From: a virus
Taxonomy: Duplodnaviria; Heunggongvirae; Uroviricota; Caudoviricetes
IMG/VR virus record: IMGVR_UViG_3300006226_001702
Coordinates: 11,064 to 75,063 of that record
DNA length: 64,000 nt
Direction: 5' to 3' (one strand)
In this document: positions 1 to 64,000 of the stretch, piece after piece
Numbering within the stretch: the stretch's first letter is position 1
How the letters are laid out: the number at the start of each line of letters is the position of its first letter
Program-made: the position numbers and the translations under genes
The notes under the pieces: generated by a model
The model's input: the letters and a program-made list of their open reading frames with translations, nothing else
What the model was told of the DNA's origin: nothing
The model's database searches: none

Positions 1-398
1 TTTTTAATACCTTTTAATTTTTTACTTAAATGTTGTCTTTGTTCTTCTGTTCTTACTTTTCCAATATTCCATTTTCCTTTTATTTTATTAAAATCAGAAT
101 TAGAATTAACATAGTCCCAACCACCATTTCCACCTGTTGTCATGTTCAATCCATTATTTATTGTATCAAATTCTTTTATATAAAACATTTCCCAATAATC
201 TAATTCATTAGTTTCTTTTATTATTTCAAAAGAAAAATTATCAATACCATACTTTCTCATAGAATAATATAAATGACTATTTAATGTTAGATATAATTTC
301 TTATGTTCATACCATCTTTTATAAATGTTAGTTGACTTCCCAATGTACATTTTACCGTTTATTAAGTTTGTAATTTTATATATACCATTTATTTTCAT
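1..398 (-). CDS. GIY-YIG homing endonuclease (partial; 3' end runs off window start)
   Basis: Minus-strand frame open to position 1; N-terminus MKINGIYKITNLINGKMYIGKSTNIYKRWYEHK matches the GIY..YIG..R..E pattern of I-TevI-like nucleases; alternative in-frame ATG at 419; ATG at 398 lies in the conserved AACTAAATAATATG context. Confidence 0.65.
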   Translation of the reverse strand, partial: MKINGIYKITNLINGKMYIGKSTNIYKRWYEHKKLYLTLNSHLYYSMRKYGIDNFSFEIIKETNELDYWEMFYIKEFDTINNGLNMTTGGNGGWDYVNSNSDFNKIKGKWNIGKVRTEEQRQHLSKKLKGIK

Positions 399-472
399 AT
401 TATTTAGTTTTAATTCCATTTTAAGATATGTTTGTCCCAATTTAAGAATTGACGATTTAAACTCATTATATT

Positions 473-1483
473 ATGGTTAAAATAGAAAATGCAACTTTAT
501 ATAATGATGATTGCTTCAACGTTTTTAAGAAAATTCCAGATGAATCAGTAGATTTAATAGTAACAGACCCGCCTTACGGTATATCAGCAGGTAACACTTA
601 TCATAACCCAAATGAAGCTAAATGGGATAAGTTCAAAGATAGTGAGTTCATTGAGTTCACAACTAAATGGTTGTTAGAAGCTTATAGAGTTCTAAAACCA
701 ACAGGCTCATGTTGGTTCTTTTTTGGGCCCACTAAAATCCACGAGATATTTGAAGCTGTTCATTCTACTGAGTTCATCAATAATCTTGACAACTGGGCTA
801 TTTATGCTCGTGAATCAGGACGAGGCACAACTAAAAAATTGAAGTCACTTCGAGAGGATATCTTTCATTTAACTAAGAGCAAAACTTATCAATGGAATAG
901 TGTCGAATATCTTCGTAAAGTGATTGCTCCATACAAAATGAAAGGTGGGATTAAAAGAGGATGGGATTATGGCCCAGATGGAAAGACGCCATTGAGGTTC
1001 ACATCACTTGGTAACATAATGGCTTTTAGTAGCGAATGTCAATTTGATGAAAAATCTCAAAAGAAGGGAACAGTGTGTGATATAGCTTCTGGATTGCCAC
1101 TCAAGTTTGACGGCTATCCATCTGATGTAACTTTTTTCGTCAATCCATCATATAACAACAAATTTGACAAGGCAATTCATTCTTGTCAAAAACCAATTCT
1201 ATTGTTATCAATGCTAATTATGATTTCAAGTAGGGAAGGGGAAACTGTCTTGGACCCATTTTTTGGTTCTGGAAGTTGTGCAGTCGCTGCAAAAATTTGT
1301 GATAGAAAGTTCATCGGCTTTGAGCGTGAACTCGGCACATTCACATCCGCTGTCAAATTTATTAAAGATTTTCCGTATGAGACGGCAGAAAAGTATATTC
1401 AGAATCATGCGTCATCCTCTGAGAAAGGTTTTCGTTTTGGGCAGGATAAACGATTAGTGTGCAAAAAAGATTGTACCACTTAA
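473..1483 (+). CDS. DNA methyltransferase, beta-class amino-MTase (N6-adenine or N4-cytosine)
   Basis: Motif IV DPPY (LIVTDPPYG) precedes motif I FxGxG (LDPFFGSGS), the permuted order typical of beta-class N6A/N4C methylases. Confidence 0.8.
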   Translation: MVKIENATLYNDDCFNVFKKIPDESVDLIVTDPPYGISAGNTYHNPNEAKWDKFKDSEFIEFTTKWLLEAYRVLKPTGSCWFFFGPTKIHEIFEAVHSTEFINNLDNWAIYARESGRGTTKKLKSLREDIFHLTKSKTYQWNSVEYLRKVIAPYKMKGGIKRGWDYGPDGKTPLRFTSLGNIMAFSSECQFDEKSQKKGTVCDIASGLPLKFDGYPSDVTFFVNPSYNNKFDKAIHSCQKPILLLSMLIMISSREGETVLDPFFGSGSCAVAAKICDRKFIGFERELGTFTSAVKFIKDFPYETAEKYIQNHASSSEKGFRFGQDKRLVCKKDCTT

Positions 1484-1788
1484 AGCCAGTCCTCATCATC
1501 ACCAACTAAATCGTCTAATTTGATTTTTTCATTAACAGTTTCATAACCCAAGTCTTCTTCCTCTTGAGTGTTGTCAACTATGTCTTCATCATCGTCATAT
1601 AAGTCATAACTGTCATCAAACAACTCGCTATCCTCTTCAACATATTTCATGTCTTCAATGAGGGCTGATAGATTATCATTCATTATGCGGAATGCTTTTG
1701 CCTTATCAAATGAGTCTTCTACCATATCCTTGGCTATTTTTTGAATGTGTAATAGTCGATTATAGACTGTATCAATATCTCTTGTCAT
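1480..1788 (-). CDS. hypothetical acidic protein
   Basis: 102-aa ORF, ATGA overlap with methylase stop region, strongly acidic C-terminus (DDSYDLYDDDEDIVD). Confidence 0.45.
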   Translation of the reverse strand: MTRDIDTVYNRLLHIQKIAKDMVEDSFDKAKAFRIMNDNLSALIEDMKYVEEDSELFDDSYDLYDDDEDIVDNTQEEEDLGYETVNEKIKLDDLVGDDEDWL

Positions 1789-1814
1789 AGGTTTACAGAA
1801 TATAACAAAAAGTG

Positions 1815-2018
1815 TTACCTTTTGTTAACCTTCGCTCTCCCATTACATTTTTGGATTGCCTTGTCTAATACGCAAATTAAGTTGTTATAGTCGGAAGACA
1901 TTGCATCATCCATTACAACTTTAATCTCGTCAGCCGTGAACTTTTGGTCTTTCATTGCTCTTGAGGTGTAACCCATCAAAGAGAACGCATTTCCATCAAC
2001 ACCAACTAAATTATACAT
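1815..2018 (-). CDS. hypothetical protein
   Basis: 67-aa ORF packed between flanking minus-strand genes. Confidence 0.35.
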   Translation of the reverse strand: MYNLVGVDGNAFSLMGYTSRAMKDQKFTADEIKVVMDDAMSSDYNNLICVLDKAIQKCNGRAKVNKR

Positions 2019-2466
2019 TTAATTCTCCTTGCAATTTAAGATTCTCTAAACGAAAATCATTTTGGTCTCTATTTTCTTTTCTGACTCGTTCCCATTCATT
2101 TAAGTTTATGTTATTGAAATGTTCATAAATAAATCTCGCAGCTGATGTAGTTCCAAGCCAACCTTTTGAGAGGCGCCACTGAGCTGGAACAAAATAACCT
2201 TTTGAGTTTGTATATTCTTTTTGATATTTTAAGAATTGAACATTGCCTTTTATTTGAAGAGCGGCGTTTCCCCTGATAAAGTCAACCATCTCTTTTCCGA
2301 TGATTGTTATAAACCTTTCAGGATGTTTGTTAGGTGAAAGTCTAATTTGAAAGTTTTCGGCTTCATGGGATGATTGAAACATTCTAACAGTTTGAGCAGG
2401 TTCTCTTACTCTTTTACTTTTGCCTAAACTGTTCCTAATACCTTTGGCCATATTTAATGCCTCCAA
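2011..2466 (-). CDS. hypothetical protein
   Basis: 151-aa ORF, no recognisable motif. Confidence 0.5.
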   Translation of the reverse strand: MEALNMAKGIRNSLGKSKRVREPAQTVRMFQSSHEAENFQIRLSPNKHPERFITIIGKEMVDFIRGNAALQIKGNVQFLKYQKEYTNSKGYFVPAQWRLSKGWLGTTSAARFIYEHFNNINLNEWERVRKENRDQNDFRLENLKLQGELNV

Positions 2467-2476
2467 AAAAGATTAA

Positions 2477-2549
2477 AGCAGGTAAGGGGATTCGAACCCC
2501 TGACATGAAGTTTGGAAAACTCCAACTCTACCAACTGAGTTACACCTGC
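2477..2549 (-). tRNA. tRNA-Gly (anticodon UCC)
   Basis: Hand-folded cloverleaf on minus strand: acceptor GCAGGTG/TACCTGC, D-stem ACTC/GAGT, anticodon stem GGAGT/ACTTC with loop TTTCCAA (U33, anticodon TCC, A37), T-arm AGGGG-TTCGAAT-CCCCT; 73 nt, CCA not encoded. Confidence 0.8.
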
Positions 2550-2555
2550 ATCATT

Positions 2556-2837
2556 CTATTTCATGTAGAACTTGTAAGTGTTTACGTTAGAAATATCCAC
2601 AAATTTGGGGCTGGAAGGCTCCCAAGTGTAGACACTAACCCATCTTTCTACATGGCGGCGGGTAAAAATGCGAGCATTGTGATCGCAGATTTTCCAAGGG
2701 TTGTAAAGCCTTTTGTATGCCATGCCGTCTTCAACATCAGCGGTGTGGCGGACTTTTCTGTTAGCCGCTCTTTTCTGCCAAACTTTGCGGCAGTCATTGT
2801 CGCTGAATCCACCGAATTTTTTGTAGCTTCTTGCCAT
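2556..2837 (-). CDS. hypothetical basic protein
   Basis: 93-aa ORF preceded by AAGGAGAAAACTT-ATG Shine-Dalgarno. Confidence 0.5.
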   Translation of the reverse strand: MARSYKKFGGFSDNDCRKVWQKRAANRKVRHTADVEDGMAYKRLYNPWKICDHNARIFTRRHVERWVSVYTWEPSSPKFVDISNVNTYKFYMK

Positions 2838-2893
2838 AAGTTTTCTCCTTACTTACAACATATCAGCCTCCTTACGTTTTTATTTTAGATTAA

Positions 2894-3139
2894 CTATCTA
2901 CCAAAAATAGCTGCCAACGCAACCATTATGATTCCAATAAAAATTAGTAATCCCAGCCCAACTGCAGCTCCAATCCAAAGAGGGAAAAACACCCAGAACC
3001 AAGTTAACCAAGAGAAGTCGCCATTAAGCGCTCCTGCATTGTCCAAAAGTTTGAGTACAAGGAATACCACAAAGACTACTCCGCCCAAACCAATTCCACC
3101 TGACACTACGCGTGTTCTCTCTTCCATTTCAAACCTCAC
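2894..3139 (-). CDS. small membrane protein
   Basis: 81 aa with two long hydrophobic stretches (GGVVFVVFLVLKLL; FFPLWIGAAVGLGLLIFIGIIMVALAAIFG). Confidence 0.45.
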   Translation of the reverse strand: MRFEMEERTRVVSGGIGLGGVVFVVFLVLKLLDNAGALNGDFSWLTWFWVFFPLWIGAAVGLGLLIFIGIIMVALAAIFGR

Positions 3140-3284
3140 TCACTAGGAATTAGGACTTCCATCACATATATGAAATCGTCCCATGTCATCGTTTCTCCCC
3201 ATCTAAAGCTAATTTCTTTAGTGGTTCCATCATCTCGCATTATCACTAATCTGGGCTTTGGCCCATCTTGGTTTACATAAATTT

Positions 3285-3644
3285 TCATATCGCCATCAAC
3301 TCCGCAAATTGTCTCAGGTACACAATCCTGTCCTGGGTTGTCTGCTTGAATCTTGAATCACAATCCCCGCCAGTCATACCAGAAGTGCTGTACCCATCCC
3401 AATGATCCTTATAATCAAGGGTGCTGTAATAGTTGAATCCATCACCATTATCAAAAGTGAACATAATCTTAAACCAGTCAGTCCCATCAAACTTGCCTTT
3501 GCACATACTGACGGCACAGACATTTTTCCAGTCATAATTATCCCAGTCTCGCTTACCATAAAAGTTGTTATGTTCAGCAATTGACTTGAGAGCAGGGAAA
3601 AGCATTTTCGTATTTGCTGTTTTCTCTCTGATATTTAAGCCCAT
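3285..3644 (-). CDS. hypothetical protein
   Basis: 119-aa ORF. Confidence 0.4.
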   Translation of the reverse strand: MGLNIREKTANTKMLFPALKSIAEHNNFYGKRDWDNYDWKNVCAVSMCKGKFDGTDWFKIMFTFDNGDGFNYYSTLDYKDHWDGYSTSGMTGGDCDSRFKQTTQDRIVYLRQFAELMAI

Positions 3645-3787
3645 ACAAGCTCCGATTTCGCCTTGTTATTCCTTGCGGCACAGGCCTTAGCAGCAGAGTG
3701 AGATGTAAAGGCATGGCGCCTTTTACCCATCCAACATACCCACCAGATTTGCTCGTCTCTTTGCTTTCGTACGGTCCATTGGTTCAT
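3635..3787 (-). CDS. small hypothetical protein
   Basis: Track ORF 3635..3838 trimmed to internal Met (MNQWTVRK) because the upstream 50 nt is occupied by a conserved promoter element. Confidence 0.3.
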   Translation of the reverse strand: MNQWTVRKQRDEQIWWVCWMGKRRHAFTSHSAAKACAARNNKAKSELVWA

Positions 3788-3808
3788 GATAATCTCTCCC
3801 TTATGATA

Positions 3809-3838
3809 ATATATAAGATAAGGGAGATTATCGTTCAA
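3809..3838 (-). promoter_or_regulatory. sigma70-like promoter TTGAAC-N17-TATATA (copy 1)
   Basis: Minus-strand TTGAACgataatctcccttatctTATATATT; exact 17-nt spacing; shares CTTATATA and TTGAAC with four other copies. Confidence 0.5.
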
Positions 3839-3843
3839 AATAT

Positions 3844-5925
3844 CTAAGTTCTAAATTTATTCACTTCTTTAGTGAGATTGTTGATTATATCCTTATTTTT
3901 GACACTAATATCATTGAGATGATTGATAGCCTCATTTATTTGAGCTGTTCCAGAAGCCATTTCATTCATTGACTCAGTTATCTCTTGTGACATTTTCTCT
4001 AAGTTTTCACTCTCTTTGATTACTTCAACAGCACCCTCATTCATTTCATTTGAGCCTCTCATAACTTCTCCAGTGACTCCTTGAATATGGGCTGTTGATT
4101 GTAACAATTGCTTGCTTCCAACTTCTTGTTCTTCCATTGAACATTTGATATTCTCTTCCTGTTCAGCAACAGTTTGCACGCTAGAATCTATCGTTTCAAA
4201 TTTGATTAAGACATCATCGGCTGATGAGTTTATTTCGTCAATGCTTTTCTTAATGTTCTTCAATACACTACTAATCGTTTTTGATTGTCCAGAAGATTCT
4301 TCAGCTAATTTACGAATCTCATTTGCAACTACAGCGAACCCCTTACCAGCATCTCCGGCATGAGCAGCTTCAATGGCGGCATTCATTGAGAGTAAGTTAG
4401 TTTGTGAAGCAATGTCTGCCATAACTTTATTGATATCCATTAAGCTTTCTGACTCTTTTAGAATCTCTTTAGCATCTTCAACAACCTTCTGTAAGCCTGT
4501 CTTACCAATTTCAGCTGCTTCTTTTAAGTCAGTTACATTCTTTGAGTTGTTCACTAATGATGTTGTAACTGAGCGAATGTTTGCAACCATCTGTTCGATA
4601 GCAGATGAAGATTGAGCAATATCATCACTTTGACTTTCAACATGAGCATTGAGCTTTTTGATGTTAGTCACGAGTTGGTCCATTGTGGCATGTGTTTGAG
4701 AAACTGATGCCGTTTGATTTATGACTCTGTCTTTTATGCTTGTGATATTTGCTGTTATTTCATTAACAGCTGCTGCACTTTCAGTCATATTAGAAGATAA
4801 ATCACTACCAACATTTGATAGTATCTCAGCTTCTTTCTTAATGATGTTAACTAAATTACGAATCTTACCTAAAGTTTTGTTGAAATAAACAGCTAAATCA
4901 GTAATTTCATCTTTGCCCTTTTCTTCAATTGATTTAGTTAAGTCGCCTTCACCTTCTGATATATCTTTTAATGTGTTGCTAACTTTTGTTAGCGGTCTAT
5001 TTATTGATAAACTGATTAGGATTGATAAGCCAACACCAACTATGAAACAGATTAAGCCAATAGTCAACACTAAAAACAATGCTGCATTTAATTCAGCATC
5101 AATTTCTGACTCTTCCATTGTTATGAATAATAACCAAGGTCTATCTGGAACTTCTGTGAATGCTACTTTATAATTTATGTTGTTCCAAACATAATAACCA
5201 AATCCTGATTCTTCTTGAATAGCCTTTTGCATCATTTCTGATATGCTTACAAAACTTTGATTAGTTCTAGCTTCTTCAAATATGTTAACTTGATTTAACA
5301 CATAATCATTATTTCTTGGATAAGCAATAAAAGTCCCTCTTGTATCAATCATGTAAGCATAACCACTTGGAAAACGGGTACCAATACCGCTAACTAAAAA
5401 TGAAATGTCTTCTCTAGCAACTAAAAGAGCTATGAGTTCAGTTCTCTCTTCATCAGCAAACACTGGAGCAACTAACATAACTACTGCATTGTTAGTTATT
5501 CGACTAATCAATACATTTGATATGAGCGGTTGCTTTGTTCTGTATGCTTCAATAATATAATCTCTATCACCTAAGTTACTAACAGCATCATCTGAAAGAT
5601 ATCTATAGGTTCCGTCTGGCCAAACCATACCGAGTTCTAAATAGCCAATTCTATCTCTATCGTGAATTAAACTGTGTTTAATCACATCATCCCATTCCAA
5701 AGTTCTCACTGATGGCCTTGACGCAATTTCAACTAAGATATTGAGTCGTCCATAGAGTTTTTCATTTATTAGTAAAGAATAAACATCTGTTCTAGTTTTT
5801 AGTTCTTCGAAATGGTATGATTGTATGCTTTTTCTTTTCGCATTTTGAACTGGGATAACTATGCTTAACGTAGTTAAGAAGATAATTATCCCAAACAAAA
5901 TGGGTATCTTAAACTTTAATTTCAT
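3844..5925 (-). CDS. methyl-accepting chemotaxis protein (Cache-like sensor, HAMP, MCP signalling domain)
   Basis: N-terminal TM helix, ~250-aa periplasmic region, second TM ([24 protein letters not shown]), HAMP segment, and canonical signalling hairpin [34 protein letters not shown]. Confidence 0.85.
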
Positions 5926-5954
5926 CTTACTTCCTTCTTGTTAAGTGAAAAAAT

Positions 5955-7331
5955 TTAGGCTGATTGCCCAATACAACCAGTCACCTTCCTTTTGCCGTAA
6001 TGTTTCACGGCCTCTATAATGTCTTGTTTTGATAAGCTATATTTTTTGAGTATCTTAAATGCTTTATTTAAAAGCCACACTACATCTTTGCGTTTCATTT
6101 CATATTCTTCAGATAGTTCGTCTACATCTTTATAGTTTTCTTTTATCCACCAATTTAGCATATTAGCTGGGTTCGGCTTGTTTGCTGGAATCCAAAATTC
6201 CTCATCTTCAAAAGCTGATGAAAGATGTGTTAAGAAGTCAGTCTCTTTTGGAGGTTCCGCAATGGCTTCGATTTCTCTTTCAGTTTCAGCCGCTGGGCTA
6301 CTACTCATCGCATTTAGATATGATGCAACTTTACTGTTGCCCAAATGTTGAATAGCAGTCATCAACTCTTGACCAGATATGTTATAGTCAGCAAGTTTCT
6401 TTTGAGCTGTATCCATTAAAGTTGCAGCTGAATTTCTTGAAATGCCAAACTTGGCACCCATAGCTCTAAACTCAGCTTTTGGATTTTCTATTATCTCGTG
6501 AAAGATATCTGCTGCTGTAACTCCTTTTGTGTCCTTTCTAAGTGCAGGATCTTGTACATAATTTTTCCATTTTTTTAGAAACTCTGTAGCATATAGATTA
6601 TCATCTACTTCCTTAAACGAATTTTCATAAGCTGCTTCGAATGTGTCATCTTTATAACCACGAGATGTGTGTGACATTGACTCATCATCCCATTCATTAT
6701 CATCAACATCACTATCATACCAAGTTGGTTCATACTGATGTACTTTAACTGATGCACTACCACCGGAAAGTTCCTTACCAGTAATGCCACCTGTGTCCTT
6801 TGACAAATTAGAATTCACAGCTGCATTCTTCAAAAGCATCTTATATTTATTAGCAAAAACTCCCATGATACTTTCTTCGGAGTTTTTACTGACATCAAAT
6901 CCACCAGTTCTTTCTCCGTCTTTATTAGTTGTACCAAAAAGAGCACTTGTTCCTTCTTTACTATTGAACTCATCGAAACCACCAGTGAGAACCATCCATG
7001 CTATTCCAAGCCATTGTTCCCATGCACTTTCATGTTGAATACGATAACGTCGCATTTCTCCTGATGGACCAAGATAATTTTTCCAGAATGCTTGCTGAAT
7101 AACAGGCTCCATTTTGTAGAAAAGATATTCTAAAGCACCCTTATCTTTCTTTTTTGCTGCTTCAAAAACCTCTTTATTACTCTTTCCAGCCCATTTATTT
7201 ATAGAAGAAGGCAAGACTATTTTAGCTACACTAAAATCTTTGGCAGTTTTATATCCTTCTAGTAGTTTTTGATGTCTAACTCGTTCTTTTATTTGAGTAA
7301 GCATCTGAAAATTAAGTTCGTCTAAGTTCAT
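5955..7331 (-). CDS. hypothetical protein, possible sigma-70-family-like regulator
   Basis: 458 aa; C-terminal LSEEYEMKRKDVVWLLNKAFKILKK resembles a sigma region 4.2 HTH; weak region-2-like segment; first gene of a minus block with the AACTAAATAATATG start context. Confidence 0.3.
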   Translation of the reverse strand: MNLDELNFQMLTQIKERVRHQKLLEGYKTAKDFSVAKIVLPSSINKWAGKSNKEVFEAAKKKDKGALEYLFYKMEPVIQQAFWKNYLGPSGEMRRYRIQHESAWEQWLGIAWMVLTGGFDEFNSKEGTSALFGTTNKDGERTGGFDVSKNSEESIMGVFANKYKMLLKNAAVNSNLSKDTGGITGKELSGGSASVKVHQYEPTWYDSDVDDNEWDDESMSHTSRGYKDDTFEAAYENSFKEVDDNLYATEFLKKWKNYVQDPALRKDTKGVTAADIFHEIIENPKAEFRAMGAKFGISRNSAATLMDTAQKKLADYNISGQELMTAIQHLGNSKVASYLNAMSSSPAAETEREIEAIAEPPKETDFLTHLSSAFEDEEFWIPANKPNPANMLNWWIKENYKDVDELSEEYEMKRKDVVWLLNKAFKILKKYSLSKQDIIEAVKHYGKRKVTGCIGQSA

Positions 7332-7372
7332 ATTATTTAGTTAAATTGATAACTAACTATTAAGGAATAATA

Positions 7373-7909
7373 ATGAATTCACATTTTGATAACTTAAAAG
7401 AGAATAACACACTAGCTCCTGTTGATGGTGAGCAATTACAAGAATATTACAACCCAAAACATTTAACTAAACGAGATAGCGGACTATTAGCAACGATTTC
7501 TAAAAGTTCAATAACAGCAATTGAATCAACTATTGGTTCATTATCTCACTTACTTCAGAACTTAAAAATCTACAAAGAATGTATGATTGATTCAATTAAC
7601 TTACAAGCTGAAAGTGCTGATATTGCAACAAAATATGGCAATGAAATTCCACAACAAGTTAACTCACTTCCTGGCGTTATTTCAATTCCAGCATCTTATG
7701 ACTTGGGTTCAATTCGCACAGATAATGACAGAATGATGGCAATTAAAGACCAAAAAGATAAGGTGGCTAACCAGAAAGAAATCTATTTAAGAATCTCAAA
7801 TGAAGATGTTAGGTTATTCTTGTCTGCATGGAAAAGACTCAATTTGACTAATGCTGCGTTTGACGAGTTCATTGAAGGATTAAACAAGCAAATTAACCCT
7901 TCATACTAA
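7373..7909 (+). CDS. hypothetical protein
   Basis: 178-aa ORF, first gene of a plus-strand block, AGGA RBS. Confidence 0.5.
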   Translation: MNSHFDNLKENNTLAPVDGEQLQEYYNPKHLTKRDSGLLATISKSSITAIESTIGSLSHLLQNLKIYKECMIDSINLQAESADIATKYGNEIPQQVNSLPGVISIPASYDLGSIRTDNDRMMAIKDQKDKVANQKEIYLRISNEDVRLFLSAWKRLNLTNAAFDEFIEGLNKQINPSY

Positions 7910-7923
7910 GGACTAATTAAAAT

Positions 7924-10152
7924 ATGGCTAAGATAAAAGAATCACAATATGTCAGTAATGCTAAACCGCAATCCCAAATTTTTAAGTCAAGCTTCAATAA
8001 GAGATTGTCAAGCTTGTGGGGGTGGCAAGGTGTTAAGCGAAAAGATGCTCAAACTGAATTTGAAAGAGCTAATGGTTTACGTCTCGTTAAGGTAGACGTT
8101 GGTAATGATGCATATAGAGTTAAACATGCTGCTCTTGGAAGCATATTCAAATCAGCTCCGTTAGCAACAACACTCAATAAATACTTCAATGCTTATATAA
8201 ATGAAACTACACTCGTTTATTCTGATATTGCTGAAAGACAGCAACGGCTAAATGAATTACGATTCATGGTGCTTAATGACCCATTCGTATCTCGAGTTTG
8301 TCGTCTCGTTTCGGATGAAGCAACTCAATTAGATGACCAAAACAGATTACTTTCAGTAGAAAGCCCATCAATTCCATTCGTTAACAAATGTTATGAATTG
8401 TTTTCCCAGTGGGGTTTGACACAACAACGCATTTCATCTGCTTGTTATGATGTAGAACAATATGGTGAAGCGCTCTGGGCTCATAGAGTTACAGACAAAG
8501 GTGTTGAAAGAATCATCCCATTGAAAGTTCCAATGCTCAAAGAGAGATTAGAATTCTCAGCCGTTCACATGGCAGAAGTTGTAGCTCAAATGACTGGTGA
8601 ACAGGAAATGATGAAGAACAGAGATTCTAAAATTGGCAAATTAGTCGACTTACTAACGACAAAAGAAGGCAATGAAGCACTCTCTGATTTAGATGACAAT
8701 TTTGCTGATATGTTTGATACGAAACTATTAGGCTTCGAATTTGCAGATGGCATCATGGTTCCACCTTGGCTAATTACACACTTCCGCTATCAAGCTGATA
8801 ATAGTGAGTTTTTCCCTTATGGATATCCACCACTTTTAATGGCGTTAGCACCATTCAAACAATGTTACAGCACAATGGCACTCCAGGGATTAGCAAGAGC
8901 TTCTTCATTCCCAGTTCAAGTGTACAAAGTTAAGGGCACTGAAGGTGTTGGTGTTGCAACTGCTTTTGAAACTGTCAATAGTGTTCGTGAAGACTATGAG
9001 AATATTGGTGTATCTCCAATGACTAACTCTCTAGAAGTTTACACAGTCAACACAAAAGTTTGGGTGCCAGATGGTTTACTTCAAATGGAAATCATCGAAT
9101 CAAAAGTTGATATGGACTTTACTGGTGACTTAGAGTTGTACCAAGATAGAGTTGCAACAGCTTGTGGTGTTCCAAAAGGTTACCTTGACCAAGAGTTTGG
9201 CGGGTTTGGACAAAGTGGTATCGCACTCATGGAACAGTACAAACCATTTGCTAGACATGTATACACAATTCAGTCTGCTTTCCTTGAAGGGTTAGGCCAA
9301 CTTATCAGATTACATTTTGCTATTACTGGTGAATTTGACTATAATATGCCATTCGTTTTGAGCATGAGATTCCCCGCTGAAGATATGGGTGAAGAAAAAC
9401 GCGAAGCTAGATCATCTTCAGTTGAATTAGCAAACAGTATCATCGAATTGTTACAAGGTGTTTTAGGTATGGAAGAAGGCGAAGCTCTTCCAGAAGATGT
9501 TGTTGCTGATATTCTTAGCAAATACACCTTCTTAGACCCAACTGATTTACAACGCTGGTTACGACTTTCTGCTATCGCTAAAGCTGCAGCTGCAGCAGCC
9601 TCTGATGACGCCGATGCTGATGGTGAAGGCGGAGATGATATGGGTGGCGATGACATGGGCGGAGACGATATGGGTGGTGATGATATGGGAGATGATGGCG
9701 GTGAACCAATGCCTGAATCCATATCAGCTCATGAGCGCGCTTATTATCTACGAACTAAAAAACGATTAGCTGAAAACTTGAAAAGAGAAAAGCTAAAAGT
9801 CATAAAAGAAGCTAAATTAAGAAGACTAAAAGAGATAACTGAAAGATACAATGAATGCAAAAACGAAATCTATTTCAGTTGGTTAGCCGAACAAAATCTA
9901 ACTGAATGGCAAAAACCTGGCATATCACATGAGATGCTAATTCCAAAGATAAACACAGCTTCTCCATTATATGAAATGTTCCAAGTGTTAGCTGATAAAA
10001 CAACTCCAATTGGTAGCAGCGGTAGAGCTAGACTAAAAGAAATGTCAGTTCAAGACATGTTAAATGAAAAGAAAGACAATAACATGAACTTAGACCAAAT
10101 GTTGGCAACCCCATTACGTGAGATAAGTGATATAGTCAAGGACAACGAATAA
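7924..10152 (+). CDS. putative portal protein with acidic (GGDDM)n repeat
   Basis: 742-aa protein with no Walker A, upstream of other large virion-like ORFs; acidic repeat-containing C-terminus is common in portals; call rests on size and position only. Confidence 0.3.
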   Translation: MAKIKESQYVSNAKPQSQIFKSSFNKRLSSLWGWQGVKRKDAQTEFERANGLRLVKVDVGNDAYRVKHAALGSIFKSAPLATTLNKYFNAYINETTLVYSDIAERQQRLNELRFMVLNDPFVSRVCRLVSDEATQLDDQNRLLSVESPSIPFVNKCYELFSQWGLTQQRISSACYDVEQYGEALWAHRVTDKGVERIIPLKVPMLKERLEFSAVHMAEVVAQMTGEQEMMKNRDSKIGKLVDLLTTKEGNEALSDLDDNFADMFDTKLLGFEFADGIMVPPWLITHFRYQADNSEFFPYGYPPLLMALAPFKQCYSTMALQGLARASSFPVQVYKVKGTEGVGVATAFETVNSVREDYENIGVSPMTNSLEVYTVNTKVWVPDGLLQMEIIESKVDMDFTGDLELYQDRVATACGVPKGYLDQEFGGFGQSGIALMEQYKPFARHVYTIQSAFLEGLGQLIRLHFAITGEFDYNMPFVLSMRFPAEDMGEEKREARSSSVELANSIIELLQGVLGMEEGEALPEDVVADILSKYTFLDPTDLQRWLRLSAIAKAAAAAASDDADADGEGGDDMGGDDMGGDDMGGDDMGDDGGEPMPESISAHERAYYLRTKKRLAENLKREKLKVIKEAKLRRLKEITERYNECKNEIYFSWLAEQNLTEWQKPGISHEMLIPKINTASPLYEMFQVLADKTTPIGSSGRARLKEMSVQDMLNEKKDNNMNLDQMLATPLREISDIVKDNE
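9628..9702 (+). repeat. in-frame 15-bp tandem repeat x5 encoding GGDDM
   Basis: ggcggagatgatatg/ggtggcgatgacatg/ggcggagacgatatg/ggtggtgatgatatg/ggagatgatggcggt; units differ at synonymous positions. Confidence 0.8.
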
Positions 10153-10175
10153 GTTTTTCTCATACTAAATATTAA

Positions 10176-12239
10176 ATGAATGTTTTATATGAAGCAAAAA
10201 TGGACGATTTCGTCACTTCTGGAATTACTAATAAGTCAATTCATAAAAAAGGTGTAGGAAGAAGCCGTTTAGTTAAAGCAATATTAAATTATCCAAACTC
10301 ATTACATATACTTTATGAGGTAGACTCTTCAGATGATGACAACGGTGCAAAACATTTCGCAGTAAATGGTCAGTCTCTATCATTTCTAAATAAAGGTTAT
10401 GCCTCACAGTTACATTTCACTGACATTCAAAATATAGTCCCGCCAAACTTTATGCAGTTACCTTACAGTCAGCAAGAACAAATCCTTCAACAAGTGTTTG
10501 ACCAAGCTGAAATGAAAGTTCAATGTGACTGCGGTTCATTCTACTGGCAGGGAATGTGGGAAAAAGACGCTGAAAAAGATAACACTTACTCTTCATTCAC
10601 TGGACAGCACGGAAAAGACATTTGGGCTGGCAGGCATAATGCAAGTGGCAATGTGCAAGGTCAACAATTATGTAAGCACTTGTGGTCAGTTGTTGAACAG
10701 ATAGAAGAAGACATCCCAGCCATTCTAAAGCTTATGGGTTCAAACACATCTTCTGCTTCTTCAACAGTTCAAGATGATGCACTCGAAGCACCTGAAAGTC
10801 CAGCTGGTGTTCCAGACGAAAGACCAAGATCAGAAGGTGGAATCAAATCAGTCAAAGCAGCCGATACAATATCTGCCGACATTAACGAGATCAAATCACG
10901 AGCTGAACAAAATGACTTGCCAACTATGGACTTATCTGCTGTTGAAAGTAAGCCTGTTGAAGGTGATGCTGATGTTGTGGAAGGTGCTGAAGATTATGAG
11001 CCACCAATTGAAGAGCCCAACAAGGCAGAAAACTTAGATGCAGATGCTACTGAAGATAAGATGTTAGAAGAGCCACTTGACACTAAAACGAAAAGTGATA
11101 TTGGTTTAGTTGAATCTTTTGAGAGGATCTATCAACAGTCATTGAGAGAAAAGAAAGACCACATCATAAACAAATTACCTCGTTTATCTAATACTGAAAA
11201 AGAAGAAGTCATCAACTTTTTTAAGAATCATTCTAACCTCGAAAACAAAATAGATTGGAATAACAAATCACTTACTATAAATGATTTTAGGCAGGTGATG
11301 AAATCTGTTGAAACTTCTCGTTCTGCTAAAAAGGCAGAAGTTAAAGCTGACTTAAGAGTTGCTTTTGATGATTATGTCAAAAATGGGGAAGCACACGTTT
11401 GGTTCGCCAATGACAAACTTATTTTAGTGTCACCATTAAGTTGGGCTTGTGCTCAATTTATGGATTCATATAACTGTTATGGTGAAGGCGCAAAATGGTG
11501 CATTGGAAAAGAAAATGACCCGCAACATTGGAATGATTATGTTTGTGAAAAAAGACAACAATTCATTATGTTATACGATGCTGTTGAAAAAACAAAGTTC
11601 ATGATTGAGCGTTCAAACGAAGAATACTATGACATTTGGGACGCGAAAGATAATCACATTTATGCTGAATCAAAAGGATTAGTTGATGCTGTTGAGCATC
11701 TTATTGGTGATAGAATAAATGAATTCCCAATACAAGAAATTGAAGCTGATGTAAATGAAGATATTGAAGAACTTTTTTATAATTGTGATTATGAAGAACA
11801 TGTAAATAACAGAGAAGAATTGGGTGAAGAATTAAATGAATATTACATAGAGGAACTTCTAAAAGGCAGAGGCGAAAGTGAATTAGAAAGTCCAATAAAC
11901 TTATTTCCAACTTTAATGTATGAAATTAGAAAAAGAGGTGAGGGAATAGCTGATGAAGATGAAAATGAATTAGCCGATGAAGTTCTAGTTAGTGTTACTA
12001 ATACAGTTATTGCAACATTTCACAATGAAGTTAGAGCAGGTAGGCCAGTTGATGATGAATGGATGGTTGACTTGTATGCTGCCGACAAAGTTGATGTTGA
12101 TGGTGAAATATCTGAAAAGGATAGAGAGACATCACGAGAAGCTTGGTACGATAAAAAACGAACACTCTTAATGGATAAAGAAAGATCTTATGGACAACAG
12201 TTCTTGTTTGAATCTATTTACAGGAAGAGCCATGAATAA
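10176..12239 (+). CDS. hypothetical protein with SWIM-type zinc finger and acidic regions
   Basis: CDCGSFYW...CKHLW (CxCxnCxH); long acidic stretches; contains SFERIYQQSLREKK motif. Confidence 0.5.
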   Translation: MNVLYEAKMDDFVTSGITNKSIHKKGVGRSRLVKAILNYPNSLHILYEVDSSDDDNGAKHFAVNGQSLSFLNKGYASQLHFTDIQNIVPPNFMQLPYSQQEQILQQVFDQAEMKVQCDCGSFYWQGMWEKDAEKDNTYSSFTGQHGKDIWAGRHNASGNVQGQQLCKHLWSVVEQIEEDIPAILKLMGSNTSSASSTVQDDALEAPESPAGVPDERPRSEGGIKSVKAADTISADINEIKSRAEQNDLPTMDLSAVESKPVEGDADVVEGAEDYEPPIEEPNKAENLDADATEDKMLEEPLDTKTKSDIGLVESFERIYQQSLREKKDHIINKLPRLSNTEKEEVINFFKNHSNLENKIDWNNKSLTINDFRQVMKSVETSRSAKKAEVKADLRVAFDDYVKNGEAHVWFANDKLILVSPLSWACAQFMDSYNCYGEGAKWCIGKENDPQHWNDYVCEKRQQFIMLYDAVEKTKFMIERSNEEYYDIWDAKDNHIYAESKGLVDAVEHLIGDRINEFPIQEIEADVNEDIEELFYNCDYEEHVNNREELGEELNEYYIEELLKGRGESELESPINLFPTLMYEIRKRGEGIADEDENELADEVLVSVTNTVIATFHNEVRAGRPVDDEWMVDLYAADKVDVDGEISEKDRETSREAWYDKKRTLLMDKERSYGQQFLFESIYRKSHE

Positions 12240-12567
12240 TAAACAAGAAGCCGCACTTAAAATAGTTAAACTATTAAATCTCTATAATAATGAAGCATCA
12301 ACTAATAATGAAAAGATGATTGCTAAATCTAAAATAGATGAGCTCTGCGTTAAGTTCCATTTTAGAATTCAAGACAGTACTATAATTGATATTGATATAG
12401 AAAAAAGAAATGCAACACAGAATCAATATGTTGCAAAAGAAGTTGACCCATATAGAACTGGTTCATATGTTATTTACAAAGGTGTTAAATACTATCAACA
12501 AAAAGGAAAAGGACCGCCTGTCCCAAGACAAATGTTTGACAAAAGATACATTGGAGTTAGAAGATGA
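12232..12567 (+). CDS. hypothetical protein
   Basis: Track ORF 12190..12567 trimmed to ATG at 12232 (MNNKQE), 8 nt upstream of the preceding gene's stop. Confidence 0.4.
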   Translation: MNNKQEAALKIVKLLNLYNNEASTNNEKMIAKSKIDELCVKFHFRIQDSTIIDIDIEKRNATQNQYVAKEVDPYRTGSYVIYKGVKYYQQKGKGPPVPRQMFDKRYIGVRR

Positions 12568-12944
12568 AAACATTTGAACAAATATACCAATTAAGAGAAG
12601 ACAAAAAACCATTCGTTGGTGATTGTAGAGATTTAGAAGTGTCAAACAATTTACCATGGGAAGATACAACTGAATGTGCTAATGACTTAGGTTATTGGGC
12701 TAGAATGGATGAATATGATGGCAGTCCAGAAGATAGTAATTACGAAAAAATAACAAAAGAAGAATTTTGGGAAGCTTGCGAAAGACATAGAAACCCACAA
12801 TTTGATTGGGAAAGAAAAGCTAAAGATTACACAGATGACTGGGATGAATACATTGACGGAGATAAAATCTATCTCAAACGATATGACGGAAACATTTATC
12901 TAATTTATGATGAAAACGAAGACGTTCATTATTTTTGGTGGTAG
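12564..12944 (+). CDS. hypothetical protein (N-terminal MKTFEQIY motif)
   Basis: 126-aa ORF, ATGA-coupled to upstream gene. Confidence 0.5.
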   Translation: MKTFEQIYQLREDKKPFVGDCRDLEVSNNLPWEDTTECANDLGYWARMDEYDGSPEDSNYEKITKEEFWEACERHRNPQFDWERKAKDYTDDWDEYIDGDKIYLKRYDGNIYLIYDENEDVHYFWW

Positions 12945-12946
12945 TA

Positions 12947-14329
12947 ATGAAGTTATTTGAAGAAATCTACACTGGATATCGTGGAATGTCAGGTGGTAGT
13001 GATGAAGGCAAAAACTTCTGGGAGCCAGGAGAATTTGATAAGCTCACTTCAAAAAAATCAGTGGGAAAATGGTACTCATCAGACCCAGAAGTTGCTGAGT
13101 GGTACGGTGATGGGAAAGTTATTAAGAACACATTAGAATTTGACGACCCAATGATTGTTGATGCTGAAGGTTCTGACTATCACAACATACAAATTGATGG
13201 AAAAAGATACAATTCAGATAAACTATCTTTAATGGCTCATGAAGATGGCCATGATGGATTAGTTATAGAAAATGTTAAGGACCCAAAAATAGTTGCTGAT
13301 ACTTATGTTGCATTAAAACCTAACACAATTAAAGAGTCAAAATTATTTGAACAGATATATAGAAGCAGCAAATTGTACTATCACATCTCTCCAAATAAGT
13401 TTGACAAATTTGAAAGACGAAACTCTTTTAGAAAAGGAGATGGTGCTGAAGAGTTAGGTGGGACATTTTTAACTCCACAGCTTTATATGATTAATGCTTA
13501 TTTCGCTAATTATCTTTCAACTAAACATAAGAGAAAAGAATATTATCTATACTACTGCAAATTGAAAAAAGACTTAAACATCTTTAATCCATCATCTAAG
13601 AAAGATAGAACATTATTGATTGATAAAATTAGAGAAAATCCAAATCAGTTTTTCTTGAATTATTCTATTAAACAACCACGAGCTGTTCTTCCAGATTTGA
13701 AAAGAGAGTTAGCCTCAATGTTTCGCTCACATAATTGGTCTCAAATAGAAAATCCAGAACTTACTAAAATGATTAAGAGCCTTGGATTTGATGGCTATGT
13801 TTCTCAAGAAAATGAAGTGGGAAATATCATGGTGTTTGACCCAACTAATATTGAAATAGTTAGAAGCAAATCAATGAAAGCAGAAGACTTAAAAGATAGT
13901 TGGTCAGAAAAAGCTTTTTCTAAAGATGAGTACGAACAAATAAATGATAGATACAAATGGAAAGACGAAAAAGAAAATAGATGGGACTCAGTTGATGATA
14001 ATGAGTTCAACGACTTAAAATATACGACATCAGATATTTATGAGATAACTACAGACACTGACTTAGAACCATTCGATCTACTTTCTATGGTCGACAATGA
14101 TGGTAAAATAATCACTAACAAAATGAGAGACGTTTTAGACCCAGCGATTCATTATGCTAAAAAGTTTTTCTTTGACGGAAAAGAATTTGATAGCGTTAAC
14201 GAATTAGAAAAACATCTTGTCAAAACTTTTGGAAAAAGTGATAAGGAGTGGGGCGAAGTTTTCTCTGGAATGCTTGGCGAAGATGATGAAGACGAGCATG
14301 ACGCTGGTGATGGTGACTTAATCTTTTAA
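12947..14329 (+). CDS. hypothetical protein (two copies of LFE(E/Q)IY motif)
   Basis: Track ORF 12935..14329; start placed at MKLFEEIY to match the N-terminal motif pattern seen in paralogous contexts; internal second copy SKLFEQIYRSS. Confidence 0.5.
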   Translation: MKLFEEIYTGYRGMSGGSDEGKNFWEPGEFDKLTSKKSVGKWYSSDPEVAEWYGDGKVIKNTLEFDDPMIVDAEGSDYHNIQIDGKRYNSDKLSLMAHEDGHDGLVIENVKDPKIVADTYVALKPNTIKESKLFEQIYRSSKLYYHISPNKFDKFERRNSFRKGDGAEELGGTFLTPQLYMINAYFANYLSTKHKRKEYYLYYCKLKKDLNIFNPSSKKDRTLLIDKIRENPNQFFLNYSIKQPRAVLPDLKRELASMFRSHNWSQIENPELTKMIKSLGFDGYVSQENEVGNIMVFDPTNIEIVRSKSMKAEDLKDSWSEKAFSKDEYEQINDRYKWKDEKENRWDSVDDNEFNDLKYTTSDIYEITTDTDLEPFDLLSMVDNDGKIITNKMRDVLDPAIHYAKKFFFDGKEFDSVNELEKHLVKTFGKSDKEWGEVFSGMLGEDDEDEHDAGDGDLIF

Positions 14330-14332
14330 ACC

Positions 14333-14363
14333 AAAAAAAGCCCCCATTGCGGGGGCAAGTAGC
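14333..14363. terminator. bidirectional rho-independent terminator
   Basis: aaaaaaaGCCCCCATTGCGGGGGCaag; GC hairpin with A-run on plus strand, so a U-run for the convergent minus-strand gene. Confidence 0.7.
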
Positions 14364-14378
14364 AGAGTGAATTATAAA

Positions 14379-14765
14379 CTAAAAAATTTCAAGATCGGCA
14401 GGCTGGTCAGCAGGAACATCGGCTTCAACTGGAGCGGCCTCTACGACCTCGGCAGCAGCTGCGCGCTTGCGAGCAACGCGCTCGTTCACCTTGATTGCCA
14501 TCGCAGCCTTGAGCTTCGCTTCGGCTTCTGACTTGGCGGCGCGTGCCTCAGTAAGGGCAGCAGCTTTAGTCTCGCGTTTAGCGACCCGTTCGGCCTTGCG
14601 AGTTTCAACAGCGGCAGTGTACGCAGCACGTGCAGCGGGACGGAAGTCCTTCACAAGACTCTTAATGAGCTCGTCGGCTTCAACTGAAATGCCAGGGTTC
14701 TTAACCATTTCATCCTGCAGTGCGGCAAATGCCTTCGTCATTCGTTCTCTAAGTTCTTTTCTCAT
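14379..14765 (-). CDS. Ala/Lys-rich histone-H1-like / nucleoid-associated-like protein
   Basis: 128 aa dominated by KAA/AKA/AEA repeats (KAAALTEARAAKSEAEAKLKAAMAIK); gene is conspicuously GC-rich relative to flanks. Confidence 0.45.
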   Translation of the reverse strand: MRKELRERMTKAFAALQDEMVKNPGISVEADELIKSLVKDFRPAARAAYTAAVETRKAERVAKRETKAAALTEARAAKSEAEAKLKAAMAIKVNERVARKRAAAAEVVEAAPVEADVPADQPADLEIF

Positions 14766-14810
14766 CTCTTATCTCCTCAGATAGTTTTTCCAACATACGC
14801 TGGATTTAAT

Positions 14811-14841
14811 AATATATAAGAACATTCAAACGAATGTTCAA
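14811..14841 (-). promoter_or_regulatory. sigma70-like promoter TTGAAC-N17-TATATA (copy 2) with palindromic operator-like spacer
   Basis: Minus-strand TTGAACattcgtttgaatgttctTATATATT; spacer contains perfect inverted repeat GAACATTC-aaac-GAATGTTC (14820..14839). Confidence 0.5.
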
Positions 14842-14848
14842 AATCTCC

Positions 14849-15016
14849 TTAACAATCTCCACAGCCATTACATAAGTAAGGCCAGCGGTTTCCGTTGATT
14901 TCGCAGCACTGGACAGCATCATTGTTGAAACAATCGTCGCATACATATTTGAAGCTGCTATCACAATCCATATAGATATTGTCAGCTATCTCCTGTCCAC
15001 AATTTGCACAACGCAT
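14849..15016 (-). CDS. small Cys-rich (zinc-ribbon-like) protein
   Basis: 55-aa ORF below track cutoff: MRCANCGQEIADNIYMDCDSSFKYVCDDCFNNDAVQCCEINGNRWPYLCNGCGDC; GGAGA RBS. Confidence 0.35.
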   Translation of the reverse strand: MRCANCGQEIADNIYMDCDSSFKYVCDDCFNNDAVQCCEINGNRWPYLCNGCGDC

Positions 15017-15026
15017 GAGCATTCTC

Positions 15027-15176
15027 CTACCTAAAATTATTTCCGCTGGGCATGTTTTTGTTCAGCCAGCGACATAAGTCTTCAATTTGGGCTTTTGAAT
15101 CAGAGACGTTACCCCACTCTTTAGTTTTTCTGTGGTACGCTCTCCAAAGTCCTTGCCATCTCTTACATATCCACAT
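15027..15176 (-). CDS. small hypothetical protein
   Basis: Track ORF 15027..15227 trimmed to MWICKRW, which has a GGAGG RBS; upstream part is occupied by promoter copy 3. Confidence 0.35.
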   Translation of the reverse strand: MWICKRWQGLWRAYHRKTKEWGNVSDSKAQIEDLCRWLNKNMPSGNNFR

Positions 15177-15196
15177 ATAACATCCTCCGTTATAAT

Positions 15197-15227
15197 AATA
15201 TATAAGAAGAATTAGAATAGTGTTCAA
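15197..15227 (-). promoter_or_regulatory. sigma70-like promoter TTGAAC-N17-TATATA (copy 3)
   Basis: Minus-strand TTGAACactattctaattcttctTATATATT. Confidence 0.5.
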
Positions 15228-15230
15228 AAT

Positions 15231-15674
15231 CTAAAGGACTTTTCTCATTATAACACAGTCATTTACAGGTAATTCTTGATAGCCAAAACGTTGATAGTAG
15301 CTGATTAGTGAGGGATTTCTCGTTTGTAAAGTTATTGATGATAATTGAAGTGATCTAGCAATTCGTTCTAAGTCCTGCATAATAGTTGACCCAACATTTT
15401 TTCCACGAAACTCTGGGAAAACTTCAATGCATGAAAGATGTAGAGAATTTGGTAACCAATAATTGTTAGAAAGACAGATAATAGCAGTGGGGATTCCTCC
15501 AGTGTAAATGCTATCAGTTACTTCTGATAAACATTCAAACCATGAGAATTTAGTGTTGTCATAATATCCATTTCCTTTGACTCTATTTGGTCCAAGGTAC
15601 TCAAATATTAGCGGGAGTTCCTTCTCCCAATACTTCAGTTCGATGTCCGTCGCTGGAATCTTCACGTACTTCAT
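15231..15674 (-). CDS. GNAT family N-acetyltransferase
   Basis: Motif A-like VFPEFRGKNVGSTIMQDLERIA (acetyl-CoA binding R/QxxGxG/A). Confidence 0.65.
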   Translation of the reverse strand: MKYVKIPATDIELKYWEKELPLIFEYLGPNRVKGNGYYDNTKFSWFECLSEVTDSIYTGGIPTAIICLSNNYWLPNSLHLSCIEVFPEFRGKNVGSTIMQDLERIARSLQLSSITLQTRNPSLISYYQRFGYQELPVNDCVIMRKVL

Positions 15675-16086
15675 TTTCTTCCTTCAATTTGTTAATAACT
15701 TCTAATAAAATCTCTGGGTGCACTTTTTCATAAAAAGTTTGTTGCTTTAAAAAGTCACAAGCTTCTTCATATGTAAAAGTGTAAGGTTGATTATTTAGAA
15801 ATTCATACAGTTTCTCAAACGGCATGTAATTGTACTTACATAACTCAGAGGCTGCTTTAATCCTCAATTTACAATTTTCATTTTTAGTTAACTCAAATAT
15901 GCTCTGTTCTCTCTCAATAAATTTGTAAGCCATATCTGAAATTAACATAGTTTCGGATAATCTTGGTCCCCCATATTGCTCACACATTTTGATGATATCT
16001 TTTAATGCTTTGCCATATTCTTCAAAGTTATTACGATGAGAATTCAAAAGTGAGGCTTCTCTAAGTTTTAAGTCTTTTAATGTCAT
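15601..16086 (-). CDS. hypothetical protein
   Basis: 161-aa ORF; first gene of minus block with AACTAAATAATATG start context; 3' end overlaps the GNAT ORF by 74 nt. Confidence 0.45.
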   Translation of the reverse strand: MTLKDLKLREASLLNSHRNNFEEYGKALKDIIKMCEQYGGPRLSETMLISDMAYKFIEREQSIFELTKNENCKLRIKAASELCKYNYMPFEKLYEFLNNQPYTFTYEEACDFLKQQTFYEKVHPEILLEVINKLKEENEVREDSSDGHRTEVLGEGTPANI

Positions 16087-16111
16087 ATTATTTAGTTTTC
16101 TACTAACTATT

Positions 16112-16675
16112 ATGAATCTAAATAGAATCCGACATTCTACAGTTCAATCACGATTAGCAATGGTGCAAGACAGAGCTAGAAGAAAGTTAATCGATAACTC
16201 ACTCTTTTGGATAAGCAACCCAACTGACTGCATTAGAATGAGAATGAGAGAGAACTTTGAGGGAGATGCTATTTCCTGGATAGTTGAAAAGGCAGATGTC
16301 ATTTCAGCAGTTTTTCCACCTCTCACTGATGTTCCTTATAGAAAAGTCAATGTTGACCCAGTTACTAGAGCATGGAGTTTGACCTCATTAGTATCTGCTT
16401 TTGAAGATGATGCTCAAGAGAAATTCTATACGTTACAGATTCCATTTGAGTTTGATATAAATGCTAAAGATTTGTTGTTCAGAATTATGTTAGATGAAGC
16501 TCAAAAGTTTCCAATTATTATACCAATAATGTGTCAAGAATTATTAGGAACTTTTGGCGGTATGATGATAATAATGAATAAAGTAAAATGCACTATACCT
16601 ACAGATACTATACCACAGGAAATAGTTGACACTATTCATCAAATGGCGTTGCGTAGACAGATTATTAGATATTAG
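16112..16675 (+). CDS. hypothetical protein
   Basis: 187-aa ORF, start in ACTAACTATTATG context. Confidence 0.5.
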   Translation: MNLNRIRHSTVQSRLAMVQDRARRKLIDNSLFWISNPTDCIRMRMRENFEGDAISWIVEKADVISAVFPPLTDVPYRKVNVDPVTRAWSLTSLVSAFEDDAQEKFYTLQIPFEFDINAKDLLFRIMLDEAQKFPIIIPIMCQELLGTFGGMMIIMNKVKCTIPTDTIPQEIVDTIHQMALRRQIIRY

Positions 16676-17061
16676 TCAAACAGAATTTTTTCTTCTAAAA
16701 GAGCTAATCTTTTCTTTTCTAAATATCTATTATTCTTTAATTCAGTAAGCTCTTTTCTTAATACTTTAATTTGATATTTTAATTCAGCATTCTGTTCAGA
16801 TATTAAATCAACCTTCTTTTTAGCTTGATCTCTATTTAATCGTTTAATTGCTAAAACAAAGTCATTAAAAAATTGTTTTGAGTGTTTATATTTATATAGA
16901 ACTATATCTAAATCATACACAATTTTATCATATTCTTCTCTAAAACGTTCGTATGATTTAGTTCTATAAACTAGTGTGCTAAAAAAGTCACAGAAAATAG
17001 ATATTGGCGGCTTATATGCATTTTCAATAGCTTGTTCTCTGACTTGTTTCATGCTAATCAT
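16672..17061 (-). CDS. hypothetical coiled-coil protein
   Basis: 129-aa ORF, heptad-like C-terminal region. Confidence 0.4.
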   Translation of the reverse strand: MISMKQVREQAIENAYKPPISIFCDFFSTLVYRTKSYERFREEYDKIVYDLDIVLYKYKHSKQFFNDFVLAIKRLNRDQAKKKVDLISEQNAELKYQIKVLRKELTELKNNRYLEKKRLALLEEKILFD

Positions 17062-17392
17062 TGTCTGGGTCGCTTATTTCCTTTGTTTGAGATCCTAAAT
17101 CAATATTCTCTTCTAGCTCATTCCAATCCTGTCCAAGGTAAAGCGTTTCAGTATCTTTTAATTGATCATTTGGAAGTTTAGAAACATAATCAGATAACTC
17201 AATGCAACCTTTTCTCCAAAGAATGATTTCCTGAATTGCATATGCTCGTTTTAATTCATCTACTTTGAATGTGCTGTTTCGTTTTAAGTCACCATAATCA
17301 GTATCATATTTAGATTTTTTGAGAAACTTAATGTCATCAAAATATGATGAAGTTAAATACTTCTTGTTTTTCTTTTGAATTGTTCTAATCAT
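17054..17392 (-). CDS. hypothetical protein
   Basis: 112-aa ORF overlapping neighbours by 8 nt. Confidence 0.4.
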   Translation of the reverse strand: MIRTIQKKNKKYLTSSYFDDIKFLKKSKYDTDYGDLKRNSTFKVDELKRAYAIQEIILWRKGCIELSDYVSKLPNDQLKDTETLYLGQDWNELEENIDLGSQTKEISDPDND

Positions 17393-17756
17393 CTTTTACT
17401 TCCTCCAAATTTCCATCTTTATTTATGATATATGTTTTAGCAGTAACTTGACAATTGTTGGTAGTAGTCACCCATGGCACTTTTTCTTCAGTGTCTCTTG
17501 GATTACCATAGATATCAACTGGGTTGCCTTCTTTATCTATAAAGTTTCCCGCTCTAACATTCCAAACATAATGTTGTCCATCTTTAAAGCCTAACTCAAA
17601 AAGTTCACGAGCTTTTGCAACAAAGTCTGGACCTGGTTCTGAATTCCAACTATCTTTACCTTCTAAATAAAGCTCTTTAATTTTTTTGTTAATTACATTT
17701 TCTGGGTCTGTTGACCAAATTGTCTCACTCAAATAATTCTCCATCCAATGAAGCAT
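17385..17756 (-). CDS. hypothetical protein
   Basis: 123-aa ORF. Confidence 0.4.
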   Translation of the reverse strand: MLHWMENYLSETIWSTDPENVINKKIKELYLEGKDSWNSEPGPDFVAKARELFELGFKDGQHYVWNVRAGNFIDKEGNPVDIYGNPRDTEEKVPWVTTTNNCQVTAKTYIINKDGNLEEVKDD

Positions 17757-18528
17757 ATAAGCTTATTGTTTTCTTTAATTTGTCTATTTCTTCTTGTTGT
17801 TTAGATATTAACTCGTCTCTCTCATCAGTTATAGTTAAGCCTTTTTTGATTATCTCATTAAAGTCACAATTTACGTTGCATTCCCATAGACATTTTCCAC
17901 ATCCACCTTGATCAGGTTCAAATGGGTCTTTTTTCAAGTTAACTTTCCAATGAGTATGTCTTCTATGTACATCGTCAAACTTCTCTTTTCCCATTGGACA
18001 AGAACATCTTTTATGTTCTAAATCATCTATCTTAATTAAGCCATGGAATCTAATTCTCACATCAAACATTTTGAAAGTTATCCAATGTTTAATATCTTTG
18101 AAAGTTTGAGATGCTTTTATATTATCTTTTAATCTGTTTAATGGGAAAGGCAATTTACTAATTACATCTTTTCTGTCTAATGATTTGTTAATTCTTGCAG
18201 CAAACTCATCACAGTCTTCTTGTGTTAAATCATACAAACCTTTTAACCAAAAATGTAATTTATTATCATATAAAGAAGGATCTCCATGATTTGATTCAAT
18301 AACCCATTTAGTGCTTTTTGGAATGTACATCATCCAATAAAACTTATTATATTGAACTATGTTATTTGCTGTAATAAAAACCCAAGGTGTATGTTTATGA
18401 CTGCCACTTCCAAAGTGTCCACTTGATGTATAAATACCAGGATTTCTGTTTATAGCCCGAACTAATTCTCTCATTTCTGGGTCTATCTTTTCGTAATCAA
18501 TTTTCTTCTTTTTTCTTTCAAGTGTCAT
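17725..18528 (-). CDS. hypothetical protein with Cys/His-rich segment
   Basis: 267 aa; HKRCSCPMGKEKFDDVHRRHTHWK and CGKCLWECNVNC clusters. Confidence 0.45.
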   Translation of the reverse strand: MTLERKKKKIDYEKIDPEMRELVRAINRNPGIYTSSGHFGSGSHKHTPWVFITANNIVQYNKFYWMMYIPKSTKWVIESNHGDPSLYDNKLHFWLKGLYDLTQEDCDEFAARINKSLDRKDVISKLPFPLNRLKDNIKASQTFKDIKHWITFKMFDVRIRFHGLIKIDDLEHKRCSCPMGKEKFDDVHRRHTHWKVNLKKDPFEPDQGGCGKCLWECNVNCDFNEIIKKGLTITDERDELISKQQEEIDKLKKTISLYASLDGELFE

Positions 18529-18840
18529 TTCTTTTCCTTCTTGTAATTACTACATTCTGTTATAATGACTTCTAAAACTTCGTTATCAATTTCAACTTTG
18601 TCTTTGTGTTCACATTGATTCCTGCAATCTACACATTTACTTTTACTTTTCATAAATCAACCCACTTTTTTAGACAGGCATAATAAACTGGAATAGTTAA
18701 AAAATAGAAAATGAATGACCAACCAGTTTCAAACTGTAATGAAAAATGTGCGGGAGCAATTACACATAACCAAGATAAAATAATGAATCCAGACACTTTG
18801 AGCATCATTAAAAATGCTCTATAAACATTATAAATAAATA

Positions 18841-19725
18841 TCATTTTGGTATCAAGTTCCTATATTCTAAATTTGTCCCATGTTTTTTATTCCATTTTTC
18901 TAATTCAGTAGTTATATCATATTGCTCAATGTTTATTTCAACTCCATGATCATAATAATGTTCTGGATTATCCAAATCAGCTTCAACAACATCAATGTAC
19001 ATTCTTAAATCAAAATATGGTTCCCTATGTTCCAATGAAAGTTGATTTAACAGAGCATATATAACATCTTTTTCTGGTTTATAAACATAAAGAGACAAAC
19101 TATCATGAACATAATTATAGATTCTACTTTGGAATTCCCATTCAACTAATAAGTTATTCATAGCAGTAACATCTGGCATCGCTTGAAATACTTCAGCCGT
19201 TTGAATAGTTGTGTTACTTGCTTCATTCTTCATTCCAGAAAACATTTTGGAATAAAGTTTGACATCTACACCAACTAGATTATCTCTTGCATTTCTTTTT
19301 AGATAACGAAACTCTGGAAAGTGACGAACTGGCCCACTCCAAGTTCGAGCATAACCATGTTTCATCGCAAATTTTTGTTCTCTAGTTACACGCTCTAATA
19401 ATCCAGGATAAGTTTGAAAGAATAAATCTCTTAATTTATTTCCAACAATCATATACTTTAATTCAGCAATACTTTTTCCTTTTGTGTTTCCATAAATTGC
19501 ATTATCCAAAGCAGGTTTCAACTTAAATGTGTCAATAGTTAAATCACAATCATGTTCCGAGAACCCAGCCTGTTTCATTTGACGTCCAAGAGTTGGACCT
19601 GTGCAAGCAAATATTGTTGATAAGTTAACTGTCTTTCCATCAAATCTCATTTTCTTAAATGGAGGAAAACCTTTTAAGACTAGAAAATCTTGTAATGTTA
19701 TTTCTCGTTTCGTTATTTTATACAT
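18841..19725 (-). CDS. DNA polymerase I family, C-terminal fragment (motif C region)
   Basis: YNYVHDSLSLYV resembles PolA motif C (VHDE); overlaps the upstream pol ORF by ATGTATAA. Confidence 0.55.
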   Translation of the reverse strand: MYKITKREITLQDFLVLKGFPPFKKMRFDGKTVNLSTIFACTGPTLGRQMKQAGFSEHDCDLTIDTFKLKPALDNAIYGNTKGKSIAELKYMIVGNKLRDLFFQTYPGLLERVTREQKFAMKHGYARTWSGPVRHFPEFRYLKRNARDNLVGVDVKLYSKMFSGMKNEASNTTIQTAEVFQAMPDVTAMNNLLVEWEFQSRIYNYVHDSLSLYVYKPEKDVIYALLNQLSLEHREPYFDLRMYIDVVEADLDNPEHYYDHGVEINIEQYDITTELEKWNKKHGTNLEYRNLIPK

Positions 19726-21802
19726 AATCTAAAAATATGTCCTCTTCAGTAAATTCTTTTCCCTTGATAACAAGTTCTTTTTCATCATCAACTAATCCTA
19801 ATCTCTTAATCTTTATTTTCTGCTCTTCACCAAAGATAATCTTTTTTCCATTATCATCTTCAATTTCAATAACTTGCATATGAATTGGTGCACAGAATAC
19901 TCCATGAGTTGTCATTGAGTGAGCATCTTGACAACCATCGGGTCCATAAATATCATAAGCAATTTTATCAACACCATTTGGGTTTATTCCACAATCACAA
20001 AAAGCTAAGATTAACTGAAGTGACCTAAAGTCGGCATTGACTAATAGCCAATCAGATTTAGATTCTCCGACTAAATCATCTTCAATTACATTTGGTGGAA
20101 CTGTGAATAATCTTTTTATGTATGGAGCAATTTCACCACGAGATGGAATCTGTTGGAAGTTTGGATCATTCATTGCATGTCTAAATGATTCAGTACCGAA
20201 TGTGTTACAGTTTGGATGAATTCTCCAAGTTCCATCTGGATGTTCGAATAACCATTTTTTCCAACCTTCAATAAATGTTCCTAATGCTACATTATATGAA
20301 CGAAGTTTCTTTAACTCTTTTATTCCAGGTTTATTTAATAATTCATATTCAGTTAAAACGTCATCAGATGTTTTATAGCCTCCATCTTTTGCTTCGGCTA
20401 TTTTTTCCCAACCCATATCCTTAAATAATTGTCCAAGTTTTTTAGTTGATTCAAACTCAAAAGTTTCTTGAACACCCCATTCAACTGCTAATTTCTTTTT
20501 TAAGTCAACTATTTTTTCTTTAATTGCTTTTTCAGAGATATCAAATTGGTCTTTATTTACATAAACACCTTTATATTCAACATCAGTTACAACATTAGCA
20601 TTTGGAATCATTACTTCTTTATAGAATTTTTTAATTGTCCAAGTTGGGTCTTTTTCATTTGGATATTTTTTATCTAATTTTTCTACATGTTTATCTAAAG
20701 CCTTTTGTAATCTCCAAGTTACTATTGGGTCAAGGCCTGCATATTTATGTAAAATATCTTTTGGAATTTGTAGATAATTTTCGACTTTTAATCTCTTTTT
20801 TGCTAAATCTAATTCATGTTCATAACCAGTAAACTTTCCACAATAAAATATTGCACCAGATTTTAAGCTCTTCGAACGATTTGAATTAAGAGCATGAGAT
20901 AATAAAACTGTGTCATCAGTTGGTAACCAGCCAGTTACACCATTTCTCCAAATAAACTTTGTATCAAATTTTGCATTTGCTAAAGTCAATCTTTTTGCTG
21001 ACATTAAAACTTTTTTTAATAATCTTTTATCAACATTTTCCCAATCAAAAACATACCCAGTTTCACCATCATTAGATAAACTTAAAACACCAAGTCTATC
21101 TTTTAAGAATGATAATCCACTCGTTTCAGTATCTGCTGCTAATAAAACAGAGTTCTCTAAAAGTTTTAGATATCTTGATGAATCTTGTTTATCCTCAGCA
21201 TAAATTATTTTATAATCTCTCATGTCAAGATTTTTAGTTGACATATCATCTTTTTGAATACGAGCTAATTTGTCATAAAAAAATCTAGTGAGAAAATTAG
21301 TTGGGTCATTACTTAAATCAATTGGGTATAAATCTCTAATTGGAGCAACTGGATAAACCCATCTGTCTGGGCCATTAATGAATTCTTTTCCACACCAATA
21401 TCTTGGTTCATTAAAAACATCATCTAAAAAATCATAATAATTTACATCACCAGATTTATTTAAGACACGAAGTGCTGGGCCGAATGCAATTACACACTCA
21501 CATTCAGTTCCATCAAATGTTAGATATTGTCGCCAATTACTTTCTAAAGATAAGAGTTCTTCTGTTGAATCATTTTTTGGATCTTTTACTGATATTACAG
21601 AAACGATGTTATATGATTTGATGCCATATCTATCAATATCTTTACAAAGAATGTCAAGATAAACTTTATGTAGAATATTATCAACCAAGAATAAAAAATA
21701 TTTATGTCCTGGTTGATAATTTTCTTTTAATAAAGCATCAAATTTCTCTAAGTTTTGTTTTGGTCTTTCGCTTGCACGAACATTACCGAATTGAAATGCC
21801 AT
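19718..21802 (-). CDS. DNA polymerase I family, N-terminal fragment (3'-5' exonuclease + motif A)
   Basis: Exo I motif LLAADTETSGL; PolA motif A analogue NADFRSLQL (cf. DYSQIELR / T7 DASGLELR). Confidence 0.7.
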   Translation of the reverse strand: MAFQFGNVRASERPKQNLEKFDALLKENYQPGHKYFLFLVDNILHKVYLDILCKDIDRYGIKSYNIVSVISVKDPKNDSTEELLSLESNWRQYLTFDGTECECVIAFGPALRVLNKSGDVNYYDFLDDVFNEPRYWCGKEFINGPDRWVYPVAPIRDLYPIDLSNDPTNFLTRFFYDKLARIQKDDMSTKNLDMRDYKIIYAEDKQDSSRYLKLLENSVLLAADTETSGLSFLKDRLGVLSLSNDGETGYVFDWENVDKRLLKKVLMSAKRLTLANAKFDTKFIWRNGVTGWLPTDDTVLLSHALNSNRSKSLKSGAIFYCGKFTGYEHELDLAKKRLKVENYLQIPKDILHKYAGLDPIVTWRLQKALDKHVEKLDKKYPNEKDPTWTIKKFYKEVMIPNANVVTDVEYKGVYVNKDQFDISEKAIKEKIVDLKKKLAVEWGVQETFEFESTKKLGQLFKDMGWEKIAEAKDGGYKTSDDVLTEYELLNKPGIKELKKLRSYNVALGTFIEGWKKWLFEHPDGTWRIHPNCNTFGTESFRHAMNDPNFQQIPSRGEIAPYIKRLFTVPPNVIEDDLVGESKSDWLLVNADFRSLQLILAFCDCGINPNGVDKIAYDIYGPDGCQDAHSMTTHGVFCAPIHMQVIEIEDDNGKKIIFGEEQKIKIKRLGLVDDEKELVIKGKEFTEEDIFLDYV

Positions 21803-21811
21803 AATATGATA

Positions 21812-22492
21812 TTAACTGTCTTCTTCAATCTCAGTTATAGTCAGTATCTCTTTTGCACTTTTTTTCAATGGTAATATGATTCTTAGAATTCCCCTATGTA
21901 ATTCAGTTTTCATCTTTAATTTGTCATACATATCAAAATCAATAAAGAATTCTGCCTTAATTTCGTTTTTGATTCCATAACAAAGAAATTCAAAATCATC
22001 ACCAATTAAGTCATCTTCATCATCAATTTTTGCTGATAATAATAACTTATTATCTTCAGTACTTAATTTGATTTCTTCTTTTGAAAATCCCGCACAACAA
22101 ATCTCATATATCAAATTATCTTTATAATCTTTTTTGATATTGTAAGGAATTTTTGTATCAACTATTTCCTTATCAACTTTGTTTGGAAGATTTTTGATTA
22201 ACTCTCGATAATTCTTTAAGTCATCTAATTCAAGTGGCTTGTACTCATAATGACCTTTTTGCCAGCCACCTGTGTAATCATTGATATTTGGTTCAATATG
22301 CTGTGGTGTGTATGGAGCAATCCAAACTGGTTTTCCGACTTGGTAATCACCTGTTGTAAAACTTGGGTTATAGACATATTCATTTACTGCACTGTCTCCA
22401 GTGTTTGAATGATAAGTAACTTTTACAGATGAATTGACTTGTGTGTTGTGAGAAGTCCCGACTAATGCTTGAAATTTTTCTTTAGCATTCAT
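21812..22492 (-). CDS. Hsp20/alpha-crystallin family small heat-shock protein
   Basis: C-terminal AGFSKEEIKLSTEDNKLLLSAK...FxxxFxLP..IxxxxxxAxxxNGILRIILPLKK pattern; start moved to MNAKEKF, which has an AAGGAGG RBS. Confidence 0.6.
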   Translation of the reverse strand: MNAKEKFQALVGTSHNTQVNSSVKVTYHSNTGDSAVNEYVYNPSFTTGDYQVGKPVWIAPYTPQHIEPNINDYTGGWQKGHYEYKPLELDDLKNYRELIKNLPNKVDKEIVDTKIPYNIKKDYKDNLIYEICCAGFSKEEIKLSTEDNKLLLSAKIDDEDDLIGDDFEFLCYGIKNEIKAEFFIDFDMYDKLKMKTELHRGILRIILPLKKSAKEILTITEIEEDS

Positions 22493-22713
22493 AACGCAAT
22501 GCCTCCTTATATGTTTGAGTCCAGTTACGCAACTCATAATATTTAGTTAAAAAATGGGACTCCAGGTCTATATTCCGCCTCCTGAAGTTATCCCCGGACT
22601 GTTTTCCGCATCCGTTTTTAAATTCCTTACTAATTGAGCTCCCCCAAACTTTCAGGATAATTTTAGATTAACTTAAAAAAGAATTGGCATATTCTCATGA
22701 CAGATTGCTTGGA

Positions 22714-23400
22714 CTATTCATATATGTGAATTCCACCTCTATTATATAAATAAGTTCTTGATTTACAACCAATTTCTTTTAACGCTAATGTTACATTATT
22801 ATATAAAACACCATCAAATAAAAATTTTGATACCTTTTTTCTTGGTCTTAAAATTCCTTTTTGTGAACTAACATTAGTTCTTCCTCTTTTATAATTTTCA
22901 CCAGGACAATCATTTGACCATGTATCAATTTCTCCATTAGTCCACCAATGATAATTTTTATCTTTTAATGTTTCTTTTCTTTTTTTAATAGATTCATCTG
23001 TAATAATTCTATTTTTCATATAAGCCGATGCACCTGGATTAGGTTTTCCTTTATTAGGAGGTTTTCTTCCTTTATTTAATTCACTCATATATTCACTATG
23101 TTTTTCTCTTAATTCAGCATATTCATCATGACTTAATATAGTATTATTTTGTTTATCATAAATAAGTCTATTATAAGCACACCACATTCCCTTTCCATAA
23201 ATATAAGCTAATAATTTATGAGCATCAACATGCTCCTTTGCTGTTAATAAAACTATATTACTTTTTCTTTTTTCCCATAATGGAAATAAAGCCTTCGGTA
23301 AAATATGATGTTTTTCATAATAGATATTATCATTCTTTTTTCTATTTTCTAATAAAGCCTTTTTAATTATTTTTATATAATCTTGTTTAATACTTTTCAT
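22714..23400 (-). CDS. HNH homing endonuclease
   Basis: YYEKHHILPKALFP...NIVLLTAKEHVDAH (HH..P...N...H HNH core); very AT-rich gene next to thyX. Confidence 0.65.
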   Translation of the reverse strand: MKSIKQDYIKIIKKALLENRKKNDNIYYEKHHILPKALFPLWEKRKSNIVLLTAKEHVDAHKLLAYIYGKGMWCAYNRLIYDKQNNTILSHDEYAELREKHSEYMSELNKGRKPPNKGKPNPGASAYMKNRIITDESIKKRKETLKDKNYHWWTNGEIDTWSNDCPGENYKRGRTNVSSQKGILRPRKKVSKFLFDGVLYNNVTLALKEIGCKSRTYLYNRGGIHIYE

Positions 23401-23428
23401 AAATAATTAGTTATTACTTCATAACTAT

Positions 23429-24079
23429 TTATGTTTTTAATCTTTCAAAATTTAATGTAAAAATTTGCGGAAGATTTTCATGACATACATCATATATTTT
23501 TTCCATAACACTTCTAATATCAGGATGAGCTGCCTTAGATAATCTTAATTTTAATATATGTAATAATTCTCTAAAATTTGTTTTCATTACTATCTCTGTT
23601 TTGAGACTATTTGGGAGAACAGCTCTTGCTTGCTGCGGTGTGCACTGTTCATCTAACAATTTCAAATAAGCAGCTTCAGCTTTTTCCATTGCATATTTCC
23701 AATTATTTTCAGCAGCACTTCCTTCATAACCTAACACTTCAGATGGCTTAATTACAGTTATCTCATTATTGAACTTATCTTTGCCATAATTGCAATAGCG
23801 AGTTGATTCTTGCGCATAAGATGCAAGACGGTGTCTCACAAGTTCATGAGTGACACCTCTGTCAGTTATTATCTTGCAAATAAAATTACCAAACTCAATC
23901 ATAGCTCCATGCTCTTTTTCTTTGAGCATTTTAACCATCTTTTCCCAACTGTTATGTGTTATCTTATCTTCTGACTTGTAACAAGTTCGTGCTGCTAATT
24001 CAATTAGCCTCGCTTCTTTTATCCACTCTTCACTTGTTCGAGGGTAAATCATTTCAATTGAATTTTCAATTATCTTCAT
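23429..24079 (-). CDS. thyX: flavin-dependent thymidylate synthase
   Basis: Exact ThyX signature RHRx7S: LVRHRLASYAQESTRY. Confidence 0.8.
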   Translation of the reverse strand: MKIIENSIEMIYPRTSEEWIKEARLIELAARTCYKSEDKITHNSWEKMVKMLKEKEHGAMIEFGNFICKIITDRGVTHELVRHRLASYAQESTRYCNYGKDKFNNEITVIKPSEVLGYEGSAAENNWKYAMEKAEAAYLKLLDEQCTPQQARAVLPNSLKTEIVMKTNFRELLHILKLRLSKAAHPDIRSVMEKIYDVCHENLPQIFTLNFERLKT

Positions 24080-24087
24080 CGTTTCTC

Positions 24088-24324
24088 CTACAGATTCATC
24101 TTAAATATTCTACCACCAGGTTGTGGTCCTCTTTGTTGTTGCTGTTGTTGCATTCTTTCCATTCTCATTCTATCTTCTTGAGTCAAACTAACCCCAGCGG
24201 GACAACCACATTTGGTACATGCGTTTGGTGGCCCATTAGCCGAGGGATTTGCAATCATTAAAGTTTGGCACTCATCACATCTATATACTGATAATGCTAT
24301 TTGTCTAGTTATCATAATTTTCAA
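24088..24324 (-). CDS. small zinc-ribbon protein with poly-Q
   Basis: CDECQ...CTKCGC plus QQQQQQ tract. Confidence 0.4.
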   Translation of the reverse strand: MKIMITRQIALSVYRCDECQTLMIANPSANGPPNACTKCGCPAGVSLTQEDRMRMERMQQQQQQRGPQPGGRIFKMNL

Positions 24325-24661
24325 AATTGAGGGCTACTTTTGGTTTCATAGCCCTCGTACTCCTTTTTCATAGAGCACCGATGCGACAATTTATAGAGCG
24401 ATGGCACCTACCGCTTATACTCTCTACGCTTTTGACAGACTATAGAGAGTCAAAATCTACAACCTTTTAGCTTTAAACCTCTAGTTGTCAAGAGGTTGTT
24501 TTGCTTTTAATTCATTCAATAAGTTCGTTATACCATTATGATAGATAGCAACAATTTCTTCGTAAGTTTTTAAGTCATCATCATATTCTTCTTTTGCAAT
24601 AAACTCTTCCACACTGTCCATTAAATTGTTTAATCTTTCAATAATTACTCTTTTAGTCATT

Positions 24662-25036
24662 TTAGCAATCTCTTGTACCAGTTATAATCTCAATTGCAGG
24701 TGGATCATAACCAGTTATTTCCATTACCTTTTGAAGTGCTTCTGAACAACCAATGTCTTGTAGATCCGTATGGGTGAACTCTAAAAAGTCATCTCCTTCA
24801 GTAATGCATTCCCCCACGACATATAGATTATTTTCATAATCTTCCCAAACCCATATCTCATCATGAATCTTTTCTAAGAGTTCATAAAAATCAAAATCTT
24901 CATCATCAAATTCAATATTATTGTCTTTCGCATATTTCTTGAATTTGTCTAAATCATCACCTTTTCCAATTCTAAATCCTGCAACTACAAATGATGAAGT
25001 TGAACTATTGCTGACAAATCCATGTCTGATTTTCAT
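24662..25036 (-). CDS. MKIRxGFVSNSSSSSF-family protein (member 1, acidic)
   Basis: N-terminus MKIRHGFVSNSSTSSFVVAG, then divergent acidic body. Confidence 0.6.
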   Translation of the reverse strand: MKIRHGFVSNSSTSSFVVAGFRIGKGDDLDKFKKYAKDNNIEFDDEDFDFYELLEKIHDEIWVWEDYENNLYVVGECITEGDDFLEFTHTDLQDIGCSEALQKVMEITGYDPPAIEIITGTRDC

Positions 25037-25045
25037 TATATACTC

Positions 25046-26224
25046 CTAAGTGTTAACTATTTTTGCTAAAATTATATCAGCAATTTTATTTGATATTTTA
25101 ATTGCTAATCCATTTGTATCATTTACATCTGCTGAAGAATATTGAAGTTTAAAAGTTGGTTCATTCATTAAAATGTTTTCCAAAAACTTAAAATGTAAAG
25201 TTGGAATCATAAACTCGAAATCTTCAGTTGTGTCAGTTGCCGTTTTAATATCTACTGAAAGTGTATTAAACATTTCAGTTGACATATTGTCATAATGAAG
25301 TTTTAATTCTTTCTTATTTGCAAAATCAGTTGGTGTGTTAACTTTTATTTGTCCATATCTCCAAGTTCCAGACTCAAAAATATTGTCAAATTTCCCAATA
25401 GCTTCATAAAACTTTTCACTATCTATTTCTAATTCTAAAATCTTATTTGCATCTGGAACTATATCTTTTAATTCGTCATCAGTTGGATAACTCCAATTAA
25501 ATGATTTTGGTGCGAATATGATTTTAATTCCATATTTGTCAATATCAAAATAATAGTACTTTTTATCAGAAGAAATCTTAAATGTATCAACATGACGGAA
25601 AAGTGGCATTATATCTCTGTCAATTAAGATTTCATTTTCTGAAGATATCTGTTTAGTTGATTTATAGTTTATGATACAAAGAATATCAGCTGTTTTGATA
25701 CTGTTTTTATTAAGAAGAATTTCGTGATTAGTATCTTGAAACTTAGTTAAATTACCAAGTTCAACCATTACATCTTTTAAAGTTAAATCAACTTCAATTG
25801 GATTTTCAAACTCTGGTTGGCCCAAAACATCAGACACATAATCAGTCAATTCTTTAATAGCAACATCATTTATATCTGAAGTTATTATTGCTTGATTTAT
25901 AGTTGCATCTTTCGCATCACCATTTATTTTAAGTTTATCATTATTTAATTGAACTTTGATAACATCACTTTTAATCTTTTCGAGATAATTTATGAATTGC
26001 GTTAGTTGCATTTCAAATACATTCTTTCCAATTTTTCCAGTTTTAATATCAAAAGATGATTCAACATGGGAAGTTGTTGATGTACCATAAATGTTGAGCT
26101 TATCTTTATTTACGATAAAAATCTGTTTTCCACTAATTGGTGAAAAACCCTCGACCTTCTTTATATAATCAGATAACATTTTTAATCTGGATATTTGGTC
26201 TTTGTTGATTTCAAAATCAGTCAT
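25046..26224 (-). CDS. hypothetical protein, possibly a three-domain sliding-clamp-like processivity factor
   Basis: 392 aa (DnaN-like size), weak N-terminal similarity pattern to beta clamps; no decisive motif. Confidence 0.3.
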   Translation of the reverse strand: MTDFEINKDQISRLKMLSDYIKKVEGFSPISGKQIFIVNKDKLNIYGTSTTSHVESSFDIKTGKIGKNVFEMQLTQFINYLEKIKSDVIKVQLNNDKLKINGDAKDATINQAIITSDINDVAIKELTDYVSDVLGQPEFENPIEVDLTLKDVMVELGNLTKFQDTNHEILLNKNSIKTADILCIINYKSTKQISSENEILIDRDIMPLFRHVDTFKISSDKKYYYFDIDKYGIKIIFAPKSFNWSYPTDDELKDIVPDANKILELEIDSEKFYEAIGKFDNIFESGTWRYGQIKVNTPTDFANKKELKLHYDNMSTEMFNTLSVDIKTATDTTEDFEFMIPTLHFKFLENILMNEPTFKLQYSSADVNDTNGLAIKISNKIADIILAKIVNT

Positions 26225-26247
26225 ATTTTATACCTCTAGTTTTTAGA

Positions 26248-26502
26248 TTAACTAAGTGTTGCTAAAACAGCTCCAAGACTGTCTATTGGACATACGTCCC
26301 GTTTTCCATTTTGGTTTATATCAATCGTTTCTAAGATTACAGTGTCAGGAGTTTCTCTATAATCATATTCAATGAGAATAGCATTTGAACCAATAGCCCC
26401 TCTAACTTTAGAAAAGCCCTCCTCTGGAAAATCTGTAGCTTCGCTAAGCGCAAAACTATCAGGTAATGCATTTGCTAATTTTAGTCTTAATTCTTCTGGC
26501 AT
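26248..26502 (-). CDS. hypothetical protein
   Basis: 84-aa ORF. Confidence 0.4.
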   Translation of the reverse strand: MPEELRLKLANALPDSFALSEATDFPEEGFSKVRGAIGSNAILIEYDYRETPDTVILETIDINQNGKRDVCPIDSLGAVLATLS

Positions 26503-26544
26503 CTTTATTCCTTATTGTTGTTATATTAACTTCTACTAATTATT

Positions 26545-26787
26545 ATGAATAACATATATAAGGGGATTCCCGCAGTAAATCTAAATTCAGATGGCACTAT
26601 TGATGTTGGCTATGAAATCTACGCAAGAAGAATGAAAGAAGCCTATAATGAACATGTCATTGATAATATGAACATATACGACCATAACTATCATCAATAT
26701 TATAAGCATCACGAAAAACCTGGAGTTACAAGCTCTCCTGGTGCTATTCCAACTACTAGAAGTTCAACTGAGGTTGATGGTGACTAG
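26545..26787 (+). CDS. hypothetical protein
   Basis: 80-aa ORF with ACTAATTATTATG start context. Confidence 0.4.
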   Translation: MNNIYKGIPAVNLNSDGTIDVGYEIYARRMKEAYNEHVIDNMNIYDHNYHQYYKHHEKPGVTSSPGAIPTTRSSTEVDGD

Positions 26788-27103
26788 TAGATATGATTTG
26801 ATGCAAGAATCTCTCGTTCTTGATGAAGACGGACAAAAATGGCCTGACCCATTACTTGACTTTAATACAGGCTCAATGTCTAAAATTCCAACTGAATATC
26901 AAATTACTAATAGAGATTTGCAGCGTTTCTGGGTTTGTATGTATGAACAATATGGAATGACTGAATTAGATGATATGTGGCTTAACATAAATGGAATCAA
27001 ATATCTAATGGATCTCAAACCTGGAGATATCCTATATAAAGTCTCTCAAAATGAATTAACAAGTTTCTTATCTAATAAGCAAATTGGATATGAAGACGAT
27101 TAA
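26741..27103 (+). CDS. hypothetical protein
   Basis: 120-aa ORF; true start may be the internal Met after the upstream stop. Confidence 0.4.
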   Translation: MLFQLLEVQLRLMVTSRYDLMQESLVLDEDGQKWPDPLLDFNTGSMSKIPTEYQITNRDLQRFWVCMYEQYGMTELDDMWLNINGIKYLMDLKPGDILYKVSQNELTSFLSNKQIGYEDD

Positions 27104-27116
27104 TTTGGATTAGATT

Positions 27117-27539
27117 TTAATTTCCAATTTCATCTAATATGTGCTTGAACTCTTTTTCTAAATGCTGTTCCATATAACGATAATATCTCAATGAAGGTGT
27201 TTTAGTTCTTGAAGAAACACCACTTCCATTTCCTGCGCCATATCCAGTTTCAGTTTGAAGATACCATTGCTGTTTCTGTGAAACTCCATGTCCTTGGTCA
27301 TAACCACCAGTGTAATAAGCCCAATTATTTATGACTCTTTTTCCACCAGGACCTTCAAATACTAAATCAAAGCCATGGCCTGGTCTTTCGTCTTTATTTC
27401 GTCGGCAGTATGCTTTAACACCACGGGCTAATTTAACGCCATCATTTTTAACAGCATCTGGATTTGGTGGGTGCCTCATACATTTTGGCATCCCGGCTTC
27501 ATTTAATTTGTAAATATCTTCAAAGGATTTTATTCTCAT
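27117..27539 (-). CDS. hypothetical protein (N-terminal IKSFEDIY motif)
   Basis: 140-aa ORF, Gly-rich. Confidence 0.45.
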   Translation of the reverse strand: MRIKSFEDIYKLNEAGMPKCMRHPPNPDAVKNDGVKLARGVKAYCRRNKDERPGHGFDLVFEGPGGKRVINNWAYYTGGYDQGHGVSQKQQWYLQTETGYGAGNGSGVSSRTKTPSLRYYRYMEQHLEKEFKHILDEIGN

Positions 27540-28117
27540 TTTCTAGTCCTAAATTTTCCTAATGATGTTGTTTCTAATATTTCACATTGAACACTATCCA
27601 TTCTTTTTCCATATATGCTAACAATATCACCAACTTGAGCTCTTGCAATTTTTGACATTATTTCTTTAGTGGATTCTTGAAAACCTTCATAATCGTCATC
27701 ATCACCAAAAAGGTCACCCTCTTTAATGAGATTAGCAAAATCTAAAATGTTACCAGTAAACTCATAATCATCATCACCTAATTCTATCCAGTCGCCTTCA
27801 CGATACATTAAACTTGGTGGTAATAAACAATTTGGGTCCATAACTCTAATTCTTGCTTCAACATCTCTCATTCTTTGAGGTTTAGATTCTCTTAATGATT
27901 TCTGATAAACTTTTTCAAAGTCCATAGATTCTCCTAAATAGTCTTCACCAAACATTTCTCTACCTTTTGATACACCAGCTTTGAGATACTGTAAAACTCC
28001 AATAAGCTTCATTATATCATCATCAGATAAATCTGGGTCATCTAAAGCATTTTCAATTACATCAAGAGCATCATTTGAATCTTTTGCTAATTTGATATAC
28101 TCTTCTACTGATTTCAT
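27536..28117 (-). CDS. hypothetical acidic protein (MDFEKVYQKSLRE motif)
   Basis: 193-aa ORF, ATGA-coupled. Confidence 0.45.
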   Translation of the reverse strand: MKSVEEYIKLAKDSNDALDVIENALDDPDLSDDDIMKLIGVLQYLKAGVSKGREMFGEDYLGESMDFEKVYQKSLRESKPQRMRDVEARIRVMDPNCLLPPSLMYREGDWIELGDDDYEFTGNILDFANLIKEGDLFGDDDDYEGFQESTKEIMSKIARAQVGDIVSIYGKRMDSVQCEILETTSLGKFRTRK

Positions 28118-29487
28118 TATTTGTTAGCCTTATAGTCATCACATCTACATGGGTCATGTCCACAATCTTCACAATCTTTTCCAGTTGGCTTTTTAGCTTT
28201 TTTCTCTTTTTTGCCAGCTTTGTAATATTCTTCATATTCCTTACATCTACAAGGACTGTGTCCACAATTATCACATTCTTTACTTTCAGTAAGAGGTGCA
28301 GTTGCTACTTGATTGGCTGCCTGATTTGCAACTTTCGCTGCTTTTTTAGCTTCCTTAGCAGCTTCTTTTGCATTTTTTTCTGCAATTAAAGCAAATAATT
28401 TATCGCATGCTTCTTGCCTAGCAACTGGGTCTTTAATTAAACAGAATTGATGAGCTATTCCTTCGTAATCAATATTCTTACGAGGACCGCCTTCTCTTAA
28501 ACTATCATTATATATCTCATTAAAGTTTATGCTTTCATTATATTTTTGCTCATTATCAAAATTAGCTGCATATGTACATTTAATATTTGCACCTGGTCTA
28601 CCACCAATGTATCTTAAAGCTTTTTGTATTTTGTCTTTATTATCTGGGTCTTTTATGTTGCCTGCAAATTCTGGGCCTCTTGTGCTTCCATCAACAAAAA
28701 CTTGGAAAGTGTTTGCTCGCTTAACAGATGCCTTTTTCGGTATAATGTCTTCTTTTAATTGATTTTGATTTATGATTTTTTCTAAGAGTTTATCTTGTTT
28801 TTCAGTAAGTTTACCAACAATTTTTGCGCTGTCTTCACCCTCGCCTGTTGCCTTTGCAAGAAGTCCCAATGCTTTTGAAACTGATGCATCATCAACTGGA
28901 CTAAATGGTGCTGTTAAGTCTCTACCACCAGCCTTTGCTTTGAAAATTCCAAATTCATGAAGTTGTCTCTCACCTAATGGAGTTAAACCTTCTTCAGCAG
29001 CAGCTGCATCCATTTCTGACCAGTCTTCTTCGTCATCATCGTAATATTCAAATTCGGCTTCGTCATCTTCATCATCCCATTCAAAATCACCATCATGACC
29101 ACCAGTTGCAAAATACTCTTCTTCGTCTTCATCAGTTGGGTAATCTCCACCCATTTCATCGAAGTCATCATCGTCATCAAATGGGCCAATTCCTACACCA
29201 TTCTGTCTATCATCGTAAATTTCTGGATATAAGTCAGCATCAGATTCTTCATCATCTTCGTCATCACCATAACCACGATAAGACTGCTCACTCTCATAAG
29301 CTGCTCTTTGGTCTGGGTTCATCCATCCTATATCGCTTGCGTCATAAGACATTTCATCATCATCTTCAAATAATTCAGGTGCATCAAATTCTTTTGCTGC
29401 GGAAGGAACGTCATAAGTTTCTAACTCATCTTCGAAGGTCATATCGTCAAGGGCAGGATCCCAATCTTCTTTTAAAGGTTTCATCAT
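28117..29487 (-). CDS. highly acidic protein with two C-terminal CxxCGHxPCRC repeats
   Basis: N-terminal 170 aa very rich in D/E/Y; C-terminus CDNCGHSPCRC ... CEDCGHDPCRC. Confidence 0.5.
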   Translation of the reverse strand: MMKPLKEDWDPALDDMTFEDELETYDVPSAAKEFDAPELFEDDDEMSYDASDIGWMNPDQRAAYESEQSYRGYGDDEDDEESDADLYPEIYDDRQNGVGIGPFDDDDDFDEMGGDYPTDEDEEEYFATGGHDGDFEWDDEDDEAEFEYYDDDEEDWSEMDAAAAEEGLTPLGERQLHEFGIFKAKAGGRDLTAPFSPVDDASVSKALGLLAKATGEGEDSAKIVGKLTEKQDKLLEKIINQNQLKEDIIPKKASVKRANTFQVFVDGSTRGPEFAGNIKDPDNKDKIQKALRYIGGRPGANIKCTYAANFDNEQKYNESINFNEIYNDSLREGGPRKNIDYEGIAHQFCLIKDPVARQEACDKLFALIAEKNAKEAAKEAKKAAKVANQAANQVATAPLTESKECDNCGHSPCRCKEYEEYYKAGKKEKKAKKPTGKDCEDCGHDPCRCDDYKANK

Positions 29488-29496
29488 ATTATTTAG

Positions 29497-30393
29497 TTAT
29501 GATTGTTGTTTTTCTTTCTTTAATATGTCAAGCTGCTCTTTTGTCATTATTTTGTTAGATCTAGCAAATCTAACACCCGCTTTATATGTAGTTGGGCAAT
29601 AATCAGGATGTCCGGCAAATGAGCACCAATTACAATGATATGCCATACTTGCATTTTGTTCTAAATCTAAATTGTCCCAGTCCTCATTTTCGGATGCTTT
29701 AATTAATGAAGTGTATTCACTAATCATATCTTTAACTTGATCTTCAGTAAAAATTAGCTGCTTAAAAGTTTTGAGCATAAACTTTCTAGTTGATTCAATA
29801 TCATCAACATCTTCATCTTTTAATCCAGCCATTGGAAAAAATGCATAAGTTTTAATTTTATCATATTTAGTTTTGAGCTTATTTTTAATCATATAAGCAT
29901 ACAACATTAATTGATTTTCATAACCATTTATTTTAGCAGTACTACCAGTTTTAAAGTCGATAATTACAGCTTCTTTTGTGACTTCATTAATCAATAATAA
30001 GTCCATTGCCCCAACTACTGATTTCTTATTTATTGCACTATATTCCCAAGACTCTTTAGTTACAGTAAAACCTTGCTCTTCGTATGGTTTAATTATTTCA
30101 TTCCAAAACAAATAAAACCTGGGAATTGCTTTAATGACTGGATATTTTTCTTGATCAAAATCATATCCTTCTAATATTGTTGCTGCATGATTTTTTAAGT
30201 CTTCTAAAGTTTTAGTTGAATCCATAAATTCAGCAATTTGGTGGAATGCTAAACCTTTTTCTTGAACATCAATATCTTTGCCAATTACTACCAATTGCCA
30301 AATGTAAGTTAACAGATACTTTGTTCTACAACTGTTGTAAGCTCCAAACCTAGATGCACTCCACCTGGGATTCTGTTTTTCAGATTTTAACAT
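29497..30393 (-). CDS. Cas4/RecB-like PD-(D/E)xK exonuclease with Fe-S cysteine cluster
   Basis: IIDFK (D/ExK), QLMLY (QxxxY), and one N-terminal Cys plus CNWCSFAGHPDYC. Confidence 0.65.
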   Translation of the reverse strand: MLKSEKQNPRWSASRFGAYNSCRTKYLLTYIWQLVVIGKDIDVQEKGLAFHQIAEFMDSTKTLEDLKNHAATILEGYDFDQEKYPVIKAIPRFYLFWNEIIKPYEEQGFTVTKESWEYSAINKKSVVGAMDLLLINEVTKEAVIIDFKTGSTAKINGYENQLMLYAYMIKNKLKTKYDKIKTYAFFPMAGLKDEDVDDIESTRKFMLKTFKQLIFTEDQVKDMISEYTSLIKASENEDWDNLDLEQNASMAYHCNWCSFAGHPDYCPTTYKAGVRFARSNKIMTKEQLDILKKEKQQS

Positions 30394-30401
30394 AAAATTC
30401 C

Positions 30402-30761
30402 TTAAGAGGGATAAGTTTCCTCATGATAATCAAATTTGTCTTCGGATATATTAACTTTAGTTTTGGCGTTTATTTCATCCCTAATTTGCTTCTTAAAGTC
30501 ACCCATAGTTTGGTCATCAGCACATTCTGATAGTGACTCACCAAAATAATAGCCGTCCCACATTTCACTTGGGCCATAATAAGACAAACCAATGGCTTCT
30601 ACTTTTTCCCAAATTTCATCTTCATCATAATCTTCATCGTCTGGGTCAGAAACACAATCAATGCCAAAGTGTTTGATAACTTCTTCTTCTTCGAGATAAA
30701 CACCATAAATTAAGAATGAAGAGCTGCTACTATTACTTACGAATCCATTTCTAATCTTCAT
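30402..30761 (-). CDS. MKIRxGFVSNSSSSSF-family protein (member 2)
   Basis: MKIRNGFVSNSSSSSFLIYG then acidic divergent body. Confidence 0.6.
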   Translation of the reverse strand: MKIRNGFVSNSSSSSFLIYGVYLEEEEVIKHFGIDCVSDPDDEDYDEDEIWEKVEAIGLSYYGPSEMWDGYYFGESLSECADDQTMGDFKKQIRDEINAKTKVNISEDKFDYHEETYPS

Positions 30762-30911
30762 GTTTCACTCTCCTGAAAACAATGACACATTTCATAATGC
30801 TCGCAAGTTTCTGCAAATCTGCGCAAATCACCACTAACATCTCCGCCATGAGGACAGAACGGAGTGTGTTCAACTCCTTCACAAGTTCCTTTACAATTTC
30901 CACATTCTTTC
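30758..30911 (-). CDS. small Cys/His-rich protein coupled to family member 2
   Basis: 50 aa, MKECGNCKGTCEGVEHTPFCPHGGDVSGDLRRFAETCEHYEMCHCFQESET; its stop overlaps the next ATG (ATGA). Confidence 0.35.
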
Positions 30912-30912
30912 A

Positions 30913-31419
30913 TTAGTTGTACTCCACTCTAATATGTGAGTCTGGGCTATAAAGCCAGTTTCTCAAAGTTTCAGCACTCTCAAAGATTTCCTTACCAAGA
31001 TTTTCTGCTGAATTATGACCGAAGAAACTATCAACATAAACACACATTGGGTCCATATAAGCATATTGTGTGCTTCCGTTATCCCATCTAAAGTTGATCT
31101 TGACATCATCAAATTCTTCAAAATCTTCCAGTAAAGTTTCTTCTAACAATGAAGTGTAATGAAAGTTTGACATATCAGAACCCTCAGGTCCTTCCTTCAT
31201 GTAACACAACATTGCAGCGGCATTCAATCTTTCTTCAAATGAGTTGTACTTTTCTTGAGTGCTATCAAATTCATAATTTCCGCCAAAAGTTTGGGGAATC
31301 ATTAGCGTATCATTTCTCATATAAGCACGATGTATCACTGGCTGTTTCCATTCTTCTTTTCCAATTATGAGAAAAGAGCTTGATGATGAATTACTGACAA
31401 ATCCATTTCTAATTTTCAT
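30913..31419 (-). CDS. MKIRxGFVSNSSSSSF-family protein (member 3)
   Basis: MKIRNGFVSNSSSSSFLIIG; body shares PxTFGG..F....Y..F..RLN segment with member at 49750..50478. Confidence 0.6.
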   Translation of the reverse strand: MKIRNGFVSNSSSSSFLIIGKEEWKQPVIHRAYMRNDTLMIPQTFGGNYEFDSTQEKYNSFEERLNAAAMLCYMKEGPEGSDMSNFHYTSLLEETLLEDFEEFDDVKINFRWDNGSTQYAYMDPMCVYVDSFFGHNSAENLGKEIFESAETLRNWLYSPDSHIRVEYN

Positions 31420-31484
31420 TTTATTTCCTCTTATATAGATAGATTAACTATGGCGGGAAAGTTTCCCTTCCCGCTCAAGTTAAG

Positions 31485-32486
31485 TTATCTATTACCAGAG
31501 TTTGGTACGTTAACTATACCACCCGCTGCTGTAAGCGGCAGATATTCAGTAACACGACGGCCATCCCAACGCTCTGCTTCAGTTTGCGCAATAGTTAAAT
31601 TACGCAACTGGATTTCAACATTCAAGTTCTGTGCAATAAGTCTGTTGGCTTCGTTACGAGCCTGAGCTGCAACTCTAACTGCTTCTGCATCAAGTTCTGC
31701 TGCTGCAAGTCTACCACGAGCTTCCGCTTCAACTGCTTGTGCCTGAGCTTCAGCACGGATTCTAGCCTGTTGTGCTTCCTGTTCAATCATTCTCAATTCT
31801 GCTTCTGCTCTCTGAGCTGACTGCTGCATTTCAACAGTTCGCTGTATCATCTGGTCATATCCTTCTGACCAATCCCAGTTGTTCAACTGCAACTGAGTTA
31901 TTTCAACAGGTATGCGAGCATTAATTAGCTGCCTCTGTGCTTGTTCTCTTGCCTCTGCTGATATTTTTTCCTGCTCTGGGACAATGTTTGCAATATCATA
32001 ACGGCCAACTACTTGGCGAATGGCTGAGTTTATTTCACGAGTTACTTGGTCAGTCAATCTTGATATACTACTAAAGTTTCTAGCAATATCTAAGATTCTC
32101 GTTTCATCATAACGCCATGCATAAAATCCGCCAATACCAATCGTCTGTCTGTCTCTTGAAAGAGCACCATCATCACCAACTGGTATGCGAACATTGACAG
32201 TTGTCGGTGTCAAGTCGTAAGTTTCAATCGTCTGAGCAATTGGAACTCTAAACTTCAGACCTGGTTCAAGCACCACTTCCTGTACTTCACCAAACGTTTT
32301 AAGAACACCGCGCTCAGTTGCGCCAATAGTTCTCAATGGCCATGCAACAATTAGGAAGATAATTGCAGCCACAATTCCAACAGTCAACTTGACAATATTG
32401 CCAACGTTAACTTCCGTCTCCGTGTACTCACCAGACCTACCTTGGCGAGTTACTTCTTTTGTGAAAAAGCTTTTCTTTTCACTCAT
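31485..32486 (-). CDS. SPFH/band-7 (prohibitin/HflKC-like) membrane protein
   Basis: TM helix then ERGVLKTFGEVQEVVLEPGLKFRVPIAQTIETYDL, then Ala/Gln/Glu-rich coiled coil. Confidence 0.65.
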   Translation of the reverse strand: MSEKKSFFTKEVTRQGRSGEYTETEVNVGNIVKLTVGIVAAIIFLIVAWPLRTIGATERGVLKTFGEVQEVVLEPGLKFRVPIAQTIETYDLTPTTVNVRIPVGDDGALSRDRQTIGIGGFYAWRYDETRILDIARNFSSISRLTDQVTREINSAIRQVVGRYDIANIVPEQEKISAEAREQAQRQLINARIPVEITQLQLNNWDWSEGYDQMIQRTVEMQQSAQRAEAELRMIEQEAQQARIRAEAQAQAVEAEARGRLAAAELDAEAVRVAAQARNEANRLIAQNLNVEIQLRNLTIAQTEAERWDGRRVTEYLPLTAAGGIVNVPNSGNR

Positions 32487-32722
32487 TCTTCGTTCTCCTT
32501 GAGAAATAGTTTGTTATATTCATTTTCAGTGAATAACTCAGATTCTTTGAGTTTAGCAGTTCGCCATTCTTCTTCACGACGACTTAATTCTGCTTTCTCT
32601 TCGTCAATAATAGCCCGTTTGATCATATCATCTAAAGTGAATGACTGTCCACCATAATGGCCGCCCATCATAGTTTGCATAATCGCATTAAAGTTTTCTA
32701 AAGTTGCTTTATTCTCGGGCAT
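32483..32722 (-). CDS. hypothetical protein
   Basis: 79-aa ORF, coupled. Confidence 0.4.
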   Translation of the reverse strand: MPENKATLENFNAIMQTMMGGHYGGQSFTLDDMIKRAIIDEEKAELSRREEEWRTAKLKESELFTENEYNKLFLKENEE

Positions 32723-32916
32723 ATCTTTTCAAATTCCTTTTCAGAAAATAGTTCAACCTCATTCTGTTTTTCTTCAAACATATCACCATGCTTTTCTAGC
32801 ATAGTTCCAACCCACTCTTCAAATGATGGCGGTTTTGGTTTTGGCACTTCAACTGAACCTTTGTAATATCTGTCAAGTTTATTCTCGAACAGTTTGTGTA
32901 GCCAATCTTGTGCCAT
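32698..32916 (-). CDS. hypothetical protein
   Basis: 72-aa ORF. Confidence 0.35.
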   Translation of the reverse strand: MAQDWLHKLFENKLDRYYKGSVEVPKPKPPSFEEWVGTMLEKHGDMFEEKQNEVELFSEKEFEKICPRIKQL

Positions 32917-33067
32917 TTAATTCCAACCATTCATCATCAGAAAATAAAAGTTCCTCTCTTCTTTCTTCTTTTCTTTTAGCATCATATCTCCTGGCAGCCT
33001 CAAAAAGAGCCTGCCATTCAGGAGTTGTTTTGTCAATTTCAAACATCAGTCGCCATTTTTTATGCAC
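32879..33067 (-). CDS. hypothetical protein
   Basis: 62-aa ORF. Confidence 0.3.
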   Translation of the reverse strand: MHKKWRLMFEIDKTTPEWQALFEAARRYDAKRKEERREELLFSDDEWLELNGTRLATQTVRE

Positions 33068-34356
33068 TTAAACACTGGGAAGCGAAGAGACTTAACACCA
33101 GCTGCATTTTGACTTTCCTCGAAATAAACTATTTCAGCAACTCTTCCTTTGAGATTGTTTCTGTTTTTCCAGAACTCATCTCTCTGTGCATCTGAAAAGC
33201 CGCTTCCGCATTTTACGATATTCCCTTTGTAACCAAGTTCAAAAGCTCCGAGGCGACCTTTGTGTCTGCCACGACCTTCTTGAAAACCAAGGATTTGCAA
33301 ATCAATATCAAAAAAGCTCTTCACTTTTGCACAAGCTATAGTGCGGTCCCATTCATAAAAACCATCCATGTCTTTTACGATGACGCCTTCCTTTTCGTTT
33401 TCCTTTGCCCACTCGAGGCCTTTTTCAATTTGACCAACATCATCACCGATGTAAAGACAAGGAAGGGGAAACAAGTAATCATATTTTGCAACACCGGGAC
33501 TTGAAGTTAAAGTTGCCTGGTATGCAGAATAACGCTCGCTGTATGTCATTGTGCATTTGCGATTTTCCCACTGCTTGAGCGGCATGTAATCATAAACGGC
33601 GAGACATACTTCCTTCGAACCACCTTTGCGAGTTGAATTGGAAACAAGTTTGTACTGCTGTTTGGAATCCATCTCCATAAAACCCACCGGCATCCTTTCA
33701 CCATCGAGCACAACATCTTGACCTTTATAAGCCTCAAGCACATCCTGTTCGATAAGCGGGAAGTTTCCAGTTTGGTCTTTTCCAGAGCGGGACAACACAG
33801 TAATTTTGTTTCCCTTTTTGAATATCGTCATTCGGAATCCGTCAAGCTTAACTTGATAACCGAACTTAGTTCCAACATAATAGTCGGGATTGGAAAAATA
33901 GTCAGCACAGAGCATCACTTCATGAATTGGAATAAAGTCATCACCAAAAACAGCGTTACAAGTTGTGCGGCCAATTCCCAGGCCCTTATCCCATGATTTT
34001 GAAGCAATGCGAAGAATTCCAATTTCAGTCTGTTCATCATATTGAGAAGCAAAGGCTTGGATAACTGCGGCATCAATATCACGCCCAGTGTTATTTTCAT
34101 TGAGGTACTCTAACATATCAATGAGGCCCCAATCTGCCCAGTCAATTGAATCAATGGCAGCAAGCTTAATCTGCTTTTGGAGCTTTCGTTCTTTGAGACC
34201 AGTTACTATGAGATTATCAAAATACCATTGAAGAGTGTGAATGAAAGCGCCGTCATCCTTGTACTTTCTGAGGACATCTTTCTTCGCATTCGTTCCTTGT
34301 GTGTTCTGAATTTCATAGAACATATCAATAACTTTTGAAGTGTGCTTATTTCCCAT
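33046..34356 (-). CDS. ATP-dependent DNA ligase
   Basis: Nucleotidyltransferase motif I KxDGxR: YQVKLDGFRMTIF. Confidence 0.75.
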   Translation of the reverse strand: MGNKHTSKVIDMFYEIQNTQGTNAKKDVLRKYKDDGAFIHTLQWYFDNLIVTGLKERKLQKQIKLAAIDSIDWADWGLIDMLEYLNENNTGRDIDAAVIQAFASQYDEQTEIGILRIASKSWDKGLGIGRTTCNAVFGDDFIPIHEVMLCADYFSNPDYYVGTKFGYQVKLDGFRMTIFKKGNKITVLSRSGKDQTGNFPLIEQDVLEAYKGQDVVLDGERMPVGFMEMDSKQQYKLVSNSTRKGGSKEVCLAVYDYMPLKQWENRKCTMTYSERYSAYQATLTSSPGVAKYDYLFPLPCLYIGDDVGQIEKGLEWAKENEKEGVIVKDMDGFYEWDRTIACAKVKSFFDIDLQILGFQEGRGRHKGRLGAFELGYKGNIVKCGSGFSDAQRDEFWKNRNNLKGRVAEIVYFEESQNAAGVKSLRFPVFKCIKNGD

Positions 34357-34368
34357 TTTAATCTCCCT

Positions 34369-34638
34369 TTATAAATTAACTCCGTAGCATTTCTTAGCTA
34401 CAGTTTTCGTTTTATTGTCAATGGGCCAAGTTTTAGCATCTTGGACCTTATCCATTGCATCATTCCAAGAGAGAGAATTACCCTCTTCTTTTGCAGCTCT
34501 GGTGAAATACCAAGCCAAATTGTTATCGGACATATATCCGCGTTGATTTAGAAAGACTGCAAGATTAGCCTGCAAAGCATCCTCCTCTGGGGTGTTCCGA
34601 TTTGATGAATTCAACGAGGTCAGTATCATCATCACCAC
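34369..34638 (-). CDS. hypothetical protein
   Basis: 89-aa ORF. Confidence 0.35.
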   Translation of the reverse strand: MVMMILTSLNSSNRNTPEEDALQANLAVFLNQRGYMSDNNLAWYFTRAAKEEGNSLSWNDAMDKVQDAKTWPIDNKTKTVAKKCYGVNL

Positions 34639-35026
34639 AATCAGAAAGCCTCATGTCAAGACGGGGAAATTGATCCAGATAACTGAAAATGAGCTCCTGA
34701 ATGGCATGATTCCGTTCAGCCAAGCCAAGACCTAAATCACGACCATAGTTGTAGAAAAGATCCTTAAACTTGGGTTCATCAATACAATCGTGAGCCCAAT
34801 GATACATATCAGTTGGAACCTTGAAGCCACAAAGACCAGAAGTGTTGCGTTCGCCATTCCGGAGATAACGGCGCCGATAAATGAAGTTACCAGAAGAGTA
34901 TCCTACATCAATTATTCCGTTTGACCACATTTGTCCAGTCATTCTGGAAGTTGTGACATTCCGAAAGCCCCACTTCGTGCAGAAGTCCACAGCAGACATT
35001 GTAGTTGGTTCCCATTCTGATCTCAT
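34565..35026 (-). CDS. hypothetical protein
   Basis: 153-aa ORF downstream of promoter copy 4. Confidence 0.45.
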   Translation of the reverse strand: MRSEWEPTTMSAVDFCTKWGFRNVTTSRMTGQMWSNGIIDVGYSSGNFIYRRRYLRNGERNTSGLCGFKVPTDMYHWAHDCIDEPKFKDLFYNYGRDLGLGLAERNHAIQELIFSYLDQFPRLDMRLSDCGDDDTDLVEFIKSEHPRGGCFAG

Positions 35027-35053
35027 ATTATCTCCCTTAATCTCGTTATAATG

Positions 35054-35083
35054 TTATATAAGATCGTTTAGAGAGCTGTTCAA
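35054..35083 (-). promoter_or_regulatory. sigma70-like promoter TTGAAC-N17-TATATA (copy 4)
   Basis: Minus-strand TTGAACagctctctaaacgatctTATATAAC. Confidence 0.5.
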
Positions 35084-35174
35084 AATCTTAGAATTGTCCA
35101 AAGTTAGTTAGAACTATGTTAGATATAAATATCTTGACCTATGAAAACTCTTTCATGTTTAAAGATAAATTTAG

Positions 35175-35786
35175 CTATGAAAGAAAAGCGGGTGGTCGAG
35201 CTAACTTTTCTAATAAGTTATTGTCTCGATCAAATTTTAAGTGTATGTATTTTCTGCTTGCTAAATAGTCTGCTAAATGTAACATTTGTTCATCGAATTC
35301 TTGTGGTGTGGGAGTATTACCTGATTTGTCTCTTGCTGCGTCCCATCTTCCCATGTGGCTTGCGCATAATCTTGCTTCTTCAGATAGACCAACTTCATCT
35401 AATTTGTCGGCTATATCTTTGGCATGATGTTTTGATGTATATTCACTTTCATCAGTTGCATATTTGTAAGCATCATGAGCAATTGCTGCAATTACGAGTG
35501 AGTCTTGATTTAGTTGTGGGAATGCATCACATATCGTCATTACGAATTTGACTACAGCTTTAGTGTGTCGTGATAGACCAAAATCTCCTTGTGAGTATTC
35601 TGGGTGGTATTTTCCAGTAGAAGAAGCTTGACCTGCAATATTTTTATATGCAGCTGTTCTCAAAACGTTCTCTAATTTTGCTCTTTTTTCTTTTGATTGA
35701 ATTAAGTCTAATTCTTTCATGTAAATTTTAACATTTGGTGACTCAAGCATGAGTGCTTCTTCATAGATTCTCTGGAACGTTTTCAT
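35175..35786 (-). CDS. HD-domain phosphohydrolase (paralog A)
   Basis: SSTGKYHPEY...LSRHTKAV...AAIAHDAYKY (H, HD, D metal ligands); N-terminal MKTFQRIY. Confidence 0.65.
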   Translation of the reverse strand: MKTFQRIYEEALMLESPNVKIYMKELDLIQSKEKRAKLENVLRTAAYKNIAGQASSTGKYHPEYSQGDFGLSRHTKAVVKFVMTICDAFPQLNQDSLVIAAIAHDAYKYATDESEYTSKHHAKDIADKLDEVGLSEEARLCASHMGRWDAARDKSGNTPTPQEFDEQMLHLADYLASRKYIHLKFDRDNNLLEKLARPPAFLS

Positions 35787-35813
35787 ATTAGTTAGTAGAC
35801 TTAACTAAATAAT

Positions 35814-38800
35814 ATGAACTTTTTAAATGAGCTCGTTTCACTATCTAGAGATGAAATGGTCGATGAATATAATAAGACTAATAGAGATCCCATAGAAAAT
35901 GTTAAATTTGATAAAAGGGCAGCAAGTAGTTTTTCAGCCTCAAGAAAAGCTACTAGACATAAAATAACGGATAAACTCTTTCCAGATGGTTTTAATGAGT
36001 TTGATTTGCATAGTGCAGGAATTGCTATTCAAAGATTGATGAACACTGGGGAATTTGACCCAGATTACGATATAAAAGATGATATTGAAAAACTAACTGG
36101 CGCAGATAGAGACTTAATTAAAGCAGTTTTAGTCAAATCACAATATCATATTGATAAAGAAAACGTTAAGGGAAGTGTTGAACGAAATTATCCACATCTT
36201 GACATATCACAATTTGATGATATTTACGAAGTCTTTACTGATATAATTGGCCCAAACCATGGTGATACATCTTTATATGGAATTGAAGCCGAAATTGAAT
36301 TGTTGACTTGCATTGCTTTAAGAAAGATGGGATATCATACATCAAATGTTTATGACAACTTTTATTCAGAAGCTAGTGAGGCTCAAATTAAGGAGACTTT
36401 AATTAAAGTGGCTAAAGCATATTATCAAAGCAAACAGCATAAATTAGAAGAAAGTTTCAAACTTAGAATTCAGAACTTGAGGGAAGGTAAAACTTCCACA
36501 ATGCATTTAGAAGATTCAATAATTCGTGGTCCAGCGACTATGAATAAAATGATTGAATTTTTTAATTATCTCTATGGATTATTAGAAGGAACTTATACTG
36601 GAGATAATCCACCAATTTCACAAAAGATTGATGGTGGTCCAGTTATCTTTATGTGGTCGTCATTCCCAGGTCTTCCAGGCCCAGGATGTGCGGGCAAAGG
36701 ACTCCTTAATAAGACTCCAGTTCATTACACAACTCATGAACAAATAGATGCTGATGACAAACCACAAGGTTATAAAGACAAATTACATTACGTTTTGAAA
36801 TTAGCACAAGCTGTTAAAATCCCAGCAAATCAAGTTTGGATGGGCGACATGCTCTTCTCAAAAGGTGACGCCAAAACTTATGAGCAAGACGGTGAGAAAT
36901 TCGTTTATGTTAAGCCTGTAACTATTGCGTATGCAGCTCCATTTGATTCAGATATTGGTAAGAAGTTTTTGAATTGTGAAGTTGGAGCTGTTTTTCATAC
37001 GAGATTTAGAGATAACTTAACTAACAAGACTAATGATATTTCAATTTCAGAATTGGGAGATATTCCAGATTGGGCATTCGTTAAAGATGCTCAAATAAAT
37101 AACTTAAGTGGTAAGGTATCATTCAATAAGCAAGAATCCGCTTTCGTAAAACGTGAGATTGATAAACTTAAAAAGCTTGTAAACGAGCTAAACAATAATG
37201 AAGCATATCATGAGTTAACTAAAAATCAGAAGTTTATTGACTCATACGTTACAACATTACAGAATAATAAGATTGATAGACAAAGTAAAATTGACCCAAA
37301 TGAATTCGTAAATGAATTAGTGAGTTGGATTGGCACTAAAATGGATAATAATAGATCCAAATTGGATAGCCTCAAAACAGAAGCAGGCCGAATTAAAAAG
37401 GCAGCCTCATTAGATACGACTCAAAAAGAGTTAAATTATCTCGTAACTAACAATAAAGATGTAATTCAAAAAATAGCAACTTGTCTCAAACTTGCAACTG
37501 ACATTAAAGAGTACATGGTTGAAAAGATAAACGAAGCAGATGAATGGATATCTCAAATAGAAACTAAAGACGGTTTTTCTAAAACTGGTGGGGAAGGTTT
37601 TATCGCATCAGATGTTGATGGTGATTTCGTTAAGCTTGTAGACAGAGCAGCATTCACTTATTTTGCTCGCTCACCTGACATCATCAAAGGCGGGGCACAT
37701 TCAGCTTCTCGTGAAAACACTGAGAAGAAAACTGCGGTAGTAAACTTTGGCAGACTTAATCCTGTTTCAATTGGCCACAGAAAAATGGCAGAAGCAATTA
37801 GAGCTAAAGCAGATGAACTTGGTGGTGAAGCATTCATCTATCTTTCTCATTCATATGATGGTGTTGACTCTAAGAAGTTCAAGAAAGGAACAACTAAGAA
37901 TCCGCTCAAGTATGAAGACAAGATAACTTTCGTACAGGATGCTATTGGTGATATTGTAACAGTTGTAAATAGCAAAGCAGACCAAGCATTTGCTGTTTAT
38001 GGTGAACTCTATCGAAAAGGATTTACTGACCTCGTTATAATTGCTGGTGAAGATAGAATTGAAGTCTTTGAAAGAGATGCTCAGAACCACAATGGAAAGT
38101 ATGATGCTGAACCAATGAGATGTTTTGATTTTGATAGCATTAAAGCGGTGAATGCTGGTGTTAGAGATGAAGATAGTGATGATGAAGCTGAGCAGGCAAG
38201 TGCATCATTGTTACGTAGAGCTGTTAGTGATAATGATTTTGAAACTTTTGAGAAGTTTGTTGGTGCAAAGTCATATGCTCAAGAAATGTTTGATCTTCTT
38301 AAGTATGAGATGGGTTTATCTGAAAAATTAAAAGAAAATGAAGAACTAACAATAGATGAACTCATAAATAGATTAGACAATGAAGATAATAATATTGAAA
38401 TAGAAATCGATGTGAATCCTGATCCAAATGAAGAAACAAATTTTAATATAATAGAAGAACCTGAAAATAAAAATGAAGTAAATGATTCTACTGAAAATAG
38501 AGAAAGTTCTCCAGAGGAAATTAGTAGTGAAATAAATTCAGCAATTGATTCCTATATGAATGAATCAATAAATATTTTTAATAAAATATTTTATAAAAGT
38601 TTAAAAGAAGAGACAAAAAGAGGAAAAACTTATACAGTAAAAGGTAAAGAAAATATAAAGAAAGTTTTATTTAATATAAAGAAAAGACACAAAGATTTAA
38701 CTTTTTATAATGCAAAGCATCTTGGTGGCGGTAAGTGGGAAATAAAAACATCATATGCTAAGAGTAGATCAAACTTAAGTAATCGTGAGATTGAATGGAA

Positions 38801-40409
38801 TGATTTTGATATTGAGGAAGAAGCTATTTCTGAAAAACAAATAAAAGGAAGCTTATTAAATAAAATAGCTTTATATTTAGAAAATAAAATAAATTATAAA
38901 GACACACCCGAGAAAGAATATATAAGATTTAGTTTTAAAATTAGCCCAAAAGGTTCAGGACAATTAAAAATCGGATTTAATTTTAAAGGAAGTGGTAATA
39001 AAGCTTTAATTGGAAATAGAATAAATAAAGATAAAATAAAAGATCTAATTGATGAAATTAATATCTCACAAGATAACGAAAAAGTTATTTGTACTGGTAA
39101 TATAACAAATTTTATTGTTTATCAAAAAGGTGATACTCAAATTGATTTTAAATATCATCCATCAGACCAAGCTATAAATGAATCAGGGGCTTCAAAAATA
39201 GTAAATGAAACTGATATTCAAGAAGCTTTATTTGCTTATATTTTAAGTAGATATAATGAAGTAAGAAGTGGTAAATTGAATATTGAAAATATTTTAAATT
39301 TTAATAATTTTGATAATATTTTAATAGATCATTTTAATTCTGAAGAAGAATTTAATAATTTCTTTGCACCAAAATCAACAACTGGTAAAGAATTTAGTCA
39401 ATATGGTACTGACGGTAAAAATTGGGTGTTCTTTTTCAATACATTAATTAATGAAATAAAAAGTGATGAATTTTTGAATAAAATAAAAGATTGCTATAAT
39501 AATAAAATAAAAAATCAAATAGATTTAAATCAATATAAAGTTTATCATCCTAATTTAAAAAACTCTGAAAATCAAAAACATGATTTTTTAATTAGACAAT
39601 TTGGTGCTACTCAAGGATCATTTTTTAAAGATACTATTAATCCAACAGATGTAATTTTGTATAAAGATTTAAAAGAATTTGATTTATTATATAAAAGTTT
39701 TGATAATGTCGATGAATATAAAAAAAATTGGAATAAACATATAGAAAATTTAAATATTATAGGATTATCATTAAAGAAAAATACGAAAAGTAATTTAAAA
39801 ATATATAGAACAAATCCTGAACCAATAGGCACGAGTAAAGCATTTGATGAGAAAAGATTAGTTTGTTTTAGATTTAATAATGAAAATCCAGAGGTTTGTA
39901 CAGTAAAAATAAATGAAAAAACTATAAATAAAAATTATAGTTTGATGAGAAATAAAAATGATATTCCTACAGGAATTATGATTGAAATACCTGTTGATGA
40001 AAAACATATTCATATGAATGCAATAGGCTTAACATTTAGAAGTTCTTTAGGAAATGACAAATTAAAACCTGGTATTAAAGTAGGTCTTGATTTTAGACAA
40101 AAAGGTGGTAGTCCTGAGGCACAATTAGGAAGAGCTTCTGATTCTTTAGAATATCTATTTAAAAATAATAGAAAAGCTTATGATGAGTGTTCTACACTAA
40201 TATCAGTAGATGATAATGGTTGGAATAATATTAAAAATAATTTTATAAAAAATTTATCATTATTAGGAGATAAAAATTTAAAATTAAACATCACAAAACT
40301 TTTAGCTTTTGGATGTAAATATGCAATTTTATTTGTTGATAGCAATGGAAATATAGATAAAAATAGACCAAGTGAATCACTTGCTGTTGATTATATAAAA
40401 ATATCATAA
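35814..40409 (+). CDS. giant multidomain protein: Rnl1-like RNA ligase domain + HxGH nucleotidyltransferase domain + Asn/Lys/Ile-rich low-complexity C-terminal half
   Basis: Motif I KIDGG; motif IV/V EGFIASDVDGDFVKLVDR (cf. T4 Rnl1 EGYVAVMKDGSHFKIKSDW); GRLNPVSIGH = (T/H)xGH adenylyl/cytidylyltransferase signature; sharp composition shift near 38330. Confidence 0.5.
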   Translation: MNFLNELVSLSRDEMVDEYNKTNRDPIENVKFDKRAASSFSASRKATRHKITDKLFPDGFNEFDLHSAGIAIQRLMNTGEFDPDYDIKDDIEKLTGADRDLIKAVLVKSQYHIDKENVKGSVERNYPHLDISQFDDIYEVFTDIIGPNHGDTSLYGIEAEIELLTCIALRKMGYHTSNVYDNFYSEASEAQIKETLIKVAKAYYQSKQHKLEESFKLRIQNLREGKTSTMHLEDSIIRGPATMNKMIEFFNYLYGLLEGTYTGDNPPISQKIDGGPVIFMWSSFPGLPGPGCAGKGLLNKTPVHYTTHEQIDADDKPQGYKDKLHYVLKLAQAVKIPANQVWMGDMLFSKGDAKTYEQDGEKFVYVKPVTIAYAAPFDSDIGKKFLNCEVGAVFHTRFRDNLTNKTNDISISELGDIPDWAFVKDAQINNLSGKVSFNKQESAFVKREIDKLKKLVNELNNNEAYHELTKNQKFIDSYVTTLQNNKIDRQSKIDPNEFVNELVSWIGTKMDNNRSKLDSLKTEAGRIKKAASLDTTQKELNYLVTNNKDVIQKIATCLKLATDIKEYMVEKINEADEWISQIETKDGFSKTGGEGFIASDVDGDFVKLVDRAAFTYFARSPDIIKGGAHSASRENTEKKTAVVNFGRLNPVSIGHRKMAEAIRAKADELGGEAFIYLSHSYDGVDSKKFKKGTTKNPLKYEDKITFVQDAIGDIVTVVNSKADQAFAVYGELYRKGFTDLVIIAGEDRIEVFERDAQNHNGKYDAEPMRCFDFDSIKAVNAGVRDEDSDDEAEQASASLLRRAVSDNDFETFEKFVGAKSYAQEMFDLLKYEMGLSEKLKENEELTIDELINRLDNEDNNIEIEIDVNPDPNEETNFNIIEEPENKNEVNDSTENRESSPEEISSEINSAIDSYMNESINIFNKIFYKSLKEETKRGKTYTVKGKENIKKVLFNIKKRHKDLTFYNAKHLGGGKWEIKTSYAKSRSNLSNREIEWNDFDIEEEAISEKQIKGSLLNKIALYLENKINYKDTPEKEYIRFSFKISPKGSGQLKIGFNFKGSGNKALIGNRINKDKIKDLIDEINISQDNEKVICTGNITNFIVYQKGDTQIDFKYHPSDQAINESGASKIVNETDIQEALFAYILSRYNEVRSGKLNIENILNFNNFDNILIDHFNSEEEFNNFFAPKSTTGKEFSQYGTDGKNWVFFFNTLINEIKSDEFLNKIKDCYNNKIKNQIDLNQYKVYHPNLKNSENQKHDFLIRQFGATQGSFFKDTINPTDVILYKDLKEFDLLYKSFDNVDEYKKNWNKHIENLNIIGLSLKKNTKSNLKIYRTNPEPIGTSKAFDEKRLVCFRFNNENPEVCTVKINEKTINKNYSLMRNKNDIPTGIMIEIPVDEKHIHMNAIGLTFRSSLGNDKLKPGIKVGLDFRQKGGSPEAQLGRASDSLEYLFKNNRKAYDECSTLISVDDNGWNNIKNNFIKNLSLLGDKNLKLNITKLLAFGCKYAILFVDSNGNIDKNRPSESLAVDYIKIS

Positions 40410-40419
40410 AGGAAATATA

Positions 40420-41106
40420 ATGAATAAATTAAAAGAAGGATATCCAATTTTTCCAAAAAATTCATCTATAGGTGGTTGGGATAAATATGAAAAAGAAACT
40501 ATTTATGACCCAATAAGAAAAAAAGTTAGTTGGATAATAGATAAACTTGATTACACTGGAGATGAGAGTGACCTTAGGAAATTACTTCATAAATATTTCT
40601 TGCCTCAAAGTAGAAAATCTTCAATATGGGATGAAAGACTAGCTGAATTTGACCTCACAAGAGAAGATGTGAGCAAAGTTAATTATGATTATAGTGTTTG
40701 GCAAGCTAAACAAAAAGATAAAATAGAGGAAAGCAACATGAATAAATTATTTGAAGAAGTTTATAAAAAATCACTAAAAGAAGAAATAGAAATATGCGAT
40801 AGTTGTGGTGACCCAACCTCTGATAATTATAGTCAAGATGAAGGAAAGGTTCTTTGTCATGATTGTGCTGTTGAAGAAGATTATGAAAATGACCCAGGTT
40901 GGATTAGTTGTGAATTATGCGGACAAGATTTTGATTCAACTGAAGAAGGTGAAGAATGCGGTCATATACCAGATTCTAAATATTGGCTTTGTGATGAATG
41001 TTACAATGATGAAGATAATTGGTGCCCAGAATGCAATGGTATTATAGGCCTCGAAGTTGAGAATGAAGATGGGGAATGTTCAGGCTGTGGTTGCCCATTA
41101 GAATAA
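40420..41106 (+). CDS. Cys-rich multi-zinc-finger protein
   Basis: C-terminal CDSCG...CHDCA...CELCG...CGH...CDECY...CPECNG...CSGCGC; internal MNKLFEEVYKKSLKEE motif. Confidence 0.5.
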   Translation: MNKLKEGYPIFPKNSSIGGWDKYEKETIYDPIRKKVSWIIDKLDYTGDESDLRKLLHKYFLPQSRKSSIWDERLAEFDLTREDVSKVNYDYSVWQAKQKDKIEESNMNKLFEEVYKKSLKEEIEICDSCGDPTSDNYSQDEGKVLCHDCAVEEDYENDPGWISCELCGQDFDSTEEGEECGHIPDSKYWLCDECYNDEDNWCPECNGIIGLEVENEDGECSGCGCPLE

Positions 41107-41107
41107 A

Positions 41108-41272
41108 ATGAAATCATTTGATGAGATTTATATAATAAACAAAATAGAAGACGATTATAAAGCAGGTGAGATATCAAAAGAAGAAGCTATTAAAAGCCTC
41201 AGAAAAATTTGGGGACAATTAGGTTATTCTGTTGATAATGAAAATACTGAAATATATTTAGATGCTCTTTAA
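41108..41272 (+). CDS. small protein starting MKSFDEIY
   Basis: 54-aa ORF below track cutoff; N-terminus carries the recurrent motif. Confidence 0.3.
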   Translation: MKSFDEIYIINKIEDDYKAGEISKEEAIKSLRKIWGQLGYSVDNENTEIYLDAL

Positions 41273-41808
41273 TCAATATAATGAAAATAGTATCTAGGTT
41301 TTCCTTCATGTGGGACTTCAACTCGAATCATAACAGTATGATTTTCCCCATCTAATTCCACATCACTAGAGAAAGTTACATACTTCTCTATATCAGGTTT
41401 TTTGAATTGTTTGTAATTTGGTTTCTGATACTCAAAATCCATATCACCAATTATGTCATCAAGTTCTACAACTATAGATAGGACATCATACCAATAATTT
41501 TCGTCATCAGCACGAGATTTGAACACATTAGCGGCCCCCTTATCACCACCTCTCATTGCTTCAGCAATAGAAAAGAAAAGCTCTTTGAATCCTCGCTCAG
41601 TTATTTTAATATCACGACCTTCTTTAGTTTTGAAAGTTCTATCGAGAAAATTACGCTTAAAATAGTTTTGGGCAAACTTATACACATCTCTAACAGGCTT
41701 TTTGTAATCACCTTCGCCTTCTAAAGATTTAGCATACACTCTTTCAAATAGGCTATTCACGTGATTTGAAGTAATCCTTAATGTCGCTAATTTCTCTTTG
41801 AACTCCAA
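41269..41808 (-). CDS. hypothetical protein
   Basis: 179-aa ORF; contains SLFERVYAKSLEGE. Confidence 0.45.
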   Translation of the reverse strand: MEFKEKLATLRITSNHVNSLFERVYAKSLEGEGDYKKPVRDVYKFAQNYFKRNFLDRTFKTKEGRDIKITERGFKELFFSIAEAMRGGDKGAANVFKSRADDENYWYDVLSIVVELDDIIGDMDFEYQKPNYKQFKKPDIEKYVTFSSDVELDGENHTVMIRVEVPHEGKPRYYFHYID

Positions 41809-41941
41809 TTAGAGCATTAAACACATCAGAATTAGCATCAATATCAGTGAGTCGTTGCATTAACTTCAATGCATCCATAACATTCTTTGAAGCACCATTT
41901 ATGCTTGTAATAATATCGCCAATGATTATATCGTCATCCAT
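41753..41941 (-). CDS. small hypothetical protein
   Basis: 62-aa ORF with ACTAATTATTATG start context. Confidence 0.35.
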   Translation of the reverse strand: MDDDIIIGDIITSINGASKNVMDALKLMQRLTDIDANSDVFNALIGVQREISDIKDYFKSRE

Positions 41942-41966
41942 AATAATTAGTAACTCACTAAATAAT

Positions 41967-42578
41967 ATGGATAAATCTACTTATATACTACGACAATCAC
42001 TTGGCTGGTTGGGAGCAGCACTTCCCTTCATGTGTCTCATCTTTGGGGCACTTGGAATGTACAATGAACCAACATGGTTTCACACTATGTCACAAACATT
42101 TTACACTCCAGCAATAACTCCATTCGTTGGTGTTCTTTGGGCAGTTGGAATCTTCCTCATTGCTTATGGAGCAGCAAATCTTTATGACTATTGGGGTGAC
42201 AGAGTAGTCAACATTGCCTCTGGTATCTTTGCTATTGGCGTTGCTGTTTTCCCATGTCAAACGGCTCTATTCACACACGTTGGAATGTTCATGTTACCAG
42301 TTGGCACATCAGCAATCCTTCACTATATATCAGCAGGCGGGCTATTCATTATGCTTGCCATCAACATTCTTTGGCTCTTTAGAAAAGGCAAATCAGAAGT
42401 TCATAATAGAATCTATCTAATATGTGGGCTCGGCATTGTGTTCGGGTTCCTCCTCATTGGCGCAACTGTTCTATTTGGCTTGTGGGGCTTTTTGGGTTGG
42501 ATTGCTGAAGCAATTATGTTGCTATGTTTCTCCTTCGCTTGGTTGGTGAAAGGAAAAGCATTCAAGTTAATATCATAG
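41967..42578 (+). CDS. polytopic membrane protein
   Basis: Track ORF trimmed to MDKSTYIL (CACTAAATAATATG context); about 6 hydrophobic helices. Confidence 0.5.
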   Translation: MDKSTYILRQSLGWLGAALPFMCLIFGALGMYNEPTWFHTMSQTFYTPAITPFVGVLWAVGIFLIAYGAANLYDYWGDRVVNIASGIFAIGVAVFPCQTALFTHVGMFMLPVGTSAILHYISAGGLFIMLAINILWLFRKGKSEVHNRIYLICGLGIVFGFLLIGATVLFGLWGFLGWIAEAIMLLCFSFAWLVKGKAFKLIS

Positions 42579-42579
42579 A

Positions 42580-42972
42580 GTGTGCATGCCTGGAAGAAGA
42601 AGTAGTGATGACCCAAAATGGAAGCTGACAAAAGCTGCAGTTGATAAGAGGGATAAAAGAAGGTGTCAATTTGATAGATGTTTGTTGGCAAAAGAAGCCC
42701 ACTCTTTAAGAAATGGCGGGCCAACGACATTAGACAGAGCCCATATTTTTGCAGCATCCACTTGGCCTGAACAGATTTACAACACTAAGAACATAGTCAC
42801 ATTGAAACGATTCCTTCACAGAAGATTAGATGATTATCAGTCCCCATTAGATGGAACGCCAATATCTCACAATGAAAGAATGTGGTGGTTCTATCGGATA
42901 TATACAAAAAGTCACTTACATTATGATGAAAATGAGGACTATGAGCTTAAACTTAAAACCGAAATCTTCTAA
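42580..42972 (+). CDS. possible HNH-like nuclease
   Basis: RRCQFDRC...EAHSL...LDRAHIF...N...LHRRLDD; loose CxxC..H..N..H pattern. Confidence 0.3.
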   Translation: MCMPGRRSSDDPKWKLTKAAVDKRDKRRCQFDRCLLAKEAHSLRNGGPTTLDRAHIFAASTWPEQIYNTKNIVTLKRFLHRRLDDYQSPLDGTPISHNERMWWFYRIYTKSHLHYDENEDYELKLKTEIF

Positions 42973-42987
42973 AACTTACTAATTATT

Positions 42988-45975
42988 ATGTCTGATGGAA
43001 TTAGCCAAATAGTTGGCAGTGTTAGCGACGGAGCCCAACAAGTAACTGGTGGGCTTAATGCTGTTAATGCTACACTTGGCGCAATCAATGAGAAAATAGA
43101 AGGTCTCCATGAAACTAAAACTGAACAACTACAGGTCGAGGTAACAGCTCTTCCTGATTTTGTTCGTGACATTTATGACAAAGTTGCGCAAATAACTGAT
43201 GGCTTAACTGATAGTAAAGATATCCTTTCAGACATTCGTGACACTGGAGATGAACCATTAGAAGTTGGTGAAGGCCCAATTTACATTGGCGAGACTTTAG
43301 ATAGATTATTAGGTGACCAATCAATACTTGTCACTTCAATCAATGATATCCTTCAAAACTTAACTGGTGAACAAGCTGTAGCAGGAAATGCAACTGGGCC
43401 ATCGTTGGACTTTCAAGATGAGGGTTGGCAATCATTAGCTCAAACTATAGTTGCATTCGTTGATACGGCATCAGCAGCAGGCGCATCTGACATTCAGGCA
43501 GGGCTAACTGCCATTCAAAATGTGTCGCAATTCATTGATGAAGCTCAAGCTATTTTTGCTGATTTTACTGTTCCGGGTTCAGTGTTAGAACTTTCCACAT
43601 TCATTGGCCAAATTGAACCATTACTAAGTTCCATTCAAGAAGTAGCTGATTTTGCTGCAACTATTCCTGACTTTGAAGTTCCATCATTTGACAATGTGTC
43701 TCTGTTGTTTCAATCACTACAGACGATTACGACAGAAGCAAGCAATATATCAGCCATCTCAAGTGAGGCAATAGAAGGTTTGGGTTCAATTGACACATTC
43801 GTTGAAGCTGTACAACTTATTGCTAATGAACTACAAGATGTGGCTATTCCAGACATTGATGTTAGTGGACTATTTAGCGGGATAAATGAAGCAGCTGAAC
43901 TTGCTGCCAATATGAACTCACTTATATCAGATGCAAACAACACAGTAACTCAACTTGGCGGTTTTGTAACTGCCGTTAACGAAATAAGCGAACAATTTAT
44001 AGACTACTCAGATGCTGGTGCTGCCTCTACAATGATGGCTTCATTCATAACTGACTTGTCAACAGCTATAACAAGCATATCGGCAACTGGAGAATTAGCT
44101 GCATCATCAGTAGACAATCTTGCGGCTATCGCTGACTTTGTTGGTGGTATGAACCAACTATTTGGCACTTTAGCAATAGTTGAAGTTAGTGATGCTGTTG
44201 CAGTGTCTGATGAGATTCGTTCATTCTTCACTGACATCGCCGGCACATTTGAGTCGCTCAATGCTATTCAAGATCTAGTCACGGACGCAAGTGGAACTTT
44301 ACAGAACATTTCATCTTTCATTGTTGGAGTAGCCGAACTAACTGGTGCTGCCGATACATTGGAATTAGACGACTTTACTGAGTCAATGGTTGGCATTGCT
44401 AACTCATTGACATCATTAAGTACAACTCTATCAGCTCTTCAAGAAATCGATGAAACTCAAATAGAAGAAGCCGGCTCAATTCTCACTGAGGTTGCAGGAC
44501 TATTCACAACAGTTAGCGGACTATCATTAGCAGCAGAAGAAGCTCTATCATCAGTGCCTGCTTTAACAGATGCAGCTAGCCAAATAGCTGCTGTTTCAAC
44601 ATCACTCACTACGATGTTAAGTGCTGTTGATATGCTAAATGAAAGTGAGATAGATAGTGGCTCATTAGAACAGATAGCAAGCTTAATCACAACTTTCCAA
44701 TCACTGTCAATGGTAGCAGCAGAAAGCTTAAGTACCATGTCAGATTTAGACGACTTTGCAACAACAGCTACTGCCACATTAGCTCCGCTTCTTGGAGTTG
44801 TTGACTTACTAAATGACACTACAGACATACCAGCCAATCGCATTGGCGAACTTCAACAAATCATAGCATCGCTTGGCGAGCTTGGAGAAGTTGCAACACT
44901 ATCAGCAGCTCCATTAGATGACTTGAGTTCATTCTCAGAGCAAGCACAAGCAGCATTGGGCCCGCTACTTAATGTACTTCCAATAGTTAACGAACTATCA
45001 GACATAGTTCAAGAAGTGGACTTGAGCCAATTGAACAGGATAGGCGACATTTTTGGCAGGCTTTCAGCATTGGGAGAAGATACGACTCTAACTGGCAACA
45101 TCGAGAATTTAGCCGACATCACCTCATCAGTCAACACATCAATGGCCTCAGTAGCAGAAGCATTCAGTGCGGTGCAAGAACTTTCAATGTTCAGCGAGCA
45201 AGTCAACATGGGCGGTATCGCTGGAATGTTTGAGCAGTTGGGTGAGCTTGGAGATGTTGCATCCGAAAGCATGAACAGCATTGGCGATGTGAATGCAGTA
45301 GCAACTGAAATAGCTCAGGCTTTCCAATCAATGGGCGCAATCACTGACTCACTAGAAGTAGTTGGTGAACTCACTGAGCAGTCAGGCGTCATAATTGATG
45401 GCTTCAAAATGATGGATGATATGATGGATGTGCTTGGCAATCTTGCCGGAAAGAGTGAGATGCTTGGCGGAGTTGCTGGCTCATTGTCAAACATTGAACA
45501 GTTTACTGCATTGGGTGATTTGTTTGGCCAACTCGCATTGAACCAAGATGCATTAGCAGATAGCAAATCACTCACACAGGATATGATGGGCGCCATTCAG
45601 AACTTGATAGTCGTTGGCGAATTTGCTGATGAATTGGGCGACTTCAAATTGAACCTTGAAGAGAACTTAATCACACCGTTGTCTGGATTAGCAGAAGGGG
45701 CTGAGAACCTTCGCAACATTGCAAGTAGTGTGCGCGAGATCAATTCAGAATTGACTAAATTATCAAGTGATAATGCAGATACGTTAAAGTCACTGAACGT
45801 TGAAGATAGTGATAGCGTGTTTGGTTCACGAGGTGATAGTTTTGGAATGGAGCCTCAACAGCAGCAGAATGAGCAGCAAGGGAATGACCCACAGTTGGCA
45901 GCTATATTGCAGGAGTTGAGTGCGATTAAAGAAGTTTTAAGTAAGGAAGAAAGTTCCTCATGGTTGGAGAATTAA
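42988..45975 (+). CDS. tape-measure-like or internal virion protein (Ala/Ser/Leu/Thr-rich, 995 aa)
   Basis: Low-complexity helical composition with recurring LGELGEVA-like segments and a Gln-rich C-terminus; call rests on size and composition. Confidence 0.35.
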   Translation: MSDGISQIVGSVSDGAQQVTGGLNAVNATLGAINEKIEGLHETKTEQLQVEVTALPDFVRDIYDKVAQITDGLTDSKDILSDIRDTGDEPLEVGEGPIYIGETLDRLLGDQSILVTSINDILQNLTGEQAVAGNATGPSLDFQDEGWQSLAQTIVAFVDTASAAGASDIQAGLTAIQNVSQFIDEAQAIFADFTVPGSVLELSTFIGQIEPLLSSIQEVADFAATIPDFEVPSFDNVSLLFQSLQTITTEASNISAISSEAIEGLGSIDTFVEAVQLIANELQDVAIPDIDVSGLFSGINEAAELAANMNSLISDANNTVTQLGGFVTAVNEISEQFIDYSDAGAASTMMASFITDLSTAITSISATGELAASSVDNLAAIADFVGGMNQLFGTLAIVEVSDAVAVSDEIRSFFTDIAGTFESLNAIQDLVTDASGTLQNISSFIVGVAELTGAADTLELDDFTESMVGIANSLTSLSTTLSALQEIDETQIEEAGSILTEVAGLFTTVSGLSLAAEEALSSVPALTDAASQIAAVSTSLTTMLSAVDMLNESEIDSGSLEQIASLITTFQSLSMVAAESLSTMSDLDDFATTATATLAPLLGVVDLLNDTTDIPANRIGELQQIIASLGELGEVATLSAAPLDDLSSFSEQAQAALGPLLNVLPIVNELSDIVQEVDLSQLNRIGDIFGRLSALGEDTTLTGNIENLADITSSVNTSMASVAEAFSAVQELSMFSEQVNMGGIAGMFEQLGELGDVASESMNSIGDVNAVATEIAQAFQSMGAITDSLEVVGELTEQSGVIIDGFKMMDDMMDVLGNLAGKSEMLGGVAGSLSNIEQFTALGDLFGQLALNQDALADSKSLTQDMMGAIQNLIVVGEFADELGDFKLNLEENLITPLSGLAEGAENLRNIASSVREINSELTKLSSDNADTLKSLNVEDSDSVFGSRGDSFGMEPQQQQNEQQGNDPQLAAILQELSAIKEVLSKEESSSWLEN

Positions 45976-45976
45976 A

Positions 45977-47281
45977 ATGAGTTATGGTAGTACTAGAGTA
46001 GCAATAAATAGTGAAGGATTTGCAAATGCAGGAAAAATAACTGATGCTGTTTATACTTCAGATTCAGATGCAACTAGAATACTCCCAAGTGATAGTGGAG
46101 TGGCTATGACTAACCCAGTTTGGGAAACTTATGGCCAAAGTAAATATACAGATGAAAGAAATCATGCATATCAATATATAAATAAATATAAGGTAGTTGA
46201 AATAGCATTAGTAAATGCAAGTAGAAAATTTCCTCCTGATCTTACAAGTAATGAATGGGGGAATTGGAGAGAAACTAATGCTGGAGCAACACAACCAATA
46301 AAAGTTGATAAAAGTGTTTTATTATTAAAACAAGGACAAGGAGAAGGGGGAGACCAGAAGTTTAAATTTCGTTATACGAATGAATATGGAGATAAAATTT
46401 TTGATACTTTTTCAGGTGGATTTGCTCAAAATTTAAAAGGTGGGTTTGAATTACTTAGAAATATCGCTGATAAGTTTAAAGATAAAAAAGTTGATGCAGC
46501 TTCTGAGGCTGGAGAAGATGATGGTTCTTCAATGTCGACCGGCGGGAAATTTATGTCATTATATCATAAAACACCATCATGGGAAGGAATAACTCCATTA
46601 AGTTTTGAAGATACAATGGCTTTTGATTTTAATTTTGGACAGGCTGGTATTTTTTCTGCTGAACACGAGGTGGTTAGACCAATTTTAGCATTAGCTTTAA
46701 TATTTCTCCCATATTCTCCAGAAGGAGATAATTATTTTCTTGGCCCATTACCCACTGCACCTCATTTTTATTCAAATTATCTTTTAACTTTTGGACAACA
46801 AGAAGACACAACGGAAAAAAGAGAAGATTTTGGTAGAAGTTTTCTTCAAGAAACAAAACGAGCTGAAGCTTTTATGCTAGCAAAACAGGTTACAGCTGTA
46901 GAAAAGTCATTAGAAGGCCCTCTTCATAAAGGTAATACTAAAAGTTCAGATGGTTTTTCAACAGCTATATGTTTCAAAATTGGAAGAATGACTATCGGTC
47001 CTTTTATTGCTTCTACCATAGATTGGACTTTTGATTATAAACAAGTTGATGAGTTTGGTTTTCCATATAAAGGTTCTATTACATTTGGTGGTCTTAAATC
47101 AAATATAATTCCAACAGAAAAATTTGTTGGGTCATTTTTTCAAGGTCTAGATTTCACAGATAAATTAAATGACCCAGGTAATTCTGAAGTAGGTAGAGAC
47201 CCATCTTTATCTCCAGATGAAATATTAATGAATATGAATAATAATAGTGGTCATGATGCTAGATTAATGTCAATGTCTTAA
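45977..47281 (+). CDS. hypothetical protein (possible distal tail/baseplate protein)
   Basis: 434 aa, ATGA-coupled to the preceding large ORF. Confidence 0.4.
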   Translation: MSYGSTRVAINSEGFANAGKITDAVYTSDSDATRILPSDSGVAMTNPVWETYGQSKYTDERNHAYQYINKYKVVEIALVNASRKFPPDLTSNEWGNWRETNAGATQPIKVDKSVLLLKQGQGEGGDQKFKFRYTNEYGDKIFDTFSGGFAQNLKGGFELLRNIADKFKDKKVDAASEAGEDDGSSMSTGGKFMSLYHKTPSWEGITPLSFEDTMAFDFNFGQAGIFSAEHEVVRPILALALIFLPYSPEGDNYFLGPLPTAPHFYSNYLLTFGQQEDTTEKREDFGRSFLQETKRAEAFMLAKQVTAVEKSLEGPLHKGNTKSSDGFSTAICFKIGRMTIGPFIASTIDWTFDYKQVDEFGFPYKGSITFGGLKSNIIPTEKFVGSFFQGLDFTDKLNDPGNSEVGRDPSLSPDEILMNMNNNSGHDARLMSMS

Positions 47282-47507
47282 CGCTCAAATAAAGGTTCCA
47301 AATCATTAATGTAAGTCATCGTAATAACATCATGATTCTTTCCCCTTAACAGGACAATATTCTTATTAAAGATATCTTCAACAATCAAAGGAATTCCTCT
47401 CTTGAGGTGGCAAGGACAAATCAATAGCGGGCTATATCGTAAATAGGATCTAAAGAGATAGTAACTTGGTTTTGATAAATTTGCTATTCGAACTACAGTC
47501 CCAGGAA

Positions 47508-47699
47508 TTAGTAGTGCCTTCGTCTTCTTCGCTCACTATGCTGGTCAGTCATAAAATCATCAACAACTCGACGAACAGTTTCAAAATCTTCTATTCCTTC
47601 AAGTTGGTCAACAACTTCTTGCCAACCCTCATATAGTTTGTACATGTCAGTTTCAGAATGCTTATATTCGGACTGTAGATAGTTATATGCTATTTCCAT
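47508..47699 (-). CDS. small hypothetical protein
   Basis: 63-aa ORF with ACTAATTATTATG start context. Confidence 0.35.
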   Translation of the reverse strand: MEIAYNYLQSEYKHSETDMYKLYEGWQEVVDQLEGIEDFETVRRVVDDFMTDQHSERRRRRHY

Positions 47700-47704
47700 A
47701 ATAA

Positions 47705-48292
47705 TTAGTCCACAATTATTTGGTTCAAATCATCGAACTTAATTGTGATTACCTTTTTAGCACAAAGATAATCAGCATATGCAACAATATAGTGCTCGGG
47801 TTTAGTGGGTGGCTTGCCTAACTCTTTTCCATTCTTATCAGTGTGCCAACGACTCATGTGCGTGTCAACTATATCGGCTATCAATGGCCAATAAATAGAA
47901 TCAGCAAACTTGCTTCTAATAGCATCACCCATCATAATAGCATGTTCATTGTGAATGTACTTCTGATCTTTTTCAGTGTACTTTTTCATATCGTGAAGAA
48001 GAGCACCAATGTAAATGATGTCCCATTCTATGTCATTGTCATACTTTGGGTCTTGCTGTAACATTAGTTCAGTCAATTTACAAACGGCTCTCGTGTGTCT
48101 TAAAAGACCACCCACCCCGTTTGACCAAGGTGGGTGATATTTCCCGCTGCTACTTGCCGGCGCATCACAAATGTAATCAGAACATTCCATTAGAAGTGCT
48201 TTACAATCGATGCGTAGATATTCTGTTTTGATTTTTTCAATTTCAGTCTTAAAACAGTTTAGTATTCTTCTTCCCATAAGTCTGGATGGCAA
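47705..48292 (-). CDS. HD-domain phosphohydrolase (paralog B), candidate RNA 3'-end healing enzyme
   Basis: SSSGKYHPPWS...LLRHTRAV...ALLHDMKKY; paralogous to 35175..35786. Confidence 0.65.
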   Translation of the reverse strand: MPSRLMGRRILNCFKTEIEKIKTEYLRIDCKALLMECSDYICDAPASSSGKYHPPWSNGVGGLLRHTRAVCKLTELMLQQDPKYDNDIEWDIIYIGALLHDMKKYTEKDQKYIHNEHAIMMGDAIRSKFADSIYWPLIADIVDTHMSRWHTDKNGKELGKPPTKPEHYIVAYADYLCAKKVITIKFDDLNQIIVD

Positions 48293-48591
48293 CCAATTGG
48301 TCCGTCATTTGTAGATAATTCTTGATCTTCAAATGGGAAGACACCATTTCTTGCCGCTATCTCCTTCTCGCTTCTCAACTTCATCCAAGTTGGTTTTGGT
48401 GCAATCACTTTGAAACAACATATTGGTACGTTGTTCAAATGGAGATATTCAGCTGCTGCTCTATAATCCTCAGGAAAACGAGATACATATATTTGATAGT
48501 TCAACCTAACGTCTTCTGAGAAATAAAAATATACAATTTCATCTGCGTATTCTAGGTAAACAGACTCTTCATTAAGTCGTTCTATAATCAT
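48259..48591 (-). CDS. hypothetical protein
   Basis: 110-aa ORF within the RNA-repair operon. Confidence 0.4.
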   Translation of the reverse strand: MIIERLNEESVYLEYADEIVYFYFSEDVRLNYQIYVSRFPEDYRAAAEYLHLNNVPICCFKVIAPKPTWMKLRSEKEIAARNGVFPFEDQELSTNDGPIGCHPDLWEEEY

Positions 48592-48618
48592 TTTAGGCTC
48601 CTATTCATTTAGTTCAAT

Positions 48619-49131
48619 TTACCTATTTACGTTAATGAAATCAATCAGCTTTTCTATATCTCCATCATATTTATGATACACCAAATCACTATTTTCAATT
48701 CTATCAATACAGTTGTGATATTTAATGAACTTATTCTCGATGATACTATCAGTCAAAGCTGATCTATCCTTTCCCTTTTCTAAATCAGTTGCTACGCGCT
48801 TCTGACAAAGCTTCAAATCTTTACTGTCTTCCATTAAGATGAAAATGACTTTACATGGAAAAATCGCTTTGTATCTAACGAGATTCTTAAACGATATATT
48901 CATCGCATTAAAGTACACTGTCTTATCATCGATGATAGCATCTAAAGCTCTTTCCTCAGCAATCTTGAATATCTTATGTCCGTCACGCTGTTCATTCACA
49001 TCACCGAAAACTTCTCTTCTAATATCGTCTGGTTCTATATTAACGAGATCGTCTAATCGTTTTTCCAACTGCTCTTTTAAGTGGCTTTTCCCACTACCAG
49101 GAATTCCCACAGTCATAACTACTAATGCCAT
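48619..49131 (-). CDS. polynucleotide 5'-kinase (T4 Pnk kinase-domain-like P-loop protein)
   Basis: MTVGIPGSGKSHL...IEPDDIRREV parallels the T4 Pnk N-terminus LTIGCPGSGKST...NINRDDYRQS; no DxDGT phosphatase domain. Confidence 0.6.
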   Translation of the reverse strand: MALVVMTVGIPGSGKSHLKEQLEKRLDDLVNIEPDDIRREVFGDVNEQRDGHKIFKIAEERALDAIIDDKTVYFNAMNISFKNLVRYKAIFPCKVIFILMEDSKDLKLCQKRVATDLEKGKDRSALTDSIIENKFIKYHNCIDRIENSDLVYHKYDGDIEKLIDFINVNR

Positions 49132-49799
49132 TTATCTACTCCACTAACATATACTTCGTTCTTTTCCCATTTTTTAGTCCAATGCTCATCCGTTTGAACA
49201 TGATTAGCTCTAACGTACTTAGCGATATTTTCATCCCAATCAGCTTCAAGAAACTCATCGGCATTTCTTAACACATAACCTTCATGATGCTCTTCATTAA
49301 ATGCATCTTTCCAAACTCTTTCAGGCAAACCTCTTGGCATTGCGCTATTTAGAATAACAGGCACAGTTTCCAAATTAAGCAATTCACACCATTCCATCGT
49401 TTCTTCCCAAGATAGAACGCCAAACTTATCCGTAATCATAAACACTTGAAATAGCGGAACATGAGAATATCTAATCGAATGACAGGCATACAAGTTTTCA
49501 CCAATGATTCTCATTTCAGGTGGAATGTTACAGAACAATTTTCTCGCTATGTAATTGATGTCCCGTCTCCATTTGGCTGATTGATCACTGTCTAAACTTC
49601 GAGCATGAACGTAATCATAACCAATTACAGTGCATTCTCCATCCATTTTTTCAGTCATTAGAATTGGCCCAGAAGGACAGAAGATGTCATTCTTTCTATC
49701 ATCTTTAGTCAATCCCTTCGAGTTCGGTAAGTGTCCAATGCGAGGAAACTTACGCTTGTACTTTAGTGCTATCTCCGAGGAAGTTTCCGTCTTCATCAA
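49122..49799 (-). CDS. ATP-dependent RNA ligase (Rnl2/Rnl5-like adenylyltransferase domain)
   Basis: Motif I TEKMDGE (KxDG) and motif IV HHEGYVLR. Confidence 0.6.
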   Translation of the reverse strand: MMKTETSSEIALKYKRKFPRIGHLPNSKGLTKDDRKNDIFCPSGPILMTEKMDGECTVIGYDYVHARSLDSDQSAKWRRDINYIARKLFCNIPPEMRIIGENLYACHSIRYSHVPLFQVFMITDKFGVLSWEETMEWCELLNLETVPVILNSAMPRGLPERVWKDAFNEEHHEGYVLRNADEFLEADWDENIAKYVRANHVQTDEHWTKKWEKNEVYVSGVDKWH

Positions 49800-50478
49800 A
49801 CTTTTCAGGATTATCCCACCTGCTCCAATATAAGTCTACATATTTTCCATCATCATCTTGTAAATCGTATGAATAGTCCATGCGATGATCCACTTCTAAT
49901 TCGTCGGCATCACCATACTCATCAGAACGATTTGCAACATAATTTCCTTCACCAAATAACCAATGGAAAATTGAGTCATTGTCTTCAAAAATCATCCAGT
50001 AATTATCAGTTCTATCAAACCACTGTGACTGATGATCGATATGCCCGCTCATTTTGGCCTTATTCATTGAATAGTTTTCTTCAGTTAAAAGCCAATTGAT
50101 GTTAGTCACATTTGGAATGTTGTCTTTAATCACAGTTTCAAGCATCAATACTTCATCAACATCTCTGTCATAAATCTTTCTAACATCATCACTCATATTC
50201 TTAACGAAGTCTTTATGAAAATCAGCAGCTTTATTTATCCTAACTCTTTGAAGTCTTTCCGCTAAAAGCCAAGCAAAGTTTAGTCGGCTACCGAAGTCTT
50301 TGTAGTTTTCTCGCTGCCTACCAAAATCAACCTCACCACCAAATGTGAAAGGCACATATAAAGTGCTTGGGTCTTTATACATCTTTGGCATGTGAGGAAT
50401 TACATAAATACCTTCTCCACCAAAAACGAGAAACGAACTACTTGAACTGTTACTAACGAAACCTGCTCTAACTTTCAT
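49750..50478 (-). CDS. MKIRxGFVSNSSSSSF-family protein (member 4, 242 aa)
   Basis: MKVRAGFVSNSSSSSFLVFG; body homologous to member 3 over the TFGG..F...Y..F..RLN segment; acidic C-terminus. Confidence 0.6.
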   Translation of the reverse strand: MKVRAGFVSNSSSSSFLVFGGEGIYVIPHMPKMYKDPSTLYVPFTFGGEVDFGRQRENYKDFGSRLNFAWLLAERLQRVRINKAADFHKDFVKNMSDDVRKIYDRDVDEVLMLETVIKDNIPNVTNINWLLTEENYSMNKAKMSGHIDHQSQWFDRTDNYWMIFEDNDSIFHWLFGEGNYVANRSDEYGDADELEVDHRMDYSYDLQDDDGKYVDLYWSRWDNPEKFDEDGNFLGDSTKVQA

Positions 50479-50479
50479 C

Positions 50480-50722
50480 TTAATCTCCTATATAAGAAAA
50501 TCGGCTAACCCATTCTCCATTAACATTTACTTTTTCAGTCCACATTTCAATTGGACGAGCCCAAATTTGTCCACCTTCAGACTGATATATGACTAACCAG
50601 TCATCAGTTTCCGTGTGTCGTGCTGTATGAATGGCTGTGTAAATGCCACCCTTATAATGTTTATACTTGCCCATTTTCAGCATTTTTAGCCTCCTCATAT
50701 TGTTCGGCCGAAGTGTACACAT
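50480..50722 (-). CDS. DUF1653-like small protein
   Basis: KYKHYKGGIYTAIHTARHTETDDWLVIYQSEGGQIWARPIEMW pattern; true start probably MGKYKHYK. Confidence 0.45.
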   Translation of the reverse strand: MCTLRPNNMRRLKMLKMGKYKHYKGGIYTAIHTARHTETDDWLVIYQSEGGQIWARPIEMWTEKVNVNGEWVSRFSYIGD

Positions 50723-50848
50723 TTACTTCTAAGCCAGTTTTACCACAGACGTTCTCACTGAGAAAATCACACATCACACCTTCTAAATGTCCCCAAGACT
50801 TTCCATTTTCAAAGCAGGGCTCTTTACAACCACACAGCATAAATTCTC

Positions 50849-51157
50849 CTAATCAAATAATTCTCCATTTTCAGAATCAACATATTCACTAAATTGGTCA
50901 CCCTTAAAATGAATAGTCATTCTATCTTTTTGACGCTGAAACATTTCAATCATCTCTTCAAAAGATGATGTCACATTTTGTACTCTAATTTGCCAATAGT
51001 AGTCTGGTTTGTATCTCACTTGAATGTCAGCATTCTTTTTGTCGGCAAAAGCATTTGCATCCTCTCTAGTCAAGAACACATGAAAATGCTCAGGCTTAAC
51101 GCCAAATCCTGCTTCACATTCAAAATCAATTGCAACGACATACATAATCAATTCCAA
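50849..51157 (-). CDS. hypothetical protein
   Basis: 102-aa ORF. Confidence 0.4.
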   Translation of the reverse strand: MELIMYVVAIDFECEAGFGVKPEHFHVFLTREDANAFADKKNADIQVRYKPDYYWQIRVQNVTSSFEEMIEMFQRQKDRMTIHFKGDQFSEYVDSENGELFD

Positions 51158-51567
51158 AATTTGATTTCAATATTCTTGTCTTTGAACTCTTTTGGCATAG
51201 CAGTTCTCAATGCGCCTTCAATTCTGCCGCCACCATCACCACCATCTTTAATCGTAACTTCATGCACAAACTTCCAGTTGTCAAAGAATGGCTTCCAAAT
51301 TGCTTCGCATTCCTCAGTTAGTCCTTCACTCCACCAGTTGTTCTTGACATGAACTAAAAAGCTATTCCAATCAGGCCAAGTGTTGTGGTCCTCAAGTTCA
51401 TAAACGGCGTATCGTCTAAGCTCTCTGATGAGCATACGAGCCGCACCATGTGCTGGAAAGATCTCTTCCCAGTTGTCTTCAATCGTTTGCTCAAATGAGC
51501 TACAATTTGAACCAACTATAAACGAGCTGCTTGAACTGTTACTAACAAAACTTGTCCTAATCTTCAT
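51148..51567 (-). CDS. MKIRxGFVSNSSSSSF-family protein (member 5)
   Basis: Start set at MKIRTSFVSNSSSSSFIVG; stop of the upstream member lies 2 nt before this ATG. Confidence 0.6.
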   Translation of the reverse strand: MKIRTSFVSNSSSSSFIVGSNCSSFEQTIEDNWEEIFPAHGAARMLIRELRRYAVYELEDHNTWPDWNSFLVHVKNNWWSEGLTEECEAIWKPFFDNWKFVHEVTIKDGGDGGGRIEGALRTAMPKEFKDKNIEIKFWN

Positions 51568-51568
51568 T

Positions 51569-51952
51569 TTAGCCTTCCTCAATACCCATAAACAATTTGA
51601 TGGGCCATTTCTTCTTAATCAACTTAATTGCCGGAGTTTCAGCTTGTAATTGGCTGATAAACTCTTTTGGGTCAATTTCACTAACTTCATCAAATCCATA
51701 GAATCCTTTCAAGCTAATGTTTTCCCCAACGTAAACTGAATCACCATCAGGTGCCACCTCACATGATATATAAGATAATTCACCCTCATCAGCAAATGCA
51801 ATCATATCATAGAGATCAATATCGTCTAATTCTTCATCTTCTTTTAACTGGTAATCTATCAATTCGGCAAAGTCCGCCTTAGTGATATGCGCACCAAGAA
51901 TTAGAAAAGAGCTTGAAGAACTGTTACTAACGAATCCATTTCTAATTTTCAT
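51569..51952 (-). CDS. MKIRxGFVSNSSSSSF-family protein (member 6)
   Basis: MKIRNGFVSNSSSSSFLILG; ATG overlaps the upstream stop (TGATG). Confidence 0.6.
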   Translation of the reverse strand: MKIRNGFVSNSSSSSFLILGAHITKADFAELIDYQLKEDEELDDIDLYDMIAFADEGELSYISCEVAPDGDSVYVGENISLKGFYGFDEVSEIDPKEFISQLQAETPAIKLIKKKWPIKLFMGIEEG

Positions 51953-52359
51953 CAATATCCTCCTTCTTGTTTTAACACGAGTTCATGATCAGAATAATGA
52001 ATGTCCGAGTTACATAGGATGTAATCTTCTGGTTCTCCGCCATCATCTGAAAAACTACAGAATCTAACTGTAAAGCCTTTGTCAAGAAGATCTAAAATCT
52101 CCTCATCACCATCATCCCAATCTTCATAAGAATCATATCCTTCATATTCAGCATAATCATCTCTCGTCTTTATTTCATCTTCATTTCTAATAGTGTCATA
52201 AATATGTTTTGAAAAATCGGGAAGCTTAATCGGGTAATCTTTCGGCCATTCACCAAATATTTTCTTAATCTTTTGTTCCAAATCTTTCCCATGAATTCTA
52301 TGAGCAACTAAAAATGAGCTACTACTTGAATTACTGACAAATCCGCTTCTTATCTTCAT
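51952..52359 (-). CDS. MKIRxGFVSNSSSSSF-family protein (member 7)
   Basis: MKIRSGFVSNSSSSSFLVAH, acidic body. Confidence 0.6.
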   Translation of the reverse strand: MKIRSGFVSNSSSSSFLVAHRIHGKDLEQKIKKIFGEWPKDYPIKLPDFSKHIYDTIRNEDEIKTRDDYAEYEGYDSYEDWDDGDEEILDLLDKGFTVRFCSFSDDGGEPEDYILCNSDIHYSDHELVLKQEGGY

Positions 52360-52364
52360 ATTTA

Positions 52365-52652
52365 TTACCCATCATACCATGCATTACTGAGAATGCTTGG
52401 ATTACTTTCTATCCCAAGCTCATCGAAGAGCTTTTTAGCTCTTTCAGAAAACTGATTTTTAGTTTCATCTCCACCCATTTTGGAGATGTCTAAACCAATA
52501 TAAACGCCATCCATTTCTGGTGGTGAATAAATGTCAAGACCTAATTTATAAGCCTTGCTTTCGAGTTCTTCATTAAACTCTTCTAACCATTCACCCATTA
52601 TGCAGAATGAACATGAAGAGCTATTACTAACGAATCCGCTTCTTATTTTCAT
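52365..52652 (-). CDS. MKIRxGFVSNSSSSSF-family protein (member 8)
   Basis: MKIRSGFVSNSSSCSFCIMG; ATG overlaps the stop of the membrane-protein gene (TAATG). Confidence 0.6.
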   Translation of the reverse strand: MKIRSGFVSNSSSCSFCIMGEWLEEFNEELESKAYKLGLDIYSPPEMDGVYIGLDISKMGGDETKNQFSERAKKLFDELGIESNPSILSNAWYDG

Positions 52653-53152
52653 TATCGTCTCCTCTCAGCATCTCGTAAACGCTGCTCTAATTCGGCCCTA
52701 CTTAACTCTTCAATTGGCCTTTCAGCTATAGGCCTCGTCATTACTTCAAGTCCGGAAGCCAATCTGTTTATATATTCTGGTAGATTAACTGCTGTGTTGA
52801 CTATACCTTTGATAGTTGAATCTAACGCTGTCAATGCAATATCAGGATTGTAGACACTCTCTGGATTTCTCTCAGCATAATCATCCAACACTATCGCTAC
52901 TTGTCTTGCCACAACTACTTCCTCTTTCAAATGAGGTATGTTGTAAACTGATATACAGAAGATACATAGTAAAGTCAAAAATATTGAACTTGAAACTGGA
53001 AAAAGCTTCTTGTAATTTTGATAAGTGCTCGTTCCATAACCAATACGAATCCATAAGATAATTGACCCGATAGCAGCTACCCATCCAACTGCAGTTATGG
53101 CGATGCGGAGCATCCCGATAGTAATGATAGTTTCAATAAGTTGACTATACAT
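52652..53152 (-). CDS. membrane protein (2-3 TM helices)
   Basis: Hydrophobic N-terminal half (IITIGMLRIAITAVGWVAAIGSIILWI; VSSSIFLTLLCIFCISV), charged C-terminus. Confidence 0.5.
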   Translation of the reverse strand: MYSQLIETIITIGMLRIAITAVGWVAAIGSIILWIRIGYGTSTYQNYKKLFPVSSSIFLTLLCIFCISVYNIPHLKEEVVVARQVAIVLDDYAERNPESVYNPDIALTALDSTIKGIVNTAVNLPEYINRLASGLEVMTRPIAERPIEELSRAELEQRLRDAERRR

Positions 53153-53161
53153 TATTTCCTC

Positions 53162-53251
53162 CTACTTAATTTTTAAGCATCTCAATATAATTCCCGCTAT
53201 CATTCCAGCACAGAATATCAAGATGCAAACTGTAATAAACACACCACTCAT
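53162..53251 (-). CDS. very small hydrophobic peptide
   Basis: 29 aa, MSGVFITVCILIFCAGMIAGIILRCLKIK, with GGAGA RBS at 6-nt spacing. Confidence 0.25.
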   Translation of the reverse strand: MSGVFITVCILIFCAGMIAGIILRCLKIK

Positions 53252-53420
53252 AAATGTCTCCACATATATCCTAATCCATAAGCACAAAGGCAAAGGATCA
53301 TATAAATTACTGCGAGCCACATTAGTTACCCCCGTTGCCTAACCCAATACAGAATGCGACAATACAAGCTAATATAAACAAAATGAAAATCACCATCCAA
53401 TGCATGGGCTCTCCAATTCA

Positions 53421-54647
53421 CTATACTTCGTATTCCGGGCAGCTTCTTTTTGATTCACGCAGTTTCATTCTCCATAATTCTAATCCAAAATCCCAATGAT
53501 GTTTGAAACGAACAGGCTTGTCTTTGAAATCTTCCAATGATTCACCGTTGATAACATCAAATTTGTAGCAAGGTTTCTCATTAAAGCTACAGGGATAAAA
53601 GTTTCCGTTAACATCTACATAAGAACTGAATAACCCGCTTTCACATGGTTCAATCATCTGAATCAATTCTTTCAGTCTTTCTTCTTGCATTTCGATATAA
53701 GCATTTCTGGCAAAGCTTCCACCATCTCTATCTGGGTCAGAATCTTTTTCCCATCTTTTGCCAATCTTTTCTGACACATCATCTCGTGCCCAAGCTTCAA
53801 AACGATTTGCACTACAGGAATCAAATCCAAAACCAATTGAGTTTGACATAAATAGATTAACGAGATTAGAAAAGTGTTCATCACTAAGCCGGTTGAATCC
53901 CTTTTCAGCTCGACCGCACTTTTTGAGCCCGAGCAAGACGACTGCATTTAGTCCTTCAAATCGAGCATCAGTCTTAATCATTTCGACTAACTTAAGACAT
54001 TCCTCATAAGTTTCTTCGGATATCATAAAGTGAATGTTTATTTGTTGTAGCGTTTTCTTTATGAGATAAAAGGGGGATGAATCATCCCTTTCAGTTTTAA
54101 GTTTGTTAAGCAAATCCACAGTGTCAGCAAGCACTTCAAAATCAGAATGGTAGCTTATTGCAACCCCACCAAAGTTCTGGACTATCTTAACTGCATTTGC
54201 CATAGTGAGTTGTGCAACTGTTCCATTTGGTATGATGTGATTTTCTCTGAGGTAGTCACACATTGCCCACAAGTCTGGGTTGGCTTCTGCTGTGCTGTCT
54301 AAACCAAAAGCAACTTGAGTTAGTTGCTGATTAAAGTTGACTTCATCTATCACCTTTTTGAAAGTTTCAAGAGACATATTAGTTCCCTTGGGTGTGTTTG
54401 ACTTGTAGCAGTAAGCGCAGAGTTTTCCATCAATTCCGTTGCACTTAGTTGTGACTTCAATGTCGAGGATCTCTGGCCCATAAATTGACATCTCTGGGTC
54501 ATCTTCTTCTTTTTCTCCCCAGCGAGCAAAATAGCCATTCTTTAAGTTGAAGTCATAGTTGTAGTTTTTTGACCTAAAACATTTTCTGCTTCCTTCAAGA
54601 AAGACAGTGTAATCAGTTGCTCTTTTTAAGAAATTCATTTCCGCCAT
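53421..54647 (-). CDS. radical SAM enzyme with C-terminal SPASM/twitch-like Cys-rich domain (non-canonical Cx7CxxC)
   Basis: ILDIEVTTKCNGIDGKLCAYCYK resembles the radical-SAM cluster loop (canonical CxxxCxxC with a 4-residue insertion); C-terminal CGRAEKG...DSCSANRF...EPCESG...VDVNGNFYPCSF...PCYKF includes the SPASM-type GxxxPC motif. Confidence 0.55.
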   Translation of the reverse strand: MAEMNFLKRATDYTVFLEGSRKCFRSKNYNYDFNLKNGYFARWGEKEEDDPEMSIYGPEILDIEVTTKCNGIDGKLCAYCYKSNTPKGTNMSLETFKKVIDEVNFNQQLTQVAFGLDSTAEANPDLWAMCDYLRENHIIPNGTVAQLTMANAVKIVQNFGGVAISYHSDFEVLADTVDLLNKLKTERDDSSPFYLIKKTLQQINIHFMISEETYEECLKLVEMIKTDARFEGLNAVVLLGLKKCGRAEKGFNRLSDEHFSNLVNLFMSNSIGFGFDSCSANRFEAWARDDVSEKIGKRWEKDSDPDRDGGSFARNAYIEMQEERLKELIQMIEPCESGLFSSYVDVNGNFYPCSFNEKPCYKFDVINGESLEDFKDKPVRFKHHWDFGLELWRMKLRESKRSCPEYEV

Positions 54648-54856
54648 CCTTCATTATAGAAGTCCATCTTTTGAAGAAGAGCTTCCACAGCCTCATCAAT
54701 GTTTGGTCCTTCACCCGTTATGTATTGTGATTTTTCATCCTGAACGTACATCTCAACTCGGGCTTTGTAACTATGTTTCCCTCTCAAGATATCAACATCA
54801 AATGTCATCTTATTTGAATGTGGTAAGTTGAGTTTAACTTCTACCTGTGTTTTCAT
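54635..54856 (-). CDS. hypothetical protein
   Basis: 73-aa ORF overlapping the radical SAM start by 13 nt. Confidence 0.4.
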   Translation of the reverse strand: MKTQVEVKLNLPHSNKMTFDVDILRGKHSYKARVEMYVQDEKSQYITGEGPNIDEAVEALLQKMDFYNEGWRK

Positions 54857-54994
54857 TTTGTTTCCTCATGTATAATATAAGACGGTATGCGCAAGCTTTC
54901 CAGTACAACGTGTGTGGCCGCTTGCAAAAATTTAGAAGGGAAATGATTTGATGATTCATATTCCATAATTCTCCCTAAAATTATGTTTTTGTAG

Positions 54995-55067
54995 CTCCCC
55001 AGGGAGGGTTCGAACCTCCATCAGCAGAGTCAAAGTCTGCTGTGATAACCAATTTCACTACCGGGGA
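54995..55067 (-). tRNA. tRNA-Gln (anticodon UUG)
   Basis: Acceptor TCCCCGG/CTGGGGA, D-stem GTGA/TCAC, anticodon stem GCAGA/TCTGC with loop CTTTGAC, T-arm GGAGG-TTCGAAC-CCTCC; 73 nt. Confidence 0.8.
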
Positions 55068-55070
55068 ATG

Positions 55071-55274
55071 TTACCACACTTGATTCTTAATCTGTGTTAC
55101 AGCAGCATCAAGTGCGCTTGACATTACGTCCTCTCTCGTTTCAATGTACTTCTGCATCACACTGGCGATTGCATCCTTGAAGTCATCAGTAATTTCATCA
55201 AAGATTTTATCGTCCATTTCGTACTTGATATAATCCTTAATCACACTTTTACTTGTGTCCATTCTCCATCCCAC
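55071..55274 (-). CDS. hypothetical protein
   Basis: 67-aa ORF. Confidence 0.35.
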   Translation of the reverse strand: MGWRMDTSKSVIKDYIKYEMDDKIFDEITDDFKDAIASVMQKYIETREDVMSSALDAAVTQIKNQVW

Positions 55275-55696
55275 TCATAAATGAACTGCTGTCCTCGATC
55301 TTGCCTGCGTGCTGCATTTAGCGAATGAAACTCACGATATCCAGAGCCATTTCTCCGGGGCGGGTTCCACCAAGGCGAGCCGTCTTTTTCTTTGGCTACT
55401 CTGTCAAAAAAGGAAAGTCCAGGTTTATCTTCATCCCAGGGTTCACCACGATCTCGACAGTATGAAACACACACGCCCTTGATTGGGCTTTCAAAATCAT
55501 GATGCTCTCCCATACGAGGTGATGGCCGTTCTCCTAATGAGGACAAATCACCAAGTGAAACGAGTGTATCTGCTAATTCCTGTGAATTGTAATGTTCCTG
55601 AAGAATGGGAAGATGGCCATAACCATCCCAATGACAGTAAATTGATCTGATTTTATCATCAGAACACTTAACATTTATCAGTGATCTTGTTGCCAT
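55241..55696 (-). CDS. hypothetical protein
   Basis: 151-aa ORF. Confidence 0.45.
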   Translation of the reverse strand: MATRSLINVKCSDDKIRSIYCHWDGYGHLPILQEHYNSQELADTLVSLGDLSSLGERPSPRMGEHHDFESPIKGVCVSYCRDRGEPWDEDKPGLSFFDRVAKEKDGSPWWNPPRRNGSGYREFHSLNAARRQDRGQQFIYEWDGEWTQVKV

Positions 55697-55721
55697 ATTT
55701 TAGCTCCCTTAAAAGTGATAG

Positions 55722-55794
55722 TCGGGAATCCCGGACTCGAACCGGGGACATCTTGGTCCCAAACCAAGCGGTATAGCCACTAACCTAATTCCCG
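55722..55794 (-). tRNA. tRNA-Pro (anticodon UGG)
   Basis: Acceptor CGGGAAT/ATTCCCG, anticodon stem CTTGG/CCAAG with loop TTTGGGA, T-arm CCCGG-TTCGAGT-CCGGG; 73 nt. Confidence 0.8.
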
Positions 55795-55795
55795 A

Positions 55796-55831
55796 TAAAA
55801 ATGGGCTAATCTTTAACCAGGTTAGCCCGAA
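55796..55831 (-). terminator. rho-independent terminator
   Basis: Minus-strand GGGCTAACCTGGTTAAAGATTAGCCC hairpin followed by ATTTTTAT. Confidence 0.5.
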
Positions 55832-56032
55832 TCCTTTTACTTTCATAAATGCTCTACATTTGTTATCGAAGTTTTCTCTCCGCGATTCGGCAATTCATTT
55901 CTGGTGGCAGCGCGATTCCCACTTAGCCATCTTATAATCCAGCCCGTTACCGTAGCTTTCACCCATGATCTTATTCCTCATAAACCCGGGAAGGATCGGC
56001 ATTGGTAACACAGAATAGGAAGTGGCTTCCTT

Positions 56033-56215
56033 TTATTTAGTTATATTAACATCCTCTTTTGCATCTTCCTCCATCACTCGGAAAAATTCCCGAAGTGACA
56101 TATTTCCAGCCATACGCTCTGGATAGAATGGCCTCTCAACTCTGAGCTCATTTTCTTTCCAGTTGGCCTTAAAGCCTTCATGTGCTAATCCAATGATAGC
56201 AGATATCGCCATCAT
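56033..56215 (-). CDS. hypothetical protein
   Basis: 60-aa ORF, coupled. Confidence 0.3.
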   Translation of the reverse strand: MMAISAIIGLAHEGFKANWKENELRVERPFYPERMAGNMSLREFFRVMEEDAKEDVNITK

Positions 56216-56619
56216 AGAAAAGCCTTAATCGTCATTGGAGAAGTGCGGTACTTCGCACCTGTTGTAGTCTCAACGATGAAAGGCACTTTGCTCGCTCGAC
56301 TATTGAAGTCGATAATCTTTGCCTCGCCAATTCCGAGGACATCAACCAGCGAACCAATGACTGGGCCAGTATGAAAAGTCGCACCATGGTTGACTCTAAT
56401 TGATCGAGCCGCCTTCGCTTCTTTTACTGGACACACCGTCATTTCGCCGGCGTAATCTAATCTTTTAACTGTCATCTTTGTGGAGAATTCGTTCTCAGTG
56501 AACCGGATATTACCAAGCTCAATTTTAATGCCGGCATGCTTTTCAAGTGTTTTAACTGCCTGCATAATTTCTTTTCTTAGATATGAAACTTCGTAATTAT
56601 TAAACTTTGATACTCCCAT
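56212..56619 (-). CDS. hypothetical protein
   Basis: 135-aa ORF downstream of promoter copy 5. Confidence 0.45.
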   Translation of the reverse strand: MGVSKFNNYEVSYLRKEIMQAVKTLEKHAGIKIELGNIRFTENEFSTKMTVKRLDYAGEMTVCPVKEAKAARSIRVNHGATFHTGPVIGSLVDVLGIGEAKIIDFNSRASKVPFIVETTTGAKYRTSPMTIKAFL

Positions 56620-56642
56620 TTAACTCTCCTTCCGTTATAATA

Positions 56643-56672
56643 TAATATAAGAAGAGCTCAAATATCGTTCAA
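56643..56672 (-). promoter_or_regulatory. sigma70-like promoter TTGAAC-N17-TATATT (copy 5)
   Basis: Minus-strand TTGAACgatatttgagctcttctTATATTAT. Confidence 0.5.
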
Positions 56673-56676
56673 ATAT

Positions 56677-56895
56677 CTAATCGAAAAGCTCAGAATCTGT
56701 GGGTGCATACGTTGCTTTTTTGTTGCCTCTAACTTTAACCATGAATCCATGATCGCTTATTATCTCAATAAGTTCATCAAAAGTCTTAGTTTTAGCAAGC
56801 TCAACCATTTCCGTTTGACTGATCTTTTTCTTGAGCCAAAGCCACCTAGCAAGAAAGAATGTGTCTGAACGGTTGCTAATGTACAACGTTTCCAT
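56677..56895 (-). CDS. hypothetical protein
   Basis: 72-aa ORF. Confidence 0.35.
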   Translation of the reverse strand: METLYISNRSDTFFLARWLWLKKKISQTEMVELAKTKTFDELIEIISDHGFMVKVRGNKKATYAPTDSELFD

Positions 56896-56909
56896 ACAAT
56901 TATATTAAC

Positions 56910-56942
56910 CAAAAAAAAGAGGTAGCCTTTCGACTACCTCTG
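56910..56942 (-). terminator. rho-independent terminator
   Basis: Minus-strand AGAGGTAGTCGAAAGGCTACCTCT hairpin followed by TTTTTTTTGG. Confidence 0.65.
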
Positions 56943-56966
56943 TAAACTTTTTAGAAGGTTATTAAA

Positions 56967-59054
56967 TTAGGCTTGCCATCTTCCTTGATTAAGAACGAAG
57001 TTCTCATGAATTCTCAAATATCCTTCGTTATCAAATTCAGTTGTAACACCATCAGGAACATTAACTCTGTCAGCCATATATTGCCAATCCATATAAAATG
57101 GTCTACCTGTTGTTGGGTCTATTGCATCACTAGAGTTGTACCAAATACGACCTTGTCTATGTTCATCACCTGGTTCTTCCCAATAATTAGCTACTCTTAC
57201 TTCTAATTTATTAGCAAAAGTAACTATATCTTCCATTTCAACAGTTGCTGTTGTGCCACCTGCGCCAGTTGAATAACTTAATTTTCCACCTGGTCTTTGA
57301 TCTCCAAAAATAACGCCATAACGTCTTTTAATGTATGCATCTAGAGTTGTTGATTTAAAACCATTTTGTGTTCCTACTAAATCACTCCTATCTTTTCCAA
57401 AATCCCATGTCCAATATTTCCAAACATGATCTTTGTAACTTTTTGTTGATGATTCTCTATCTAAACCAATTTTATATAATCCCTTAAGAGATGGAACATT
57501 GAATTGAGTACCATTTCGTGGTCTCCATACAATCTCTTCTTGATTATCAAAATGTTCAATTATTGCTTCTACTATAACTTTATCTAATGAACCTGAAGGA
57601 GCATTCATTGCATCTTGATATGCTTTATAATTCTCAAAGTTTTTTCTAATACTATCACCTTTGATTACACCACTAACCCAGTTTTGGTCATTAATATCTG
57701 TAACTTTTGGTGTTGTTAAGGTACTTTCATAATTAAATCCAGCAGGCATCCAAGCTTCACGATTATAAACCCAAGAAGGATTTGTTGTTGGATTAGTGGG
57801 GAAACCATCTTGCCCAGTTGGACCACCAATATTTTCATAGAAGAATGGATTGTAGTAAAAACTTCCTGGTAGTGCTTCAATTTCAGCAAATGTATTTCTC
57901 TTAAATGCTACAAATGTTGCTTCAGAAGCTAAACCAAATAATTTTAATATTTGACTATCATGTTTTGATAATCTATTGTCAACAGTTATTTCAAGATCTT
58001 CGCCTCTAACATGGTCTTCTAAATCTTTAAATTGTCCATAAGTAACAGCTGTATCATTGGGTCTTTCAGTTGTTCCGCCAGGAGCACCCAACCAAATTTG
58101 GCCACCAGCTACTTCAAATACTGCTCCATCATTAGTAGGACCAGTACCACCTTTTGAAAAAATTATATTTTCAGAAGACATACTTATGCTTCTAGCATTA
58201 GCATTACTGATTCTTTTTGTTGTAAGTCTTTGACCACCATTACTTAAAATAATTTCATTAAGTAAATCGTCAAATTCTGTGCTCATTTCAACACCAGTAC
58301 TATTTTGTTTATGGAAATGTTTTGTATTTCCATGTTCTACTTCTTGTCTAACGAATGTATTTCCAAAATATTCTGCTGTCCATGTTTTTGTTAATTGATT
58401 ACAAATTTCTTCAAATCTATCATCAACATATTCTTGTCTAGCATAATTATAATCAATCCAACCACTAATAGTTTTGTCATTTGAATAATCTACATTTGGT
58501 CCAAAATTACCGCTAGTTGTTGTGTAATCATCAATTTCTTTCTTTTCCCATGTTTTTGGGATTTGATCTCCAATAGGAGCCCAGCCAGGAAGTTTTCCGT
58601 ATCTTTCCCAGTCTACAAAAGATCTTCTTAAAACTTCAAATAAGTTTCTATAATCACTTTGTGGGGCATCAGGCTCCGCGCCAAAATTAATAGTGCCGTC
58701 TGGATTAAATGTAACAGTACCTTGGGTTCTATTTAAGTAATCAGTAACAATTTGAGTAACGCGTCGTTTACCTTTATGTATGCCTTCAGCATCTGTTCTT
58801 TGATATAAATTATCATCACCGAGCCAATCAAAAATTGCATCATTAGTAAAGCCATGTCCTGCAAAACGAACAACATTACTATCAATAAAACTGTTTATAT
58901 AACCAGTTGCATCCTTATCACCAATAAAAAGATCTTTTCTACGTAAGTCAAATCCTAATTGTCCATCATAGATACTGTTATCAGTTAAGTAATTGCCAGC
59001 AACTTGTGATAAATAACCAGGAGCACCTTCGCCTCGTTTTATTTGTACAATCAT
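56967..59054 (-). CDS. putative tail fibre / structural protein
   Basis: 695 aa, Gly/Asn/Thr-rich, in a block of large virion-like ORFs. Confidence 0.4.
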   Translation of the reverse strand: MIVQIKRGEGAPGYLSQVAGNYLTDNSIYDGQLGFDLRRKDLFIGDKDATGYINSFIDSNVVRFAGHGFTNDAIFDWLGDDNLYQRTDAEGIHKGKRRVTQIVTDYLNRTQGTVTFNPDGTINFGAEPDAPQSDYRNLFEVLRRSFVDWERYGKLPGWAPIGDQIPKTWEKKEIDDYTTTSGNFGPNVDYSNDKTISGWIDYNYARQEYVDDRFEEICNQLTKTWTAEYFGNTFVRQEVEHGNTKHFHKQNSTGVEMSTEFDDLLNEIILSNGGQRLTTKRISNANARSISMSSENIIFSKGGTGPTNDGAVFEVAGGQIWLGAPGGTTERPNDTAVTYGQFKDLEDHVRGEDLEITVDNRLSKHDSQILKLFGLASEATFVAFKRNTFAEIEALPGSFYYNPFFYENIGGPTGQDGFPTNPTTNPSWVYNREAWMPAGFNYESTLTTPKVTDINDQNWVSGVIKGDSIRKNFENYKAYQDAMNAPSGSLDKVIVEAIIEHFDNQEEIVWRPRNGTQFNVPSLKGLYKIGLDRESSTKSYKDHVWKYWTWDFGKDRSDLVGTQNGFKSTTLDAYIKRRYGVIFGDQRPGGKLSYSTGAGGTTATVEMEDIVTFANKLEVRVANYWEEPGDEHRQGRIWYNSSDAIDPTTGRPFYMDWQYMADRVNVPDGVTTEFDNEGYLRIHENFVLNQGRWQA

Positions 59055-59080
59055 TTTATATTTTTCTCCTTCAAAAAAGT

Positions 59081-59740
59081 TTAACCATTAGTTGGTGGAA
59101 CCATAAATGGAAATAAGCCATTAATTGAAGATATTTCTCCAACAAACTCAATTACATTTGGTCTCATATATCTCACCTTAGCGTTTGGATTATTAAAAAT
59201 CTCAACGTTATTTATTCGGCAATATCCACCTCTGCATTTATCTGCAACGAAATATAAAGTTATCTTATCTGTAGCAGCTTGTGGGCCGTTAATGCAGATA
59301 TGAAGGTCCTTATTTAATAAATTAGTAATGGCTCCGTAGATATTTATATCTCGTTGCTCATTTTCTATATCAATTGATGTGAACACTGTTCCAATCATCA
59401 TTTCAGTAGTGAACTCAGCATCAAGAGGATTTGAATTTGAACGTACTTTATGATAATAAGTTACATCAAATTTTAACGTTATATTCTTCGTAAAGTCAAC
59501 ATTATTGATGGTTGCTAACTCATAAAATCTTGGTTCATCATTCTCTTCTGGAAGATTTATAGTTACTTCACCAAAATCTAACCAATGTTCAGGTCTACCT
59601 TTTGTTAAGTTTATAATTCTATCATCGCCATCTTTTATATACAACTCATTAGTTGTAGTACAAAATCCTAATTGAAATCTTTCGAGATCATCAGGTTGAG
59701 GCACCGTTGGTCCATATCTAGTTGTTGCTACCATTGCCAT
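59081..59740 (-). CDS. putative structural protein
   Basis: 219-aa ORF in the tail block. Confidence 0.35.
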   Translation of the reverse strand: MAMVATTRYGPTVPQPDDLERFQLGFCTTTNELYIKDGDDRIINLTKGRPEHWLDFGEVTINLPEENDEPRFYELATINNVDFTKNITLKFDVTYYHKVRSNSNPLDAEFTTEMMIGTVFTSIDIENEQRDINIYGAITNLLNKDLHICINGPQAATDKITLYFVADKCRGGYCRINNVEIFNNPNAKVRYMRPNVIEFVGEISSINGLFPFMVPPTNG

Positions 59741-59743
59741 ATT

Positions 59744-60427
59744 TTACCATCTTCCTAAATCTATTTTGTCACCAAAGAGAATCATTCTTTGGGATGCTTC
59801 TAATTCATTAAGGTACACATTATCGGGTGTGAAAATGAGTCTTCCATTATCACCACTAATAAAAATTGTATCTCCACTTATATAATTTACTTCACCAGTT
59901 AATTCTAAAATAATTCCAGAAATTGCTTTTAATGTGCCAGAGACTGCTTCAAGCTTTCCGCTAACCTCATCAATTCGTTTCTGGATTTTAGTATCATCAA
60001 AAAGCTCACCACATTCCAATGTAGCGATAGTTCTGTTTTTATCTCTTGAAATAGTTATGCTAAGAATTAAGTTTGTTCCAGCCTCACAAAAGAGTTCTGG
60101 CTTTTTCCTGTTGTATAAGAATGTTTCAACAGGAAGACGAATCTTTGTGTTAACTAAAGCTTTGAAGATAATCTTATATTCTCTATTCTGAGCTTCATCA
60201 TAGAGAATTTGATATTCAGGTCTATCTGCTTCTATTAGAGTGACTTCTTTTCTGAGTTGTGCTAATCTAATAATTGGTCTTTGTTTATGTATGACATCAT
60301 TTTCAAAGAGAACCTTGTTATTCAAAATATAGACAGGTCTTTTTTCACTCTCTTTATGTTTTGGTGTTCTCTCAAAATCGTCTTGAACATATATTGTATT
60401 ATCAACAAGATAATATTCAGGTTGCAT
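59744..60427 (-). CDS. putative structural protein
   Basis: 227-aa ORF in the tail block. Confidence 0.35.
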   Translation of the reverse strand: MQPEYYLVDNTIYVQDDFERTPKHKESEKRPVYILNNKVLFENDVIHKQRPIIRLAQLRKEVTLIEADRPEYQILYDEAQNREYKIIFKALVNTKIRLPVETFLYNRKKPELFCEAGTNLILSITISRDKNRTIATLECGELFDDTKIQKRIDEVSGKLEAVSGTLKAISGIILELTGEVNYISGDTIFISGDNGRLIFTPDNVYLNELEASQRMILFGDKIDLGRW

Positions 60428-60449
60428 CTATATTTATCTCCTTATTAAA

Positions 60450-62867
60450 TTAGTTTAAATATTGGTCATTTATGGTAGCACTTAAATCTTCTGTATAAAT
60501 CAAATTAATGACTTTTCTAAAATCTGTTTTACCAATTTTATCACCACGATTCTCATCAATTGCCACAATAGTTATTATGTCGCCTTCTTCAGCAGAATCA
60601 GCAACTATTAAATTATAAATGTTACCACCTAAAATATCTAAAGTTGCGCCTTTCTTAGTGAGTAATTTCCATTTAATAACATCTGTGATAGAACTAACGT
60701 TGGAATTATCCATAAAACAAACTCTTTCAAAAACTTCATTTAAATTTATAGTTCCTGATGTTACATAATTATAACAAATAAGTGGATGTGTTGAACTTTC
60801 CCCGCCTGCTTCTAATTTATTTCTAATGTCTATTGTGTAATTTCTGAAATAATTTAATGTAACTCTTTTTAGCCATTTATTATTTTTTGATCTTAATCTA
60901 TATGAACCTTTGCCATATCCAAGAAGATCAGCAGCACGAAGACCAGCAATATCAGTTGGAATATTGATTATATTTCCATGACTTGAATCCCATTCAGCTA
61001 ATTCATGAACTATATTATTTTCGGTATAAGGTGATGGTAAGAAAACAGTTGACCATAAATCAAAATTAGTTATTCCATCCACATTAACGTCAAATATAAC
61101 TTGTTGTGGAAGTATATATTCCTGTTCATCAGTCCAATGAATTCCTTCTGATTTCTTAAAATTAGTTCTATAAAATCTATCATCATCTAAGCCAGCAGGA
61201 TCTTTGAACTCAACTTCATCAAATAAAGTTAGTGAATCTGTAACTGTTAAATTCTTAATAGTTGCTGTTTTTTCAGCAATAAGATTCTCAGTAAATCTAC
61301 CATTTTCAGCTGCTAATTCATTTTCATCAATTACTAAATCTGGACTATCTGATATTTTAATTCGTTTAACTTCTAATAAATCATTTACTTTCACATTACT
61401 AGCAGTTACATCTTTAATAGTAATGTCACATTTTTCAGCATCAATTTCTCCGCCTTCAGTCATTGTAAACTTGCCACTAATATCAATATGTTCAGTTGTT
61501 AATTTTTCTTCTATTTCAATTTCTTTAGCTACAATTTTATTTGAAGTGACATCAGCTACAGTTAAATCTCCACCAATTGAAACGTTTGCATTTACATCAA
61601 TTTCATCAGCATTAAGTTTGCTTAAAGTTAAGTCACTTAATTCATCATCAGTATCTCGTAAAGCTAATCCAGCAGTTATAATTCTATCAGTTTTAACTTC
61701 ATCCGTTTGTAATGTGCCATTTACTTCAACAGTTCCAATGAACTCAGCATCTTCACCACGAAGTTTTGCTCCAGAAGATAATTCTAATAAACCAGTGTTG
61801 CCATCAATAACTAAACTGTTGTTGACTGTAATGTCATCTGAAGTGAACTCTTTAATTTCCCCTTCATCAAAATCAGCTCTTTCCCCAACAATGCTTCCTC
61901 TAATAGTTGCATTATCCATTATTAAGTCTTCAGTTAAAGTGAGTTCTTGTTGCAAAGTAACTTTCTCTTGAACTGTTAAATCTTTGGTTGTTATGAGATT
62001 ATCAACTGTTAAATTTTCTATTTCAGTTGCAGCTTCATCACCATCTTTTTCATCGTTAACCCAAAGTCTTCCAGTTACATGAATATTTTCAAATTGAGCA
62101 TAATTACCAACTACATCTGCCCCAATAGTTATTCGTCCATCTTTATTTTCATCAGCATTTGGCTCATATCTAAGTTCATCATTTATGTTTACATTACCGT
62201 TTAGTGTAGTATCACCATCAACTGTTAAATCACCAGTTAAATCACTATCCCCAATTACTTTAAATGTACCAGTTACTTGAGTGTTAGCAAGACTCGTTTG
62301 CCCTCCCACTGTAAGATTTTGGCTTATATTTACTGATGTGAAACCTGATGTAGTAAATGTTGTGGCTCCTTTGAACTCAGTAATACCGTGTACAATTAAG
62401 TCATCATATAATTCTGTTTTACCAAGAACTTCTAAATATGATAGATGTGTTACATCAATCTCATCTTTTAATTCATGAATTGCTACATTATCAGTTTCTT
62501 TGTCATTTAATCTCCAGCGTTGTATAGCTGTTAAGTATTTAACAACTTGTTCTTCTCCGCTTAAGTCTTCATAAGTTCTACTACCGTCAAAAACTGGTCG
62601 TAATTCATCATCCCAACCAACTTTTACCACATTACCCATCCAAACTTCTTTGTTGCTTTCTGGGTCTAACACACCATAACCAAGTTCATTTGTGTTTCTA
62701 TTATAAATCAATCTATAATGTGGTAAGCCGACTTTTATATCGAGCTGATCTTTGTCAGTAAAAACAAGTCTAAATCTATCAGAATTAGGTTCCTGTTCAA
62801 TTGTGAATGTGAGATCATCAATAGTAAAAATATGTTTTCTATCAGCTTCTGTTATTCTATAACTCAT
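60450..62867 (-). CDS. putative tail fibre protein with beta-helix-like repeats
   Basis: 805 aa with repeated T/D/N/G-rich segments (TVDGDTTLNGNVNINDEL; GTFKVIGDSDLTGDLTVDGD). Confidence 0.45.
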   Translation of the reverse strand: MSYRITEADRKHIFTIDDLTFTIEQEPNSDRFRLVFTDKDQLDIKVGLPHYRLIYNRNTNELGYGVLDPESNKEVWMGNVVKVGWDDELRPVFDGSRTYEDLSGEEQVVKYLTAIQRWRLNDKETDNVAIHELKDEIDVTHLSYLEVLGKTELYDDLIVHGITEFKGATTFTTSGFTSVNISQNLTVGGQTSLANTQVTGTFKVIGDSDLTGDLTVDGDTTLNGNVNINDELRYEPNADENKDGRITIGADVVGNYAQFENIHVTGRLWVNDEKDGDEAATEIENLTVDNLITTKDLTVQEKVTLQQELTLTEDLIMDNATIRGSIVGERADFDEGEIKEFTSDDITVNNSLVIDGNTGLLELSSGAKLRGEDAEFIGTVEVNGTLQTDEVKTDRIITAGLALRDTDDELSDLTLSKLNADEIDVNANVSIGGDLTVADVTSNKIVAKEIEIEEKLTTEHIDISGKFTMTEGGEIDAEKCDITIKDVTASNVKVNDLLEVKRIKISDSPDLVIDENELAAENGRFTENLIAEKTATIKNLTVTDSLTLFDEVEFKDPAGLDDDRFYRTNFKKSEGIHWTDEQEYILPQQVIFDVNVDGITNFDLWSTVFLPSPYTENNIVHELAEWDSSHGNIINIPTDIAGLRAADLLGYGKGSYRLRSKNNKWLKRVTLNYFRNYTIDIRNKLEAGGESSTHPLICYNYVTSGTINLNEVFERVCFMDNSNVSSITDVIKWKLLTKKGATLDILGGNIYNLIVADSAEEGDIITIVAIDENRGDKIGKTDFRKVINLIYTEDLSATINDQYLN

Positions 62868-62882
62868 TTAAGTTGTTCTCCT

Positions 62883-64000
62883 TTATATTTTCTGTGCCTT
62901 AATATCGAGACTTAAATTACGATATGGCATCTTAAACACGAATCTAAATACACTTTCAGATGAGATATTACCAGGTGTTGACACAAGTTCCTCATAATGT
63001 GGAAGTGCTCTAATTATTGCTAATGTATCATCATGAACTCTATAATTCATCGCAAATGTAACTGTTATTACTATGTTTGATTCAGCCATAACAAGTTTAT
63101 TTGCTGGGTTTGCTGAAACATTAAGAATTGTTGTTTCATCTACGTCATCTTTAAATACTTCAAAATCATAGAATTTATTTCCAACAGTTATGTAAGAATG
63201 GTCATGTTTAACTTCTGGTATCAATGTAATTCCACCAACATTAGTACTTGTTCTAAATTCTAATGATTTATTTGCTGTGTTAAATCTTGGTGATTTTGGT
63301 TGGAATTGTAAGTTGAAGTTATCCAATTGGCTAACACCCATTGTTCCTAAGAAATTACTCATAATTACAGGCTCTTCAGTTACATAAACATTAATACTAC
63401 TATCTTCATTAGATAATGCTGGTCCTTTTACAGGTTCAAAGAAACTATTTTCTTCAAAATGTTTCATACCAGGTTTTACAAATCTAGCTCTAGTACATAG
63501 GTCTCCAATTTTTAATCCAAATTGTGAAAGATAACGTTCATCAATTGCACCAGCATCTTGACTTGGGTCTAATCCTAATGGACCATAAGTTTTTCTATCA
63601 ACAGGAACATCATAAGTCCAATTTCCTGTAGTATCATCAATTTCTAAGTAGTTAATTGGTGTATTAGCATCAGACTCAAAGCCGCCCTTTTGCCAAATAA
63701 TTTCTGGTGTATAAGTTTGTCCAATTGTTGTAGTAACAGGAGCAACCATTACAGCTGCTTCAGGATGTACTTCAACCCTAATGTCTTGATAAACAGTTTG
63801 TGATGGGTCAAATGCATTAGTAAATTTAAGTGTAAATGTTCCTCTTCTTTCAACATAGATATCAACTCTTTCCATTGCGTCTCTGTTTTTTTCATCATTC
63901 CAAGTATCATTAGATGGAATAGTTTCTTTAATTGTTGCTACAGCTCCATCACCACCAGCATAAGGAACTTGATTAATGATTTCCCATGTTCCATCTCTAT
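62883..64000 (-). CDS. putative structural protein (5' end runs off window end)
   Basis: Frame of ORF 62883..63875 stays open upstream through position 64000 (…NDEKNRDAMERVDIYV…), so the listed Met is probably internal. Confidence 0.4.
   Translation of the reverse strand, partial: RDGTWEIINQVPYAGGDGAVATIKETIPSNDTWNDEKNRDAMERVDIYVERRGTFTLKFTNAFDPSQTVYQDIRVEVHPEAAVMVAPVTTTIGQTYTPEIIWQKGGFESDANTPINYLEIDDTTGNWTYDVPVDRKTYGPLGLDPSQDAGAIDERYLSQFGLKIGDLCTRARFVKPGMKHFEENSFFEPVKGPALSNEDSSINVYVTEEPVIMSNFLGTMGVSQLDNFNLQFQPKSPRFNTANKSLEFRTSTNVGGITLIPEVKHDHSYITVGNKFYDFEVFKDDVDETTILNVSANPANKLVMAESNIVITVTFAMNYRVHDDTLAIIRALPHYEELVSTPGNISSESVFRFVFKMPYRNLSLDIKAQKI

Follow-up and report, generated by a model that had tools for sequence, protein, structure and literature searches.

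The window analysed here, a stretch of 64,000 nucleotides of DNA from a large uncultured phage, contains four co-directional, tightly packed minus-strand genes encoding a ligase, a kinase, an orphan protein (u110) and an HD-domain phosphohydrolase. These, together with the genes on either side, are listed in Table 1. The preliminary description, made from the sequence alone, had named four minus-strand open reading frames, and all of them are present where it placed them.

Table 1. Genes of the cassette and its immediate neighbours in the window
Feature	Coordinates	Strand	Remarks
Ser-rich protein	49750..50478	(-)	242 aa; N-terminus MKVRAGFVSNSSSSSF; overlaps the ligase start by ~47 nt
Adenylation-domain-only ATP-dependent ligase (PF09414, DRB0100 clade)	49122..49796	(-)	224 aa from ATG 49796
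Stand-alone P-loop kinase of the 5'-OH polynucleotide kinase type	48619..49131	(-)	170 aa; without phosphatase domain
u110, orphan protein	48259..48591	(-)	110 aa; between kinase and HD
Stand-alone HD metal-dependent phosphohydrolase, SPO1 gp32.6-like	47705..48277	(-)	190 aa from ATG 48277
Basic-tailed protein, C-terminal RRRRRHY	47508..47699	(-)	63 aa; follows HD after a 5-nt spacer

For two of the genes, the open-reading-frame list and the public gene call differ at the start codon. The list begins the ligase at TTG 49799 (225 aa) and the HD gene at TTG 48292, whereas the gene call and the homologs begin at ATG in both cases, the HD protein starting with MGRR. For this reason the ATG codons are probably the real starts. 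The junctions within the block are tight or overlapping and are accompanied by Shine-Dalgarno sites: the ligase stop and the kinase ATG share a 10-nt overlap (ATGGCATTAG), GGAG being located 8 nt upstream, and u110 has 19 nt in common with HD. The exception is the kinase–u110 junction, which has a spacer of 27 nt containing AGGAG. Judging by the junctions as read from the sequence, the genes are thus overlapping or coupled at most positions, as had been suggested, but not at this one. Promoter and terminator scans remained at chance level, and PADLOC returned only weak, generic Cas3-HD matches. The window also encodes three tRNAs (Gly-TCC, Gln-TTG and Pro-TGG), in line with the earlier remark that the phage carries its own.

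A nucleotide search against deposited phages gave no match, and the phage is therefore without a close cultured relative. The cassette genes are clearly genuine rather than spurious reading frames: all have conserved homologs, and synteny of the block extends to three other, diverged contigs (L007, L011 and L106) at 38–56% amino-acid identity. The kinase–u110–HD order is kept in all four contigs, window included, and survives kinase duplication, ligase loss and u110 replacement. In L011 the three genes are retained with no ligase at the block position within the 12.6 kb examined, and the u110 position in L106 is occupied by a 510-aa protein whose C-terminal region is u110-like. The 63-aa gene is co-conserved with the block: in L007 and L106 the HD region is followed by homologs of 73 aa, and L011 has a gene of 73 aa. 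Whether the 63-aa protein forms part of the functional unit is uncertain. On the other side, the Ser-rich protein, which belongs to an expanded family of paralogs, is a possible member of the operon.

The ligase matches PF09414 (RNA_ligase, E = 4.5e-22, Pfam) over residues 45–196 and carries both motifs by which it had been recognized as an RNA ligase, K51-M-D-G and E173-G-Y-V-L-R. It has 37% identity to Deinococcus radiodurans DRB0100 over residues 17–210 (E = 2e-23, tblastn), a locus that we confirmed by its translation (MRVKYPSIPHL..., with K40) and by its neighbour genes. The two proteins share family, length class, the N-terminal K[YF]PR..HL motif and motif I. The DRB0100-type signature (K[YF]PR..HL, TEK[ML]DGE, HARS, GEN, EGYV.R and AK[YW]VR..HVQTDEHW) is complete in the phage protein, where it reads KFPRIGHL, TEKMDGE, HARS, GENLY, EGYVLR and AKYVRANHVQTDEHW. 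The family alignment has 32 invariant columns in common, and the ligase motifs, including IV, V and the HARS element, are invariant in it. K51 aligns with K40 of DRB0100, the proven adenylylation site (PMC1997131), and is the predicted AMP acceptor.

The protein comprises the nucleotidyltransferase domain only (224–225 aa, in a class of about 205–225 aa) and lacks OB, C-terminal and HNH modules; its AF2 model is a single domain. The fold is nearest to the RNA ligases Rnl2, Rnl3 and Rnl5, with DNA ligases scoring lower, and profile search gave no indication of a DNA ligase fragment, since the protein is full length for its family and closer to RNA ligases. Moreover, the phage encodes a separate full-length ATP-dependent DNA ligase with an OB domain, so the cassette ligase is not the replicative one. 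Among the RNA ligases, it is not Rnl1-like, having no PF09511 match and no C-terminal tRNA-specificity domain, nor is it of the Rnl5 type (Naegleria/Deinococcus DraRnl), in which an OB-like domain stands N-terminal to the nucleotidyltransferase, as it has only about 45 residues before motif I and no PF21189 match. The T4 Rnl2 type combines the nucleotidyltransferase with a C-terminal nick-sealing domain, which is absent here; in T4 Rnl2, the C-terminal domain is required for part of the ligation pathway. Relatives of about 340 aa carry an N-terminal extension that is an HNH nuclease module and not an OB domain, and the possibility that u110 is such an extension split off from the ligase was accordingly rejected. 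Ligase relatives in CcrSC, Atu_ph07, ME3, XacN1 and L009 have no kinase or HD gene among the neighbours checked.

Two members of the clade have been purified. DRB0100 forms ligase-AMP but joined none of the DNA or RNA substrates tested, even with its operon partners (PMC1997131), and the ligase of Runella slithyformis, which we infer to belong to the same family, self-adenylylates but sealed none of its tested substrates (PMC6097658). An AMP adduct without ligation, formed here by a protein that has the nucleotidyltransferase domain only, could mean that the 'ligase' is in fact an adenylyltransferase, marking or capping a nucleic-acid 5' end or another molecule, with the kinase and HD protein preparing or reversing the mark; capping had been brought up as an option by Blasius et al. 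(PMC1997131). We consider this very improbable, as all ligase motifs are invariant, including IV, V and HARS, and the steady partnership of the family with 5'-kinase/3'-phosphatase enzymes fits sealing best. The negative results in vitro may reflect an absent substrate or partner, and a missing partner protein was indeed proposed for sealing by DRB0100 (PMC1997131).

The kinase, described earlier as T4-Pnk-like, matches AAA_33 (E = 4e-9, Pfam) and the PHROG family phrog_505, 'polynucleotide kinase' (E = 1.5e-10). As a single sequence, its best PDB matches are T4 Pnk and Pnkp1; as a family profile, it finds Clostridium thermocellum Pnkp (CthPnkp, 1.7e-30), Pnkp1 (4e-16) and T4 Pnk (6e-16), with thymidylate and adenylate kinases at 3e-3 or worse. 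The profile search thus speaks against a dNMP or nucleoside kinase, and the profile places the protein in the polynucleotide 5'-kinase clade of T4 Pnk, CthPnkp and Pnkp1. Because PSTK, a kinase of tRNA-bound serine, also scores 4e-18, the profile leaves the substrate class unproven. Motifs and profile agree: the P-loop GIPGSGKS and D35-D-I-R38 are present, K15, S16, D35 and R38 share T4 Pnk numbering, and the lid arginine is R123 (R126 in T4). All five residues are conserved, and the family alignment shows no variation in GIPGSGKS, D35, R38 and R123. The Walker-B-like position (N75) is Asn in the four phage kinases versus Asp in the cellular ones. As had been pointed out, the phosphatase of T4 Pnk is missing, with neither a DxDxT motif nor a HAD match in the 170 residues. 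The protein aligns throughout with the kinase domains of cellular fusions and, over 163 residues, is 30% identical to the kinase portion of the Pnk-HD protein of Bacillus phage vB_BcoS-136 (E = 8e-17, BLASTP); by these alignments, it appears orthologous to the kinase domain of HD-Pnk and Pnk-HD fusions.

Such fusions are the usual company of the ligase family. In cellular genomes, a same-strand kinase+HD fusion lies directly beside the ligase in 55 of 80 loci, either as HD-Pnk downstream (29) or as Pnk-HD upstream (26); of 10 fusions that were sampled, 9 had both domains confirmed by Pfam. Because the ligase family habitually adjoins fused kinase+HD end-healing enzymes, the general heal-and-seal logic put forward in the preliminary description is strongly reinforced. 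The arrangement had also been regarded as notable in itself, which does not hold, since it is a variant of described systems (PMC7824862, PMC1997131, PMC6097658): the cassette is a split-gene version of a heal-and-seal operon known from bacteria and other phages.

The closest bacterial counterparts differ from the phage cassette in how the parts are joined. The Deinococcus operon DRB0100-DRB0099-DRB0098 encodes the small ATP-dependent ligase, a PARG/macro-type protein and an HD-Pnk, and its genes are likewise co-directional and overlapping. DRB0098 has the same two domains as the cassette pair, HD and AAA_33 kinase, but combines them as HD-then-kinase in one 413-aa protein, whereas the window has two proteins, kinase then HD. 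A PARG/macro gene separates ligase and HD-Pnk in Deinococcus, whereas the phage has no macro gene and carries u110 between kinase and HD; the Deinococcus HD appears to come from another subfamily, and the host is a bacterium rather than a phage. In the Runella cluster, the ligase reading frame overlaps that of a fused HD-2',3'-phosphoesterase/5'-OH-kinase enzyme (PMC6097658), an arrangement found in 29 of the 80 loci scanned. The Runella cluster also contains Tpt1 and MTase-HIT genes, neither of which occurs among the genes checked near the split phage cassette or in the Bacteroidota loci examined, and a match to the complete four-gene cluster was not found in those Bacteroidota loci.

Among phages, Rhodothermus phage RM378 and Tsamsa-like Bacillus phages likewise combine a polynucleotide kinase with an HD phosphatase, and jumbo-phage RNA-repair sets have been described that contain Rnl2-family ligases, Pnk and occasional HD-type phosphatases (PMC7824862). 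The RM378 PNK consists of HD plus kinase, and in the Bacillus phages an RNA ligase directly precedes the Pnk-HD fusion. In these phages the two domains form single kinase-HD polypeptides, and the ligases are Rnl1-like or OB+RNA_ligase proteins of 386–418 aa; here the domains lie in separate genes (170 and 190 aa) that flank one of 110 aa. CthPnkp, the best solved relative of the kinase profile, follows the same heal-and-seal logic, but its kinase is part of a fusion with a metallophosphoesterase and a ligase domain of its own, and it acts together with the Hen1 methyltransferase; neither these fused partners nor Hen1 are found here.

The HD protein was identified correctly at the outset: it matches PF01966 above the cut-off (E = 1.2e-8, Pfam) and phrog_5889 (E = 9.3e-31, PHROG), and has 31–35% identity to SPO1 gp32.6, c-st CST053 and others. 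Across 15 sequences, ASSSGKYHP, H66, H100-D101, H117, H145 and D174 are invariant, and the metal-ligand set (H...HD...D motif) is complete. A resemblance to E. coli Cca (PAKWHPE...HT motif) was rejected, hhalign giving no convincing alignment (probability 1.7%). A second HD paralog is encoded at 35175–35786, near the DNA ligase in the replication module. The cassette protein is not a diverged duplicate of it, as the two have similar scores against an outgroup-only HMM (141.7 versus 114.4 bits).

The relation of this protein to the HD halves of the fusions is distant. BLASTP detected no significant similarity, and hhalign gave E = 2.8e-5 against Pnk-HD and 6.4e-5 against HD-Pnk (probability 64–74%), values obtained without an unrelated HD family as control. 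An HMM of the window HD family matched 11 of the 55 fusions (best E = 7e-8) but not RM378, and the HD domains of RM378 and the Bacillus phages appear not to be SPO1 gp32.6-like (hhalign E ~3e-5). By these comparisons the subfamily appears to differ from that of the fusions, and the likeness to be at superfamily level. This raises the question of whether ligase and kinase cooperate alone, with the HD protein acting in nucleotide metabolism or as some other phosphohydrolase, placed here by the shared ancestry of the four phages, and with 3'-end healing done elsewhere or not needed. The wider distribution of the HD type speaks for this: of 80 other viral loci that carry it, 78 lack any kinase or ligase within 5 kb, and linkage to a kinase is seen only in the window, L007, L011 and L106. 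In SPO1-like phages the family is found among replication genes. It is not enriched near DNA ligases, since just 7 of 80 viral loci, all of them SPO1-like, have such a gene within 5 kb, and the idea that it travels with any ligase was rejected. The cassette HD is also an ordinary member of its family, no more diverged than the paralog in the replication module. Nevertheless, the kinase–u110–HD order has survived at 38–56% amino-acid identity, u110 and HD share the 19-nt overlap, and the kinases of this clade are HD-fused in most cellular and Bacillus-phage cases, which makes the kinase–HD partnership the rule. We therefore regard a bystander role for HD as fairly unlikely. Based on the neighbourhood and the fused relatives, the HD protein would be a 2',3'-cyclic/3'-phosphoesterase, comparable to the Runella HD-Pnk, described as a 2',3'-phosphoesterase and 5'-kinase (PMC6097658), and to the RM378 PNK, mentioned with 3'-phosphatase activity in a passage of the Deinococcus study (PMC1997131).

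Taken together, the cassette probably constitutes a phage break-repair ('heal-and-seal') module, homologous to the bacterial small-ligase/HD-Pnk operon, with RNA the most likely substrate. A nuclease of the transesterifying type would leave a 2',3'-cyclic phosphate or 3'-phosphate, which the HD protein with its bound metal(s) would hydrolyse to a 3'-OH. The stand-alone kinase would move the γ-phosphate of an NTP onto the 5'-OH end, with K15 and S16 predicted to bind the nucleotide, D35 to act as general base, and R38 and R123 to contact phosphate. The RNAs concerned would most likely be those of translation, such as tRNA, after cleavage by host ribotoxins in the infected cell. The sequence itself shows the gene structure, the domain identities, intact catalytic residues, the family to which the ligase belongs and the conserved linkage, whereas the enzymatic activities, the joint action of the three proteins, the choice of RNA over DNA and the biological role are inferred.

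DNA is the other candidate substrate. Host nucleases, damage or the processing of phage DNA could give rise to 5'-OH and 3'-phosphate DNA ends, which the kinase and HD protein would clean and the ligase would seal, perhaps aided by an accessory factor. Radiation strongly induces the homologous Deinococcus operon, which has been discussed in terms of DNA repair, and DRB0098 phosphorylates a DNA oligonucleotide (PMC1997131); the title of Munir & Shuman 2017 calls the Runella HD-Pnk a 'DNA/RNA end-healing enzyme' (PMC6097658), and the HD subfamily usually resides in phage replication modules. However, the fold and profile of the ligase are RNA-ligase-like, with DNA ligases lower, and OB or other DNA-binding domains are missing from it; the phage already has a complete DNA ligase of the ATP-dependent kind, and DRB0100 sealed no DNA (PMC1997131), so we hold repair of DNA to be unlikely.

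For repair of RNA, the preliminary description had invoked T4 Pnk/Rnl1, which reverses tRNA cleavage by host anticodon nucleases, and this parallel stands for function only. The proposed activities are the same (5'-kinase, 3'-end healing and ATP-dependent sealing) and the kinase domains are homologous, but the T4 phosphatase is a HAD domain (DxDxT) fused to the kinase, whereas the window has a separate HD protein, and T4 Rnl1 (PF09511, with a tRNA-specific C-terminal domain) belongs to a different ligase family from the DRB0100-clade enzyme found here. The T4 function against PrrC is proven; for the window cassette, reversal of PrrC/RloC-type tRNA cleavage is plausible.

u110 has no match in Pfam, PHROG, NCBIfam or PADLOC, is absent from the cellular ligase loci, and has 4–5 true relatives among 1.84 billion representatives; matches to 16–17 stretches of giant proteins were dismissed as artefacts, being eukaryotic gene models with identical tandem repeats. 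In the phage lineage it always lies between kinase and HD, as in L007 and L011. It is conceivable, although quite improbable, that u110, the 63-aa basic-tailed protein or the Ser-rich 242-aa protein serves as a lineage-specific accessory subunit for substrate binding or activation of strand joining. If so, the operon would be a ready-made system with which to reconstitute the activity of the clade and find its true substrate, a question dating from 2007. The operon supplies three small conserved candidate partners for this.

The cassette represents a phage case in which the kinase and HD halves of a widespread bacterial end-healing enzyme are separate proteins beside the usual ligase family of the fused form, and favours the view of ligase, polynucleotide kinase and HD phosphoesterase as one functional unit moving between cells and phages. 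For phage biology the advance is incremental, because RNA-repair gene sets of large phages are already documented; for biochemists, single-domain proteins are easier to study separately.

The window belongs to a metagenomic contig of 183 kb (ENA ERZ27257348 k141_647176); a nucleotide search with the window found no close relative among deposited phages. The four minus-strand open reading frames of the preliminary description are present at the coordinates it gave; for the ligase and HD genes, the called gene products and the homologs point to ATG starts rather than to the TTGs upstream. Reading along the sequence, the 242-aa gene preceding the ligase overlaps its start by ~47 nt, the ligase stop and the kinase ATG overlap by 10 nt with GGAG preceding that ATG, a 27-nt gap containing AGGAG lies between the kinase and the gene for the orphan 110-aa protein u110, the 3' end of u110 overlaps the HD ATG by 19 nt, and 5 nt separate HD from the gene for a 63-aa protein. 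Scans for promoter and terminator consensus gave only chance-level matches. The 63-aa protein (C-terminus RRRRRHY) and another short protein after HD, with a CPC(H/K) motif (...LICPCH.KR...TMTY..DLE..YER), are conserved in L007 and L106, two contigs with versions of the block.

Coordinates of the cassette genes and of other features (window positions unless a locus is named)
Feature	Position	Strand	Remark
Ligase	49122-49799	-	start ATG 49796, 224 aa
Kinase	48619-49131	-	
u110	48259-48591	-	
HD	47705-48292	-	start ATG 48277, 190 aa, MGRR...
63-aa protein	47508-47699	-	
CPC(H/K) protein	47278-47424	-	
DUF1653 protein	50480-50722	-	
DUF1653 counterpart, SPO1	L017, 3185-3487		
Second HD paralog	35175-35786	-	SPO1 gp32.6-like; 28% identical to cassette HD, E 1e-23
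ATP-dependent DNA ligase	33046-34356		
Tandem kinase duplicate	L007, 7186-7698		
Ligase-family member	L023/L024, ~5001-5627		
Receptor-like protein	3844-5925	-	693 aa
ART-PolyVal protein	12935-14329	+	464 aa
Repetitive protein	42988-45975	+	995 aa
Radical-SAM-like protein	53421-54647	-	408 aa
tRNA-Gln	54994-55067		
tRNA-Pro	55721-55794		

Versions of the block occur in three more contigs at 38–56% amino-acid identity. L007 (= L107, 329 kb) carries the Ser-rich protein, ligase, kinase, a second kinase paralog, u110, HD and the small proteins; L106 (261 kb) carries ligase, kinase, a 510-aa protein whose C-terminal part is u110-like, HD and the small proteins; and L011 (21 kb) carries the Ser-rich protein, kinase, u110, one reverse gene, HD and the small proteins, with no ligase found within the 12.6 kb fetched. 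Kinase, u110 and HD are the constant core, u110 lying between the other two in L007 and L011 and the 510-aa protein taking its position in L106. u110 has no family in any library searched, and the cellular ligase loci lack it. Searching 1.84 billion representatives exhaustively with HMMER gave 4–5 small relatives, and large multi-stretch matches were rejected as eukaryotic tandem-repeat artefacts.

The sole Pfam match of the ligase is RNA_ligase (PF09414, E 4.5e-22), and PHROGs annotates it as 'RNA ligase'. Because most of the ~2,800 relatives retrieved by word-indexed search are 205–225 aa long, the 225-aa protein is full length, and the possibility raised earlier that it is a DNA ligase fragment does not hold. 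A second size class of ~340 aa bears an N-terminal HNH module. Over 24 aligned sequences 32 columns are invariant, including motif I (K51-x-D-G-E), HARS, R97, G100-E101-N102, F117/F120, E173-G174...R178 and K194...R197. Fold comparison with RNA ligases gave scores of 12.5 for archaeal Rnl3, 12.4 for Naegleria Rnl5, 11.3 for the trypanosome editing ligase and 10.6 for fungal Trl1. Among the neighbours checked for relatives in other jumbo phages there was neither a kinase nor an HD gene. On the contigs L023/L024 (110–220 kb) the surroundings of a family member are tRNA-centred and include no kinase and no HD; it lies beside class-I tRNA-synthetase-like, Thg1 (tRNA-His guanylyltransferase-like) and NAD-salvage genes.

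The kinase matches AAA_33 in Pfam (E 4e-9) and 'polynucleotide kinase' in PHROGs (E 1.5e-10), and a single-sequence search of the PDB places T4 Pnk and Capnocytophaga Pnkp1 first (E ~0.005). K15, S16, D35 and R38 are catalytic in T4 Pnk and have identical numbering in the window kinase; G9, G12, G14, K15, D35, R38 and R123 are invariant in an alignment of 13 sequences (the window kinase, its three relatives in phages and the kinase portions of fusion enzymes). This profile is mostly cellular and therefore describes the family to which the window kinase belongs. It matches the Clostridium thermocellum Pnkp kinase domain best (E 1.7e-30), then the tRNA-Sec kinase PSTK (E 4e-18), Pnkp1 (E 4e-16), T4 Pnk (E 6e-16) and mammalian PNKP (E 5e-8), with thymidylate and adenylate kinases no better than E 3e-3. 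dNMP, thymidylate and nucleoside kinase families in Pfam and NCBIfam gave no match at E up to 0.1, which speaks against the preliminary description's alternative of a dNMP or nucleoside kinase; its remark that a DxDGT-type phosphatase is missing is borne out, the 170-aa protein having no DxDxT motif. The four phage kinases read FNAxN where cellular ones have DATN, with Asn for the Walker-B-like Asp. In the L007 tandem duplicate the D-x-x-R motif reads D-L-E-D-I-K (Arg to Lys), and this copy is possibly inactive or re-purposed.

Scanning one genome per prokaryotic species for the ligase family gave at least 584 loci, the best 80 of which were analysed by purpose-built HMMs. Among these 80, 55 ligases are directly beside a same-strand gene with kinase and HD domains: in 29 it is HD-then-kinase (~380–445 aa), just downstream of the ligase and often overlapping it, and in 26, all from Firmicutes, kinase-then-HD (~320 aa), just upstream. 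Eleven of the 80 are long HNH-type ligases that lack this neighbour, and another 14 have no such neighbour or are on truncated contigs. Pfam confirmed AAA_33 and HD in nine of ten sampled neighbours; the first example met was in a Deltaproteobacteria genome. The arrangement is published for two organisms, including the Deinococcus radiodurans DRB0098-DRB0100 operon (PMC1997131). The Deinococcus megaplasmid ligase (MRVKYPSIPHL..., K40 within VVTEKLDGE; 37% identical to the window ligase, E 2e-23) has a PARG/macro-type gene and then a 413-aa HD + AAA_33 gene after it. Among phages, Tsamsa-like Bacillus phages have an RNA ligase (Rnl1-like, or OB + RNA_ligase) directly before a kinase-HD fusion, the window kinase being 30% identical to the Bacillus phage kinase half (E 8e-17), and Rhodothermus phage RM378 encodes a 361-aa HD + kinase protein, which PMC1997131 cites as a viral PNKP with 3'-phosphatase activity in its HD domain.

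The cassette HD protein matches PF01966 (E 1.2e-8, above cut-off) and phrog_5889 (function not annotated; E 9e-31). Its active site looks intact, since the metal-ligand residues are invariant in 15 family members (H66, H100-D101, H117, H145, D174), which also share a distinctive ASSSGKYHP motif. It shows no significant BLASTP similarity to the fused HDs and probably belongs to a different subfamily, with hhalign giving E 3e-5 to 6e-5. Deposited phages encode relatives of it, among them SPO1 gp32.6 and Clostridium phage c-st CST053; the gene lies near replication genes in c-st and, in SPO1-like phages, between DNA polymerase and exonuclease/DNA ligase genes, where it immediately follows a DUF1653 gene. 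The window's second paralog, an equally typical member, is two small genes upstream of the DNA ligase. A kinase or window-type ligase lies within 5 kb of HD in 2 of 80 viral contigs, the window's two closest relatives only, and a DNA ligase in 7 of 80. Because linkage to kinase or ligase is so rare, the family as a whole is no marker of RNA repair, and the HD-kinase link is specific to the window's lineage. A DUF1653 gene is present in the window block and directly precedes the family HD in SPO1 and the viral loci L184 and L185, which hints at an association.

Homology and the repeated fusion and neighbourhood pattern suggest that the three enzymes most likely form a heal-and-seal unit, in which HD would remove a 2',3'-cyclic or 3'-phosphate, the kinase would phosphorylate the 5'-OH and the ligase would join the ends via K51-AMP. 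RNA is the more likely substrate, as the ligase resembles RNA ligases and has no DNA-binding module, the phage encodes its own DNA ligase, and comparable phage cassettes are regarded as a means of countering host ribotoxins (PMC7824862). Radiation induces the Deinococcus operon, an indication of DNA repair. Purified DRB0100 and Runella ligases formed ligase-AMP and sealed none of the substrates tried (PMC1997131, PMC6097658); the Runella enzyme probably belongs to the same clade as the window ligase, judging by the common gene arrangement. These non-sealing enzymes, the apparently differing HD subfamily, the absence of the ligase from this position in L011, the lone jumbo-phage ligases and the radiation induction all weaken the heal-and-seal reading. 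Action against PrrC/RloC-type anticodon nucleases, as proposed in the preliminary description, is a candidate role by analogy and in view of three tRNA genes in the window; PADLOC found no relation of the cassette to known defence systems. The observation made in that description is confirmed, and its interpretation is supported in part. Neither a T4 Pnk/Rnl1 homolog set nor a new kind of system, the cassette represents a known heal-and-seal system in split-gene form, and it is useful chiefly for approaching an old question: which ends DRB0100-type ligases really join, and if a partner is required.

Elsewhere in the window, the 995-aa protein is Ala/Ser/Thr/Glu-rich and internally repetitive with a faint DUF948 signal, and is probably structural; a 434-aa protein without family comes after it, and L011 and L007 have a similar large gene at the same relative position. 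The 408-aa protein, just downstream of the tRNA-Gln and tRNA-Pro genes, resembles radical-SAM proteins weakly (E 5e-4, which falls short of the Pfam cut-off). The ADP-ribosyltransferase domain of the ART-PolyVal protein matches at E 4.4e-8. By its dCache, HAMP and MCP-signalling domains (MCPsignal E 7.6e-31), the 693-aa product is a full methyl-accepting chemotaxis-type receptor on an otherwise phage-looking contig.

Follow-up and report, generated by a model that had tools for sequence, protein, structure and literature searches.

A radical SAM enzyme and a serine-rich N-terminal tag found on many unrelated phage proteins: a putative protein-modification module

Several described systems resemble in part the locus analysed here. 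The anSME enzymes are radical SAM (rSAM) proteins with a SPASM-type C-terminal domain, as in our locus, and one enzyme serves many clients, acting on full-length, folded proteins that carry a short N-proximal Ser/Cys motif. In the rSAM systems for RiPPs (sactipeptides, ranthipeptides, streptide/RaS-RiPPs and the epipeptide EpeE/YydG), a conserved leader likewise precedes a variable remainder, and several precursor genes are arrayed and co-transcribed with one rSAM/SPASM enzyme. At the internal-protein locus of phage T4, small proteins of various kinds, encoded in arrays, share one N-terminal signal, the capsid-targeting sequence, which has ca. 10 residues, ends in an L/I-x-E prohead-protease site and is restricted to T4-like virions; these hypervariable small proteins of a large phage, with their short conserved N-terminal sequence, are similar in design to those described below. 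In bacteria, the KpAvs2-Avap1-Avap2 defence operon combines an Avs2-type STAND NTPase with an rSAM protein, Avap1, which is required for defence against T2, and with Avap2, a small protein that binds Avs2 and was described as DUF6375-like by HHpred (Bechon et al., 2024; PMC11564622).

The window, i.e. the whole stretch of 64,000 nt of viral DNA that was analysed, contains an rSAM gene together with genes for proteins that are alike only in a short N-terminal tag. We favour, with a probability of roughly 0.6, that both form a two-component module in which many client proteins carry a tag that a dedicated rSAM enzyme recognises and modifies; the enzyme-substrate relation is deduced from the co-occurrence of enzyme and tag.

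The tag and its client proteins

A sequence-only reading of this DNA had described four tandem minus-strand ORFs with nearly identical N-termini, and these are present as described (Table 1), with junctions that, from the ORF coordinates, are a 1-nt overlap or gaps of 1–5 nt. The tandem four stood, although the family is larger than had been reported: a motif scan identified eight copies in the window, comprising the array, a fifth gene nearby and three more situated ca. 20 kb away, all on the minus strand. The membrane-like ORF, the two tiny ORFs and the 408-aa ORF were also found upstream of the array and in the same orientation. The membrane-like ORF had no family match in profile searches and, among 82 rSAM loci, is common only to the window and its closest relative (L005); many loci have their first tag gene immediately after the enzyme gene. 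Both the membrane protein and the pair of tiny peptides are probably lineage-specific and not conserved parts of the system.

Table 1. Position of the enzyme, client and neighbouring genes in the window
Feature	Position	Strand	Basis or remark
Radical SAM enzyme, 408 aa, putative tag-modifying maturase	53421..54647	-	HMM and predicted fold
Client, 95 aa, starts MKIRSGFVSNSSSCSF...	52365..52652	-	commonest body family (YIG..S...DETG.QFK)
Client, 135 aa	51952..52359	-	separate body family, 18 related loci
Client, 127 aa	51569..51952	-	same body cluster as the 95-aa client
Client, 139 aa, starts MKIRTSFVSNSSSSSF...	51148..51567	-	body family in 4 related loci
Fifth nearby client, 242 aa, starts MKVRAGFVSNSSSSSF...	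49750..50478	-	body family FGGE..FGRQRENY.DFGSRLNFA, 9 loci
Distant client, 168 aa	30913..31419	-	body akin to that of the 242-aa client
Distant client, 119 aa	30402..30761	-	motif scan
Distant client, 124 aa, starts MKIRHGFVSNSSTSSF...	24662..25036	-	motif scan
Membrane-like ORF, 166 aa, between enzyme and array	52652..53152	-	context, probably outside the system
Two tiny hydrophobic ORFs	53162..53320, 53322..53405		co-oriented with array and enzyme

The eight window copies open with MK[IV]RxGFVSNSSSSSF, a serine-rich tag of 16 residues with the invariant core M-K-x-R-x-x-F-V-S-N-S-S-x-x-S-F; judging from the sequences, eight copies with such a core cannot be due to chance. Synonymous sites vary among the eight 5′ ends, including switches between AGY and TCN serine codons, and this turnover suggests that selection acts on the tag peptide. 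Conservation in 240 distinct proteins was 99% for F7, 98% for S15 and 95% for F16; S9, N10, S11 and S12 were at 100%, but these four were fixed by the search pattern. A profile search dominated by the tag retrieved 14,786 cluster representatives (clusters at 50% identity); for the best 150 of these, the match nearly always started at residue 1.

The tag proteins belong to no Pfam family and have a median length of 132 aa (range 51–390 aa). Their bodies had been described as often acidic and mutually unrelated; they are indeed acidic (pI 4.05–4.96), and they are unrelated across families, with at least 10 body clusters lacking detectable mutual similarity, but the 95-aa and 127-aa clients belong to one and the same family, present in 38 related loci. 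The match of the 135-aa client to phrog_7397 covers residues 1–37 only.

In an AF2 model of a client, the first ca. 10 residues of the tag have low confidence and the body is well folded, with residues 13–23 forming the first β-strand, within the central sheet, so that conservation of the tag could be partly structural. Taken further, this would make the clients a single, highly diverged paralog family whose N-terminal strand and Ser-rich loop have a structural or ligand-binding role, with an indirect link to the enzyme; further motifs common to some bodies also agree with it. We consider this explanation very improbable, because of the number of dissimilar body clusters and the wide range of lengths, because model confidence is lowest precisely at the most conserved residues (1–12), and because it leaves the pairing with the enzyme unexplained.

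A radical SAM enzyme with a degenerate SPASM domain

The 408-aa product belongs to the radical SAM enzymes, and the SPASM domain at its C-terminus is degenerate (twitch-like). HMM and structure searches identified the fold, the cluster cysteines and a SPASM CX12GX4C signature, in agreement with the identity first proposed from the sequence. The best family match was phrog_7293 (1.7e-77), and NCBIfam gave weak matches to peptide and protein rSAM maturases. Pfam scores were below threshold for both Radical_SAM (PF04055, 20.7 bits; gathering cut-off 29.5) and SPASM (PF13186, 17.9 bits; cut-off 21.5); bacterial homologs pass PF04055, with 57.3 and 52.1 bits, and several metagenomic homologs also carry this domain. 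The cysteines of the cluster motif, C69-x7-C77-x2-C80, are invariant across 64 homologs, and the first spacer varies from 3 to ca. 9 residues in the family, some members having the canonical CX3CX2C. C278, C335 and C353 are also invariant in the 64 homologs, whereas C403 and the glycine of the SPASM signature (C335-x12-G348-x4-C353) are at least 90% conserved. The second SPASM motif, CX2CX5CX3C, is absent from the clade of the window enzyme, in which only C403 (in R-x-C-P) is left, suggesting that there is one auxiliary cluster, as in twitch-like domains; the bacterial homologs and the enzyme from phage GAP161 retain more of this motif.

The AF2 model of the enzyme (pLDDT 94.6) shows a partial TIM-barrel fold, and its top Foldseek matches were all radical SAM enzymes, with probability 1.00. 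The barrel is preceded by N-terminal strands (residues 4–43) forming a five-strand, all-β domain that is conserved in the family and does not resemble the winged-helix RRE. The best PDB match was anSMEcpe (4k38, E 2e-7), followed by EpeE, BlsE, DesII, PqqE and BtrN; the best matches are SPASM/twitch enzymes that modify peptides and proteins.

Even so, the enzyme differs from an anSME: TM-scores are only 0.43–0.50, similarity in sequence is negligible (TIGR03942, 13.5 bits; cut-off 349), there are four auxiliary cysteines versus about eight in anSME, and the N-terminal β domain is additional. The tag also differs from anSME substrates in being at the extreme N-terminus of proteins that are not sulfatases, and it has neither Pro nor Arg in the register required by the C/S-x-P/A-x-R motif. 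Among known motifs of rSAM protein substrates, C/S-x-P-x-R and conserved cysteines for thioethers are both missing from the tag. A glycyl-radical enzyme with its activase was likewise discarded, because R4-x-G6-F7 of the tag differs in register from R-V-x-G-[FWY] and is N-terminal instead of being in a C-terminal loop, because G6 is replaced in whole genomes (see below), and because activases lack the SPASM domain whose signature the window enzyme bears. Nor does the locus fit a classical RiPP system, in which the precursors are short peptides with a leader and a modified core, usually accompanied by an RRE domain and a leader protease or exporter: here the clients reach 390 aa and are folded, and neither a protease nor an RRE was found, the latter as judged from the all-β N-terminal domain of the AF2 model. 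Additionally, the system is predominantly phage-encoded, unlike the RiPP rSAM systems, and the RiPP leader is a disposable handle whereas the tag, the only segment common to all clients, is the likely site of modification.

Pairing of the enzyme with the tag

We compared 82 rSAM-centred loci, comprising 81 diverse viral contigs (33–62% enzyme identity) and the window's own contig, and the co-occurrence of the leader family with the rSAM gene in related phages, which bears directly on the sequence-only reading, was found in about 69 of them, with 1–13 tag genes within 10 kb of the enzyme gene. The contigs with this pairing range from about 7 kb to jumbo-phage contigs of 461 kb. All 273 tag genes are on the strand of the enzyme gene, and 238 of the 273 are downstream of it. 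Besides the enzyme, the only gene clusters present in more than ca. 12 loci are tag-bearing families, plus an artefactual antisense ORF inside the rSAM gene; no other conserved partner gene, including any protease, transporter or exporter, was found across the 82 loci. About 13 of the 82 loci lack a tag gene at this distance (10 kb); in T4-like loci of this type, the tag genes are ca. 20 kb away, as in GAP161, where 20 kb separate the enzyme and tag genes. Conversely, when blocks were seeded on the tag alone, the enzyme was contained in 45 of 116 viral and 44 of 93 genome blocks. Among GenBank phages, 173 records for the enzyme and almost as many (175) for a tag protein fall in the same genera of T4-like phages of Klebsiella, Enterobacter and Cronobacter. 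The pairing recurs in hundreds of phages, and local chance is ruled out.

These data also bear on the idea that the tag is a sorting signal read by other machinery, for virion packaging, secretion or proteolysis, and that the rSAM gene simply lies in the same accessory region. The T4 internal-protein locus is a precedent for it, and the predicted flexibility of the first ca. 10 residues would suit such a signal. Nevertheless, the tag has no L/I-x-E prohead-protease site and, as expected if it is not a T4-type capsid-targeting sequence, no Glu at positions 1–18; it also occurs in bacteria and many types of phage, its pairing with the enzyme extends across unrelated phage types to bacterial STAND operons, which have no capsid, the enzyme is the only conserved neighbour, and both genes persist in the same phage genera despite a separation of 20 kb. 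A sorting signal thus appears improbable to us.

Sequence variation in the tag follows the genome. Among proteins with unrelated bodies, tag similarity was 0.76 within genomes against 0.66 between genomes, a result reached in 0 of 300 permutations, and G6 is replaced throughout whole genomes, by T in 8 of 8 tags of one (L079) and by F or Y in another (L046). Likeness within a genome is expected if all tags must fit one partner. It would be equally expected if the tag were an unmodified docking element, with which clients bind to the N-terminal β domain of the enzyme and their bodies bring host or phage targets (proteins, nucleic acids or metabolites) to the active site. Docking accounts just as well for the co-occurrence and the co-orientation, as well as for one tag on many unrelated bodies and for the conserved extra domain of the enzyme. 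However, we know of no precedent for an adaptor-directed rSAM enzyme, the similar SPASM/twitch enzymes that have been characterised act directly on the bound peptide, and invariant polar Ser and Asn side chains are more in keeping with a site of reaction than with a docking strand. In favour of docking, a small accessory protein does bind its larger partner in the KpAvs2 operon (PMC11564622). On balance, we regard docking as unlikely, albeit the most credible of the alternatives to tag modification.

Bacterial relatives and proposed mechanism

In Firmicutes, Verrucomicrobia, Campylobacterota and Agrobacterium, a single tag protein is encoded directly upstream of the enzyme. The bacterial gene order is an Avs2-like STAND gene (PADLOC Avs2, 1.2e-17), a gene for a protein of ca. 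130 aa, the tag protein gene and the rSAM/SPASM enzyme gene. This combination of a STAND protein, an rSAM enzyme and small proteins follows the logic of KpAvs2-Avap1-Avap2, a likeness drawn from the published description of that operon. PF19902 (DUF6375) had no match in the tag proteins or their ca. 130-aa neighbours using HMMER (E ≤ 10), whereas the assignment of Avap2 was made by HHpred. The window differs from the Avs2 operons in its expanded array of clients and in that no Avs2-type STAND NTPase was found among the ORFs examined.

An rSAM/SPASM maturase with many leader-recognised substrates, as originally envisaged, is thus supported by the fold and signature of the enzyme, by co-oriented co-occurrence in phages and bacteria, and by the absence of another conserved partner. 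In the modification mechanism that we propose, the enzyme would recognise M-K-[IVT]-R-x-G-F-V-S-N-S-S-S-S-S-F at the start of each client. It would contain a single [4Fe-4S] cluster that cleaves SAM, a probable auxiliary cluster in the reduced SPASM domain, and the family-specific N-terminal β domain. Radical chemistry would take place within the tag, candidate reactions being anSME-like oxidation of serine, epimerisation, or crosslinking through an ether or C-C bond. The tag may act as a portable module placed ahead of small, acidic, folded proteins from many unrelated families, which would be co-transcribed with the enzyme, and the modified clients may serve the phage during infection, most plausibly as effectors for host takeover or anti-defence. 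In bacteria, the same pair may also function as an accessory cassette in immune operons with an Avs2-like STAND gene.

That enzyme and tag are paired both in phages and in the immune operons of bacteria suggests a system of protein modification, so far undescribed, that is used in phage-host conflict. A more inclusive proposal, which we put forward only tentatively, is that of a very large unrecognised family (ca. 15,000 clusters at 50% identity, absent from Pfam) defined only by the 16-residue tag, on which a dedicated rSAM enzyme installs a new modification. Phages would place this tag on dozens of unrelated effectors, and the module would share ancestry with the rSAM cassette of Avs2-type STAND operons. 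With such ancestry, the phage arrays could be modified mimics, inhibitors or decoys against that branch of immunity; in the opposite direction, the bacterial cassette may have been captured from phages.

Should the enzyme modify the tag, this would be a new rSAM post-translational modification of whole folded proteins, in use on a large scale, with thousands of phage proteins involved and as many as 13 at one locus. A sizeable part of phage dark matter would then become accessible to functional study, a role would be suggested for the rSAM accessory protein, so far unexplained, of Avs2-type immune operons, and a short, genetically portable tag would become available for modifying proteins enzymatically. 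Both components are encoded by cultured phages, namely RB43/RB16/GAP161 and the KP15-like phages, with Klebsiella, Cronobacter, Enterobacter and E. coli as hosts, which makes the system directly amenable to testing. Digestion of GAP161-type tag proteins with trypsin would free the tag in one convenient peptide, SGFVSNSSSSSF...

Tag genes in the window and their surroundings

The four tandem minus-strand genes of the sequence-only reading were found as described, as were the other ORFs reported with them: one membrane-like (166 aa), two tiny and hydrophobic, and one of 408 aa. A six-frame motif scan showed that eight genes of the window, not four, start with MK[IV]RxGFVSNSS[ST]SSF (the tag). 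Residues M1, K2, R4, F7, V8, S9, N10, S11, S12, S15 and F16 are unchanging in all eight copies, and the 5′ ends of the genes diverge freely at synonymous sites, AGY/TCN serine switches included. This indicates that the peptide is under selection, rather than an element in the DNA or RNA, and rules out a nucleotide-level repeat or recombination cassette behind the conservation of the tag. The rest of each tag protein, or client, is the body; bodies are acidic, as had been proposed, with pI 4.05–4.96 in the window and, for clients overall, a median of 4.5 with 80 % below 5. The claim that the bodies are unrelated had to be amended: the 95- and 127-aa clients belong to one body family, and the 242- and 168-aa clients have motifs in common. 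The three small ORFs in 50480–51157 occur in the closest relative only, or in no other locus.

Features of the window and bacterial operon examples (positions are those of the window unless a stored locus, L, is named)
Feature	Position	Strand	Remarks
tRNA Gly-TCC	2477–2549		far from the rSAM gene
Additional tag gene	24662–25036		motif scan
456-aa protein	28117–29487	minus	between two distant tag genes
Additional tag gene	30402–30761		motif scan
Additional tag gene, 168 aa	30913–31419		motif scan
1531-aa ORF	35814–40409	plus	
HD phosphohydrolase	~47705–48277	minus	
Polynucleotide-kinase-like AAA_33 protein	48619–49131	minus	
RNA ligase	49122–49799	minus	PF09414; phrog RNA ligase 1.6e-42
Additional tag gene, 242 aa	49750–50478		just downstream of the array; motif scan
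Small ORF, DUF1653	50480–50722	minus	between fifth tag gene and tandem four
Small ORF, ~59 aa	50661–50840	minus	between fifth tag gene and tandem four
Small ORF, ~102 aa	50849–51157	minus	between fifth tag gene and tandem four
Four tandem tag genes	51148–52652	minus	array
Radical SAM enzyme	53421–54647	minus	
tRNA Gln-TTG	54994–55067		just upstream of the rSAM gene
tRNA Pro-TGG	55721–55794		just upstream of the rSAM gene
Cross-phylum bacterial operon	L219, 2423–8000		example
Cross-phylum bacterial operon	L203, 1987–7997		example
Cross-phylum bacterial operon	L297, 3583–8035		example

The window is part of a metagenomic phage contig of 183 kb with genes for a DNA polymerase, ligase, exonuclease and tail protein, plus three tRNAs, and no nucleotide similarity to GenBank or cultured phages was detected. 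A tblastn search of GenBank phages with three tag proteins from the window or metagenomes gave no match; low-complexity filtering hides the tag, and cultured phages lack these bodies. GenBank phages did match a tag protein taken from a T4-like contig. The clients of the window lie within a phage accessory region, beside a module of RNA ligase, kinase and HD genes. This RNA-repair-like trio (47705–49799), directly downstream of the tag-gene array, resembles, by analogy, the T4 Pnk/Rnl counter-defence against anticodon nucleases. The 456-aa protein is rich in Asp and Glu over very long stretches, has a pair of CxxCGHxPCRC repeats at the C terminus, and was assigned to no family in the scans made. 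The 1531-aa ORF lies where the window is richest in AT, especially 38000–40000, with a GC content of 0.246 and strong positive GC and AT skew.

The radical SAM enzyme

The 408-aa protein (405 aa in the public gene call, which begins at Met4) matched phrog_7293, a PHROGs family of unknown function, at 1.7e-77; Radical_SAM and SPASM in Pfam, both sub-threshold; and, weakly, several peptide and protein radical SAM (rSAM) maturases in NCBIfam. Its sequence had no meaningful match among those of the PDB, and at least 1,472 homologs occur in metagenomes. Among 64 aligned homologs, C69, C77 and C80 (CX7CX2C in the window protein) are invariant, as are C278, C335 and C353, and C403 is conserved in at least 90 %. 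The first spacer between cluster cysteines (window residues 69–77; columns ~95–110 of the homolog alignment A3) varies from 3 to ~9 residues, being the canonical CX3 in some, and the non-canonical spacing of the window protein is thus a lineage-specific insertion. C335-x12-G348-x4-C353 corresponds to the SPASM signature CX9-15GX4C, and the second SPASM motif is down to a single cysteine, which suggests one auxiliary cluster in a putative twitch-like arrangement.

The AlphaFold2 model is confident (pLDDT 94.6) and places a five-strand beta domain (residues 4–43) before the barrel. In a Foldseek search its top match was anSMEcpe with bound peptide (E 2e-7, TM 0.43–0.50), followed by EpeE, RlmN, DesII, BlsE, BtrN and PqqE. 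The cluster cysteines, the SPASM signature and these structural matches bear out the proposed identity: the enzyme is a radical SAM protein of the SPASM/twitch group that belongs to no named family.

Linkage of the enzyme to the tag

We searched viral contigs with an enzyme alignment and surveyed ±10 kb around 81 diverse matches (33–62 % identity; contigs of ~7–461 kb) and in the window's own contig. Tag genes, 1–13 each, are present in ~69 of the 82 loci; all 273 lie on the strand of the enzyme and 238 downstream of it. The co-occurrence of leader and enzyme that was to be looked for in related phages was thus found. Clustering of all ORFs revealed that, besides the enzyme, the tag-bearing families alone are common to many loci, bar an antisense ORF artefact inside the enzyme, with at least 10 unrelated bodies among those recurring widely. 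Across the 82 loci, conservation did not extend to any protease, transporter, membrane protein or further enzyme. The membrane protein of the window was found elsewhere in the closest relative only; it and the tiny peptides were considered as parts of the system and discarded as not conserved. A sorting signal unconnected with the enzyme fits this evidence poorly and is quite improbable.

The converse test took short stored blocks seeded on nothing but the DNA pattern of the tag; the enzyme was present in 45 of the 116 viral and 44 of the 93 genome blocks. T4-like enterobacterial phages carry the enzyme without a tag gene within 10 kb, and are only apparent exceptions because their tag proteins (GAP161_111 and GAP161_106 in phage GAP161) sit ~20 kb away. 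GenBank records of the enzyme (173) and of the T4-like tag protein (175) fall in the same genera at near-equal counts (Klebsiella, 110 vs 115; Enterobacter, 20 vs 20; Cronobacter, 14 vs 14; Citrobacter, 11 vs 11; Escherichia, 9 vs 9). The tryptic tag peptide of GAP161-type proteins would be SGFVSNSSSSSFI... These phages also encode a 748-aa protein flanked by two tag genes (L099, 2640–4886; GAP161_109), whose N-terminal DxSGS resembles a vWA MIDAS site.

At the variable positions, tags on unrelated bodies are more similar within a locus (0.76) than between loci (0.66), a value reached by none of 300 label permutations; for instance, T6 is found in 8/8 tags of locus L079 and MKTRT in 5/5 of L012. 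This is as expected if all tags of one genome fit one partner. The main rival explanation, in which the tag would be a handle for docking and the bodies adaptors steering the enzyme to other targets, appears unlikely.

The simplest account, with a probability of about 0.6, is that the enzyme would bind the tag and act on it, because an invariant, extreme N-terminal and partly unstructured peptide heads folded bodies of many unrelated kinds, accompanied by a single enzyme of the rSAM/SPASM type and no other conserved partner. A purely structural strand is a poor fit to this evidence and barely credible; a capsid-targeting sequence and a glycyl-radical motif were rejected when their defining features were compared with the tag. 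Since the tag alone is common to the clients, it probably contains the reaction site; its invariant polar residues are S9, N10, S11, S12 and S15. Serine oxidation is one candidate chemistry, given the resemblance of the enzyme to anSME and rSAM dehydrogenases; an ether or C-C crosslink and epimerisation are candidates of equal rank. We infer the biological role from context alone, namely the small acidic clients, the phage accessory region and the bacterial immune operons.

A client family recurring in 21 loci (e.g., L011, L018, L021, L025, L026 and L048) has CxxC(G) straight after the tag (...SSSFxCxxCG), a sequence suggestive of a zinc ribbon attached directly to it. Database proteins P0365, P0367, P0369, P0372 and P0400 contain two complete tags, the second beginning at an internal Met, and look like adjacent tag genes that became one ORF through loss or recoding of a stop codon, or that a gene-calling artefact joined.

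Known systems and bacterial counterparts

We found the motif, the family, the enzyme-tag pairing and phage rSAM systems of this kind described nowhere in the searchable literature, and Pfam, NCBIfam, PHROGs and PADLOC hold no functional annotation of the enzyme or the tag family. The underlying logic, a radical SAM maturase with leader-tagged substrates, is already known from RiPPs and anSME-sulfatases; unusual here are the folded clients from many families, the phage-encoded arrays, the link to STAND immunity and, probably, a universal N-terminal tag as reaction site.

The tag pattern is rare among 185,579 species genomes (93 blocks), and most of these blocks are on MAG contigs that we suspect to be phage-derived. 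Carriers of tag proteins include isolates of Veillonella parvula, Acetatifactor muris and Lachnobacterium bovis, as well as Verrucomicrobia, Sulfuricurvum and Agrobacterium pAt. The loci of these carriers contain a single tag protein of ~135 aa, starting with MKI[RGK]xGFVTNSSSTSF or MKLKMDFVSNSSSTSF, which is directly followed by a homologous rSAM whose SPASM domain is full. The gene order is STAND NTPase and a ~130-aa protein, tag protein, and rSAM/SPASM; the NTPase matches PADLOC Avs2 and has a variable N-terminal effector, a trypsin-like protease or SMEK. The bacterial enzyme gave only weak, viperin-like PADLOC matches, and the enzyme and clients of the window none.

Among published systems, the KpAvs2 operon comes closest; in it, Avap1 is a radical SAM protein required for defence against T2 and Avap2 a small Avs2-binding protein, DUF6375-like by HHpred (PMC11564622). 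The cross-phylum bacterial operon may be related to KpAvs2-Avap1-Avap2, a kinship that we regard as a lead and not a finding; with HMMER, PF19902 (DUF6375) matched neither the tag proteins nor their ~130-aa neighbours in bacteria, the assignment of Avap2 in PMC11564622 having used HHpred. The Ophion rSAM defence system (bioRxiv 10.1101/2025.09.30.679545), with its rSAM, PHP and PRTase architecture, differs from the present one and is unrelated to it in organisation. In some bacterial loci, an MBL-fold Avs1a/LmuA-like protein precedes the STAND NTPase.
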